Positions 1-64,000 of a stretch of 64,000 nucleotides of DNA are shown here, piece by piece; position 1 is the stretch's first letter; the number at the start of each line of letters is the position of its first letter. Source of the stretch: the human T2T-CHM13v2.0 reference genome, Homo sapiens; NCBI RefSeq assembly GCF_009914755.1, contig NC_060927.1; one strand, 5' to 3'. The notes beneath the pieces were generated by a model. That model was given only the letters and a program-made list of their open reading frames with translations, searched no databases and was not told where the DNA came from. The position numbers and the translations under genes were made by a program.

Positions 1-1339
1 AAATTGCTCTATTCTCATTTTCCTTCTCGTACTTTCAAGTCCTAGAAGGCCTATGGAATTATATGTAGATTTATTAACATGAAAACATTTTTACTCGTTT
101 ATTTCTCTTCCTGGCCCAATTTTAATCCCTTGACAAAATTTTCACGACCTCCCCCTTACCTTTGTTAGTCACTCCTTAATTTGTGTTCCTACAGTTCTGG
201 TTTAGCTTTCTCTCACACTAATTATCACTTACATGCTATAGCTATTAGTTTACATGTCTGCAAAGTCCTAGTGGCTAAGGATCAAGGACTGTTTGACAAA
301 TATTCAAGGCAGGACAGACTGGAAGTGGAGCCTCCTAAATCAACTGATGACAGATATCTTGGGTGTGGGGGTATTTTAAAGTCAGTGGTTATTATTTTGA
401 AATTTTCTATAATAAAAACATTTTAAATACAAAAAAAAAAATCAGTGGCTTCAGATGCTGATAAGAAAAAAAATCTCCGGAACCAGGAACTAGGCCCTTA
501 AAATGTCAGTTGACCTAGAAATATAACAAATATGATCTATGGTGTCATCTCAGAACCAAATGTTCTGAAACAAATGTTCATCATTTGTTTGTCAAATCTC
601 AGAACCAAATGTTCATGGGTGTAAGACTCCAAGCATTTCATCTAGAAGGGCACTGCTCCTCGATTCTCCTTCCTCCCTCTCCGCAAATTGAGCTTGTCAC
701 TGATACTGCCTCAAAGACAGATTTACATGGTAAATGGCTGAAGCTAAAGAAGATGTCTGATGGTCTGGTATCCTTACAGTGGTATGGCATAACCAGAAGT
801 TAAGCTGTTGAGCAGAACAAAGGCCTCCTGTCCACACCTGATGGGCTGACAACATTGCTCCCACACAGTTGACACTTACTGGGTGGCACCAAAGGGTGGG
901 TGACAAGAGTGACAACTTTGCCTCTGCATCTCAGAAACTCACTTCCCCCAAGAAGAAATGATGTCACTTCTGGGCAAAAAGCACCAAACTATTCCTACTT
1001 CCACCACCAACTGGATTAGAACACCAGAGTACGTTCTTTAACTCTCAGGTCTCTCAGACTCCAGTCTTAGTGTTTGTCTATTTCACTGGAGGTGAACAGT
1101 CCAAGTAGCAAATAAGTTTCACAGATAACTGGAAAGAGATGTTCATAGTCATAGATACTCTCTCTTTATCCCTAAGACCCCTAAAATTCAACTTATTGAT
1201 TACCTAGCGCCTACCATATGCCCAATACTTGATCGTGTGCCATGAGGAGCTCTGAAATAACAAAACGTGGTCACTGCCTTTGAAAAACTTTCAGAGTGAT
1301 CAAGTACATGAAATATTTATTCAAGGAAGGAACTAGAGT

Positions 1340-1555
1340 ATGATATGTAAATGTATAGGCTTTTTTAATCAGATATCCTGAGTTCATTTTCTACCTCCAT
1401 GGTTTACTAACCATAATGATAGGCAAGGTGTACTTTGGTTTCCTCATCTGCAGAATAGAACTAATAACAGGATTCACCTTAGCACTGTTGTGAGGATTCA
1501 GTGAGCAACAATGCAGATATAGAGCATAGAGTAAGTGCTAAACAATCATTATGTT
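1340..1555 (+). mobile_element. MIR SINE (degraded)
   Basis: MIR core-like motifs ggtttcctcatctgcagaatag and gttgtgaggattcagtgag; boundaries approximate. Confidence 0.7.
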
Positions 1556-1721
1556 ACTAGGGTTAATATAAAAGAGAGTTCTGCAAGTAGATACATGATG
1601 AATCGTCAAAGTAATTAGCAAAGACCAAGTCAGTGATCACAAAGCCCAGAGAAGATAGACATGCTTTGGTCCAAACTAGAGAGAAGAGAGAAGAGAGGTA
1701 ATATTTATCAAGCAGGCTCTT

Positions 1722-2170
1722 TTTGATATAATTTCAACTTTTATTTTAGATTCAGGGGGCACATGTGCAGGTCTGTTACCGGGGCATATTGTATGATGCT
1801 AAGGTTCGGAGTGTGATGGATCTCATCACCCACCCACATTCTGAGCATAGTACTTAATAGTCAGTTATTCAACCCTTGCCCCCAACTAGTAGTCTCCAGT
1901 TTCTATTGTTGCCATCTTTACGTACATGAGTACCCAGTGTTTACCTTCCATTTACAAGTGAGAACATGTGGTATAAGGTTTTCTGTTCCTACATTAATTC
2001 ACTCAGGATAATGGCCTCCAGCTGCATTCATGTTGCTACAAAGGATATGATTTTGTTCTTTTATATGGCTGTGTAGTATTCCATGGTGTATATGTACCAC
2101 ACTTTCTTTATCCAATCCGCTGTTGATGGGCACCTAGGTTGATTCCATGCCTTCGCTATTGTGAAGAACA
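1722..2170 (-). mobile_element. 5'-truncated L1 3' end (old L1PA/L1PB type), inserted in a MIR
   Basis: Antisense L1 3'UTR (ttttagattcagggggcacatgtgcagg...gtgagaacatgtgg...gatgggcacctaggttgattcc); degenerate TSD caagcaggctctt (1709-1721) / caagcagccttctt (2171-2184). Confidence 0.85.
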
Positions 2171-3177
2171 CAAGCAGCCTTCTTCATGCCAGAACTGGTT
2201 TAGTGGCTTTACACAGAATCATCACTACCTCATCCATAAACTAAGAGAGACAGGTCTTAAGCTAAAGCCAAGAGCCTGATCTAAATTTGGAGAGGCTAAG
2301 AAAAGAAGACAGGAAATGCCCATCTGTATGACCAGTTATCAAAGAATGGTGAAAACATGGAAACAGCATGCTGCATCTGGAGGGCATGAGATGCTCAAAT
2401 GGATGAGTATCATTTGGGTGCTACATAACATATGGTTGAAAGTGCTTTGGAAATTCACGGGCATTAATTTGTTAAACATTCTCTAGTTGTGACATAACTT
2501 CTCTGTTCCTCTGTTTTCTTATTCTAAAAAGAAAGATAGTAATAGCTACCTCCCAAGACTATTGTGAGAATTAGAGGAGAGAATAGACATAAAAGAAGCA
2601 AGCATAATAACAAATATAGTGTATCCTCTAAAAGTGTTATGTCTGTTTCTATGTCTCCTGTCCTGTGGTCTAGAATATATTAATAGCAAATGCCCAAGTG
2701 CCCACACTTAAAGCTCAGATAATTTGAAAGAACTATGATTTAAAGATAAATAATTATTATAGATCAAGACTGTAAATTAAAATGGTTCATGTTAAAAGTT
2801 GTTTGTATATTTTGGTTTGGGCCAAAACCTTTAAAACAAATAGGTTTAATTATAAGTTGGACCAGTTCATTGAACATGTGGGACTCTTTGGCAAGTTCTG
2901 TAAAGAAATTAGCTCATGGGAGGTTTAAAAATGAATTAACTTTATTTTTACTTGAAAGTCAGAGTTTAGTTCAATGAAAAAGCCTGCTACAAATAACTTT
3001 TGCTTTATCGTAGTCCTCTTTTGTGCTGATAGTATTACCAAAGAAACAGAGGCAAAAATGTGTGTTTGTGTGTATGTATGTATAAAATATTGTCACCAAA
3101 CATTCTATCTGCTCCCTCAGGACTCTTGCACTGTGCAGAGAGATCTCACTAGTTCTGAGAATGTGGAGCAGGGACTA

Positions 3178-3609
<432 letters not shown>

Positions 3610-4288
3610 TCATGTCAGCTAAGCCCCAGGCCCTAAGTAAAATGACTCCCATACCACCCCAAGGTTTTCTTTCTAATCCTCCTCTCTCCACCAAAAGTAA
3701 GACCCAGAATGAGAGACTAAAGGGACCAAGGGGCCAGTGGCTGCCTTATTCTTCTCTGAATCCAAAAGACCAAAGGGACCCTCCTGACTCTTACGTGGCC
3801 CAGCTTAATTCAACAGAACAGGAGACTCAAGAGAGATTTTGGTCAGTGGTTCACCTTGTGATAGTGGCTACTTGCAGGGTCTTCCAGACATTACGTGTCC
3901 CCTGGGGACTCATCAAGGACAGTGAAAGAACAAAAGTCCTGTACTCTTCTCATCAGAAGTATAGCTAACGATAGCCACATGACATATCTTGTCTCCCTTA
4001 CAGCTGCTAAGTCCTTATTTGTTTCCTTCCCTGGATAGGTATTCATCTTCATCCCCCATCCCAACTTCCAACCTTATCAGTGAAGAAGGAGTGGGAGGGA
4101 TAAGGCAAGAGAAGCAGAAACTGAGTCATACCACTCAATTCAGCCGTGAACTTAGCTCAAGCACTTCACCAAATATCATAGACATCATCATAGAAATGAT
4201 TTAATGTAAATCACAAAAATTACCAAACAGGAGAGTGAAAGGATCTAGAATGTAAAGAAAATACTAAATTATCTTGAAATGTGTATAG

Positions 4289-4463
4289 CAGTGGTTCCAA
4301 AACTTTGCTGCACCCAGGAATCACTTGGAGATCTTTTAAAAAAAATGCTGGCACCTGTGTTTTATCTCAGATATTCTAATTTAAATAGAGTAAGGCTTGA
4401 ATGTTGATATTTTTAAAAATTCCTTAGGCTATTCTAATATGCATCAAAATTTGAAAACCACTA
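4289..4463. mobile_element. MER5-family hAT-Charlie MITE
   Basis: Terminal inverted repeats cagtggtt / aaccacta, ~175 bp, MER5-like interior (gaatcacttggagatc, attctaatatgcatc). Confidence 0.75.
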
Positions 4464-4917
4464 GTATAGAGGTGTGTCTAGACCAGTAATAGTATTTTCA
4501 GTCCCTAGAAAGGATGTAATAGAAACAATGGTGACATAAACTATACTTTTTGGCTATAAAGGAAATTAAACCCCTAAACTAATCAGTGTAAACGTGAGTG
4601 TTATCAACCAGCTGATGGAATGACTTGGTGACTTATATGTCCCTGGGGCTCAAACAGCAGGATCACAAATGCAACATGCTCTCTGTTCTCCTTCAGCTCC
4701 CACCTCTTCTTTGGTTTTTCCAAATGGTACTGTAACCTTGTTAGTAGCAACCTTGAAGCACAGCTTAAGTCAGGACAGATCCTGTTTTTCAGGCACAAGC
4801 ACTGATTGCAAGATTTTTCTCTTCACATTGAATTTTTCTGTGAATTCATCTTCATAAAGAAGTTTCACTCTCAAAACCTGTGGATTCCTTCCTCTCGTCA
4901 TTTTGAGATTGCTAAAA

Positions 4918-4980
4918 GTCTCTCTCTCTCTCTGATTCTCTCTCTCTTGTTCTCATATTCTCTCTCTCTCTCTCTCTCTC
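4918..4980. repeat. Interrupted (TC)n microsatellite
   Basis: Visible TC runs. Confidence 0.85.
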
Positions 4981-6839
4981 ATAATTTTGTACTTTCCTTT
5001 TGCTTTGGATGCCCTTCTCTTCCCCCTTGCACTCTACACACACACAAACCCACACAACATACCACATTTCAGCTCAAACATCTGGGTGGCCAAGGAGCCA
5101 GAGCCGCCCAGAGTCATTCCTAGGCTGAGTTGGCTGTCCCACCTCAATGCTCTCCTAACACCCTGGGATCACCGTGATGTCAGCACAGTTAGGTCATTTG
5201 ATCAAATTCATCAAGTAACTTTTGCCTGCTTTCTCCACAAAACCATAACCTCCATGAGGGTATAGGCCCTCCATCTTTCCATCTGTGAATTTCCATCAAC
5301 TAGTACACAACATAAAAAAATAAACTTACCATTGTGCTCAAAAGATTCTCCTTGGAGAAAGAAAAAAGATTTGTACCCTTCTGCCTGAATGACAAAATTT
5401 GGTTTGGGGATAGGGGAGAAAAAAATAGGAAGAGAAAGAAGAGAAAATACATCAATGTATTCTTATGATGTGGCCAACACTATTCTAAAATACATACATG
5501 TGTAAATGCCTCGAATTCTTGCATCAACCCTCTGTAGGATGCACTAAGACACTCCTAATCTAGAAAGTATTAAGTTTCTGACTGGGCAGCCTCCCCAGGG
5601 CTACACATCAAATGAACACTTGAGAAATAAACATAGGCATTCTGACTTTTGGTGACTAGTCACCATATTATCCTGCATTTATTGAGAATTTCAGGGAACC
5701 TAGGGACATGAGACATATTTTCCACCTTCCTGGACAGGAGAGTGAGAAAGTCAGAAACACAATTGATTCTTTCTTCTCTGCAGATGGAATAAAGAGACTA
5801 ATAGAAACAAACACACAACACATACACACACAATTTAAACTTACTATACACAAGTTAAATAAAACAAAGTGTAATTTTTAAAGGTAAGTAATAAGATGGC
5901 CAACTAGCATGAGCTGTTGGGCTCTCTCTGATAGAATTAACCATGGAGAATTTAGAGAAAGAAGAGGCAGGTGTGAGTCAGAGGGGTTAACAAAAAAATT
6001 GTGAGAAACCCCAAGGTGATGGAATGCTGGCAGTGAAAAACTGGGATGGAGAGAAACTTTTAACTGTCTTTGCTGTCTTCCTTCTGAGTTAGCCTGTGAC
6101 AAGCATTGTAAAAAAACAAAGACAATTCAACAATAAACATTTGTTGATCGAAGCGGAATTACTAGAACCGACACACTAAGAATTTAAGATGAAAAATAAT
6201 AATCCTTGTAACAAATAAATTTGAAAATAAAGATATGAACAACATGAAATACGAAAACAATTATAATGAAAAGAAACATGTGGAGATATAGGAGGATATA
6301 GGAGAATAAAAATGTCAGTAAAACAAGAAAAGTTTCTTGAGAAGGGGAAGGAGGAGATGAACCCAGAAATGAAAACTTATATCCCTGAGTCAGTTACCAA
6401 TCCGTGGACTTTCCAACAGAGGAGCACACTTTGATGTTCAGCTATTTTAAGTGGGAATGAATTATTTTAAAGTTGGTACCTGCAAACCTCACTAAGCAAA
6501 ATGTCAGAGACTGATAATCCCACCCTTTTAAACTCAGTCTCCCAATTTTGAGTGAGAAATGTTCCATTTCTCTTCTGTCTCCAAAATTCCTTTAATACCC
6601 TAGAGAAAGGTGACTATTTGAGTCAAGTCTTGAAGGATGGGTTGTAGTTTTAAAGCAGGCAATAGAAAGATAAAAAGCCCACTGGAGAGATGGAACAGCT
6701 TGGGCGAAGGAGTAGGGGTCTGAGGATGGGGTAATAAGAGAGGGGTACAGAATTGAGTTATAGAATTAGGGTGTGGGAGAGAGGAAGGAGCAAGACAGAA
6801 CAAGCTGGCCTAAAGGACCTTGCATGCCTTGCAACTAAC

Positions 6840-6980
6840 AATAGCTAGTGCCATTTACTGACCACCTATTAAGTTTCAGTGACTTTTATTTATAATTTAC
6901 TATCTTATTTAATATTCATAACAACCTTGCAAATAGTCATCATCATTCCTATTTTACGGATGGGTAAATTAAGATTCAAA
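6840..6980 (-). mobile_element. MIR fragment
   Basis: catttactgaccacctatt...cctattttacggatgggtaaattaag. Confidence 0.6.
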
Positions 6981-9900
6981 GAATCTTTTTTGTTTTCTCG
7001 TTTGTTTTTTGGTTGGTTTTGTTTTGCTTTTCAGAGAGTCATGCATCTGTCTGTCATCAAAGTCTTGTGTGTTTCCAACTGTGTTGGCTAAAATACAAAA
7101 GTTATCATTTAACATCCCTCTCTAATCTTTCAGTGGATCCCAGGCACTTTCATGATTAAGAGCAAACTCCCTAATATAGCACACAGAGCCCTTCTCCCAT
7201 CACATCTCCATGTTTCTTTCCTTCCTACCACTACAAATACTTGTCTTTCACTCACTCATGTGGCTCAATTACTACTGTCATGACATCTCATGTCATTGCA
7301 GAGTTATTTATCTGATCCTACTCCAGACTGGGTGCTCTTGGAGGTCAAGGGTATACCTTTTTTGTATTTTTACCCCATTGCCAAGTTCAGTGCTTGGCTC
7401 AAATTAAGAAGCCAATCAATTTTTGTTAACTGATGAATTAATCAATCAATCAAAGAAATAATCTTTTTGTCCCCTGTGTAAAACAATTATCCAAATACAT
7501 TCAGCAGGACAGTTTATCCTCTGTTCTTAGTTTTAACCAGAGTTTCATTTTTTTCTCTGCCTGTCTCTACTTCCCTCATCGCCACCATGGTTTTCTGGCT
7601 TTGTCTTTGTAGCAGGACATAGAAGTAGCTGGATCATGCTTGAGAGAACACTCATTCAAGGACAACCTTAGAAATAGGCAAGAAAAGTAGTTTTGATATT
7701 TTTTCTATTTGCATTATTGATGTCATTAACTGTATATATGAAAACCGCTAAAGAAAATTGGATGTATGCATGAGATAAAAGCCTAGAGAAAAATACACCA
7801 CAATGTTAATGTTAATTTCTTTCACAGTCATGGGATTATAGGTGATTTTAATTTTTAGCATTGCGAATTTTGGTATTTTCTAAGTTGTAAATAAAGTTTT
7901 CTAGGTTTTTAATGAACATGCATATATTACTTTTATATCAGAGAAACAGGAAGGATTATGTTTTAAAGCATTAAGCAAAATGTGTAAACATGAGTTCTTA
8001 TATGATATCGCTGTTCAAAATCCAGAATAAGCATGTATTAATTATACCATAATTAATGTATACCATATCCATGAATTACAGTACAGGTTATCTAAAATTT
8101 ACAACAGTCCTCTTTTCTTAAAAAAAATGCAGATATGATTAGGATTGTATTTAACACAAAAGCTTTGTAATTCCTGCTTTAAATCTACTTGGCTATAAAA
8201 ATTTTAAGGGAATTTTATCGTGAAAGCAGCCCAAATCTATTCAAAGGAGCAAGCCTTTCAAGCCAGTGACCCCCAATGCCTTTTTTTCTTTGCCATTCAA
8301 TAGTGCAAATCACCCATCTGTTACAAACAGGAACCTGAAAAAGCAACAACATCCTGGCAGTGACTAGCCTTAAAAACCATTCCCAACTCTACCTCCAGAC
8401 CTGACGCTGTATTCAAGTGAATGTGCCTGAGGTGTGATCACCACAAGGAAACAGAACTGTGTCCTGTCTATGCCTATACTTGGCCATGCTTGTTAGAGCA
8501 AACATCCTGAAGTGACCACTGTGCTGTCCACACCCCAGCCAGGCAAGACTGGTATAGATGGGAGGGTGTCAGGCCTCCAGGCATGTGCTAGGGGAAGCTG
8601 CCATTTGAGAAGCTTTTGTTTCCCTGACACCTTTGTCGGGACATGAAAAATGGAAGGGAATGAGCAGCAGCTGGCTGCTTCTGCATTGAAGCCTGGCTTC
8701 TGATATTTACCATAAGTGAGGAGGCTCTGGATGGTGTCCTGTAGAGAGGGCTAGTCCTAGGAATAGCTGAGGAAAAGCAGATCTAGATAGTCTTTTAAAC
8801 TACAGTTGCAAAGAAGCCACTCTGATTTCTAGATCAAGGTCCCCTCTCCATCAAGGAGGCCTTGAAAAGAGAGAAATGTCCCTGCTTCTGGGCTGGTTAA
8901 GATTTCTCAGTTCAGTGAGGTTTAAATTTTATGTATCCTGTCATCTTCTCCTCTTCTCCTTTCTTCATCAATCATCAGTCCCCAACTTGTCCTCACCAAA
9001 AAAAAAAAAAAAAAAAAAAGATTTTCAGATCCTGTGTTAGAAAACACCAATCATTTGGTGGCAGCACTTACTTGCTGCTCATTCATTCATGCCAGATAAG
9101 TAGAACAGATACCACCTTATTACAAACACTAAGCCCACTAGGGACTAGAGATCCCAGGTAAAGACCAGGATTTGAATGATCTTTGGTACATCCCCTCCAA
9201 AACTTTTTCACCCTTCTTATTCCTTCTTGGGGACCCCCTCCAGTTTGAGACTCACTCATAAAAATCTGTCTGCTTTGGGCTTCTCTTTTGTTGGGAAATA
9301 CATAAAAAATCAGCAGTCTCACGTCTGATTTCTGCCCCTTCTCCATGTCTTCACAGGGCCTCTGTTAGACAGTGCCCTTGGCCTCCAAGGGAAATCCCTC
9401 ACAGATCTGCAAGGATCTGCCCCTTCAGCAAAGCCCCAAATGCTGTTCTTTCGCACATTCTCCCTCCCTTATCAAAATTCACCCCCTTCTGTGTCCCATT
9501 CTTTTCTGCCTACCTCTATTTTTGGAAAGCTCACCAACTAATTATCCATTCTGTCAAAAGTGAGTACCCCTGTCAGGGGTTTTTAATCTTTAAAGGAGCT
9601 CTCCTGGAGATGCAAAGCCTTACTGCTATTGAATGAATCTGCATTGGTGGTATTGGCTGCCTGACAAGATTCTGGGAGCAGAGAACACTTTTCATAGGAA
9701 GTACTATTCTATTGTGTATCAATGGGCAATCACTTGAGCACCATGTATAAGATCCACATGCAGGACAGGTCCTCTTGTCTGCAAGTGCTATTACAAATGT
9801 ACTGTGGAGATTTTACAAGTAGGAACTTAAGATGCATCCCCTGGAGGTCTTGCCAGCAGCGAGTGACTTCATTTAATTCAATAGATAGTCATGTTAAAGT

Positions 9901-12484
9901 ATTGGCACTTTCCAATGGTTGTTAACAAGAGGTAGTGGAAAGTGCCTTAACTTTCTAATCAGAAAGCATTCATCCTGTTGAGTCAAGGTCCTCATAGGAA
10001 ATAGATGGCACACCGAAATTAGGATGAGTGTGATACAGCAGACCATCAAGGGACATTGCAGTAACCCATATGTACAAAGGGAAAATAGAAGGAGACAGAG
10101 CCCAGAGGAAAAGGGTCATATAGAAGAGGCTACCTTGAGAAGATCAGTAATATAACCAGCTCAGGGTGACCTTGCAGAGAAAGGGGCAGGGGAACGTACA
10201 CCCTGACCTCATTCTTTCTTCCAATCTTCTAGTTGGATTTCCAATTTAAAAAAAACAAAAACTGGAAGCCAAAGGACTCATTTATTGGTGTGGGTATCTA
10301 TGGGACAGATGTATAATTGTGATAATAAATGTGAGAATATCTAATTGCACAACTGTCCTTGGTACATTTTATACCAAGTGCAATGTGAGTGATGCTTCCT
10401 GGAGTCCTGTAATTTGGTAATCCTATTAAGCGCTTAGTACAGTGTCTGCCACATAGTAATTGCTCAGTGAATAGTAACTCCCTTCCTTGTTTCAGTTGGA
10501 ACAGACTCAGTTGAAAAGTTCCCAATTATATGTGGTTCTCTTTGGGCCCTCACATATGGGAGCTTAAAGAAAAATGCTGCCACCCTTTAGGGCTTCTTTC
10601 CCTTAAGTAGCAAAGGACTTATTGAATAGTGGGGAGCTCTCACACCTGATTCCTATAACTATAGGAGTTTCAGAAACAGGTACTTTCAAAATTTCTACCT
10701 CTCTTCACATGCCTGCGCCTCTCATAAGGTGCTATGAGATAAGACAAATGAACTTTTGCAAAGTGAGAAAGAATGAGCTCACCCTTACAGGATGGTAAGG
10801 GTGTTGATCAGAAATATTTCTAATTAATGCATAGGTCAATACTTCATACAGGAAATATCACTACCTGATATTTTAGCAAAGACAACTTACATTTACTCAT
10901 TCCCCATCAATTTCAGTCAGGGAAGTTTCCGTTATGGTAGGAAGTATAGCCAACAAAACTTGCTCTCCCGATTAGACTGGCAGGATCTTTTGCAATATTG
11001 CTCTTGAAACTCAACTACCACTAAACAAAATTCAACCTCAGCATACAAATACTGCAAACATGTTTCAAGACAGGAAATGAAAACTATTTCACTGAAGACA
11101 AAATTGGTAAACCCATTTTATTAAAAAGTGAAGAAACAGCTGAGGTCTTCTCAGGAAGGCGAAGATTAATCTCATTTTCACCAGCAACATTCTTTTTCAA
11201 AGGGAATTGTGTCCATAAGAGAACAACATTCATACCTAATTGTCTTAATAGTAAGCATCATAATAATGGGTTTGGAGACTGTGTTTTAGGACTTCCTTTA
11301 GAATTTATGTTCATATGACTTCTGTGGACCAAGGAAAGTTGTGCAATTAGGTATCCTTACCTAATTGCAATTATGATCACAATTTTAAGAGACAAAAAAT
11401 AGAGTCTTCCCCTTATATCACAAAGAACATTTATGTCCCCTCCCCCATTTCATCCCTGTCTTTGTTTTGCTCTACCTCTTTACAACTTAGAAAAAAAATT
11501 CCAAAAATCAGCCTAAAGTCAGTTGGCACATTTTTTGTCCCTAAGACAAATGCAGGGCATAGTGAACAAAGGGGTCGCACAACTGTTTGACCTTGGAGAA
11601 ATTACTTTACTTCTATGGGCTTCAAATTTCTTACTTGTACAATAAAGGTTTGGGTTAGTGCTATAAGGTACTCGCCAGTTCTAATATTATATTATTCTAA
11701 GAAAGAGAAAACAATCTCCTTGGTTCTTACAGCTCCAAGTTTATTGACCTTCAAAACACTTCTAGTTTGGTACCATGATACAAGTGAACACCAACCATAT
11801 ATGGCTATAACTACCACAGTGAAAAGGCAATGTTTCCCATGCACATAGCAGTCAGGGGACAGGAAAATTCATGGGCTTTCCTGAATGATGTGGCTAGCTG
11901 TGAATATCAGAAAGATCTCACATGTCAGCTAATAGGTTTGGACAGGAGGACAGGAGGTCTCCAAACCAAAGGTCAACAGTGTAAACAGAAGTATACACAT
12001 GCTGACAATTTGAAAGGCCTCATTACCATAAAATCAGCTGGTTCAGTTCCAAGGTCACAGTATAGAATCCTGAAAGGAAACCTGGCTATCTGAAATATGA
12101 CATATTATGCCATTAAATACCTCTGTGTCAAAGTGAGCCCAGCCTGGATTCCTTTTCAATCATCCAGTCAACATATATCAATTGAGGTCCTGCTTTATGT
12201 CATGTTCCGTGCTAGGTACTCATGATTAAGTGGAACACAAGACTGACCCGGACCCTTATGGAAGAGACAGATGTTAAATAAAGAAGTGTATGAATATATA
12301 CCTACATAACTGGATAAAGGCCATGGAGAAAGGGTAAACAGCATGATGAAATATTATAAGAGAGATACCCTTAGGGATCAGAAAATAATTTTCTGAGGAA
12401 GGAACATTTAAGTTGAATTTGGTACATGAGTAGGAGTCAGCCAAATAATTGATAGAACACTTCAAGCAGAATGAAGAGCACGCA

Positions 12485-12819
12485 CTGGGAGGCCAAGGTG
12501 GGCAGATCATCTGAGGTCAGGAGTTCGAAAGCAGCCTGGCAAACACGGTGAAATAGCAGAATGAAGAGCATGCACTGGGAGGCCAAGGCAGGCAGATCAT
12601 CTGAGGTCAGGAGTTCGAAACCAGCCTGGCCAACATGGTGAAATACCATCTCTACTAAGAATACAAAAATAATTAGCCAGGTGTGGTGGTGGGTGCCTGT
12701 AATCCCACCTACTCGGGAGGCTGAGCCAGAAGGATCGCTTGAACCTGGGAGGTGAATGTTGCAGTGAGCCATGATTGTGCTCCTGGGCAACAGAGCGAGA
12801 CTCTATCTCAAAGAAAAAA
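12485..12819 (+). mobile_element. 5'-truncated AluS with a 90-bp tandem duplication over its 5' junction
   Basis: Alu left-arm segment present twice (period 90); TSD-like gaagagcatgca / gaatagcatgca. Confidence 0.9.
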
Positions 12820-13192
12820 GAATAGCATGCAAAGTCTTCAGGTCAACATGGCTGACACACTGAGAACAGGAGGAATGTGAAGCTTGAGAGGTAGCCAAGG
12901 GTTAGATGGTACCTTGTGGACTATGTTGAAGATTCTGGATTTTAAGGGCAATGGTGAATAACTTGACATCACGTGAGTTCATCATGAATCACTCTGGATC
13001 AGTGTGAAGAATGGATTGGGAAAGAGGAAGGATGGAATAGAAGAGAATAGAGAGGAGGTCATTACAGCAGTCAAGTCAGAAAACGACAAAATCTTGGACT
13101 GAAGCAGTGGCAAAGGAAAAGAAGAAAAGGGAATATATTTGAAAAGCATTCTAGGAGGAAATTTGAGAGGCTTCGTGAAAAGTGGAATATGT

Positions 13193-13776
13193 ATGTGTAG
13201 AAAAGGAAACTCCTGTGCTCTGTTGGTGAGAAGGTAAATTAGAACGACCATTATGGAAAATGGTATGGAAGTTATTCAAAAAGCCAAAAATAAAATTACC
13301 ACATAATCCAGCAATCCCACTTCTGGGTACAGATCCTAAGGACTTGAAATCAGTGTGTCTAAGAGATGTCTACATTCTTATATTCACTGCAGCATTATTA
13401 ACAGTAGCCAAGCTATGAAATTAATTAAGCTAGGTGTTCATCAATGGATGAATAAATAAAGGAAATGTAATATATATACACAATGGGATACTATTTATCT
13501 CCTAAAAAGAAGGAAATTCTGTCATTTGTGACAATATTAATGAACCTGGAGGACATTATGCTAAGTGAAATAAGCCACGTACAGAAAGACCAAAAAAAAA
13601 AAAAACACATGTTCTCACTTATATGTGAAACCTGAGACAATCAAACTCATAGAAGCAGAAAGTAAAACTGTGGTTACCAGACGCTAAGGGATAAGGGAAA
13701 TAAGATGTTGGTCAAAGGGTACAAAATTACAGTTAGTGAGAAGAGAAATAAATGAAAAGTATTTTTTTAAAGAAAG
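13193..13776 (+). mobile_element. L1MA/L1MB-type 3' fragment
   Basis: End of ORF2 and 3'UTR (gaacctggaggacattatgctaagtgaaataagcc, ggtcaaagggtacaaa); TSD-like gaaaagtggaatatgt (13177-13192) / gaaaagtggttatgt (13777-13791). Confidence 0.85.
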
Positions 13777-14216
13777 GAAAAGTGGTTATGTGAATAGAAC
13801 ATGAGAGAGATGAAAAAATATGCCTACGTTTATAGTGTGAGCTGCTAGATATATGGAGCTTCTTTTTTCTGAGAAGGGAGGCACTGCAAAGGAAGAGATT
13901 TAGGGTACAGAGATGGAAATCAAGAGTTCTGTTTTGATAGAACTATGTTAAATGCTGTTATGAGTTATTCAAAACAAAGCTTCAAAAGTAACTATTTGAA
14001 TTTAGGAAGACGATTGTTGACTTTAACAAGATCAGTTTAGGTGGAGTTAGCAGGTGAGGAATTTTGATTGGAGTGAATCAAAAAGTGAGGAATTTTGATT
14101 GAAGTGAATCAAAAAATGAATGAGAGATAAGAAAGTAGAAGCAGCAAGTGTACAAAAATATTTTAGGATGTTTGTTATAAAATGTCACTAAAAGGTGCAA
14201 GATCAAGGGAAAGTAT

Positions 14217-14499
14217 TTTATTTTTTAATCATACTTTAAGTTCTGTGATACATGTACAGAACATGCAGGTTTGTTACATAGGTATACATGTGCCATGGTG
14301 CTTTGCTGCACCCACCAACCCATCATCTACATTAGGTATTTCTCCTAATGCTATCACTCCTGTAGCCCCCCACCCCCTGACAGGCCCCAGTGTGTGATGT
14401 TCCCCTCCCTGTGTCTATGTATTCTCATTGCTCAGCTCCCACTTATGAATGAGAACATGCAGTGTTTGGTTTTCTGTTCCTGTGTTAGTTTGCTGAGAT
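14217..14499 (-). mobile_element. Short L1PA 3' end (L1PA6-8 like)
   Basis: Antisense L1PA 3'UTR; possible 7-bp TSD aaagtat at 14210-14216 and 14500-14506. Confidence 0.9.
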
Positions 14500-16299
14500 A
14501 AAGTATGACATGACAGGGATACAGGCTCCTAGGATAACCCAGTTAGGAAGCAGAGACAAAGCTGTGGGAGCTAGAGGGAATACCTACTAAAGCAGGGGGA
14601 ATGGGTGAAGTCTGGAGTACCTAAAAAGGCATTGGCTGCTGATTAGAAAAGGGATGCTTCTTCCATTAATCATCAAGGAAGAAAATGCAGGTAAGTCTGT
14701 CCATATTGTGCTGGAAAAAGGGAGATTTCCTATTTGATGGCTTCTATTTCTTCTGTGAACAGAAAGATGTCATTTGAAGAAGGTTGGGAGAAGTTTAGAG
14801 ATTTTAGGAGGATGTAAAATATTAATAAGTATTTTGTGATAAAGAAAAAATTCAATAAAGAAATTAAATAACATATTTTGGCATTACTGAGGGCCCAGAT
14901 GTTTGTTGGTGCTTATGAATTGACAATGATACCATCCTTCCCCCATGTGTGATTTTTTTCCAGCGGTCTTGAGCTAGCTCTTTGAATGTCAGCAAGTAGC
15001 TGGGTTCAGTTTGGCTGGGATCAGGCAGTTGCAATGGATTGAGAGTACTTGCAAGAGAGAGATTAAGTGAAGGCCATGGTATATTATCTGGATAGAATAA
15101 AAATGAAACAGGAAGGGGCTGGTAGAATTGAAGAAATCAATAACTTGGACATCTCAACAAGGTAATAGAATCACTGTATAGAGATATTTGAGCAAGTGAT
15201 CTGGAAAGTGGGATGTTTTAATTAGCGATATTGGAGGTAGGGTTTTGTATTAATGACCAAAGCCAAGAGTAGGAAAGACAAATAGAATAAATGGGGTAGA
15301 GGAGAGAAAAAGTTGCTAAAGAAGGCAAGGAGCCAAGAAAATGTGAGGCCCGAGTCCTTTTTGGCATGATTAATTAAATGAAACATTTTCTAGGATAATA
15401 GCAGAAGGCAAGGGGCTAAGTAAGACTGAACAAGGCCTTCAATGATCAAAACTGTATGACCAGAAGATTCAGGGAGAAGATAGTATGCCTTGGTAATGTG
15501 GCTTTGAGAAATAGCTTCTGCTTGAGGAGGCATAAGGGAAAGGGATATCTTAGGAGTTCAACCAAACGTCAATCTAGCAAGCTGGAAGACAAAATATTTG
15601 CAGAAGTTGAAGAGTTAGAGGTTTATGTTTAGAAAATTCTAGGAAGCATCAACTATAGGCTTTTTGTAGGGGAGAGGGCAGTGAATGGGGTCTTTATAGA
15701 GGATATGTGGATTCATAGAAGGATATGAATTCTCCTTTAAGCATTAAGAAAACCCAGGAATAACTTAAGGCTGAGACAGACAATGTACAGTTCAGAACCA
15801 TAGACCTCGTCCTTTGTTTTGCTTTGTTTTTTATTTTGGCAGAAATAGTCTTCAGGGCTTCTGATATGCTCATTGATGCATAAATCAACACTTTTGTTCT
15901 TCTCATGAAAATCATATAAAAGTAATAAACAATTTTTTAAAAACTCAAACTCCATTTTTACTGGGACTAGAAGACGAATTTAAGCTACAGAGCATCAAAA
16001 CATACAAAAGAGCTGCCAAAAGCAGCTCAGAGCAAGCAGAAGCTGTCCTGGGAGGGAAAAAAGTGAATAAATAGACTTATAAAGGAACTCAACACTGATG
16101 GATTTCCTCGTTTGTAAGTGAGGGTTTTACCTGAAGTGCAGAAGACATATCCCTTTTTTGCAATGGATGGGGGTGGGGTGGGCAGAGCTGGTAGCAGAAG
16201 CCCTGCTGTACTAAATCTGGTTGAGAGAAGATGAGAAGACAGTGCACAGACATAATAAGATGAGTCTGTCTATGCAGCAGCAGCAAAGGAAAGAACCCT

Positions 16300-17850
16300 T
16301 AAGTTTACTCTGGACTCTCATCACCTCAAAGAGAAATTTCCTGTGCATCACTAATTCAGGAAAATCAAACTTTTGCTCACTGAAGAGCAATAAAAAGTGA
16401 ACTGGCACAGACATGATACAAAGAAAATATTTTTAAAATGTGGAAAAGAGCAAAAAAAAAATCTTACAGACAAAGCATAGTTCTTAGAAAATGTCATGGA
16501 CATATGAAAATTGTGATGAACACATTTTACCATTAGCTTTAAAAATTTAATGAAACCATCCCCCTTGTCTTCTAAGGAAGACAATGAGCACAAATATAAG
16601 AAATCAGACAATAGATCGAAAAATAACAAGAAGAAAAGAGTTGGTAGAAACCAGGAAACAAGCAGGAAGGGAAAAAACCAGAGACAAAGGAGAAATTTTA
16701 AAAGACACTAGAAGAGTACATAAGACAGCACAGTAAAGGACATAAAAACTAAAAATGAGAAAAGCAAAAAAAAAGGCACATAAAGATAAAGAAAGAAAAA
16801 GTAATTAAAGATTAGAGAGACAATGAAAAATATGAGAAAAGCAAAGAAGAACCAACCTATGCATAATCAGTTTCCAATGAACAAAACTAAATGAAAGCTA
16901 AATGTAATTGTGAAACAGAATAATTAAAAACATACAATCAAGAAATAAATAAATAATCCTGAAATAAAAGCATTAAATATATTAAAAATTTACTGCATGT
17001 ACCAAGAAATGTATACAAAAATAGTCAATACTGAGACATGTCTTAGTAAAGTTTATCACACGCTCTAAAGAATTGCCTAGGCAACCATGCAAAACCATGG
17101 GGTATAAATCAGACTTGCATCCGATTTTTCTACAGAGAAATTCTCCACTGAAATACAATATAGCAACACTTGCAAGGTTTTCAAAGAATGAAATTAAGAG
17201 CTAAAGATTTTAAATACAGCCAAACTGTCCTTTAGTTATAAAGGCCACTGACTAATATTTTTGAACATATAGGAATTACAGATATATTGTAATTTGGAGT
17301 CTTTCTTGAGAAAAATACTAGAGGACAATTATGAGATGACTGAGGAAAGTATGGCAAAAAAACAGTGCACTGAATACATTTAACTCTTCAAATAAGACCA
17401 AAATAAACTGTCAGTATTAGGGTGCTGGGACAGAAACAACACTCTAATGCTGATATGTTAATATCTTGACTGTGTAGATACATGCAAATAACAGAAATTA
17501 GATGGGGAAAGGGGGAAAGGAGTTTAAAGATGGAGTAAGATTGCTAATTTCTCATATAAAGCATCTGTCAGTCAAACCATATCATTTAAAATTGAAAAAT
17601 CAAATAATAAAATATAGTCACATTTAACAACACAAAGTTAACCAATAAGAAACGTAATATCATTTCTTAAAATCAGGTAGAAAGAGAGAGGAAGCAGAAG
17701 AGGGAAAAAAGTCAGCATGCTTCCTTGTGACTACTAATTGATCCTTGTAAGATAAATAAAGGACTAAGGGTATTAAATTAATTTATAATTATCAAGATAA
17801 TACTCGAATAAAAATACAGATTTTCCTAAAGAAAGAAAGAGCTGAATTGT
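16300..17850 (+). mobile_element. Ancient HAL1 / L1ME ORF1-like remnant
   Basis: A-rich sense strand with an ORF1-like motif agccaaactgtcctttagttataaagg; highly diverged. Confidence 0.5.
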
Positions 17851-17876
17851 AAAAGTGTTTTTAGAACTTGATAAAA

Positions 17877-18197
17877 GGTCAGGTGCGGTGGTTTACAGAT
17901 ATAATCCCAGCACTTTGTGAGGCCAAGGTTGGGGATCATCTGAGCCCAGGAATTCGAGACCAGCCTGGGCAACATGGTGAAACCCTGTCTCTACAAAACA
18001 TAAAAAAATTAGCTGGGCATGGTGGTGTGCATATGTAGTCTCAGTTACTCCGGAGGCTGAGATCGGAGGATCACTTGAGCCTGGGAGGTCAAAGCTGTAG
18101 TGAACTGTGATCGTACCACTGCACTCCAGCCTGCGTGACAGAGTGATATGCTGTCTCAAAAAAAAAATCATTAAAAAAATTTTTAAATAAAAAAATA
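17877..18197 (+). mobile_element. AluJ
   Basis: AluJ diagnostics (gagcccaggaattcg, ggaggatcacttgagcc); TSD aacttgataaaa at 17865-17876 and 18198-18209. Confidence 0.95.
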
Positions 18198-18260
18198 AAC
18201 TTGATAAAATATCCAACAATTAGGGAGACTTAATATAATAAAAAATGTCTCAAACAATAA

Positions 18261-18622
18261 TGTATTAGTGTTTTTACACTGCTATAAAGATACTACCTGA
18301 GACTGGGTAATTTATAAACAAAAGAGGTTTAATTGACTCATAGTTCTGCATGGCTGGAGAGGCCTCAGGAAACTTACAATCATGGCAGAATGCAAAGGGG
18401 AAGCAGGCACCTTCTTCACAGGCAGCAGGAGAGAGAGAGAAGGGGGAAACTGCCAAACACTTTTAAAACCAACAGATCTTGTGCGAACTCCCGCACTATT
18501 AGGAAACCGGCATGGTGGGAAATGCCCCCATGATCCAATCACCTCCCACCAAGTCCCTCCCTCAACACATGAGGATTACAATTTGAGATGATTTGGGTAG
18601 GGACACAGAGCCAAACCATATA
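18261..18622 (-). mobile_element. THE1/MSTA MaLR solo LTR
   Basis: tgtattagt...gagactgggtaatttataa...ggcctcaggaaacttacaatcatggcagaa...gggacacagagccaaaccata. Confidence 0.92.
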
Positions 18623-18649
18623 AAATGGATCAGGTTTATGGGGAAATTC

Positions 18650-19330
18650 AAAGGGCATATCACTCAAGTCAGGAATAAGACATTGATGCTTACCATCACA
18701 ACTACTTCGTAGCATATTATTAAATCCAAACTATACTAAAATAACTGTCAACTTCCAAAACAAAACAAAAACTTGTCAATATAGCTTGCTGTTGATGCTA
18801 TGGGAGAATGGGCACTCTCTTGCACCACTAATGGAAATGCAAATTAGTATAAGGCTTATTTATGCTGGGAGACTTAGCAATACCATTCCGAATTGTAAAC
18901 GCATATACCCTTTGATCCAGCAATTCTACTTCTCTAAACCTATGTACAATAATATTCATCACAGCAATATTTGAAGTAGCTGCATATTATAAACAATCTA
19001 AAATCCAACAATGGAGAGTTGGTTAAATAAGGTAATAGTATATCCAAACAATGGAATACAATGCAGCTGTCAACAACAACAACAAAAGAATAAGGACGAC
19101 AGTTTGTGTTGCAATGAAGTGATCTCCAGGATGTATTATTGGTAAGTGAAAAAAAATGAAGCAGCAAACAATAAACAGTGAATGTTATCTTTTGTGTAAA
19201 AAGGAAGAAAAATTTTAAAAATGTATGTATGTTTGCTTGCACACTTATGAAGAAAAGGAGAAGTTTTAAGAAACTATTAACAGTGTATATTCCGGGAAGT
19301 TGGAAGAGCTGGGTGGATGTGTAGGGTGGA
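18650..19330 (+). mobile_element. Ancient L1M (L1ME-like) 3' region
   Basis: ccctttgatccagcaattctacttct and other motifs from the end of L1 ORF2. Confidence 0.65.
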
Positions 19331-19347
19331 ATATCTGTCTGTTTGCC

Positions 19348-19460
19348 TAAGATTATCCTGATTTCCCCCAGACAGTCCTGGTTTTCACCTGTTGTTTAAA
19401 ACCAAAGTATTACACTTAACACTCTCAAAACTTTCTCAGTTTGGATGATAAGTTAACCAT
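19348..19460 (-). mobile_element. MER94-like hAT-Blackjack MITE
   Basis: gacagtcctggttttcacctgttg...cactctcaaaa...gtttggatgataa. Confidence 0.55.
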
Positions 19461-19489
19461 TAAGTTGTACATAAACTGGCAGCCAGTGA

Positions 19490-19810
19490 CAGCACTTACA
19501 AAGCACTTACTCGGTGTCAGGCACAGTTCTAAACACTTATATATTTTATCCCCACAGTTCATCCTCTGACCATTGCTGCTATAGTCAGTGGCTCATCTTA
19601 TTCTGATTCAAGCTGGCAGGATTGGGCCAGTCAAAACTGAACATACAGTAGCTATCTTTCATAAGGTGCTTCCTGCATCCTAAGCACGTTCAGGTAGGTA
19701 TTAATAGTATTCTCATTTTACATGTGAGAGAACTGAGCACAAAGAGTTGGAGTAACTTGCCCTAAGTCACACAGCCAGACAAGTAACAAAGCTGGAGTTT
19801 GTGCTCATGT
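19490..19810 (-). mobile_element. MIR (interrupted)
   Basis: ctcattttacatgtgagagaactgagcac...taacttgccctaagtcacacagc. Confidence 0.65.
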
Positions 19811-20906
19811 TTGTCCCCAAAATGTGTGTTTTGTGTTACCTGTTTGTGTGCATTTTTGTGTATGTGCTCTAACCCTGTCCTGGAAGCTGAGTATAAGTAA
19901 TAATATTATGTTCAACTGGCAAGTGTAATTCCCCACAACTAATTCATGAAATTAAGGCATTATGATAATTTATATAAAAAAAGAAAACACAGGTTTGTGC
20001 ATTTAATGAAACTTTGTTTCCAACAATGCTCATACATAATGTATGAATCTTCTAGATTAACCATGGCTATTAAAAATTATCCATACTGAATACTAAACTG
20101 GAAATATAGTATGATGCCAATTATATAACTCATGCACACAGGGGAGAGAAATAATAGTGGCCCTCTCTGAGTTGCAGAAGTATTAGTAACTTGTTTTGTC
20201 TTTACATTTATCAGTATTATTTCATGTTTTTTACATTGAGCATGTCTTACCTTTCATGTATAAAAAGCATAATAAAATATATTTTAAAGAAAACTACATG
20301 AACTCTGGTACATATAGGCTTCTAATAACATGGCTTATAGTTGAAAATAAATAAAACAAAAAGTGACTCTAAAAAAATTAGTCGGGTGTATATTGTTTCC
20401 AGTATACCAGTGGAAATACCTCCTAGAACTCTCACCTGAAGCTGAATAAAGTAACAGATTTGATTTTCTTATGAGGTAACTCTCTCTTCTAGGCCAGTTC
20501 TAGGATAAGGAAAATTAAAGAATTATTGATCCAGAATAAAAAAGGGGGCAGTGAATAACAGGCACAGAGGTTTTGTGACCAGGAACACACAATTACAAGG
20601 TAGATGGAGATGTCGGTGTCTTTCTTCTATATATTCAAGCTGACCCTTTTTAGCAGAATAATAGTAAGTAAATCCTGCTTACCAGTTTGTCTGAATATTC
20701 AAAACAGTGCATGAAGCTATTTTGTCTTTGGAATTGGTGTTAAAACTAAAGATGCTGTCATGGACTCCGAGGAGTAGGATGGGGCTTAATAAAACACGAA
20801 ATAAGAGGAAACAAAATGAAGATTTACTTAAGACCTATGATCCTCCAAGACACTATTAGGCATTTTAAAATTAATTATTTCTTTTTAATCTTCATAACAC
20901 TTAGTG

Positions 20907-21305
20907 AGTGGAATGCTGGAGCTGGCTTGCGCTAGCTCCAAAGCATCAACTGTTAAATTTTCAGAAATTTTGCAAGCTGGTTGTTAAATACAACCATTAA
21001 TAATACTTAAACTATAAAAGCTAAAAATTATATTAAGAACGAAGGTAATAAATACCCCAAAAGCATCATTTTCTAATTATTTTACTACATTTTACTATTA
21101 TCTATGCTAAGATAATTTACATGCATTATATATGTAGTAAGGAAAGAAATATTATATTTAATTATGCCTTAATGTTACATTGAATTCAGCAATAGCGGGG
21201 AAATTTACACCACAGAGTTAGGGAACACTGCAAATCAGAGCTTTTTTCTCCCTTTATATCTTTTTTATAAGAGCTGATTGTTAAACATTTAACAGCACAC
21301 TACTA
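20907..21305. mobile_element. MER63-like hAT-Blackjack element within a MIR
   Basis: tgctggagctggct...ctgttaaattttcag...gttaaacatttaacagcacac. Confidence 0.65.
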
Positions 21306-22218
21306 TGAAATACAGCTTATTATCTACAGCTACTGATGAGAAAACCAAGGCCCAAAGAAAAGTTGTATTTGAAAAAAATCATGCCATGCAGCACATCTGT
21401 TGTAATTTATTGTTACTTTAATGCAAAATATTATAAAGTGATTCAATAAAAGGCTAAAGAATGTTAAAACTTCTGGTTTAGAGCATACATATTTTAAAAA
21501 CTGAGATTAAGCCAACCACTTTCTCAGAGTCCCCTAATCATCCTTGCACAAGTTAGCTGCTTAATAAAAAATTTTCCTTCTGTGGCTTACAGATGTTTTA
21601 TTGTTTAATCTTAATGAGTATAAAATATCATAACCCTTTGACAATATAAGACTTTAGTTCTTTTATTAAAACCTAATACAGGTAAAATTAGGTTTTAATT
21701 AGCTTTAAAAGAATGCCTAAGTTCTCTCATGTTACTAGAATGTTTATTATGTAAGTGTTATTTTATTTTTACCAAACAACCCATTATGACATAGAAATAT
21801 TTGGATTCCTTTTAAATGTTGTTATTGCAATGAATAAATAAATTTATCAAAAAACTATAGTTAAAAAAATTGAAAAATATTTTGTAAAACATAAAATAAC
21901 TCCAAGTATTTAAAAATGTTACCGTTAAACTTCCTGGTATTCATGGGCAATTAGCAAGGAGCATAAGTCTGTTAATTGAGAAAATCAACAAATATTTACT
22001 GACTGTCTCTTGTTTATAAGGCACTTATTGCTTTCTCTCTCTTTAAAATGTGTAATTTATAATTTAAAAAATTTAAAAGCATACTACCTAACTATAAGAG
22101 CACAAAGTGACCATTGTGAAAAATGTAGTAAGCTTTAAGAATCAAAGCTAAAATCATCTATAATCTTGCCACCCAAAGTCTACCACAGTTAATATTTTGA
22201 CAAGGTTTCTTCTAGCTT

Positions 22219-22222
<4 letters not shown>

Positions 22223-22310
<88 letters not shown>
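22223..22310. repeat. Perfect compound microsatellite (GT)18(GA)26
   Basis: Counted directly from the sequence. Confidence 0.98.
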
Positions 22311-22312
<2 letters not shown>

Positions 22313-22796
22313 ATTTTATTTTGCTTGGTTGAAAAGTGAGAACCAGAATCTTATTCCAGTGCCTTTGATCTGGCACCCCATGACATTGGGCAGCTCTTAT
22401 CTTTCACCTTTACCTGATGAATCTGCCACAGCTGGCCACCAATCTCCACCCCTAGAAATTTCCTCCATTGCCCTGGAATCTTTTCTTTGGGACAAAGGAC
22501 TTATTTGAGTAAACTTGGTAAGGAAATTCTTCCTCTCTTCGAATCCCTCTAAAGCAAGGCATTGCCATATCCAGAAGCTAGTTAAAAAGAAACATCAGTT
22601 GCTTCATCTGTAAAATGATCTCTAAGATCTCTTCCTGCCAACCTAAGCAGACAGTGCAAAAATGGTTCAAAGTGCAGGCTCTCCAGTCCAAAAAAGCTGA
22701 ATTCCCATCCAGTTCTGCTGCCACCTATTTGTATGTCTCTGGACAAATTGCTTAATCTATCTATTCCTCCATTTCCACAGCCATAAGTGAAAACTA

Positions 22797-23180
22797 TAGG
22801 CTCACAATTCCTTATCTGAAACCCCTGGTGTTAGATGTGTTATGGAAATCCAGAAGCTTTGGAATTTACAAAAGTAATAAAGTGGATATAAAGTATAATT
22901 TGTAACACCCACGGAGGGCATTATATCACCTCTTGCATATTCGGTTAACATTGCCAGGAGGGTCTGGAGGAGCACCTTGCAATCAAAAACATTTATATTC
23001 CTACAGCAAAAATGTGTGGTAACATAAATAAAGCCTAAATAGCCTCCTGTCATTTCAAGTCAGATTTTTCCACTGAGTTCAGAAGTCTGTTCAAGCTTTA
23101 CTGCAAATGGGTTTGGAGAAACTTTTTGGTTTCAGAATTTAAAATATTTTAGAATGATAGATCAGGAATTGTGTCCCTGT
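22797..23180. mobile_element. MER46C-like Tigger MITE inserted in a MIR
   Basis: Termini cacaattccttatctgaaacccc / gatcaggaattgtg; MIR sequence on both sides. Confidence 0.6.
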
Positions 23181-23344
23181 GATATGTCATTGGATTGTTG
23201 TAAATGAAAAGAGTTCTTACCTATCACAGGACCTGATACAGATCTGAGAGCTCAATAAATGTTACTACAGCAACAGCAACTAATGTTTATATTACTACTA
23301 TTTGTGTTGCTATTACTTATTGTTATTATTACTTCTTATTCAAA

Positions 23345-23930
23345 AGCTCTGGACATCTCCCCCACCCTTCTCTCCAGTGCCACAGCCATTTGCATTAATT
23401 CTGTTCTTCCTTTCTTACCTGGACTCCTCTAATGTGCTTCTTAATCAATCTCCCAGCCTCTAGTCCTTCTCCTGCAGCATCCATCAGAAGTTAGCACAGA
23501 ATTGTTCTAAAAACACTAACATGACCTCGTATCTCCCCTACTTTCTTACTATCCTCCACTGGCTTCCCCTCACTAACCTCATAAAGTCTAAATTGTTTAG
23601 TATGATGTACAAAACCGCTCCCTCCTTGTGCATTACGCTGTAGCAATTCTTAAAGTCCCCTCAAACATACCAGACTGATTTCAATCCCCTGCCTTTGCAG
23701 AAGTTTTTCTGAGGGCCTCAGATATCCCATCACACACATACCCCATACCATTGTTCTCTCTGTTTTCTCTGCCACATACATATCTTAATTCTATCACCAT
23801 GCTTATTATGGTGGGTTGGAACTTGTTTGCTTCTGAGTGTCCCTCTTTGAAGACAAGAACTATTTTTTTCAATTCCAAATCTCCAGCACCTAGCCGTCAT
23901 CAGCACTAAAAATGTTAATTGAACTAAATC
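23345..23930 (+). mobile_element. L2 3' region
   Basis: Pyrimidine-rich L2-like sequence ending ccagcacctag...aaatgttaattgaa. Confidence 0.6.
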
Positions 23931-25094
23931 CCATGTCTAACACTGTCTTGCAAGGTTAACTGGGTGCCAGATGATCATCTCCTAAACATGGCAAAGCTGA
24001 ACCTCTTTCCTCTCTCTCTTTTTTTTTTTCCAGAAAAGAATACATGCAGGGAAAGCCCAGAGCAGTTTGGTGTCATCCCTTCCACAGTGGAAGCTGACAA
24101 ATGACTTCATGGTGTGGGCAATTTGGGGTAGGAAGAGATGGGCTGCTGAGTTCTTAAATAACATCCAGAAAAGCTAGTGAAGTGAGACAAATGGGTGAGA
24201 GGCTGCAGGTGCTGCGTGACTGTAAGGTCTTCCTGCCCACAGGTTGCTCCTGGCTATTAGTACTACTAATATTTCACTCTCCACAACAGCAGTAGCAGCA
24301 GGAGAAATGTAATGGTGAGGGCTCTTCTCAGGCCCTCAGCTGGTTATCTGCCATGACACCAACAACCCAGATGAGGAGCAGCTGCTATTCCTCTCTCTCC
24401 CTACAGATGACTGCAAAAAGAAAAAAAAAGAGTCATTTCCAGTTTTGCTGTTTTAACTTGGTGGGTTTGTGTAGTGGAAGTGGCGAGATTTAAATAAAAT
24501 CAATTTACATCTTAATTTTTTTACTCCTAAGATACTGTTTTTTGAAGATGAATATTTCAGTGCTGGAAGTGTATAATCCTTCCAAAAGCTTCAAATGCCA
24601 ATATGCATCTAATGATGAGAGAAGATGCTTGGCATTTCTCTGAGATGTGCCAATGGAAAGTCAGCCATGAGGAAATTAAGTAAAATCAACACATGTGCAC
24701 ACCCCAGGGCTGGCAGATGTTTCTCCATGAACAGCTTTATAGAATATAGAGTGTTCATGCAGTCCCTAGTTCCAAAAATTGGGCATAGATTTTTAGATAA
24801 GTATGTGCCTGAATATAATATATGTAGGACATTGGGTTAAGCTGGATTTTAATCTTGTACCTGGCACTTACTAGCCATGTGGCCTTCAGGAAGGTAGTTT
24901 TCTGTCTCTGAGCCACAGTTTGCTCATATGTGTTAACAGAAAAAGAATTACAGTCAGCTACTAATATTAAGTCCACATACTATACCAGATACTTTTTACT
25001 TATTTAGTCCTCTCAAAACCTGGTAACAAAAATGACATTAACTCCATTTTGCAAATGCAGTTCAGAGAGATGATAAAACTTCTCCAGTGTCACA

Positions 25095-25570
25095 CTCTAA
25101 TGACCATGGGCATATGCTGCTCAAATCTTCCTGCAAGAGAACCTATTGGCAAAAGTGTAGTTGGTGGACATCCTCCAGCTGCTATACCTTCTGATCCATA
25201 CCAGCATTCATCACTGAGGCTACATTCTCTCAGAGCTGCTCTCAGCCAATGACAGAATAGTTTGGGAACTAGAGATGGGTGATTCCAGCCCAATGCAGAA
25301 CTCCTTTGATGAGCAGTCTTTGTTCTCGAGCTCCCCATTTCCTGGGTGAAACTTTCTCAGGGCTCAACTGAAGTCTGAGGTCCTTCCTACCCAACCTTCT
25401 TCCTTCCTCTCTCTTTGTACAAGTGTAGAAACTGCATCGTAGTCTGAAAGCTCTTTCTACCTACTCTGTTCTCTTCCCACTTTATTTTTTGTAGTTATTT
25501 CCCCCAGATTAATCTCTTGCTTGTCTATTTCTCTCCTGGCATCTCCTTCTTAGAGGACCTAACCTGACAC
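25095..25570 (+). mobile_element. ERVL LTR16-like solo LTR
   Basis: Ends with taatctcttg...ctggcatctccttcttagaggacctaacctgaca. Confidence 0.55.
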
Positions 25571-27003
25571 ACACATAGAGAATATGATACACTGAGTCAA
25601 GTTCTATAAGGGTAAAATGAAGATAGGAATAGGATAATGAGAAAATGCTTTTGAAAGATTCCAGGACACTGCCCGCGTGGAGGCCAGCAGTGCACAACCC
25701 TTGCTGCACATCTGAACCATGTGTGCTATGTTTTAAGAATAGACAAGTTGCTACCCATCTCAAACCTACTAGAAGCTCTGGTAGCTAGCCATAATTTTTT
25801 AGAAATAACTTATTGAGGCGAAATTCACATTACATAGAAACCATTTTAAAGAAAACAATTCAGTGGGATTCAGCACATTCACAATGTTATGCAACTACCA
25901 CCTCTATCTAGTTCCAAAGCATTTCCATCACTTCTAAGTAAAATCCCTTACCATTAAGCAGTTTCTCCCCATCCCTCACTTCCCCCAGCCCCTGACAACC
26001 ACCAATCCACATTCCATCTCTATGGATTTCTCTATTCTGAATATTTCATATTAATGGAGTTATACAATGTTTGTCCTTTTGTGTCTGGTATCTTGTACAT
26101 AGCATAATACTTTAAAGGTTCATTCCGATTGTAGCATGTATCAGTACTTTATTCCTTTTTATGACTAAATATATAATATTCCATTGTATGGATATAAAAC
26201 ATTTGTTTATTCATTCACCTGTTGATGGACATTTGGGCTTTTTCCACCTTTTGGCTATTGTGAATAGTGCAGCCCTGAACGTGGATGTACAGGTAGTCAA
26301 CATCTTTTTATGTGCTTGTTGGCCCTTTGTCTGTATTCTTTGAAGAAATGTCTATTGAAGTTCTTTGCACATTTTAAAATTTGATTGCTTAAATTTTTGT
26401 TGTTGAGTTGTGAGAGTTCTTTATATAGTCTAGATATCAGACCTTTATCTAAAATATGACTTTCAAATATTTTCTCCCATTCTGTAAAGTCTCTTTTCAC
26501 TTTCTTGGTAAAGTTTTTAAATTTTGATAAATCCTAATTTGTTTACTTTGTTTAGTTCATCATGCTTTTGGTGTCAAATCTAAGCATTCATAGCCGTTAT
26601 AAATAATTACTTTTATGGCTTTAGCTCTTATATTTATTTAGGTGTGTGATCTATTTTGAGTTAATTTTTATATATAGTGTTAAGGTGAGGGTCCAGCTTT
26701 ATACTTTTGTATGTAGATATCCAGTTGTCCCAGCACCATTTGTTGAAGAGTCTAGTCTTTCTCCCACGGAAAGGTCTTGGAACTCTTGTCAAGAATCAAT
26801 TGGTCATAGAAAGATGGGTTTACTACTGAACTCTCAGTTCTATCCTACTGGTCTATTTATCTACCCTTGCAACAATTTCACACTGTTGTGATTATTGTAG
26901 CTCTATCATAAATTTTGAAATCAAGAAGTTATTCCTCCTTTTCTCAGGTTGTTTTGGCTATTTGGGGGCACTGCAATTCCATATGAATTTGAGGATCAGT
27001 TTT

Positions 27004-27690
27004 GTTTTGTTTTGTTTTCCCCTTTTTTTATTTTTTAAGTTCTGGGAAACATGTGCAGAACATGCAGTTTTGTTACATAGGTATACATGTGCCATGGTGG
27101 TTTGCTGCACCTATCAACCCATCATTTAGGTTTTAAACCCCACATGTATTACGTATTTGTCCTAATGCTCTTTCTCCCCTTTCCTCCCACCCCCCAATAG
27201 GCCCCAGTGTGTGATGTTTCCATCCCTGTGTCCATGTGTTCTCATCGTTCAACTCTCACTTATGAGTGAGAACATGCAGTGTTTGGTTTTCTGTTTCTGT
27301 GTTAGTTTGCTGAGAATGATGGTTTCCAGCTTCATCCATGTCCCTGCAAAGGACATGAACTCATTATTTTTTATGGCTGCATAGTATTCCTTGGTATATA
27401 TGTGCCACATTTTATTTATCCAGTCTATCATTGATGGGCATTTGGATTGATTCCAAGTCTTTGCTATTGTAAACGGTGCTGCAATAAACATACGTGTGCA
27501 TGTATCTTTATAGTAAAATGATTTATAATCCTTTGGGTATATATCCAGTAATGGGATTGCTGGGTCAAATGGTATTTCTGGTTCTAGGTCCTTGAGGAAT
27601 TGCCACGCTCTCTTCCACAATGGTTGAACTAATTTACACCCCCATCAACAGTGTAAAAGTGTTCTTATTTATCCATATCCTCACCAGCAT
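27004..27690 (-). mobile_element. L1PA7/8-like 3' fragment nested in the L1MB
   Basis: ORF 27249-27620 (-) is the L1 ORF2p C-terminus; TSD gatcagtttt at 26994-27003 and 27691-27700. Confidence 0.95.
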
Positions 27691-27938
27691 GATCAGTTTT
27701 CTTATGTCTGTGAAAAAGGTCATTGAAATCTTTTATAGAATTGCATTGAATCCATAGATTACTTTGAATAGTACTAAAGTTTTCACAATATTAAGTCTTT
27801 CACTCTGTGAACATGGGGTGTCTTTCTATTTTTTAGGTCTTCTTTAATTTCTTTCAGCAATGTTTTATTGTTTTCAATGTACAAGACTTTTACTTCTTTG
27901 GGTAGATTTATTCTTAGTTTTTTTATTCTTTTGGATGT

Positions 27939-28313
27939 TTATATGATTTGGCTCTGTGTCCCCACCCAGATCAGACCTTGAATTTTAATCCCCATAGTCC
28001 CCACATGTCAAGGTCAGGACCACGTGGAGGTAATTGGATCACGGGGGCAGTTTCCCCCATGTTGTTCTTGTGATAGTGAGTTCTCAGGAGATCTGATGGT
28101 TTTATAAGGGTCTAACATTTCCCCTTCTTGCACTCACTCTGTCCTGCCATCCTGTGAAGAAGGTGTCTGCTTCCCCTTTGCCTTCAGCCAAGATTGTAAG
28201 TTTCCTGAGGCTTCCCCAGCAATGCGGAACTGTGAGTCAATTAAAACTCATTCCTTTATAAACTACCCAGTCTCAGGTATTTCTTCATAGCAGTGTGAAA
28301 ACGGACTAATACA
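27939..28313 (+). mobile_element. THE1 (C/D-like) solo LTR nested in the L1MB
   Basis: atatgatttggctctgtgtcccc...acggactaataca; 5-bp TSD gatgt at 27934-27938 and 28314-28318. Confidence 0.95.
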
Positions 28314-29689
28314 GATGTTATTGTAAGTGAAATTGTTCCTTAATTTCTTTTTTGGATTGCTCATTGTTAATGTAAGAAACACAACTATACACTAGCTGTG
28401 TGTGATTTTAGTGTGTTTGTCTTTTCCTAATCTTATGGGGAAAGCCTTCAATCTTTCTCCACTGCGTATAGTTTTAGCTATCAGTTTTTCGGAAATGTTT
28501 TCTATCATGTTGAGAAGGTCACTTTTTTGGAAAAGCATTAAAAACAGTTCCTGTAGCAGCTCAATAAGTGTTTATTAAATTGAAAACAACAAGTGGTTCC
28601 CCCAATCTGCTGATATGCTTTAGTACAGAGAGACTTAATATAAAATTCCATGCAGGAAAAAAACACACAAAAATAAATAGGCCATTCTAAAGACACTGAT
28701 TATGACTCTGGGAACCAGTATCATTATGTGAAGAAAAGAGAACAGGTTTTGCTGTCAGATTAACTGGGTTGGAATGCCAGCTCTGCTATGGTTCAGGTTG
28801 CATGACGTTGAGACATTCACAAAACTTCTTTAAATTTTTTTCTTATCTGTAGAGATAATATAAACCTTGCAGGGTATTGTCATGATTATATGTAAAGGAC
28901 TGAGCCTTGAATCTAGAGCACAATCATTGCTAAATAAATGGTAGTACCCTTTGCTAAGCCCATCTCTATGATTTGCAGGGCCTAAAACAAAAGAACATAA
29001 AGAAGCCCACTTACCAAATACTTAGTTATTTGAAAATTATAAATCAAGATAAATAAGGTACTCCCTTCACCCACTCAGTTTCTTCATTAGCTGAATTTTT
29101 AAAACATTCATTGAGCATCAATTCATATCAGATATGATGTTCCACTTAGATTAAAATGTCAATCATGGGCATCCAGAGAAGAATGGAGGAAAGCAGACAA
29201 TATCTAAAACACTGTTTCCAAGATTCCAATTAAAATACTCAGTGAAACACGAAAAGATATGCAAAGTTTTAGGAGTACCAAAATGCAGAAGTATTTATCA
29301 ATAGCTAAGATAATATTTAAAGATGAAACATGAAGGCATTCATTTAGTAAACATTTATTCACCACCTACTATTTGCTAGATTCTGAGTCAAGAATAAAAT
29401 AAGAACATCTGCTACTACTATTTAATAAATTCAATAAGTTCTACCTTATGAAATAAGAAGAGAAGATCAAATTATTATTTATACCTTTGCAAGGAAGCAT
29501 TCCCTGACCATCCTATTAAAATTTCAAAGCATACTACCCCACAGGACTCACTTATTATCTCCATTCTCTGCCTAATTTTCCTCCATAATGTTTAGTGCCT
29601 TTTAAAATATTGTATATTTTACATAGTTATTTTCTTTATTATATGTCCCTCCATTAAAATGCTAGCACTGAGGGTACTCCCTTGGATGA

Positions 29690-31210
29690 ATATAACACAA
29701 TGTATTCATCCATTCCCTTCATGAAGGACATTAGGATTGTTATCTATGTTGTCACCATTACAAATAATGAATACTTTTATACATATCTTCTGGAGCATGT
29801 GTGAGAGTTTCTTATGATATATATAATAAATTCTTGTTATTTGCAGTAGTTATGTTGTATAAGGTCACTTTGAACACTGAATAAGCTAATATTGAACCAT
29901 TATTGTTGGGGGGAAATAAAGGGTTAGGCCCCTAAAAACTTCTGGTCACAATATTTTTGTCAATCAATCAATAAAAACCTTGTTTTATGTGTGCTTCTTT
30001 TAAAAGTCAACTAATTTCATATATATTGTTGATGCATTAACAGTGAACTCACAGCCACTTAACTGTAACTCATGCTTGCATGAAGCTTAGCTGGCACATC
30101 TATTTTCTCAGTAACCCACATCACAGCCTTCTTGCATTTCAGATCACTGGATAACACTTCAGCACTACTCTTAGGGGCCACTTTTAATAGTAAAACCACC
30201 AAATAAAAGCACAGACCTTTGAAAATTATGGCACTAAGTCAAACACAGATAGGAAGCTTGTTTAAAGTATGAAAAATGGGAGAAGAAGGCAGAGTTTTGC
30301 CTTGTTCAACCTCAGCTGGGAACATGCATGTCAAGTTACTCAAATTTTTCACAGCTCTGCGTATGTCTACAGGTGGCTGCAAAAGCACCATGAATATTAA
30401 TTTGAGGGTTACAGATAAGTTTTCGAAAGCAGGCAAATTCACAAATACAGAATCTGTGAATAACGAGGACCGACTATACTTACAAGTAGTATTCCTGGAT
30501 ATTAAAATATAGCCATCATCAATTTTGCTAGATGTTAGCAAATTGTTATTCAAAACGTGTGTACCTATTTCACTTCTACCCTAAGTTTCACTAGATCCAA
30601 GAGTCCCCACATTCATTCCAACTTTTGGTATTACTATTTTTAACATCCATGAATCCGAGGCACATAAAATGTCAACTTGTGGTTATTTGTTTACATTTGG
30701 ATTTATTAGATTACTAAAGAGACTGAGCATCTCATAGAGGTTTTTCTTCCTTTGTTCCTGTTGATGCTTTTTGTTCATTTCCTGTTGTTTGTTGACTGGT
30801 TTGTCTTGGCTATCCTTGGTCAACTACTTCTACATATAAATTTAGGAGTAAGTTTCCTCAGTTTTATGAAAAATTCTATTAGATAATTTATTGGAATTAT
30901 ACCAATATTACAGGATAATTTGTGAAGAATTAACATCATTAAAAGAATTACTATCTTCTATGTGTTTAAGAGATGTTTTGTGATTTTCTTTGCAAGAATA
31001 TTGTACATTTGGAAGTTAAATTTATTTCTAGTTATTATAAAGATTGTGTTATTATAATTTATGTGCTTATCCATTTCATTTTCTAATTGATTACTGTTGA
31101 CATAGGGTTCACTATTGATTTTTTATGTCAATGTTTTATCTTGAAATCCTCTGAACTCCTTTGTTATTTTTAATAATGTTTGTGGGTTCTGTTGGGGTTT
31201 TTTCTCATAT
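29690..31210 (-). mobile_element. Ancient L1ME (antisense); resumes after ~34920
   Basis: Degraded antisense L1 ORF2/3'UTR motifs on both sides of the Tigger element and of the SVA insertion. Confidence 0.55.
29824..30476. mobile_element. MER82-like TcMar-Tigger element inserted in an L1ME
   Basis: Termini ttcttgttatttgcagtagttatg / gtgaataacgaggaccgact, ~650 bp, TA flanks. Confidence 0.7.
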
Positions 31211-31213
31211 AGA

Positions 31214-31307
31214 TGTGGCAGAAACTACTATTTACAGTCCAGAGCCTAATTGCCACATTTTTCTTTTGCCTAGAGATACTCCCCCTCCCCTTAGAATTCC
31301 TTCTTCA
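31214..31307 (+). mobile_element. MLT1-type LTR fragment, left part (continues at 34779-34883)
   Basis: tgtggcagaaactact start; continues after the SVA insertion as tttcagctgagcacat...catatggttaagttctg. Confidence 0.5.
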
Positions 31308-33030
31308 GCCCTCTCCCTCTCCTTCACCCTCTCCCCACAGTCTCCCTCTCCCTCTCTTTCCACGGTCTCCCTCTCCCTCTCTTTCCATGGTCTCCCTCTG
31401 ATGCCGAGCAGAAGCTGGACTGTACTGCTGCCATCTCGGCTCACTGCAACCTCCCTGCCTGATTCTCCTGCCTCAGCCTGCCGAGTGCCTGCGACTGCAA
31501 GCGCGTGCCGCCACGCCTGACTGGTTTTCGTATTTTTTTGGTGGAGATGGGGTTTCGCTGTGTTGGCCGGGCTGGTCTCCAGCTCCTAACCGCGAGTGAT
31601 CCGCCAGCCTCGGCCTCCCGAGGTGCCGGGATTGCAGACGGAGTCTCGTTCACTCAGTGGTCAATGGTGCCCAGGCTGGAGTGCAGTGGTGTGATCTCGG
31701 CTCGCTACAACCTCCACCTCCCAGCCACCTGCCTTGGCCTCCCAAAGTGCCAAGATTGCAGCCTCTGCCCAGCCGCCACCCCGTCTGGGAAGTGAGGAGC
31801 GTCTCTGCCTGGCCGCCCATCGTCTGGGATGTGAGGAGCCCCTCTGCCTGGCTGCCCAGTCTGGAAAGTGAGGAGCGTCTCTGCCCGGCCGCCATCCCAT
31901 CTAGGAAGTGAGGAGTGCCTCTTCCCGGCCGCCATCACATCTAGGAAGTGAGGAGCATCTCTGCCCGGCCGCCCATCGTCTGAGATGTGGGGAGCGCCTC
32001 TGCCCCGCCGCCCCGTCTGGGATGTGAGGAGCGCCTCTGCCCGGCCGCGAACCCGTATGGGAGGTGAAGAGCGTCTCTGCCCGGCTGCCCCATCTGAGAA
32101 GTGAGGAGACCCTCTGCCTGGCAACCACCCCGTCTGAGAAGTGAGGAGCCCCTCCGCCCGGCAGCCGCCCCGTCTGAGAAGTGAGGAGCCTCTCCGCCCG
32201 GCAGCCACCCCATCTGGGAAGTGAGGAGCGTCTCCGCCCAGCAGCCACCCCGTCCGGGAGGGAGGTGGGGGGGTCAGCGCCCCGCCAGGCCAGCCGCCCC
32301 ATCCGGGAGGGAGGTGGGGGCGTCAGCCTCCCGCCCGGCCAGCCACCCCATCCGGGAGGGAGGTGGGGGGGTCAGCACCCCGCCCGGCCAGCCGCCCCGT
32401 CCGGAGGGAGGTGGGGGGGTCAGCCCCCCTCCCGGCCAGCCGCCCCGTCTGGGAGGTGAGGGGCGCCTCTGCCCGGCCGCCCCTACTGGGAAGTGAGGAG
32501 CCCCTCTGCCCGGCCACCACCCCGTCTGGGAGGTGTACCCAACAGCTCATTGAGAACGGGCCAGGATGACCATGGCGGTTTTGTGGAATAGAAAGGGGGG
32601 AAAGGTGGGGAAAAGATTGAGAAATCGGATGGTTGCCCTGTCTGTGTAGAAAGAATTAGACATGGGAGACTTTTCATTTTGTTCTGTACTAAGAAAAATT
32701 ATTCTGCCTTGGGATCCTGTTGATCTGTGACCTTACCCCCAACCCTGTGCTCTCTGAAACATGTGCTGTGTCCACTCAGGGTTAAATGGATTAAGGGCGG
32801 TGCAAGATGTGCTTTGTTAAACAGATGCTTGAAGGCAGCATGCTCGTTAAGAGTCATCACCACTCCCTGATCTCAAGTACCCAGGGACACAAACACTGCA
32901 GAGGGCCGCAGGGTCCTCTGCCTAGGAAAACCAGAGACCTTTGCTCACTTGTTAATCTGCTGACCTTCCCTCCACTATTGTCATATGACCCTGCCAAATC
33001 CCCCTCTGTGAGAAACACCCAAGAATGATC

Positions 33031-33062
<32 letters not shown>
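31308..33062 (+). mobile_element. Full-length SVA retrotransposon (SVA_C/D-like)
   Basis: CCCTCT hexamer head, antisense Alu-like domain, GC-rich VNTR (~31760-32530), SINE-R, 28-nt poly(A) at 33035-33062. Confidence 0.98.
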
Positions 33063-33063
<1 letters not shown>

Positions 33064-33835
33064 AATGGTGAAAGTAGGCATCCTTGTCTTTTTCCAGTTC
33101 TTATAGGAAAGGCTTTCAGTTTTTCCCCATTTAATATTTTAGCTGCGGATTTGTCATATATGATCTTGATTATGCGGAAGTATATTTCTTCTATGCCTAA
33201 TTTTTTCAGAGTTTTTATCATAAAAGGATATTGAATTATGTCAAATGCTTTTCTGGATATGTTAAAATGATTATATGGTTTTTGTCCTTCATTATGTTGA
33301 TAGGATATATCATATATATTAACTTGCATATGTTAAACCATCCTTGCATCCCTGGGGTAAATTTCACTTGATTATGGTGGCGTATTATCTTTTGCAGAAA
33401 CATGGATAGAAGTGAAGTTCATTATGTTAAGTGAAATAAGCCAAGCACAGAATGACAAATATCACATGTTCTCATTCATACGTGGGGACTGAAAAGTTTA
33501 CCACATGGAGTTAGAGAGTAGAATGATGCTTATCAAAAGGTGGGAAGGATGAATGGGGGTGAAGAGAGGTTGGTTAATGAGTACAAACATACAGTTAGAA
33601 GTAATAAGTTCTTACGTTTGATAGAAAAGTAGAATGACTATAATTAACAATCATTTCTCATATATTTCAAAATATCTAAAAGATTTGAAATATGTTTCCT
33701 AACACAAAGAAAGGAAAACATTTTTGAGGTGATTGATATCCTAAACATCCTGATTCAATCATTATACATTGTACATATGTATCAAAATATCACATACACC
33801 CCATAAATATGTACAATTATTATGTATAAATAAGA
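33063..33835. mobile_element. L1MA-type element with an inversion: antisense ORF2 (33063-~33390) joined to the sense 3' end (~33391-33835)
   Basis: ORF 33033-33329 (-) is RT-region-like ([15 protein letters not shown]...[15 protein letters not shown]), followed by sense attatgttaagtgaaataagcc and the 3'UTR. Confidence 0.85.
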
Positions 33836-34291
33836 AAGACAGCAGCTAACAAAAAACTAGAAATGTAAAAGAGATAATAAGTAGCAGAGGATTTGTAGAA
33901 AAGGAGAGACACAGCACACAGGAAAATATAGCTAAAAAATTACCCAATATACAGGTAAAAATATTTTCTAAAATATGTTAGAAAAATAAAGATACATAGA
34001 GAATGGAAGGAAAAATATGACATTGTATACTTTGAGTTCTAGAAAAAAAGAGAAGGAATAATACATGAAATCTTTTTATAAATTACAGAACATATGAATG
34101 CTCAAGTTGAGAGAGATCACCGGATTCCATTTAGAATTAAACCACATACACACATAAATACACATATGCACACAAACACCCAAAGTAAGGGTATTGCAAA
34201 AACTAATAAATATAAATTTATCTTAAATTCAGCCAGAGAGGAAAAAACAGATTCCCTATAATAAAACAATAATTTTACTGGTAGAAGAACT

Positions 34292-34764
34292 CTTTTTTTA
34301 TTATTATTATACTTTAAGTTCTAGGGTACATGTGCACAACGTGCAGGTATATTACATATGTATAGATGTGCCATGTTGGTGTGGTGCACCCATTAACTTG
34401 TCATTTACATTGGGTATATCTCCTAATGCTATCCCTCCCACCTTCCCCCATCCCATGACAGGCCCAGTGTGTGATGTTCCCCATCCTGTGTCCAAATGTT
34501 CTCATTGTTTAATTCCCACCTATGGGTGAGAACATGCGGTGTTTGGTTTTCTGTCCTTGTGATAGTTTGCTCAGAATGACGGTTTCCAGCTTCGTCCATG
34601 TCCCTACAGAGGACATGAACTCATCATTTTTTATGGCTGCATAGTGTTCCATGGTGTATATATGCCACATTTTCTTAATCCAGTCTATCATTGATGGACA
34701 TTTGGGTTGGTTCCAAGTCTTTGCTATTGTGAACAGTGCCGCAATAAACATACGTATGCATGTG
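34292..34764 (-). mobile_element. L1PA (PA4-6 like) 3' end, cut off by the transduction poly(A)
   Basis: ORF 34509-34751 (-) MFIAALFTIAKTWNQPKCPS is the ORF2p C-terminus. Confidence 0.93.
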
Positions 34765-37700
34765 AAAAAAAAAAAAAAAGAATTCCTTCTTCACAGATAC
34801 GCACACCAATTTCAGCTGAGCACATAACCACCAGCTAGAAATCGCATGTTCCATCTTCCCTGTAACCATATGGTTAAGTTCTGTGTTTTTTTTTTCTTTT
34901 TCTTCTGTTGTTTTGTTTTACTTTTAGTGGGAAGGGCTAGGATTTTCAGTACAAGGTAGATTAGTAGCAGTGGAGATGTGCATCCTTGTCTCATACCCAA
35001 ATTAACAGTACCATTTCTAAATGCTTACTAATATAAAATTTGTCATAGCTTTTGGATTCCCTCCTTCACTGCTATGTATTTCATCATATTATGTAATTTC
35101 CCTTTCTTTCTTAGTTGGTTAAGAGGTTTTCTTTTTATTTATTTTTTCTCACAAAAAAGTGTTAAGTTGCACGCAATGCTTTTTCTGTGTGGTATTGTAT
35201 GTAAGGTTTTTTTTTTTTTTTTTTTTTTTTGTATGCTTTCTACATTCCCTCAGCTGCCTCCTTCTCTCTTGGTTGGTAGTCTGACCTGCTGAATCTCCCC
35301 TCCACTTCTGGTCTTAGATGAAATGCCACAAAACAGGGCTTGGGAAATGGCTTCTTGAGTAGCTACCAAGTTGCCAAATGTATAGAAGCATTAGATCTCT
35401 GTGGAATAAAATTTGACCAATGGGAAGCAAGAGTCAGGAGGGAACCAGACAGATACATTTCCACTCCTGTCCCTCCGCAGTGCCGTTTCCTCTTACAAAC
35501 CTTTTAGAAAAGTTCCCATAAGCAGAGGGAATATGCTTAAATGTCTTTGCAACTGAATGTCTCTGAACTTGTACGGAAGTGGTGGCCAGCACAGCAACAC
35601 AATCGCTGTACATCTTTTCTTGCCTCACATCACCTATTTTCCTCAATCACTGCTTGGATTTATACCCCTCGAAGTGTCAACATTATAATCTGTGCATCAG
35701 GCTCTGCTTTCCAGCAGATGCAGCCTAGGATACTCAGGCTAAAATCCATTATACCTAGTAGGACAATGTTAATGTTTGCTCCTTTAATCTCTTAGATATT
35801 AATATGGTGACAGATAGATAGATAGATATTGATACACAAATCCATCTTTCACTTCTTCATTCCTGAAATAAATTCTTCTCGTATTTTTTAAAACACTAGA
35901 TTTTTTATATGTTAGCATTTTATTTAGGAATTATTCATTTATGGTCTTAAATAAGATCAGTCATTAGAATTATTTTACTGTCAGTATCCGGTTTCAGTGT
36001 CAAAGTAATACTTATCTATAAATTAGAGTTGATGCCTTTTTTTTCTTTTTGTGTTCTCTGAAATACATATAATTACCAGTTCATTGAGGCTTGATGAAAC
36101 TTGCATTCAAATTTTATTGGCTTGATGTATTTCTTATATTTGAGATATGTGGGATTCATAAGGGCATATTTGTGACTACCAAGTCAATTTCTTTAAAGGA
36201 TGTTGGTTTACTGAGGTTTTCTATAACTCCATCGTCAATAAAATCTTAAGTATTAGAATAATTTACATTAAAAATGTAGCTTGAAATTTATGAAACAGAA
36301 GAGCATACTCATTACTTGTAATCCAGTAAAATTCTACTTTTGTGTAGTTTTTAAGCTGAAATTATCATAAATGTATAGAAAAATGTATATGTATGAATTA
36401 AAGTTCAATACAGCATTTATTATAATGCAAATAATTTGAAAAACTATATAAATATCCAAAAATAATTGAGATTGATATATAAAGTGTGTCCTATCCATCC
36501 CATTGGTTTCCTCATAGCCAATGAAAGTTGTAGCCTTGAATCTTGGAGAACATATAAAGATTATGAGAAAATACTTTGTGTTGGCAAGTGAGACATAGCA
36601 GTATATTCTATTACTTAATTTTGTTTTAGAATGGAGAGAGAAAGAGAATTAAAGACTTGTAGAATTTATCCCCAAGTTTTAGCCTTGTTATATTCTTCAT
36701 TAAATTTGTATACATTTTATCATAACTTGCTGACATTTTTGTCATCAGGAACAAAACATGTTATAAAATATCTTTTTAAATTGCCATTGTTTTCTACATG
36801 TGTTATAGCCACACTAATTCAGGATGAGGTGTTAGATCATCTTGCATGTGAGGCAACCTCTCCCAATTCAATGCCGTGTCCTACTTAGGATGAATTGGGA
36901 TGCAAAATAACCCCACACTGGGACTCAGTGAGAAACTGCTGACGTCTATTCTGTTATCATAGCACATCCCACTGGAGACCCACTCTTGTCAGAATACATC
37001 TAGGGCATCCTCCAAACTGCAAAAATAACAGTCCTTACCAAAGGATAATAATGTCTCCATGCCCATCAGCCTGATCCTGGAACAAAAATAATAGCTTCTT
37101 GAATTGAGCCAAGGGGATTTTGAAAAAGAAAATTTCCAGAGTGTACACTAGCATGGTTTGTGTTCCATTCAGCACCAGGTACCCAGTAAGGAGATGCTTG
37201 TTATAAAGAGAGCTAAAGAGGAACATGCACAGAGCCTTTTGCTATCAGCATTGTTATCAAACTGTTGGATAAGAAACCATTTGACCAGGGGAGTGTACAG
37301 AGGGTAACTGAAAAGATATAGAATTAAAATTTCTGAATTCTAATGCGAGCCTTTCACTGAGGAAAACAAATTCCACAATGGCAAAACAATCCACACTGGG
37401 TGGCAAAGCTCTTCTGACCTCATGCCTTCCAGTTCCCTCACTTAGCCATTCACTCACCAAGTATTCGTTCAGATCCTGCTAACTGTGGGAGGCATTTTTG
37501 CTCCAAAGAAGGGCAAAGATTTGTTGCACACAGCCTCTGTATTCAAGGAGCTTATTCTCAAAGAGAATTTCTCAAGTCAAACAATTCTACTGCATTTTCT
37601 GTGCCAGAAAGTGAACGAGACGCAGAATAGCTGGAGATAATTAAAGTTGAGGCAAAACCGCAAAGCCAGAGGTTTGGAAGTTTTATTCTTTTCAAGCAGA

Positions 37701-38138
37701 TGTGAAAACTTCTAAACACTGAATTTTTGGTTGGGGGGAGAAGGATGTAAGCTAGAGACAGTAATTGTGGAAGAAGGAGTTAAAGAATACCTGAGAGTTT
37801 GATAGAAAACAACCTGTGTGGGACAGGCAAATAATGGGACATTGAAATAGAATATATGTCTCAAAGCATGAGAAAGACTAGCTAAGTCCTGGCAGTGTAA
37901 TGTAATAAGAAACATGACAATAGGTAACTTTACAGAGTTACTTCTACATTCCAGACATTCCATTAGGCATTTGAAATGCTTTATCTCATCTAATCCTCAC
38001 TGCAACTCTGTGAAGCAGGTATAGATGAGCAATAAATAGCTCAGAGATAAAGCGACTTTTCCCAGTTCTTGCCCTTAGTGGAGCCAGTGTTTGAATCCAG
38101 GCAGCCTGATTCTAACAATTTCATTTTTGTACATCACA

Positions 38139-38302
38139 CCAATGGTCTCAGTGTGGTCCTTAAACCAGCTGCAGCAGCATCACTTTTCCCAGGTGCCCAT
38201 CCCAGACCTGCTGATTTGGAAACTGTGACTATGGAGCCCAGGAAGCTGTTTCAGCAAGCTCCCTAGGCGATTCTGATGCAGTTGATGTTTGAGAAACACT
38301 GC
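38139..38302. mobile_element. MER5A MITE
   Basis: aatggtctcagtgtggtcc...gcagcagcatcac...gattctgatgca...tttgagaaacactg. Confidence 0.75.
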
Positions 38303-38397
38303 ACTATCTCAGACTCTTTTAAATCAGAGACCTGGAGTCAAATTCAAACTCTACTACATCTCAGCTATGTGACCTTTGGCAATTGATACACCTTTCT

Positions 38398-39071
<674 letters not shown>

Positions 39072-40156
39072 GATACACCTTTCTAAGTTTCAATTATCCT
39101 ATATATAATATAGAGTTAATAATAAGGACCCCTGCATTCCCCAATCCTGGAAGGTTTTATGATGAATAAAATGAGATAAATACAAGTAAAGTGTGTAGAG
39201 TACAGTTCAAACACTGTACTTTCAGAAAAGATTATCACTCACCCAGGCCAATATGCCTGAGTTGGACAGAATGCTACAGATAGCACCAAAGTTGAGACAC
39301 CAATTTCCTTAACATTCTTATCCAGGGACCACTGAGGAACTCTGTCGAAAACACCATCACATTGTGGAAATTGGAAAATCAAAAAATCCAATTAAAAAAT
39401 ATATATTTATCTTCCACTCAGTCTAGCTTACTTGTGTAATTGCCCGTAACACTGAAACACAATCATGCCTCTCTGGAAAATAAGGGGACGTTGTACCAAC
39501 TCTCAGTTGCAATTTAGGGTGATCTGTTTTGCTCCCCTTACTCGCCCCACTCCCTGAGCTGCCCACTCACACAAAGCCACCTAAATTAAAACATAATATA
39601 ATGCCCTGAATTACAGTGATACTAAGCTATGAATATGAATGCCTGAAAGAACCTTGTTTCTTTTTAATGACTAGCCCTATTATTTTAAATATCATCTGAA
39701 TACTAAAACGCTACTGCAAATTTAAGTAATATGTCATACTTCTAGGTGTTTCTAAATATTCAGATCATTAAAATGATGGAAATAGCCTTGAAAATAATTG
39801 TGAGCCCTACAATACACTGTATGAGGCATATGGACATGAGCGAGACAGAGTGAGATAAGCGAGAGAGGGAGAGAGGAAAGCAGAGAAAGAGTGGAGAGGG
39901 AGGGAGGAGAGGGAGGGAGATATTCAGGCTGACTGGCATAAAAGGGATTTATAATCATATTACTTCAGAAACCGTTACTGCTTGAAAAATGCTGGTAATA
40001 TCTTCTGACAATGTTTATTTTTATGATATGTTTGATTTACTTTTCAATCCACAGTTAATTTCAAACAGTTTGAAAGATGTCTCATTACCATAACTTACAT
40101 CAGAAGAAAAAAGAATATAGGCTATTACAGCTAACCAAAACTTTAGAGATAGATGG

Positions 40157-40768
40157 TAAAACTGTCCCTATAAACTTTATAAAGTTAATCAGAGAAGAAG
40201 GGAGAGGGAGAACTGAAAGCAAGCTTGCAACGCATTCAGCATTAGTCATGAGGTCAGCTTGCTCTCTGACCTGCTTCCCCATAGTTGTTTGCCTATTGTC
40301 CAATAATCATATAGAGCCTGTTACAAGATTATAGTTCCCCTTAACTGTTCTATAGATAAGAACTTGAACATTATAAAATGTTAAGCTTTTCCCTTTGAGA
40401 TATTCCCTCAGGTCCTGCATGCTGATGAAACTACTGACTTAGCTGGTCTGAAGAACCTCACTGATGCCAGCTGGTCTGAAGGACTCCCCAAAGAGCTGGA
40501 TTCTCAGTTAATGCAGTTTCCACATCCTGATTATTTCATCCCACTTACCCTGACCAATGAAAAACCCCAATTTTTCAGCCCTTTACCCTCCATAATCCCC
40601 TTAAAACCCCAGTCCAGAACTCCTCAAGGAGATAGATTTGAGGGTCTTCTCCCATTTTCTCACTTGGTGATCTGCAATCATTAAACTTTTTCTCCACTGT
40701 AAACCCTGCTGTCTCAGTGTAATTGGTCTGTTACTATGCAGCAGGCATACAAGCTTGGTCCTATAACA
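40157..40768 (+). mobile_element. ERV1 (MER4-group, MER39-like) solo LTR
   Basis: Starts aaactgtccctataaac, ends cctataaca, internal ATTAAA; 4-bp TSD atgg at 40153-40156 and 40769-40772. Confidence 0.8.
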
Positions 40769-43700
40769 ATGGTACAAACTCAGAGAGATGTCACAAGAAA
40801 AAGAGGTATAGAAATGTTCAAAGGTTTCTCTAAGACCACAGAGGTAATTAGGGGCAGAACCAAGACTAAAATCCTGATCACCTGGTTCTTCATCCAGGGC
40901 ATTTTTCTCCACGTGAACATACTTTTGTAGAGAAAGTTAAAAAGAAGAAGAAACAGAAAACAATTTTATTTAGAGTAACTCCCTCATAGAATGAGTTTTT
41001 TTCCTTAAGAAATCATTTCCTTAAATGTTTCCTTAAGTGCTGTATTAGAATTTAAATCTTATATCCTAAGGGATTGAGTTTCAGTAGCACCTCTATGACC
41101 CTAGGCAGGTAAGGAATCACCCTGAGCCTGTTTTATCACTGGTTAAAGAGCAGTAACTCTGGTTCCCTCCCAGTGTTGCTGTGCTAACACCTGGAGCTCA
41201 TCAAAAGCAATGTTCAACAAATAAGCATCATCATAAATCCCAGGGATAGGAATTGAGCCACACACAGGGTGACTGTGCTAAGATACAGCATTTTCTGTGA
41301 CCCGAATGGTCAGTCAGGATGTATGGTTGAAAAGAAACAGCCACTGAAATATTCATCCAATATATTACCCCCTTACAAACAAGCATGTTCTGTTTCTCTG
41401 AAAGTACTCTCCTATCCCTGCTCTGTTGTCTATTCCTGACTCTTAAGATCCACACCTAGAGGACTAAAGATAGAACATACAGGATTGAAGGGGGCTCATG
41501 GTCCCACATTACAATCCTCAAAAAATGACCTTAAAGACAGACTAGCAGGTGAAAGGGTAGAGACAACATAGGTGACATCACCAAGAGTCACACATACCAA
41601 ATATCAAAAAACAATTTTCTGTTTATCTCTCTCCCTTCTCCCTTTTCCCTACTCAGATCCAGATCTGCTACTGCATACATATCACCAAGTCATACCCATT
41701 CTACTTCCAAACGTTTCTCAACGTTATCTCTATCCCATCTGGCCATATCTAGATCATCTCATTTAATGGTCATTCATGCATTCACCTAGCCAACATTTTT
41801 GAGTGCCTAAAAAAGTACTAGATTGTTTGAAATGCTCAGAATTCCATGCATATTCAATTGCCCAGACCTTTGCTGTTCCCCTTTGAGTAGACTCCCCTTC
41901 TAACCTGACAAACTCCTATTTGCTCCTCGAGGCCCTGCCTTTTTCTATGATCCCATAGCAAGTTGTCCATGCTTCCATTACAGCTAATATCTATTTCCTC
42001 GATGCCTAACAAGTGCCTACTATTCAGCAGGTGCTAAGTCAAGGGTAGATGAAGAGATGTCTTTTCTTTTGCCTTGGAATTGGTTATGTTTCAGGAACCA
42101 GTCTAACCACCCGATCTGACAGTTATAATCAGACCATTACTTTATTTTCACTCAGTATTTGAACTTCTCTCAAGGCCCAGTTCACATGCAATGCACCACC
42201 ACCACAACAAAAATGTGCTCAGACACTCCAGAACAAAACAAAGACCATCCTTCTGAGTCACAGCCATACACAAAGAGCATAGACTGGACTCCTTACAGGA
42301 TTAGAGAAGACTAGAACTATATCTTGAATGTTCCTTCCTCCCCTTTCCATTCATTCAACAACATTTATTGAGCACTTAATATGTGGCAAGTACTGTTATA
42401 AGAACTTAAACATTTATAATTGAATATTTATCTAAACCATGAAATCCTAAACAAATAGATGGACTTCCAGTGGAGAAATGCATCTGTGGAACCCCAGAAA
42501 CAGTTAAAAAAAAAATCCAGTGAGTAAATACGTTTTCCTGAGAGAGAAAATGGCTTTCAGCAGATTCTTAAAAAGTCCCTGATTCAAAAAAAAAATGTTG
42601 TTCTATATTGCCCTACACCCTGCTTAGAATAATAAATATTTATACCTGAACAAGTTCCAACATTTTGTTATTTGCTATATAAAAAGAATCCTCTCTCATT
42701 AAAAGTAATGGCAAAGCTTTTGGACTCCTGGCAAGATGGTCAAATAGGAACAGTTCCGGTCTGCAGCTCCCAGTGAGACCAATGCAGAAGGCAGGTGATA
42801 TCCGCATTTCCAACAGAGGTACCCGGTTCATCTGATTGGGACTGGTTAGACAGTGGGTGCAGCCCATGTAGGGCAAGCAGAAGCAGGGTAGGGCGTTGCC
42901 TCACCCGGGAAGTGCAAGGAGCTGGGGGAGCCCCCCTCCCTCAGCCAAAGGGAAGCCATGAGGGACTGTCCTATCTGTCCCAGATACTATGCTTCCCCCA
43001 TGGTTTTTACAACCCACAGACCAGGGGATTCCCTCACTTGCCTACACCACCAGGGCCCTGGGTTTCAAGCACAAAACTAGGCAGCTGTTTGGGCAGACAC
43101 TGAGCTAGCTGCAGTTTTTTTTTTTCATACCCCAGTGGCACCTGCAACCCCAGCGAGACAGAACCGTTCACTCCCTTGGAAAGGGAGCTGAAGCCAGGGA
43201 GCCAAGTGGTCTCACTCAGTGGGTCCCAGTCCCACAGATCCCAGAAAACTGAGAACCACTGGCTTGAAATTCTCACTGCCAGCAAAGCAGTCTGAAGTCG
43301 ACCTGGGATGCTTGAGCTTGGTAGGGGGAGGGGCATCCACCATTACTGAGGCTTGAGTAGGTGGTTTTCCACTCACAGTGTTAAGCAAGCTGCCGGGAAG
43401 TTCGGCAAAACTCACCGCAGGGCAGCGAAGCGGCTGTGGCCAGGCTGCCTCTCTAGATTCCTCTTCACTGGGCAGGGCATCTCTGAAAGAAAGGCAGCAG
43501 CTCCAGTCACGGGCTTATAGATAAAACTCCCATCTCCCTGGGACAGAGCAGCTGGGGGAAGGAGCAGCTGTTGGCACTACGGCAGACTTAAATATTCCTG
43601 CCTGCTGGCTCTGAAGAGAGCAGAGAATCTCACAGCAAAGCTCTGCTAAGGGACAGACTGCCTCCTTAAGTGGGTCCCTGACACCCGTGCCTCCTTACTA

Positions 43701-44029
43701 GGAGATATCTCCTAGCAGGGGTTGACAGGCACCTCATACAGAAGAGCTCTGGCTGGCATCTGGTGGGTGCCCCTCTAGGACAAAGCTTCCAGGGAAGGAG
43801 CAGGCAGCAATCTTTGCTGCTCTGCAGCCTCCACTGGTGATACCCAGGCAAACAGGGTCTGGAGTGGGCCTCCAGCAAACTTCAGCAGACCTGCAGCAGA
43901 GGGGCCTGTTAGAAGAAAAACTAACAAACAGAAAGCAATAATATCAACATCAACAAAAAGGACACCCACTCAAAAACCCCATCCAAAGGCCATCAGCATC
44001 AAAGATCAAAGGTAGATAAATCCACAAAG

Positions 44030-45055
44030 ATGAGGAAAAACTGGTCCAAAAATGCTGAAAATTCCAAAAACCAGAATGCCTTATCTCCTCCAAATGATCG
44101 CAACTCCTCTCCAGCAAGGGCACAAAACTGGATGGAGAATAAGTTTGACAAATTGACAGAAGTAGGCTTCAGAAGGCAGGTAATAACAAACTCCTCTGAG
44201 CTAAAGGAGCATATTCTAACCCAATCCAAGGAAGCTAAGAACCTTGATAAAAGGTTACAGGAACTGCTAACTAGAATAACCAGTTTAGAGAAGAACATAA
44301 ATGACCTGATGGAGCTGAAAAACACAGCATGAGAACTTTGTGAAGCATACACGAGCATCAATAGCTGAATCAATCAAGCAGAAGAAAGGATATCAGAGAT
44401 TGAAGATCAACTCAATGGCATAAAGGGTAAAGACAAGATTAGGGAAAAAAGAATGAAAAGGAACAAGAAAAGCCTCCAAGAAATATGGGACTATGTGAAA
44501 AAACCAAACCTACAATTGATTGGTGTATCTGAAAGTGATGAGGAGAATGGAACCAAGTCGGAAAATATACTTCAGGATATTGTCTAGGAGAACATCCCCA
44601 ACCTAGCAAGACAGGCCAACATTCAAATTCAGGAAATACAAAGAACCTCACTAAGATACTCCTTGAGAAGAGCAACCCCAAGGCACATAATCATCAGATT
44701 CTCCAAGGTTGAAATGAAGGAAAAAATGTTAAGGGCAGCCAGAGAGAAAGGTAAGGTTACCTATAAAGGGAAGCCCATCAGACTAACAGTGGATCTCTCT
44801 GCAGAAACCCTACAAGCTGGAAGAGAGTGGGGGCCAATATTCAACATTCTTAAAGAAAAGAATTTTCAACCCAGAATTTCATATCTAGCCAAACTAAGCT
44901 TCATACACAAAGGAGAAATAAAATCCTTTACAGACAAGGAAATGCTGAAGGATTTTGTCACCACCAGGCCTGCCTTACAAGAGCTCCTGAAGGAAGCACT
45001 AAATATGGAAAAGAAAAAACAGTACCAGCCACTGCAAAAGCATTCCAAAATATAA
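44030..45055 (+). pseudogene. L1 ORF1p, disrupted by stops and frameshifts
   Basis: ORF fragments MRKNWSKNAENSKNQ... and RRATPRHIIIRFSKVEMKEKMLRAAREKG... Confidence 0.95.
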
Positions 45056-45118
45056 AGACCAACAACACTATGAAGAAACTGCATCAACTAATGTGCAAAA
45101 TAACCAGCTAGTATCATG

Positions 45119-48923
<3,805 letters not shown>

Positions 48924-49149
48924 ACAATGAGAACACATGGACACAGGAAGGGGAACATCACACACCAGGGCCTGTCAGGGAGTTGGGGGCAAGGGGAGGG
49001 AGAGCATTAGGGCAAATACCTAATGCATGCGGGTCTTAAAACCTAGCTGACGGGTTGATGGGTGCAGCAAACCACCATGGCACATGTATACCTATGTAAC
49101 AAACCTGCATGTTCTGCACATGTATCCCAGAACTTAAAATATTAAAAAA

Positions 49150-49192
49150 AAAAGTAATGGCAAAAACTACAATTACTTTTGCACCAATCTAA
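49150..49192. mobile_element. MADE1 (Hsmar1 MITE) half-element; its first bases lie at 42697-42715
   Basis: Spacer plus one TIR (aaaagtaatggcaaaaactacaattacttttgcaccaatctaa) followed by TA. Confidence 0.85.
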
Positions 49193-49779
49193 TAAAACAC
49201 CTTGTTCAAGCTTAAGAGATGCATATGTATTAATCTGTAAGTAGGCTCTTTAAGTATATGTAAGCCTTTTGTAAAGGATATTTGTCTCTTAATTTTTAGC
49301 ATATAATAAACTCTCAAGGACACTTGAGGCTGTTTTCTGATTTTTTTTCTTTCTTCTCACTGACTAAGAACAGTGCTCTCAACACAGTGGAGACTCGGTA
49401 ACTTACCAACCATCTTGGTGCACTTCAGAGCACAGGTCTAAGGGGCAGCAGGGTGCTTTATAGATTAAAGTGACTCCAAAATACAAATAAAATTATTAAA
49501 TTCTCTTCACTGTCCTCTCTAGTTCCTAAATGACATGTATATGCTTGGTGAGCATCATGTCAAATAAAACAAAACAAAACAAAAGCATGCACTTTGAAAT
49601 CAGACCTAAGGACCTCAGTTCCAGGCTCTCCTCCTCAATTACCAGCTGTGTAACCACAGACAAGGTGCTTGACCTCTGTAGGCCTGTCTTCTACCTATAT
49701 AATGGATTTTGTCAGAATTGAATGAGACATGCCTAGCAAAGTGTCTGCTCCATAACAGATGCTTGTGTTCATAATTGGT

Positions 49780-50160
49780 GCTGTTTACGAAGGATTTCCA
49801 GCTCTGTCCTCTTCCAGTCAAACTTCCCTGCCCTCTGAAATTTGGGTATAGAGCCATATGACTTGCTTTGGCCAGTGAAATGGAAATACGAGTCATCTGT
49901 TTCACTTTGAGAATCAGTATATGAGCTGCCATTTCCCTTTTCTAATGCTCTAGAGATAGTGGAATCACATGTTGAGATGAAGCTTCACTTATCTGTGTCT
50001 CTGCATAACTTCAGTGAGTGAAGACACACCAACCCCCACACAGATACCAACCTAACTTTGACCTGTAGCCAAAGCAAGACATGAGCTTTTCTTGTACAAG
50101 TCACTGAGATTTGGAGCTTATTTGTTACAGTGATATAATCCAGTGTATGCTGACCAATAC
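49780..50160 (+). mobile_element. MLT1-type MaLR LTR
   Basis: gccatatgacttgctttggccagtgaaat...aagtcactgagatttggag...tttgttac...ctgaccaataca. Confidence 0.75.
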
Positions 50161-50644
50161 AGTGCTTAATAAATATTAGCTCTTTTTCCCCATTAAGTCT
50201 CATTAGCTGCACATTTCCCTCTTGCATTTTTTTCTTAGAAATTGGTCTAATCCCAAAGTTTGTTCTGACATGAATGAGTTTGTTTCCTTGATGGGGCATT
50301 TGGGCAAGAAGCATATAATTTATATAGTTTTTTTAAATTAAACTTTTATTTAAAGGCAATTTAAGGGGATGGGGTTTATAATCTTTCCTTATGCTGCACT
50401 TTCTAGGTCCTCTAGAGCTACTGCTTTTTATCACTTTTTCCACTTCCATATATCAAAATACCTCCAGAGTTAAACAGCTTCACATTAGATTTCATGATCT
50501 AGCTAGATCACTTATCATAGAAATGGAAGGTTAAAGTTGTATTGTGAATATATGTATGTGTAGGGGTTAGTGGAGGATTGTTGTTACTTCCCATTATTAA
50601 TGTAGATATAGAATGAACGGATCATCAATCTGAGAGGGTAGCAG

Positions 50645-51200
50645 CATTTCCCAATTATCTGTTGCTGCCTAACAAACTGCCCCAAAACGTAGTGGGTTAA
50701 AACAAAAACCATTTAATTTTATCTCATAATTTTTGTAGGCCAGGAATTTGAGAAGGATCAATTCTCAGATCACTAGATCATCTGCTAGATGATTCTTCTG
50801 TTCCATATGGCATAGATGAGGTCACTCAGCGGTGTTCATCTGGCAGCTAGAAAGATCTAAAGAGTCCAAGATGGTTACAGTCACATGTCTGACGCCGTGG
50901 GGACAACATCTAGAAGGCAGAGCTCAGCTGGGTCTGTTAACTGGAGTGCTGACACGGTAGTTTCAGGGTAGTTAGATTTCTTACAGGGTGGGTCAAAGGT
51001 TAAAGTTCCCAGAGAGAATGTTCTAACACATAATATGCAAGACTTCTTATGACCTAGACTTGTAAGTCCTAGAACATCACTTCTACTGAATTTCACCAGT
51101 CAAAGAAGACCAGTAAAAGGCATCCAGCTCTCACAGAAGGAACGGTAATTCCATGTCTCAATGAGAGTACCAGCAAACATTTGGAACTATCTTTTTTATA
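50645..51200 (-). mobile_element. MLT1-type MaLR LTR
   Basis: tgttgctgcctaacaaactgccccaaaacgtagtgg...gtccaagatgg...catcacttctact. Confidence 0.7.
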
Positions 51201-54049
51201 CCATAGAACCACAATCTCTTCAACGCTTCTCTGATTCCCTAAGATATCATTAGGTCCAAAAACTCCAGTCACTACGTTAACATTTAACAAGCAAAAAGTA
51301 ATTCCTTTACAAGTTTAAATGCCTTCCTTTTTGCCCCAGAGGGTTATCTGAACTCATTTACAAAACTTTACTGTGCTCAATATTTTTCTTGGCCCTTCAG
51401 TTGCACTCTCTACCTTTGCTATATTCCCTGGAAGTCTGGTCTCTAAGGGTACCTTGCCCTTAGGTTTCCATCTGGGGGCAGTCAATGGGGGACACTGGCA
51501 GGGAAGCAAAGACCAACAGGAGAGTGAGCAAGACCATTGCCCTTCAGCTTCCAAGTCACTGTAGTTGATCCCATTCCTGTAGCTGAGCTAAGGCCACAGC
51601 CCCAGGCAGGCATGCCCCTCTAGAATGACAGCTATTTTCTCTAGTCCCAACAATTTCCCTCTCCCCTTGTTCCTTCAGACTTACATATGATTTGCCTTTG
51701 TTTCTCTTGCATTTAGCTCAGTGTCTGGCACTTGGTAGGTGTTTAATGAATGTTTACAGAAAGAACTGTTGGATGAGTGGGTAAATGAGAGAATGGCAAA
51801 GGACATACATTTAAGAGAAGAAAATGTTCATGGCAACTGAGTGTCAGGATTAGGATTATAAAACTTCTTATCTTCTATCCTTTAGAGAGAGAGGGAAAAA
51901 AAAAGAAAAATCAACAAAAAGAAATACCTATCTTCTCAGAAGACAGTAAATGCTGTTCTTTCAGAGACGCTGAAGCCAATGAAAATACTAAGGGTTACAC
52001 ATCAACACTCCCTTGGCGCACAAAGGTCTCACTGGCAGCAACAAGTACATACTTCTGTATGACTGAAAGTCTATAGTTCTCTGCCCGATGAATTCCTCAA
52101 GTTCAGCTAGCCAACTTGGAGCCTCATCATAGCACTTACAAGCAGAGTTTCTTTGTATGAGGTAAAGTGCAGAGAGCTAGAACAAATGCCAATCCCCAGT
52201 GATCTTTTGTCCCCTTTCAAATAAACAGATGGCATTATTGGGAACATGGAATTCTGGTCTTTCCTGTTGGAATTTCAAAAGAAAAACATCGGGCCCCCAA
52301 GGAAGCTGCTGCTCTCATGGAACAAACGGTGCCCCTCACATCCGAGAAGAATCATTCAACAGTGTCAAGGGGCTAAAAAACCCATTCCTACAGCTCACAA
52401 CAGGACCTAGTTGAAGACACAAAGGGAGAAGGCCATATGGTACAGAGCTCTAAATGGCTCTATTTTTAAGGTAGCTCTGAACTGGGCCAGAAGTGATCTA
52501 GGCTCTCATCCTGCATTTGTTCTTCCCTCCCTAGCTGACCTCAGGCAAGCTACTCATGTTTCTAGGATTCTACTTCCTCCTCCATAAATGGGAAGGCTGG
52601 ACCAGATGTTCCCAGTGAACTTATCTCAGATCTGCCATTCTGAAATCACAAGTCTCAAAGCGTGGCAACAAAGCACTAATACAATCGGTTTTACTCCTAA
52701 TCTTTCTCTGAAGTCCCAGCTTTCTCATATATTTTTTTAAAAGAATTGGAGCATACAAAGGTCTACAACTAGCTTAAGTCTCACCTTTTATTTCATCAAT
52801 GTACATACACCCCTTAACTCACCTTTTTGGCCCTAAAAATCCCAACTGGTTGTAACAGCAGAGTGGGATTTAGCATAAACTCACAGTGTGTGTGGTGACC
52901 TGGAAAAAAGTCATTTTGTACAACGGATCTGTGGTATCATAGCCATCTTAAAAGATAATGAAACCTGAGTTTAAAGGAAGAAAAGAAAGGCTGGAGATTT
53001 TCAGCTGTGTTCAAAAAGATTTTTAGGTGATCTTGAAAGAATTCCTGTCATTTCAAAGTTCTACCAAGCCTCTGTTCTATGGACTGTTTCTTCTCCCCAG
53101 AGTCCATCTATGTAGGGTGCAAAAAAAATGTCAATTTTTTCCCAAGAAGAATCAATGTAGTAATAATAATAATAGAAATATGTGATGATGATGATATCTG
53201 ATATTTCTATAGCCTCTGATATGGATCAGGCATGATTCTAAGTGCCTTACATATATTGATTAACTTATTCTTCAGCACAGCTTTTAATGATAGATACTAT
53301 TATCATCTCCATTGGCAAACAAGGAAGCTGAGAATCAAAAAGTTTAAGTAATTTTTTCAAGGTCTCCCAGCAGAGCTGGTGGCAGAGCTGGTATTCAAAC
53401 CCAGGCAATTTGATACCAGTATTAATGTTTTCAACTCAGTATACTGAATGACTTCTCCCACATCAAAATGTATCCATTCCAAAGAAATCTGGAAAGAATG
53501 TTTTGAACAGTTATAGCAGTGGAAGAATGGGCATGAATTTTTATCTCTAAGGTCAATTTAATTTGTTTATCTACTTAACTATTACCCAGGAAGAATAGGA
53601 ATAACGTCAAAAGCATTTATCTTGTCAAAAACATAATTGGTTTGCCAAGCGTAACGTTATTTTTTACCCTAAGAATAGAGCAGATTGTCAAGCCACAAAG
53701 TCTGCATTCCTGGGCTCCTTACCCTATTTGAAAAATGTTATCCCAAACTGCAGTCCCAGACCAGTTTCTTTGAATCACCATGGCAACGAGAGTCAATAGA
53801 GATACCTCCATGTAAATTTACAAGGGAAGGGCTGTCATTAAAATCCTGTTTGTGGTAGAAAGGAGGTATTTGGACAGAATCTGTCCTACCAGAGACTTTT
53901 CATTCTAAAAAGGGAAACACTCTTGCTTTTGTCAGAACTTTCTGTTCTCAGGTCTTAATACATTAGTTTCTTTTTTCTCTCCCTGGAAGAGGTTAATGAA
54001 AGTCCTTAATTTCTATTTTCCTTCACAATGGTAATTGTAAAATGTCTTG

Positions 54050-54200
54050 TGCACATATATGTGTACATATGTGTTATGTGCATATGCCTGCATCTATACA
54101 CACATGTGCATGTATGTATATACGCATCTACAGTGAATGCACATGTATATACATACAATGTGCACATACACACACCTAATACATGCATGCACATATGTAC
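54050..54200. repeat. Degenerate alternating purine-pyrimidine (TA/TG/CA) tract
   Basis: Visible in the sequence. Confidence 0.75.
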
Positions 54201-54497
54201 TGACTTCCCAACTCTCCTTGTCATAGCACACTCAGCTTAAATGACTCTAACAGATGACCTGCTTGTCTGGAAGTAAATTCAGCTGAGAAAAGATACCAAG
54301 CAGCATCTACCTTCTCTGCCTGTAATGAGAAAAGGGCCAACTCAAATGTGATCTGATTCATTAAGGTTACCATTCACAGAAAAGTCTCTGCTTGCTCCTC
54401 CCTGCCTCCCATACTCTGTGAACAGGGCCAAGCCTATCTGCCCATTGTTTCTCTTGCCACCTCAGACTGTTCAAAAGGGATTAAAGAAAAAGAGATG

Positions 54498-54800
54498 GGC
54501 TGGGCCCAGTGGCTCACGTATGTAATCCTAGCACTTTGGGAGGCTAAGGCAGGTGGATTGCTTGAGCTCAGGAGTTCGAGACCAGCCTGGGCAACATGGC
54601 AAAACCCTGTCTCTACAAACAGTACAAAAATTAGCCCGGCGTGGTGGTGCACACCTGTAGTCCCAGCTGCTCGGGAGGCTGAGGGGGGAGGATGGCTTGA
54701 GCCTGGGAGGTGGAGGTTCCCATGAGCGGAGATTGCACCCCTGCACTCCAGGCTGGGTGACAGAGCCAGACCCTGTCTCAAAAATCAAATAAATAAATAA
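54498..54800 (+). mobile_element. AluJ
   Basis: gattgcttgagctcaggag, cctgggcaacatggc, ggaggatggcttgagcc; (AAAT)n tail. Confidence 0.93.
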
Positions 54801-56552
54801 GTAAAGAGAAATAAAGACAGAGAACCATCAAATTTTTTTCAAAATTCGTATTATTCATTTTTAACAATGGCTTTAAAACCGTCATCAAATTGAGATTGCA
54901 GCCTCAGGGGAGTTGGCAAAACCTATCCTGCAAGAGAGAACCGCCTGTCAAATTTTAACTAGGTTCTGGGGCTTTTAAATGTCCCTTTCAACACTAAGCC
55001 TGCAAGTTAAGAGAACCCAGTCAAAGTCATGAGGAGAAACAGGAAGCGATAAGAAAGTCAGCCTCCAGGCAATATAGGACAGAAGCACAGGTTTTCATGG
55101 TGTGATAGAAAAACCCCGGTTGGCAACTTGAGTGAGTTACCTGGGCATGAGAATGACTTCTCCTAGCTGCCTAGTCCTTCTACTTTGGGAATGGGGAGGA
55201 TTGGATTCATTTACCCGAGGCTTCTCCCATTGCTATCAGCCTAGGCTTCTATGAAAACATTCTAAAACTATGACAAGCCCTGAGTGCAGCTGGCTCTAAC
55301 TTCTTCAGCATAGTTCACCTCATATCCAGGGAAATCTACCCACACTGCTTCTGCAGGCCCTGAATGCCTACACTGCAGAAATAAACACCGTGACATTTAC
55401 ACCTATGGAGGGAAATGAAAGGTGACCCTGAAAAGAATCAGGTAATTTTGTACCAGTTGCTATCCTAAGGGACTTTGTAAGGTAGGGAAATCAGAGTATA
55501 GGCTGAAGTTCTTAGCACTTCTGTTTGTGTATTCGAATCATAAACATATATATGCATGCATAGATATGTATGCCTAGTGTACGCAGAACTTATCCAACAA
55601 ATATATCAGGTTATGAGGAAATGACATGCAAATAAGGATGACCATCACATCATGGCTTGTAACAGTGAAATAAACAAACATAATAAACAATAAATTAAAT
55701 AATTTAAATGTCCTCTGATACGGTGCGGTAAAATAGATAACATATCCATACTATGCAGTTGTGACAAAGATTAAAGTAGACTTATGGATGCTGATATTTA
55801 AAAAAAAACTATAAGACTTTTTTTAAAACTTAATAATCTGTCAATATTGTTGGTTTTTTTTTTTTTTTTAAAGAATGCACTCTCATTCTTTTCTCCCTCC
55901 CTCAACCTCCTGTAAAACATTCTACCTTAAAGTGTTTCTAGAAGGGTCACAGTGGTATTAATGATTGTATATGGGAAAGAAGGCTAGGGTCAGAAGCCTG
56001 GGCTAGGAGTGAGACTTACTTTTGTAGGGTTTAATTTTTTTTTTAATACTTAGACCATGGCTTATTTTTCCAATTAAAAAATAAGTTTGCTTCATATAAA
56101 AACAAACAAACAAATGAAAACACAACAGCAACAAAAACTTTGATAAAGTTCACCAAAGCTCTTTTCCCTTTATAAGACCACTATGTGGCAATTTGGGTCT
56201 GAGATGCTCTAAAAGAAAAAGACTTTGGTTTTTATTATTTTAAAGAGAGTGAAGATTTTAAAAAGTAGAAGAGGAGGAGAATAGAAGGAAAGAGAAAACA
56301 AGCCTTCTCCTGGGGTGTATGTCAGAATATTACATCTAGCATCAACACACAAGAGGAAAAGCAATTAAGGGAAGCTCAGGGGGAGAAATCATAAAAAAAG
56401 ATCAAGGAAATTACTTCTGAGTTAAAGCCAAAGGAAATGACCTGATTGTATAACGACTGGAAAGTATTTGGCAGTTGGCTTTTACATATCTGAAAGGGAT
56501 AAACAGTTAACACTAAAAACACCAAACACTAAAAAAAATTAATAAGTGATAA

Positions 56553-56871
<319 letters not shown>

Positions 56872-57419
56872 ACATTATCATTCTTAATAAACCCACTTTA
56901 AGTAAAACTTCCTCATTCTTTTTCCTAAGAGTCTTTGTAAAGATGAAAATCAAATATTAACTAATTCTTCTGAGCAACAATATTCAAGCATCTTGGAGCT
57001 AAAGGGTAAAGGAGACACAGTGAGAGGGCTCCAAAGTTGCACTTAAATTGTTTCAAAGTGGACCAAGTTACCACATAGTTGATGATTAGTCCAAGCAAGA
57101 CACCATTTTGTTGTCACAGTAATAAACAAGATACAGTAATAATTAGCTATGACAGCACCTTCTCCTTTCAGGGTTGTGAAAAGTAGCACAGGATAAGAGA
57201 CACTCATACCTCAATTAGAGCCTACAACTGAAGTTGCATCCTATGCTTAAAATTCAGTGAATTTACATTTGACAATCACCCAAAAAAGAAACTATCTAGC
57301 CACCTCCCATACCATGCAAACACACACACACGCACATACATATACACCCAAACACAAACACATACAATAGAAACCACTGCTATGGTATTCAGTTTCAAGC
57401 ATCTCCTCTATGCGGTTCT

Positions 57420-60400
57420 TTTTTTAAAAATTTTCCTACATCATTAAAGATTTTTATTAAAAATATTTTTTCATAAGTTACAGGGGTACAGGTGATATTT
57501 GGCTACATGAGTAAGTTCTTTAGTGATTTGTGAGATTTTGGTGCACCCATCACCCAAGCAGTATACACTGCACCATATTTGTAGTCTTTTATCCCTCATC
57601 CCCCTCCCACTCTTCCTCCTAGGTCCCCAAAGTCCACTGTGTCATTCTTATGCCTTTGCATCCTCATAGCTTTGCTCCCACATATCAGTGAGAACATACG
57701 ATGTTTGGTTTTCCATTCCTGAGTTATTTCACTTAGAATAATAGCCTTTAATCTCATCCAGGTCACTGCAAATGCTATTAATTCATTCCTTTTTTATGGC
57801 TGCATAGTATTCCATCATAGATATATATAAATATATATAAATATATATAAATATATATAAATATATATATAAATATATATAAAATATATATAAATATATA
57901 TATTTATATAAATATATATAAAATATATAAATATATATAAATATGTAAATATATATAATATATTTATAATTATTATATATAATATATATAATAAATTTAC
58001 ATATTTATATATATTTATATAAATATATATATTTATATATATATTTATATATATTTATATATATATTTATATATATTTATATTTATATATATATTTTTAT
58101 ATATTTATATATATTTTTATATATTTATATATTTATATATATATTTATATATATATTTATATATATTTTTATATATATATTTATATATATATTTATATAT
58201 ATATTTATATATATTTTTATATATATATTTATATATATTTATATATATATATTTATATATATATTTTTATATATTTATATATATATATTTATATATATAT
58301 TTTTATATATTTATATATATTTATATATATTTATATATATATTTATATATATATTTATATATATTTATATATATATATTTATATATATATTTATATATAT
58401 TTATATATATATATTTATATATATATATATATATTTATATATATTTATATATATATATATTTATATATATTTATATATATATATTTATATATATATTTAT
58501 ATATATTTATATATATATATTTATATATATTTATATATATATTTATATATATTTATATATATATATTTATATATTTATATATATTTATATATATATTTAT
58601 ATATTTATATATATTTATATATATATTTATATATTTATATATATTTATATATATATTTATATATTTATATATATTTATATATATTTATATATATTTATAT
58701 ATTTATATATATTTATATATTTATATATATTTATATATTTATATATATTTATATATTTATATATTTATATATATTTATATATATATTTATATATTTATAT
58801 ATATTTATATATATATTTATATATATTTATATATATATTTATATATATATTTATATATATTTATATATATTTATATATATATTTATATATATATTTATAT
58901 ATATTTATATATATTTATATATTTATATATATTTATATATATTTATATATTTATATATATTTATTTATATAAATATAAATATATATAAATATATATATAT
59001 ATATATGCCACAGTTTCTTTATCCACTCTCTTTTCTTGGTTAATCTTGCCAATGGTCTATCAATTTTATATCTCTTGTTAAAGAACCAGCTTTTTGTTTC
59101 ATTTACCTTTTGTATTTTTTTGTTTCAATTTCATTTAGTTCTGCTCTGATCTTGGTTATTTTCTTTCTTCTGCTGGGTTTGGGTTTGGTTTGTTCCTGTT
59201 TTTCTAGCCCCTTGAGGTATGACCTTACAGTGTCGGTCTGTGCTCTTTAATTCTTTTTGATGTAGGCCTTTAGGGCTATGAACTTTCCTCTTAGCACTGC
59301 CTTTGCTGTATCCCAGAGGTTTTGACAGATTGTCATTATTGTTGTTCAGTTTGAAGAATTTTTTAGTTTTCATCTTAATTTTGTTTTTGATCCAATGCTC
59401 ATTCAGGAGCAGGTTATTTAATTTCCAAGTATTTGCATGGTTTTGAAAGTTCCTTTTGGAGTTGATTTCCAGTTTTATTCCACTGTGGTCTGAGAGAGTG
59501 CTTGATATAATTTCAATTTTTTTAATTTATTGAGGTTTATTTTATGGCCTTTCATATGGTCTGTCTTAGAGAAAGTTCTACTCACTGTTGAATGGAATGT
59601 GTATTCTGCAGTCGTTGGATGAAATGTTCTGTATATGTCTATCTATAAGTCCATTTGTTCCATATAGTTTAAATCGTTTCTTTGTTGACTTTGTCTTGAT
59701 GACATGTCTAATGCTGTCAGTGGAGTCTTAAAGTTTCCCACTACTATTGTGTTGCTGTCTATCTCATTTCCTAGGTCTATTAGTAATTGTTTTCTAAATG
59801 TGGGTGCTCCAGTGTTAGGTGCATATCTGTTTAGGATTGTGATATTTTCCTGTTGGACAAGGCTTTTACCATTATGTAATGTCCCTCTTCATCTCTTTTA
59901 AGTGCTGTTGCTTTCAAGTTTGTTTTGTCTGATAAAATAGCTACTCCTGCTCGCTTTTGGTGTCCATTTGCATGAAATGCCTTTTTCCACCCCTTTACTT
60001 TAAACTTATGTGAGGCCTTATATGTTAGGTGAGTCTCCTGAAGGCAGCAGATGGTTGGTTCGTGACTTTTTATCCATTCTGCAGCTCTGCATCTTTTAAG
60101 TGGAGCATTTAGGCCATTTACATCTAATGTTAGTATTGAAATGTGAGGTACCATTGCATTCATCATGCTGTTTGTTGCCCATGTATCTTGAGTTTTTTTT
60201 TTCCTTTTTAACTTGTATTTTTGTTTTATAGGTCCTGTGTGATTTATGCTTTAAAGAGACTCTGTTGTGATGTGTTTCCAGGATTTGTTTTAAGATTTAG
60301 AGCTCTTTTAGCAGTTCTTGTAGGGGTGGCTTGGTAATGGTGAATTCTCTCAGCATTTGTCTGTCTGAAAAAGACTATATTTTTCCTTCATATATGATGC

Positions 60401-62545
60401 TTAGTTTTGCTGGATACAAAATTCTTGGCTGATAATTGTTTTGTTTGAGGAGGCAGAAGATAGGGCCTCAATCCCTTCTGGCTTGTATGGTTTCTGCTGA
60501 GAAATTTGCTGTTAATCTGAAAGGTTTTCCTTTACATGTTACCTGGTCCTTCTCTCTCACAGCTCTTAAAATTCTTTCCTTCATCTTAACTTTGGATAAC
60601 CTGATGAAAATGTGCCTAGGTGAATATCTTTTTGGATGAATTTCCCAGGTGTTCTTTTTGCTTCTTTTATTTGGATGTCTAGATCTCTAGCAAGGCCAGG
60701 GAAGCTTTCTTCTATTAGTCCCCCAAATATGTTTTCCAAGCTTTTAGATTTCTCTTCTTCCTCAGGAACACCAATTATTCTTAGGTTTGATTGTTTAACA
60801 TAATCCCAGACTTCCTGGAGGTTTTGTTCATATTTTCTTATTCTTTTTTCTTTGTCTTTGTTGGATTGGGTTAATTTGAAGACCTTGTCTTTGAGCTCTA
60901 AATTTTTTTCTTCTACTTGTTCAATTCTATTGCTGAGACTTTCCAGAGCATTTCACATTTCTAAAAGTGTGCTCAAAGTTCCTGAATTTTGTATTGTTTT
61001 TTCTTTAACCTATCTATTTCATTGAATATTTCTCCCTTCACTTCTTGTATCATTTTTTGGATCTCCTTGCACTGGGCTTCACCTGTCTCTGGTCCCTCCC
61101 TGATTAGCTTAATAACTAACCTCCTGAATTCTTTTTCAGGTTAATCAGGGATTTCTTCTTGGTTTGGTTCCATTGCTGGTGAACTAGTGTGATTTTTGGG
61201 GGTGTTCATGAGTCTTGTTTTGTCATATTACCACGGTTTTCTGGTTCCTTCTCATTTGGGTAGGCTCTGTCAGAGGGAAGGTCTAGGGATGAAGGCTGTT
61301 CTTCAGATTCTTTTGTCCCACATGATGTTCCCTTGTTGTAGTACTCTCCCCCTTTTCCTATGGATGCGGCTTCCTGTGAGCCAAACTGCAGTGATTGTTG
61401 TCTCTCTTCTGGGTCTAGCCACCCAGCAAGTCTACCCAGTTTTGAGCTGGTACTGGGGGTTGTCTGCACAGAGTTTTGTGATGTGAACCGTCTATGGGTC
61501 TCTCAGTGGTGGATACCAGAGCCTGTTCCAGTGGAGGTGGTGGGGGATGCAATGGACTCTGTGAGGGTTCTTAGCTTTGGTGGTTCAATGCTTTATTTTT
61601 GTGCTGGTTGGCCTCCTGTCAGGAGGTGGCGCTTTCCAGAGAGCATCAGCTGTGGTAGAATGGGGAGGAACCGGTGGTGGGTGGGGCCCTAGAACTCCCA
61701 AGATTATATGCCCTTTGTCTTCTGCTACCAGGGTGGGTAGGGAAGGACCATCAGGTGGGGGTGGGGCTAGGCATGTTTGAGCTCAGACTCTCCTTGGGCA
61801 GGTCTTCCTGCAGCTGCTGTGGGGAATGGGGGTGAGATTCCCAAGTCACTGGAGTTGTGTATGTAGGCGGATTATGGCCGCCTCTTCTGAGTCACGCAGG
61901 TTGTCAGGGAAGTGGGGGAAAGCTGGCAGTCACAGGCTTCACCCAGCTCCCACACAAACTGAAGAGCCAGTCTCACTCCAAAGGGCTTGGTTCTTCCCCT
62001 GCCTGTGGAGCCTGCACACCAGATTTGTGCCCTCCCCCGAGTTCTGGCCAGAAGGCTTCTCATCCAGTTCAAATTGTTACAAAGTTGAGCTATAGATATG
62101 CTTCTCCCCGTGTAGTTTTACCCAGTGCTCATCTCGCGTTGGATCACTGTGGTGCCAGGCAGGAGTGGCCTGCTAGGAGACCCAGCAAGCTCCCAGGGCC
62201 TTTCTGCTGCTTCCTCTACCCCTGTATTTCACTCAGCTCTCCAAATTGACTCAGCTCCAAGTAAAGTCGGAAACTTCTCCCACAAACAGACCTTCAGCTT
62301 CTCCAGTAGGAGTGTGTGTTTGGGAGAGGAGGGTCTCCCTTTCCCACTTGGATCACTCACAGTTTTGGGGATGTCTCCCAGGTCCTGCAGGAGCAGACCC
62401 CTTTCTTCAGAGGGTCTGTGGGTCCTCTGGGGATCGCTGGTTTGTTCTTGCAGTCAATTTGGAGCTAAAACTCACAATATGAGCCCCCGCACACTGCTCT
62501 GTCCAGAGCTGCAATCTAGTCCTGCCTCCCTTCTGCCATTATGAT
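57420..62545 (-). mobile_element. L1PB1-like LINE-1 with 5'UTR, ORF1, 5' part of ORF2 and 3'UTR; internal ORF2 deletion and an expanded AT tract
   Basis: L1PB 3'UTR (ggggtacaggtgatatttggctacatgagtaagttc); ORF 59831-60166 (-) MMNAMVPHISILTLDVNGLN marks the ORF2 start; 5'UTR reaches ~62545. Confidence 0.92.
57821..59006. repeat. ~1.19-kb (TA)n-derived, nearly pure A/T repeat
   Basis: ATATATATAA and ATATATATTT-type units; I see only one G (57945) and one C (58000). Confidence 0.97.
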
Positions 62546-64000
62546 CGAACCTCTTCTTTTTATGTTTCTTTAAAGGTCCACTGTATGATCACTGAAAGCT
62601 CTGGAACCTTGCTAAATCTACATTGCTTGACTTCATTTATCAAGATAAATTGTCTTACTACTAAAACTTTATGCATTCAGATCTCTTAACAGATGAGCCA
62701 TTTTAAACTGGTTAAAAAATTTATGTATATAATTCAGTAAAAACAGTTGCAAAGATATAAATACATTTGTCATGAAATAAGTTAATGAAGATATCAGAAT
62801 TCTTAAGAGCCCAATTAAACTGCAGTTATTCATTGCACACCTTTTGTGCACTGGATGCAAATGTACTCAGGTCCTTTATTGCAAAAATGAAGTGCTAGAC
62901 TGAGAAACTGAAGCCATATAAAAGCAGTAATTGGTTTCTCAAATGCAGTTATTATGTGCTGAGTTATTATAAACAATTTCTCATCCCCTTTACCAGGATT
63001 AGTGTTTACGGTTAATGGAAGGTCATAACTTTTACTTTATTATTTGTGTGCTTTATTGCCAGAGTCATTGGTGGTATATTATTGTGATTTACTTGCATGA
63101 ATTTTTTTGTTTACACATAAGAAAGTACATATTGATTTTTTTAGAAAGATCAAGATTTATTTTATTATGTGTGTGAAATATATTTCACTTTAATTGGAAA
63201 CTTTAAATTGGCTTATAATAAATTACATATATATGAAATACTTTAAATTGGCTTATAATAAGGAAACTTTAAATTGGCTTACAATAAATTACATATATAT
63301 GAAATACTATCTAAAAATATTCTGCCTACATTATCATCATGGATGCTCTAAAGTTTATGCTTCTATTAAAGTGATAGATAACATTGACATGAGCAAACAA
63401 AATCTTTAAAGAAAAAAAGATGAGACAATTATCTTTTAGTACATTTAATTACTTCATCATTTTTATTTTCCAAATTATGTTACCAAAATTTTTGTCTAAA
63501 AATTGAAACTAGAAAATACTATAAGAACACTAATACTGAATGATATTTTTATAAGTTTTAGGCTTTCTGATTAATAACCATTACCTTGTAAATATCTAAG
63601 TTCTCAGGTACTTAAGTTTAGGGTCTTAGTAGTTAACTTAGATTAATTCCATATTTGTCAAAGTTTATTGAAAATTGATGCAATTATTTTTCTCTAACAG
63701 TAGGATTCACCCTTAAAATGTATATAGTTTTACACTACAATTTTAAATACAGAATCTGGTAAGACTAATTTACACTTATATCACACTGAGACTGTGTAAT
63801 TGCTAGAATGCCACATGCATCTTTAAAATACATACATATTATAAATTCCTTGCTACGACGTGGAGCTGCACAAAAAGACTTACTGGATATCCTAATTAAT
63901 ACAAAAAGATCTCTTTAAAGTGCATAACTTTAAAGGCACTGATTTCATGAAATTCCAAAGTCTTCCAGTTAAGCATTTACCTAGTTATAATTAGTTCCAA

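What the first reader, a model, noticed from the sequence alone, without database searches (positions are those of the whole stretch)
31293..34793. SVA carrying a 1.7-kb 3' transduction: a 3.5-kb composite insertion
Seen in the sequence: the 15-mer agaattccttcttca just before the SVA head (31293-31307) does not follow the SVA poly(A). It recurs at 34779-34793, after a second poly(A) (34765-34779) that has AATAAA 16 nt upstream. The target reads TT/AGAA, an L1-endonuclease-type site. Joining the two flanks restores a continuous MLT1-like LTR fragment, with the same L1ME on either side. Established knowledge: SVAs mobilise downstream DNA by reading through their poly(A) signal. Inference: 33063-34764 (1702 bp) is foreign DNA copied from the source SVA locus. 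A repeat annotation would show it only as unrelated old L1 pieces, so it is easy to miss. It serves as a barcode for the source element and any sibling copies.
Basis: partly seen in the sequence, partly recalled or inferred. Interest (0 to 1): 0.85.

Follow-up and report, generated by a model that had tools for sequence, protein, structure and literature searches.

The report
SVA with 1.7-kb 3' transduction
A full-length SVA retrotransposon in a CPNE4 intron carried 1.7 kb of DNA copied from chromosome 2 when it inserted, which is a genuine but ordinary example of a well-known process.

Summary
The 15-mer AGAATTCCTTCTTCA occurs only at 31293-31307 and 34779-34793. It brackets three things: a full-length SVA (31308-33062), 1,702 bases of non-SVA DNA (33063-34764), and a second A-run (34765-34779) that lies 16 nt after an AATAAA.

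The 1,702 bases have exactly one other full-length copy in this assembly, at C2:77172747-77174446 on the minus strand, 97% identical. At that locus an old L1 runs unbroken across the 5' junction. The L1PA continues past the 3' end, with no A-run there. No SVA lies within C2:77166000-77183999, so the chromosome 2 site is an empty source site. No sibling copies exist. The two copies differ by about 2.5%, and both carry derived changes, so the event is old.

Best reading: a classical SVA 3' transduction from a source SVA that is not in this assembly (0.85). Rivals are a template-switch chimera and a separate retrocopy that landed in the SVA tail. Outgroup genomes could not be searched. The kind of event is textbook and has been catalogued genome-wide in this assembly, so interest is low.

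The parts
31293..31307 (+). Left copy of the 15-bp target-site duplication, AGAATTCCTTCTTCA. The target reads TT/AGAA.
31308..31399 (+). SVA 5' end: one G (possibly an untemplated, cap-derived G), then a CCCTCT-type hexamer region.
   Evidence: Tandem Repeats Finder rows 31309-31399. 0 of 29 related SVAs align upstream of 31308. Untemplated G at SVA 5' ends is described in PMC4859970 (passages).
31400..31760 (+). SVA Alu-like domain.
   Evidence: 91-96% identical to other SVAs. 72-88% identical to ordinary Alu copies on C2. Boundaries are taken from the neighbouring tandem-repeat rows.
31761..32515 (+). SVA VNTR, with units of about 37-49 bp.
   Evidence: Tandem repeat rows; repeat families D1-D4; GC 65-80%
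32516..33034 (+). SVA SINE-R domain, ending in the element's own hexamer, which reads ATTAAA (33032-33037).
   Evidence: 32530-33036 is 97-98% identical over its full length to 39 other loci. Among 29 relatives the hexamer is AATAAA in 14, ATTAAA in 13 and other in 2.
33035..33062 (+). Inner A-run (28 A): the source SVA's tail, copied as part of the read-through transcript.
33063..34764 (+). Transduced DNA, 1,702 bp, copied from C2:77172747-77174446 (minus strand).
   Evidence: 97% identity over query 1-1702. 43 mismatches and 5 gap events in 1,696 aligned columns. Only two copies in the assembly.
33063..33332 (-). Within the transduced DNA: old L1 reverse-transcriptase fragment, antisense to the SVA (ORF2p residues 584-669).
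   Evidence: Solved-structure sequence search, E 8.6e-24. RVT_1 E 3.9e-6 at 27.2 bits, below the 29.6 cut-off.
33382..33839 (+). Within the transduced DNA: old L1 ORF2 C-terminus and 3' end, in sense. Together with the previous part it looks like one 5'-inverted L1.
   Evidence: 33361-33489(+) matches ORF2p 1240-1274, E 0.003. Many loci match at 75-79%. The right-hand boundary is inferred from where those matches end.
33840..34290 (.). Within the transduced DNA: unclassified sequence, unique in the genome apart from the parent locus.
   Evidence: 2 candidates genome-wide, both scored: the window itself and C2 at 99%. No family match.
34291..34764 (-). Within the transduced DNA: L1PA 3' UTR and the end of ORF2, antisense to the SVA. 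It is cut off at 34764 in the window but continues at the parent locus.
   Evidence: 34512-34790(-) matches ORF2p 1189-1275, E 2.5e-47. 38 loci match at 92-93%. The continuation is read at C2.
34743..34748 (+). The AATAAA that was used. Cleavage falls 16 nt downstream, after 34764.
   Evidence: At C2 the same hexamer is followed by L1 sequence, not by A's.
34765..34779 (+). Outer A-run (15 A), not templated at the parent locus.
34779..34793 (+). Right copy of the 15-bp target-site duplication.

Best explanation
This is one L1-mediated retrotransposition event that inserted a 3,471-base RNA copy (31308-34778).

Proposed steps:
1. A source SVA once sat on chromosome 2, in the orientation of that chromosome's minus strand. 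It lay directly upstream of what is now C2:77174446, at a TT/AAAT site inside an old L1.
2. Its transcript ran through the SVA's own weak signal (ATTAAA in this copy). It also passed four further hexamers.
3. It was cleaved and polyadenylated 16 nt after an AATAAA on the antisense strand of a neighbouring L1PA.
4. L1 proteins nicked the CPNE4 intron at TT/AGAA and reverse-transcribed the whole RNA, giving SVA, its old tail, 1,702 bases of chromosome 2 and a new tail. The insertion has a 15-bp target-site duplication and lies antisense to CPNE4.

Shown here: the bracket structure, the parent locus, the non-templated outer tail, the intact empty parent site, and the absence of siblings.

Inferred: the former presence of an SVA at the chromosome 2 site, which is absent from this assembly and was presumably never fixed. 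The age is also inferred. About 2.5% divergence between copy and parent lies between my recalled human-gorilla and human-orangutan divergences. That suggests an insertion in the African great ape ancestor.
For: - The perfect 15-bp duplication encloses SVA plus extra DNA, not the SVA alone. 0 of 100 shuffles reach two matches.
- The SVA is full length, starting at 31308, and has all domains.
- The extra 1,702 bases match one other locus over their whole length, C2 at 97%. The 451-base unique part has only 2 candidates genome-wide.
- At C2 the old L1 crosses the 5' junction in a single alignment on 2 of 2 reference copies. The L1PA continues past the 3' end. C2 is therefore the parent and the window holds the copy.
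- The window's outer A-run is absent at C2 and follows AATAAA by 16 nt.
- The C2 junction lies at TT/AAAT. Only 5% of 7-position windows in the local 10 kb hold a site this close to TT/AAAA.
- Derived changes lie on both copies: 6 in the window and 10 in C2, out of 16 polarised in the L1PA part.
- In PMC12593883 (passages), 3' transductions of polymorphic SVAs range from 9 bp to 4 kb. For 16% of transduction-carrying SVAs no source SVA is found. The authors explain this by loss or low frequency of the source.
Against: - No SVA lies at or near the parent locus. C2:77166000-77183999 shows no VNTR or SINE-R match, only 9 Alu-type alignments at 72-88%. The source element is therefore inferred, not seen.
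- If the source's target duplication began at AAATAA, the window should read AAATAAGAATGG after the inner tail. It reads AAAAAAGAATGG. That needs either one substitution or a nick a few bases further on.
- Divergence is uneven along the segment, from 0.9% to 4.4% per block. Part of this comes from a 6-column cluster at 33206-33211 that looks like two offset 1-bp indels.
- No outgroup genome could be examined. Presence or absence of the whole unit in other primates is untested.
Confidence: 0.85

Rival explanations
1. Template-switch chimera. L1 reverse transcriptase began on a polyadenylated chromosome 2 transcript unrelated to any SVA and copied 1.7 kb. At an A-rich stretch (AAATAA) it jumped to the poly(A) tail of a separate SVA RNA and copied that to its cap. 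This is still one insertion with one target duplication, but no SVA ever sat on chromosome 2.
For: - No SVA at the parent locus.
- The junction on C2 is A-rich. That would give a T-rich cDNA end able to pair with a poly(A) tail.
- PMC4859970 (passages) notes that U6/L1 chimera junctions are typically T-rich.
Against: - Rare compared with read-through. Among 217 transduction-carrying SVAs in PMC12593883, template switching is described as an additional mechanism, illustrated by a single processed-pseudogene case.
- It needs an abundant germ-line transcript from a region made only of L1 debris.
- The junction coincides with an L1-endonuclease-type site, which read-through from an inserted SVA predicts directly.
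Confidence: 0.07
2. Two events. A plain SVA inserted first, with the 15-bp duplication. Later a separate retrocopy of the chromosome 2 transcript landed inside the SVA's poly(A) tail in the same orientation. This could be an orphan transduction from some element upstream on chromosome 2. Its own duplication would consist only of A's.
For: - The extra segment is bounded by A-runs on both sides (28 A and 15 A).
- An all-A duplication could not be told apart from tail sequence.
- Poly(A) tails offer L1-endonuclease sites. This point rests on established knowledge, not on a call.
Against: - It needs a rare class of insert to hit a target of about 30 bp, in the same orientation as the SVA. This is my inference from target size, not a computed number.
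- The outer A-run would have to hold the new tail, the A duplication and the rest of the old tail, yet it is only 15 A long.
Confidence: 0.03
3. DNA-level duplication or chance. Either a segmental duplication or gene conversion placed chromosome 2 DNA next to an SVA, or the 15-mer pair is coincidental.
For: None specific.
Against: - The copy ends exactly at a poly(A) site and carries a non-templated A-run.
- It starts exactly at the SVA tail.
- A 15-mer pair is not expected by chance (0 of 100 shuffles).
- The flanks are otherwise unique in the genome.
Confidence: 0.01

Closest known systems
SVA 3' transduction: read-through of the SVA poly(A) signal. The works of Ostertag 2003 and Xing 2006 were seen only as citations in reference lists. 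Recent surveys: PMC12593883 and bioRxiv 10.1101/2021.07.12.451456.
   Same: A full-length SVA, its tail, unique DNA from another chromosome, a second tail after a downstream AATAAA, and one target duplication around the whole unit.
   Different: At 1,702 bp it is long. PMC12593883 gives a mean of 347 bp, a median of 258 bp and a maximum of about 4 kb for polymorphic SVAs. The source SVA is absent from this assembly, and the event is old (about 2.5% divergence) rather than polymorphic.
CASP8-intron SVA_E source element and its chromosome 19 offspring with a 288-bp 3' transduction (PMC4859970, passages).
   Same: Inter-chromosomal SVA offspring that carries flanking intronic DNA from the source locus.
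   Different: In that case the source SVA is still present in the reference. Here only the empty parent site is seen.
L1 3' transduction (Moran 1999, seen as a citation).
   Same: The same mechanism: a weak element signal, use of a downstream signal, and L1-mediated insertion.
   Different: The carrier here is a non-autonomous SVA mobilised in trans.
Template-switch chimeric retrocopies (U6/L1 type; PMC4859970).
   Same: Two unrelated RNAs joined inside one target duplication, with a T/A-rich junction.
   Different: In those chimeras the 5' partner is usually a small RNA. Here the 5' partner is a complete polyadenylated SVA, which read-through explains more simply.

Membership tests
L1-mediated (target-primed) retrotransposition insertion | Target-site duplication of about 4-20 bp flanking the insert | tested here: met
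   Perfect 15-bp duplication at 31293-31307 and 34779-34793. The 4-20 bp range is given in PMC3287187.
L1-mediated (target-primed) retrotransposition insertion | Poly(A) tail at the 3' end, not templated at the source | tested here: met
   15 A at 34765-34779. The parent locus reads on into L1 sequence instead.
L1-mediated (target-primed) retrotransposition insertion | Insertion at an L1-endonuclease-type site (TT/AAAA on the strand of the insert) | tested here: met
   TT/AGAA, one mismatch. 1.4% of nearby positions are that close.
SVA element, full length | Hexamer region, Alu-like domain, VNTR, SINE-R and poly(A), in that order | tested here: met
   Tandem repeat rows. SINE-R 97-98% identical to 39 loci. 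5' part 91-96% identical to related SVAs, starting at 31308. The subfamily (A to F) was not determined, because no consensus library is held.
SVA 3' transduction | Non-SVA DNA between the SVA tail and a second tail, all inside one target duplication | tested here: met
   33063-34764 lies between A-runs 33035-33062 and 34765-34779, inside the 15-mer pair.
SVA 3' transduction | The extra DNA maps to a single parent locus that continues beyond both ends | tested here: met
   C2:77172747-77174446, 97% over 1-1702. The old L1 is continuous across the 5' end in 2 of 2 references. The L1PA is continuous past the 3' end.
SVA 3' transduction | A poly(A) signal at the end of the extra DNA | tested here: met
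   AATAAA at 34743-34748, 16 nt before the tail, and also present at C2.
SVA 3' transduction | Source SVA directly upstream of the parent sequence. This is corroborating rather than defining: PMC12593883 accepts origins without an SVA for 16% of cases. | tested here: not met
   No VNTR or SINE-R match in C2:77166000-77183999. Other human or ape assemblies could not be searched.
SVA 3' transduction | Empty target site, with a single copy of the 15-mer, in outgroup species | not testable with these tools
   No primate genomes are held. The flanks have no paralogous empty site in this assembly.

The most novel reading that the evidence does not exclude
The composite is not a read-through product but a chimeric retrocopy. 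L1 reverse transcriptase, while copying an unrelated chromosome 2 transcript, jumped at an A-rich stretch onto the poly(A) tail of an SVA RNA. This would be an old, fixed example of SVA-led template switching, a route so far documented for SVA by very few cases.
Probability: 0.07. Interest if true: 0.25.

Novelty: already known. Interest (0 to 1): 0.1.

Why it matters
The finding has little significance beyond correct annotation.

- It shows that 1.7 kb which a repeat table would list as stray L1 pieces is really part of one SVA insertion.
- It records a chromosome 2 source site whose SVA is no longer present in this assembly.
- The kind of event is textbook. It was screened genome-wide in this very assembly, with 55 highest-confidence SVA 3' transductions and lower-confidence bins in a supplementary table (bioRxiv 10.1101/2021.07.12.451456, passages).
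- The transduced DNA carries no exon or recognisable gene. It holds only L1 debris and 451 unclassified bases.

Tried and rejected
- Repeat family of the flanks. Genome searches with the left flank (6 candidates, the 5 non-self ones at 70-76%, none reaching beyond 31211) and the right flank (2 candidates) gave nothing across the insertion point. 'MLT1-like' stays untested.
- Naming the flanks through protein similarity. Open stretches 34815-35024(-) and 31126-31224(-) gave no L1 match. Colinearity was shown at the DNA level instead, on 3 of 8 references. The C2 L1 gave no alignment to either flank.
- My first reading of all L1 pieces as sense-oriented was wrong. The ORF list and the solved-structure searches show an antisense RT piece, a sense C-terminal piece and an antisense L1PA.
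- My guess that 33840-34290 is an L1 ORF1 remnant was not supported.
- My recollection that a canonical SVA end differs from this copy's was dropped. 13 of 29 relatives share its ATTAAA, so the weak signal is not special to this copy.
- Sibling search. Three sub-queries found only the parent. In some searches only 40 of 15,041 and 40 of 7,618 first-look candidates were scored. Very short or diverged siblings could therefore be missed there. One search scored all of its 2 candidates.
- Literature for this locus. A full-text search for CPNE4 + SVA + transduction gave 1 paper, which is irrelevant. Xing 2006, Damert 2009 and the journal version of the T2T repeat paper are not held. I therefore cannot say whether this locus is already listed.
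- SVA subfamily was not assigned, because no consensus library is held.
Full report
**What is in the sequence**

The 15-mer AGAATTCCTTCTTCA occurs at 31293-31307 and 34779-34793 and nowhere else in the window, even allowing one mismatch. The chance expectation is 0.06, and 0 of 100 shuffles gave two matches.

Directly after the first copy an SVA begins. Of 29 related SVA loci fetched from the same assembly, none aligns upstream of 31308 and 11 start at 31308-31318. Some of the other loci were cut by the locus ends or matched only at the Alu level.

The element has the full SVA order:
- a hexamer region at 31309-31399;
- an Alu-like domain to about 31760;
- a VNTR at 31761-32515;
- a SINE-R, of which 32530-33036 is 97-98% identical to 39 other loci;
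- a 28-A tail at 33035-33062.

The single G at 31308 may be an untemplated, cap-derived G of the kind described for full-length SVAs (PMC4859970, passages). GC content falls from 50-80% in the SVA to 26-42% after the tail.

After the SVA tail the sequence is not the 15-mer. It is 1,702 bases of other DNA (33063-34764). That DNA ends 16 nt after an AATAAA (34743-34748) in a 15-A run that merges into the second 15-mer. The target reads TT/AGAA, one mismatch from TT/AAAA. Only 1.4% of nearby positions are that close.

**Where the extra DNA comes from**

A search of the window's own assembly with 33063-34764 gave one other full-length match, C2:77172747-77174446 on the minus strand, 97% identical over bases 1-1702. 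The remaining large matches cover only the last ~470 bases at 92-93%, which are ordinary L1PA copies (40 of 21,516 first-look candidates were scored).

Sub-queries agree:
- 33063-34290 finds only itself and C2 at full length.
- 33063-33390 finds itself, C2 at 96% and old L1 copies at 78-81%.
- 33840-34290 has just 2 candidates in the genome, itself and C2 at 99%.

There are thus exactly two copies and no siblings.

Reading the C2 locus in the orientation of the window shows two things. The old L1 that opens the segment continues upstream without a break. The L1PA that closes it continues downstream exactly where the window has its A-run.

Two independent old-L1 copies align across the C2 5' junction in one piece (2 of 2). 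C2 is therefore the undisturbed parent, and the window holds a poly(A)-terminated copy.

**No source SVA in this assembly**

Neither a megablast of window 30300-35800 nor a more sensitive blastn of the SVA alone finds VNTR or SINE-R sequence in C2:77166000-77183999. Only 9 alignments appear, at 72-88%, between the Alu-like domain and ordinary Alu elements.

The parent site is therefore an empty site. The junction there reads TATATT/AAATAA|GAATGG. TT/AAAT is an endonuclease-type site, and only 5% of 7-position windows in the local 10 kb contain one that good. The site suits an SVA once inserted there in the right orientation.

It would suit a template jump at an A-rich stretch as well, so it does not separate these two readings cleanly. 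The window shows AAAAAA where the parent has AAATAA, so the exact junction cannot be fixed to the base.

**Composition of the transduced DNA**

Solved-structure sequence searches with open stretches give the following:
- 33036-33332 (minus strand) matches L1 ORF2p residues 584-669 (E 8.6e-24). RVT_1 also hits, at 27.2 bits, below its 29.6 cut-off.
- 33361-33489 (plus strand) matches ORF2p 1240-1274 (E 0.003).
- 34512-34790 (minus strand) matches ORF2p 1189-1275 (E 2.5e-47).

The segment is therefore, in order:
1. an old L1 with an inverted 5' part;
2. 451 unclassified bases, with no family match;
3. the 3' end of an L1PA lying antisense to the SVA.

The poly(A) signal that was used sits on the antisense strand of that L1PA. 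Before reaching it the transcript passed the SVA's own ATTAAA (33032) and four more hexamers, at 33985, 34136, 34205 and 34260. The ATTAAA form is not peculiar to this copy. Among 29 relatives, 13 have it, 14 have AATAAA and 2 have something else.

**Age**

Copy and parent differ at 43 of 1,696 aligned columns (2.5%, K2P 0.026), plus 5 gap events. Eleven of the mismatches are in CpG context. About five of the mismatches sit in a 6-column cluster at 33206-33211 that looks like two offset single-base indels, so 2.2-2.5% is a fair range.

Using other L1PA copies as an outgroup, 6 changes are derived in the window and 10 in C2, out of 16. This is as expected if both copies have aged since one copying event.

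From recalled genome-wide divergences (human-chimpanzee about 1.2%, human-gorilla about 1.6%, human-orangutan above 3%; no call), the event would predate the human-chimpanzee split and postdate the orangutan split. At that age a source SVA that never reached fixation is unsurprising. Divergence is uneven along the segment (0.9-4.4% per block), and I leave that unexplained beyond the indel cluster.

**Flanks**

The left flank (30953-31214) and the right flank (34936-34991) map to one strand, in order, on 3 of 8 old-L1 references. They are 82-109 reference bases apart, so one old L1 does lie on both sides.

About 236 bases around the insertion point (31215-31307 and 34794-34936) exceed that gap. 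Whether they are an MLT1 fragment could not be tested. The flanks have no paralogue in the assembly, so no empty chromosome 3 site can be seen here.

**Mechanism and rivals**

The simplest account is a classical SVA 3' transduction from a chromosome 2 source SVA that is absent from this assembly (0.85).

Surveys of polymorphic SVAs report the following (PMC12593883, passages):
- 3' transductions range from 9 bp to 4 kb (mean 347 bp);
- tails are shorter on elements that carry a 3' transduction;
- for 16% of transduction-carrying elements there is an inferable origin without an SVA, ascribed to loss or low frequency of the source.

A template-switch chimera (0.07) fits the missing source and the A-rich junction. 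It is rare, however, and needs an abundant transcript from L1 debris.

A second, independent retrocopy landing in the SVA tail (0.03) cannot be excluded from one genome. It requires a rare insert to hit a target of about 30 bp in the same orientation.

DNA-level duplication or chance (0.01) is contradicted by the non-templated tail and by the 15-mer statistics.

**Comparison with what is known, and verdict**

SVA 3' transduction is listed among the hallmarks of SVA (PMC3287187; PMC4859970). It was screened across this very assembly, giving 55 highest-confidence SVA 3' events and lower-confidence bins in a table I could not open (bioRxiv 10.1101/2021.07.12.451456; supplements closed). It is also used routinely to trace source elements (PMC10681720).

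A full-text search for this locus by gene name found nothing relevant. The tables where it would be listed were not visible to me.

The event is an ordinary, rather long, old member of a well-known kind.

Noticed in passing
L036 (G000:C13:31215999-31219505), L039 (C6:100315214-100318720), L054 (C2:26834810-26838316), just after the SINE-R end: Several related SVAs show a short non-A stretch between two A-runs right after their tail. L036 has about 16 bases and L039 about 11. In L054 the stretch looks like an Alu 3' end. These may be very short 3' transductions or tail interruptions.
   Followed up: no
window 33063-34764 versus L011 (C2): Divergence between copy and parent is uneven: 4.4%, 2.0%, 0.9% and 3.1% in four consecutive blocks. 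Part of it comes from a 6-column cluster at 33206-33211 that looks like two offset 1-bp indels in T-runs. The rest is unexplained. Gene conversion by other L1 copies is one possibility.
   Followed up: partly
window 33063-33840: The old L1 inside the transduced DNA has an antisense reverse-transcriptase piece directly followed by a sense ORF2 C-terminus and 3' end. This is the pattern expected of a 5'-inverted (twin-primed) L1 insertion that was already present at the chromosome 2 locus.
   Followed up: partly
window 34885-34920 and 35206-35239: Two T-rich runs lie in the right flank (family D6). The first sits at the edge of the unclassified ~236 bases around the insertion point. It may be the tail of a minus-strand element.
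   Followed up: no
L034 (G000:C1:27128083-27131589): This is the closest SVA relative found: 9 mismatches in 507 bases of SINE-R and 96.4% identity in the 5' part. It carries AATAAA rather than ATTAAA, and it has no chromosome 2 segment.
   Followed up: no
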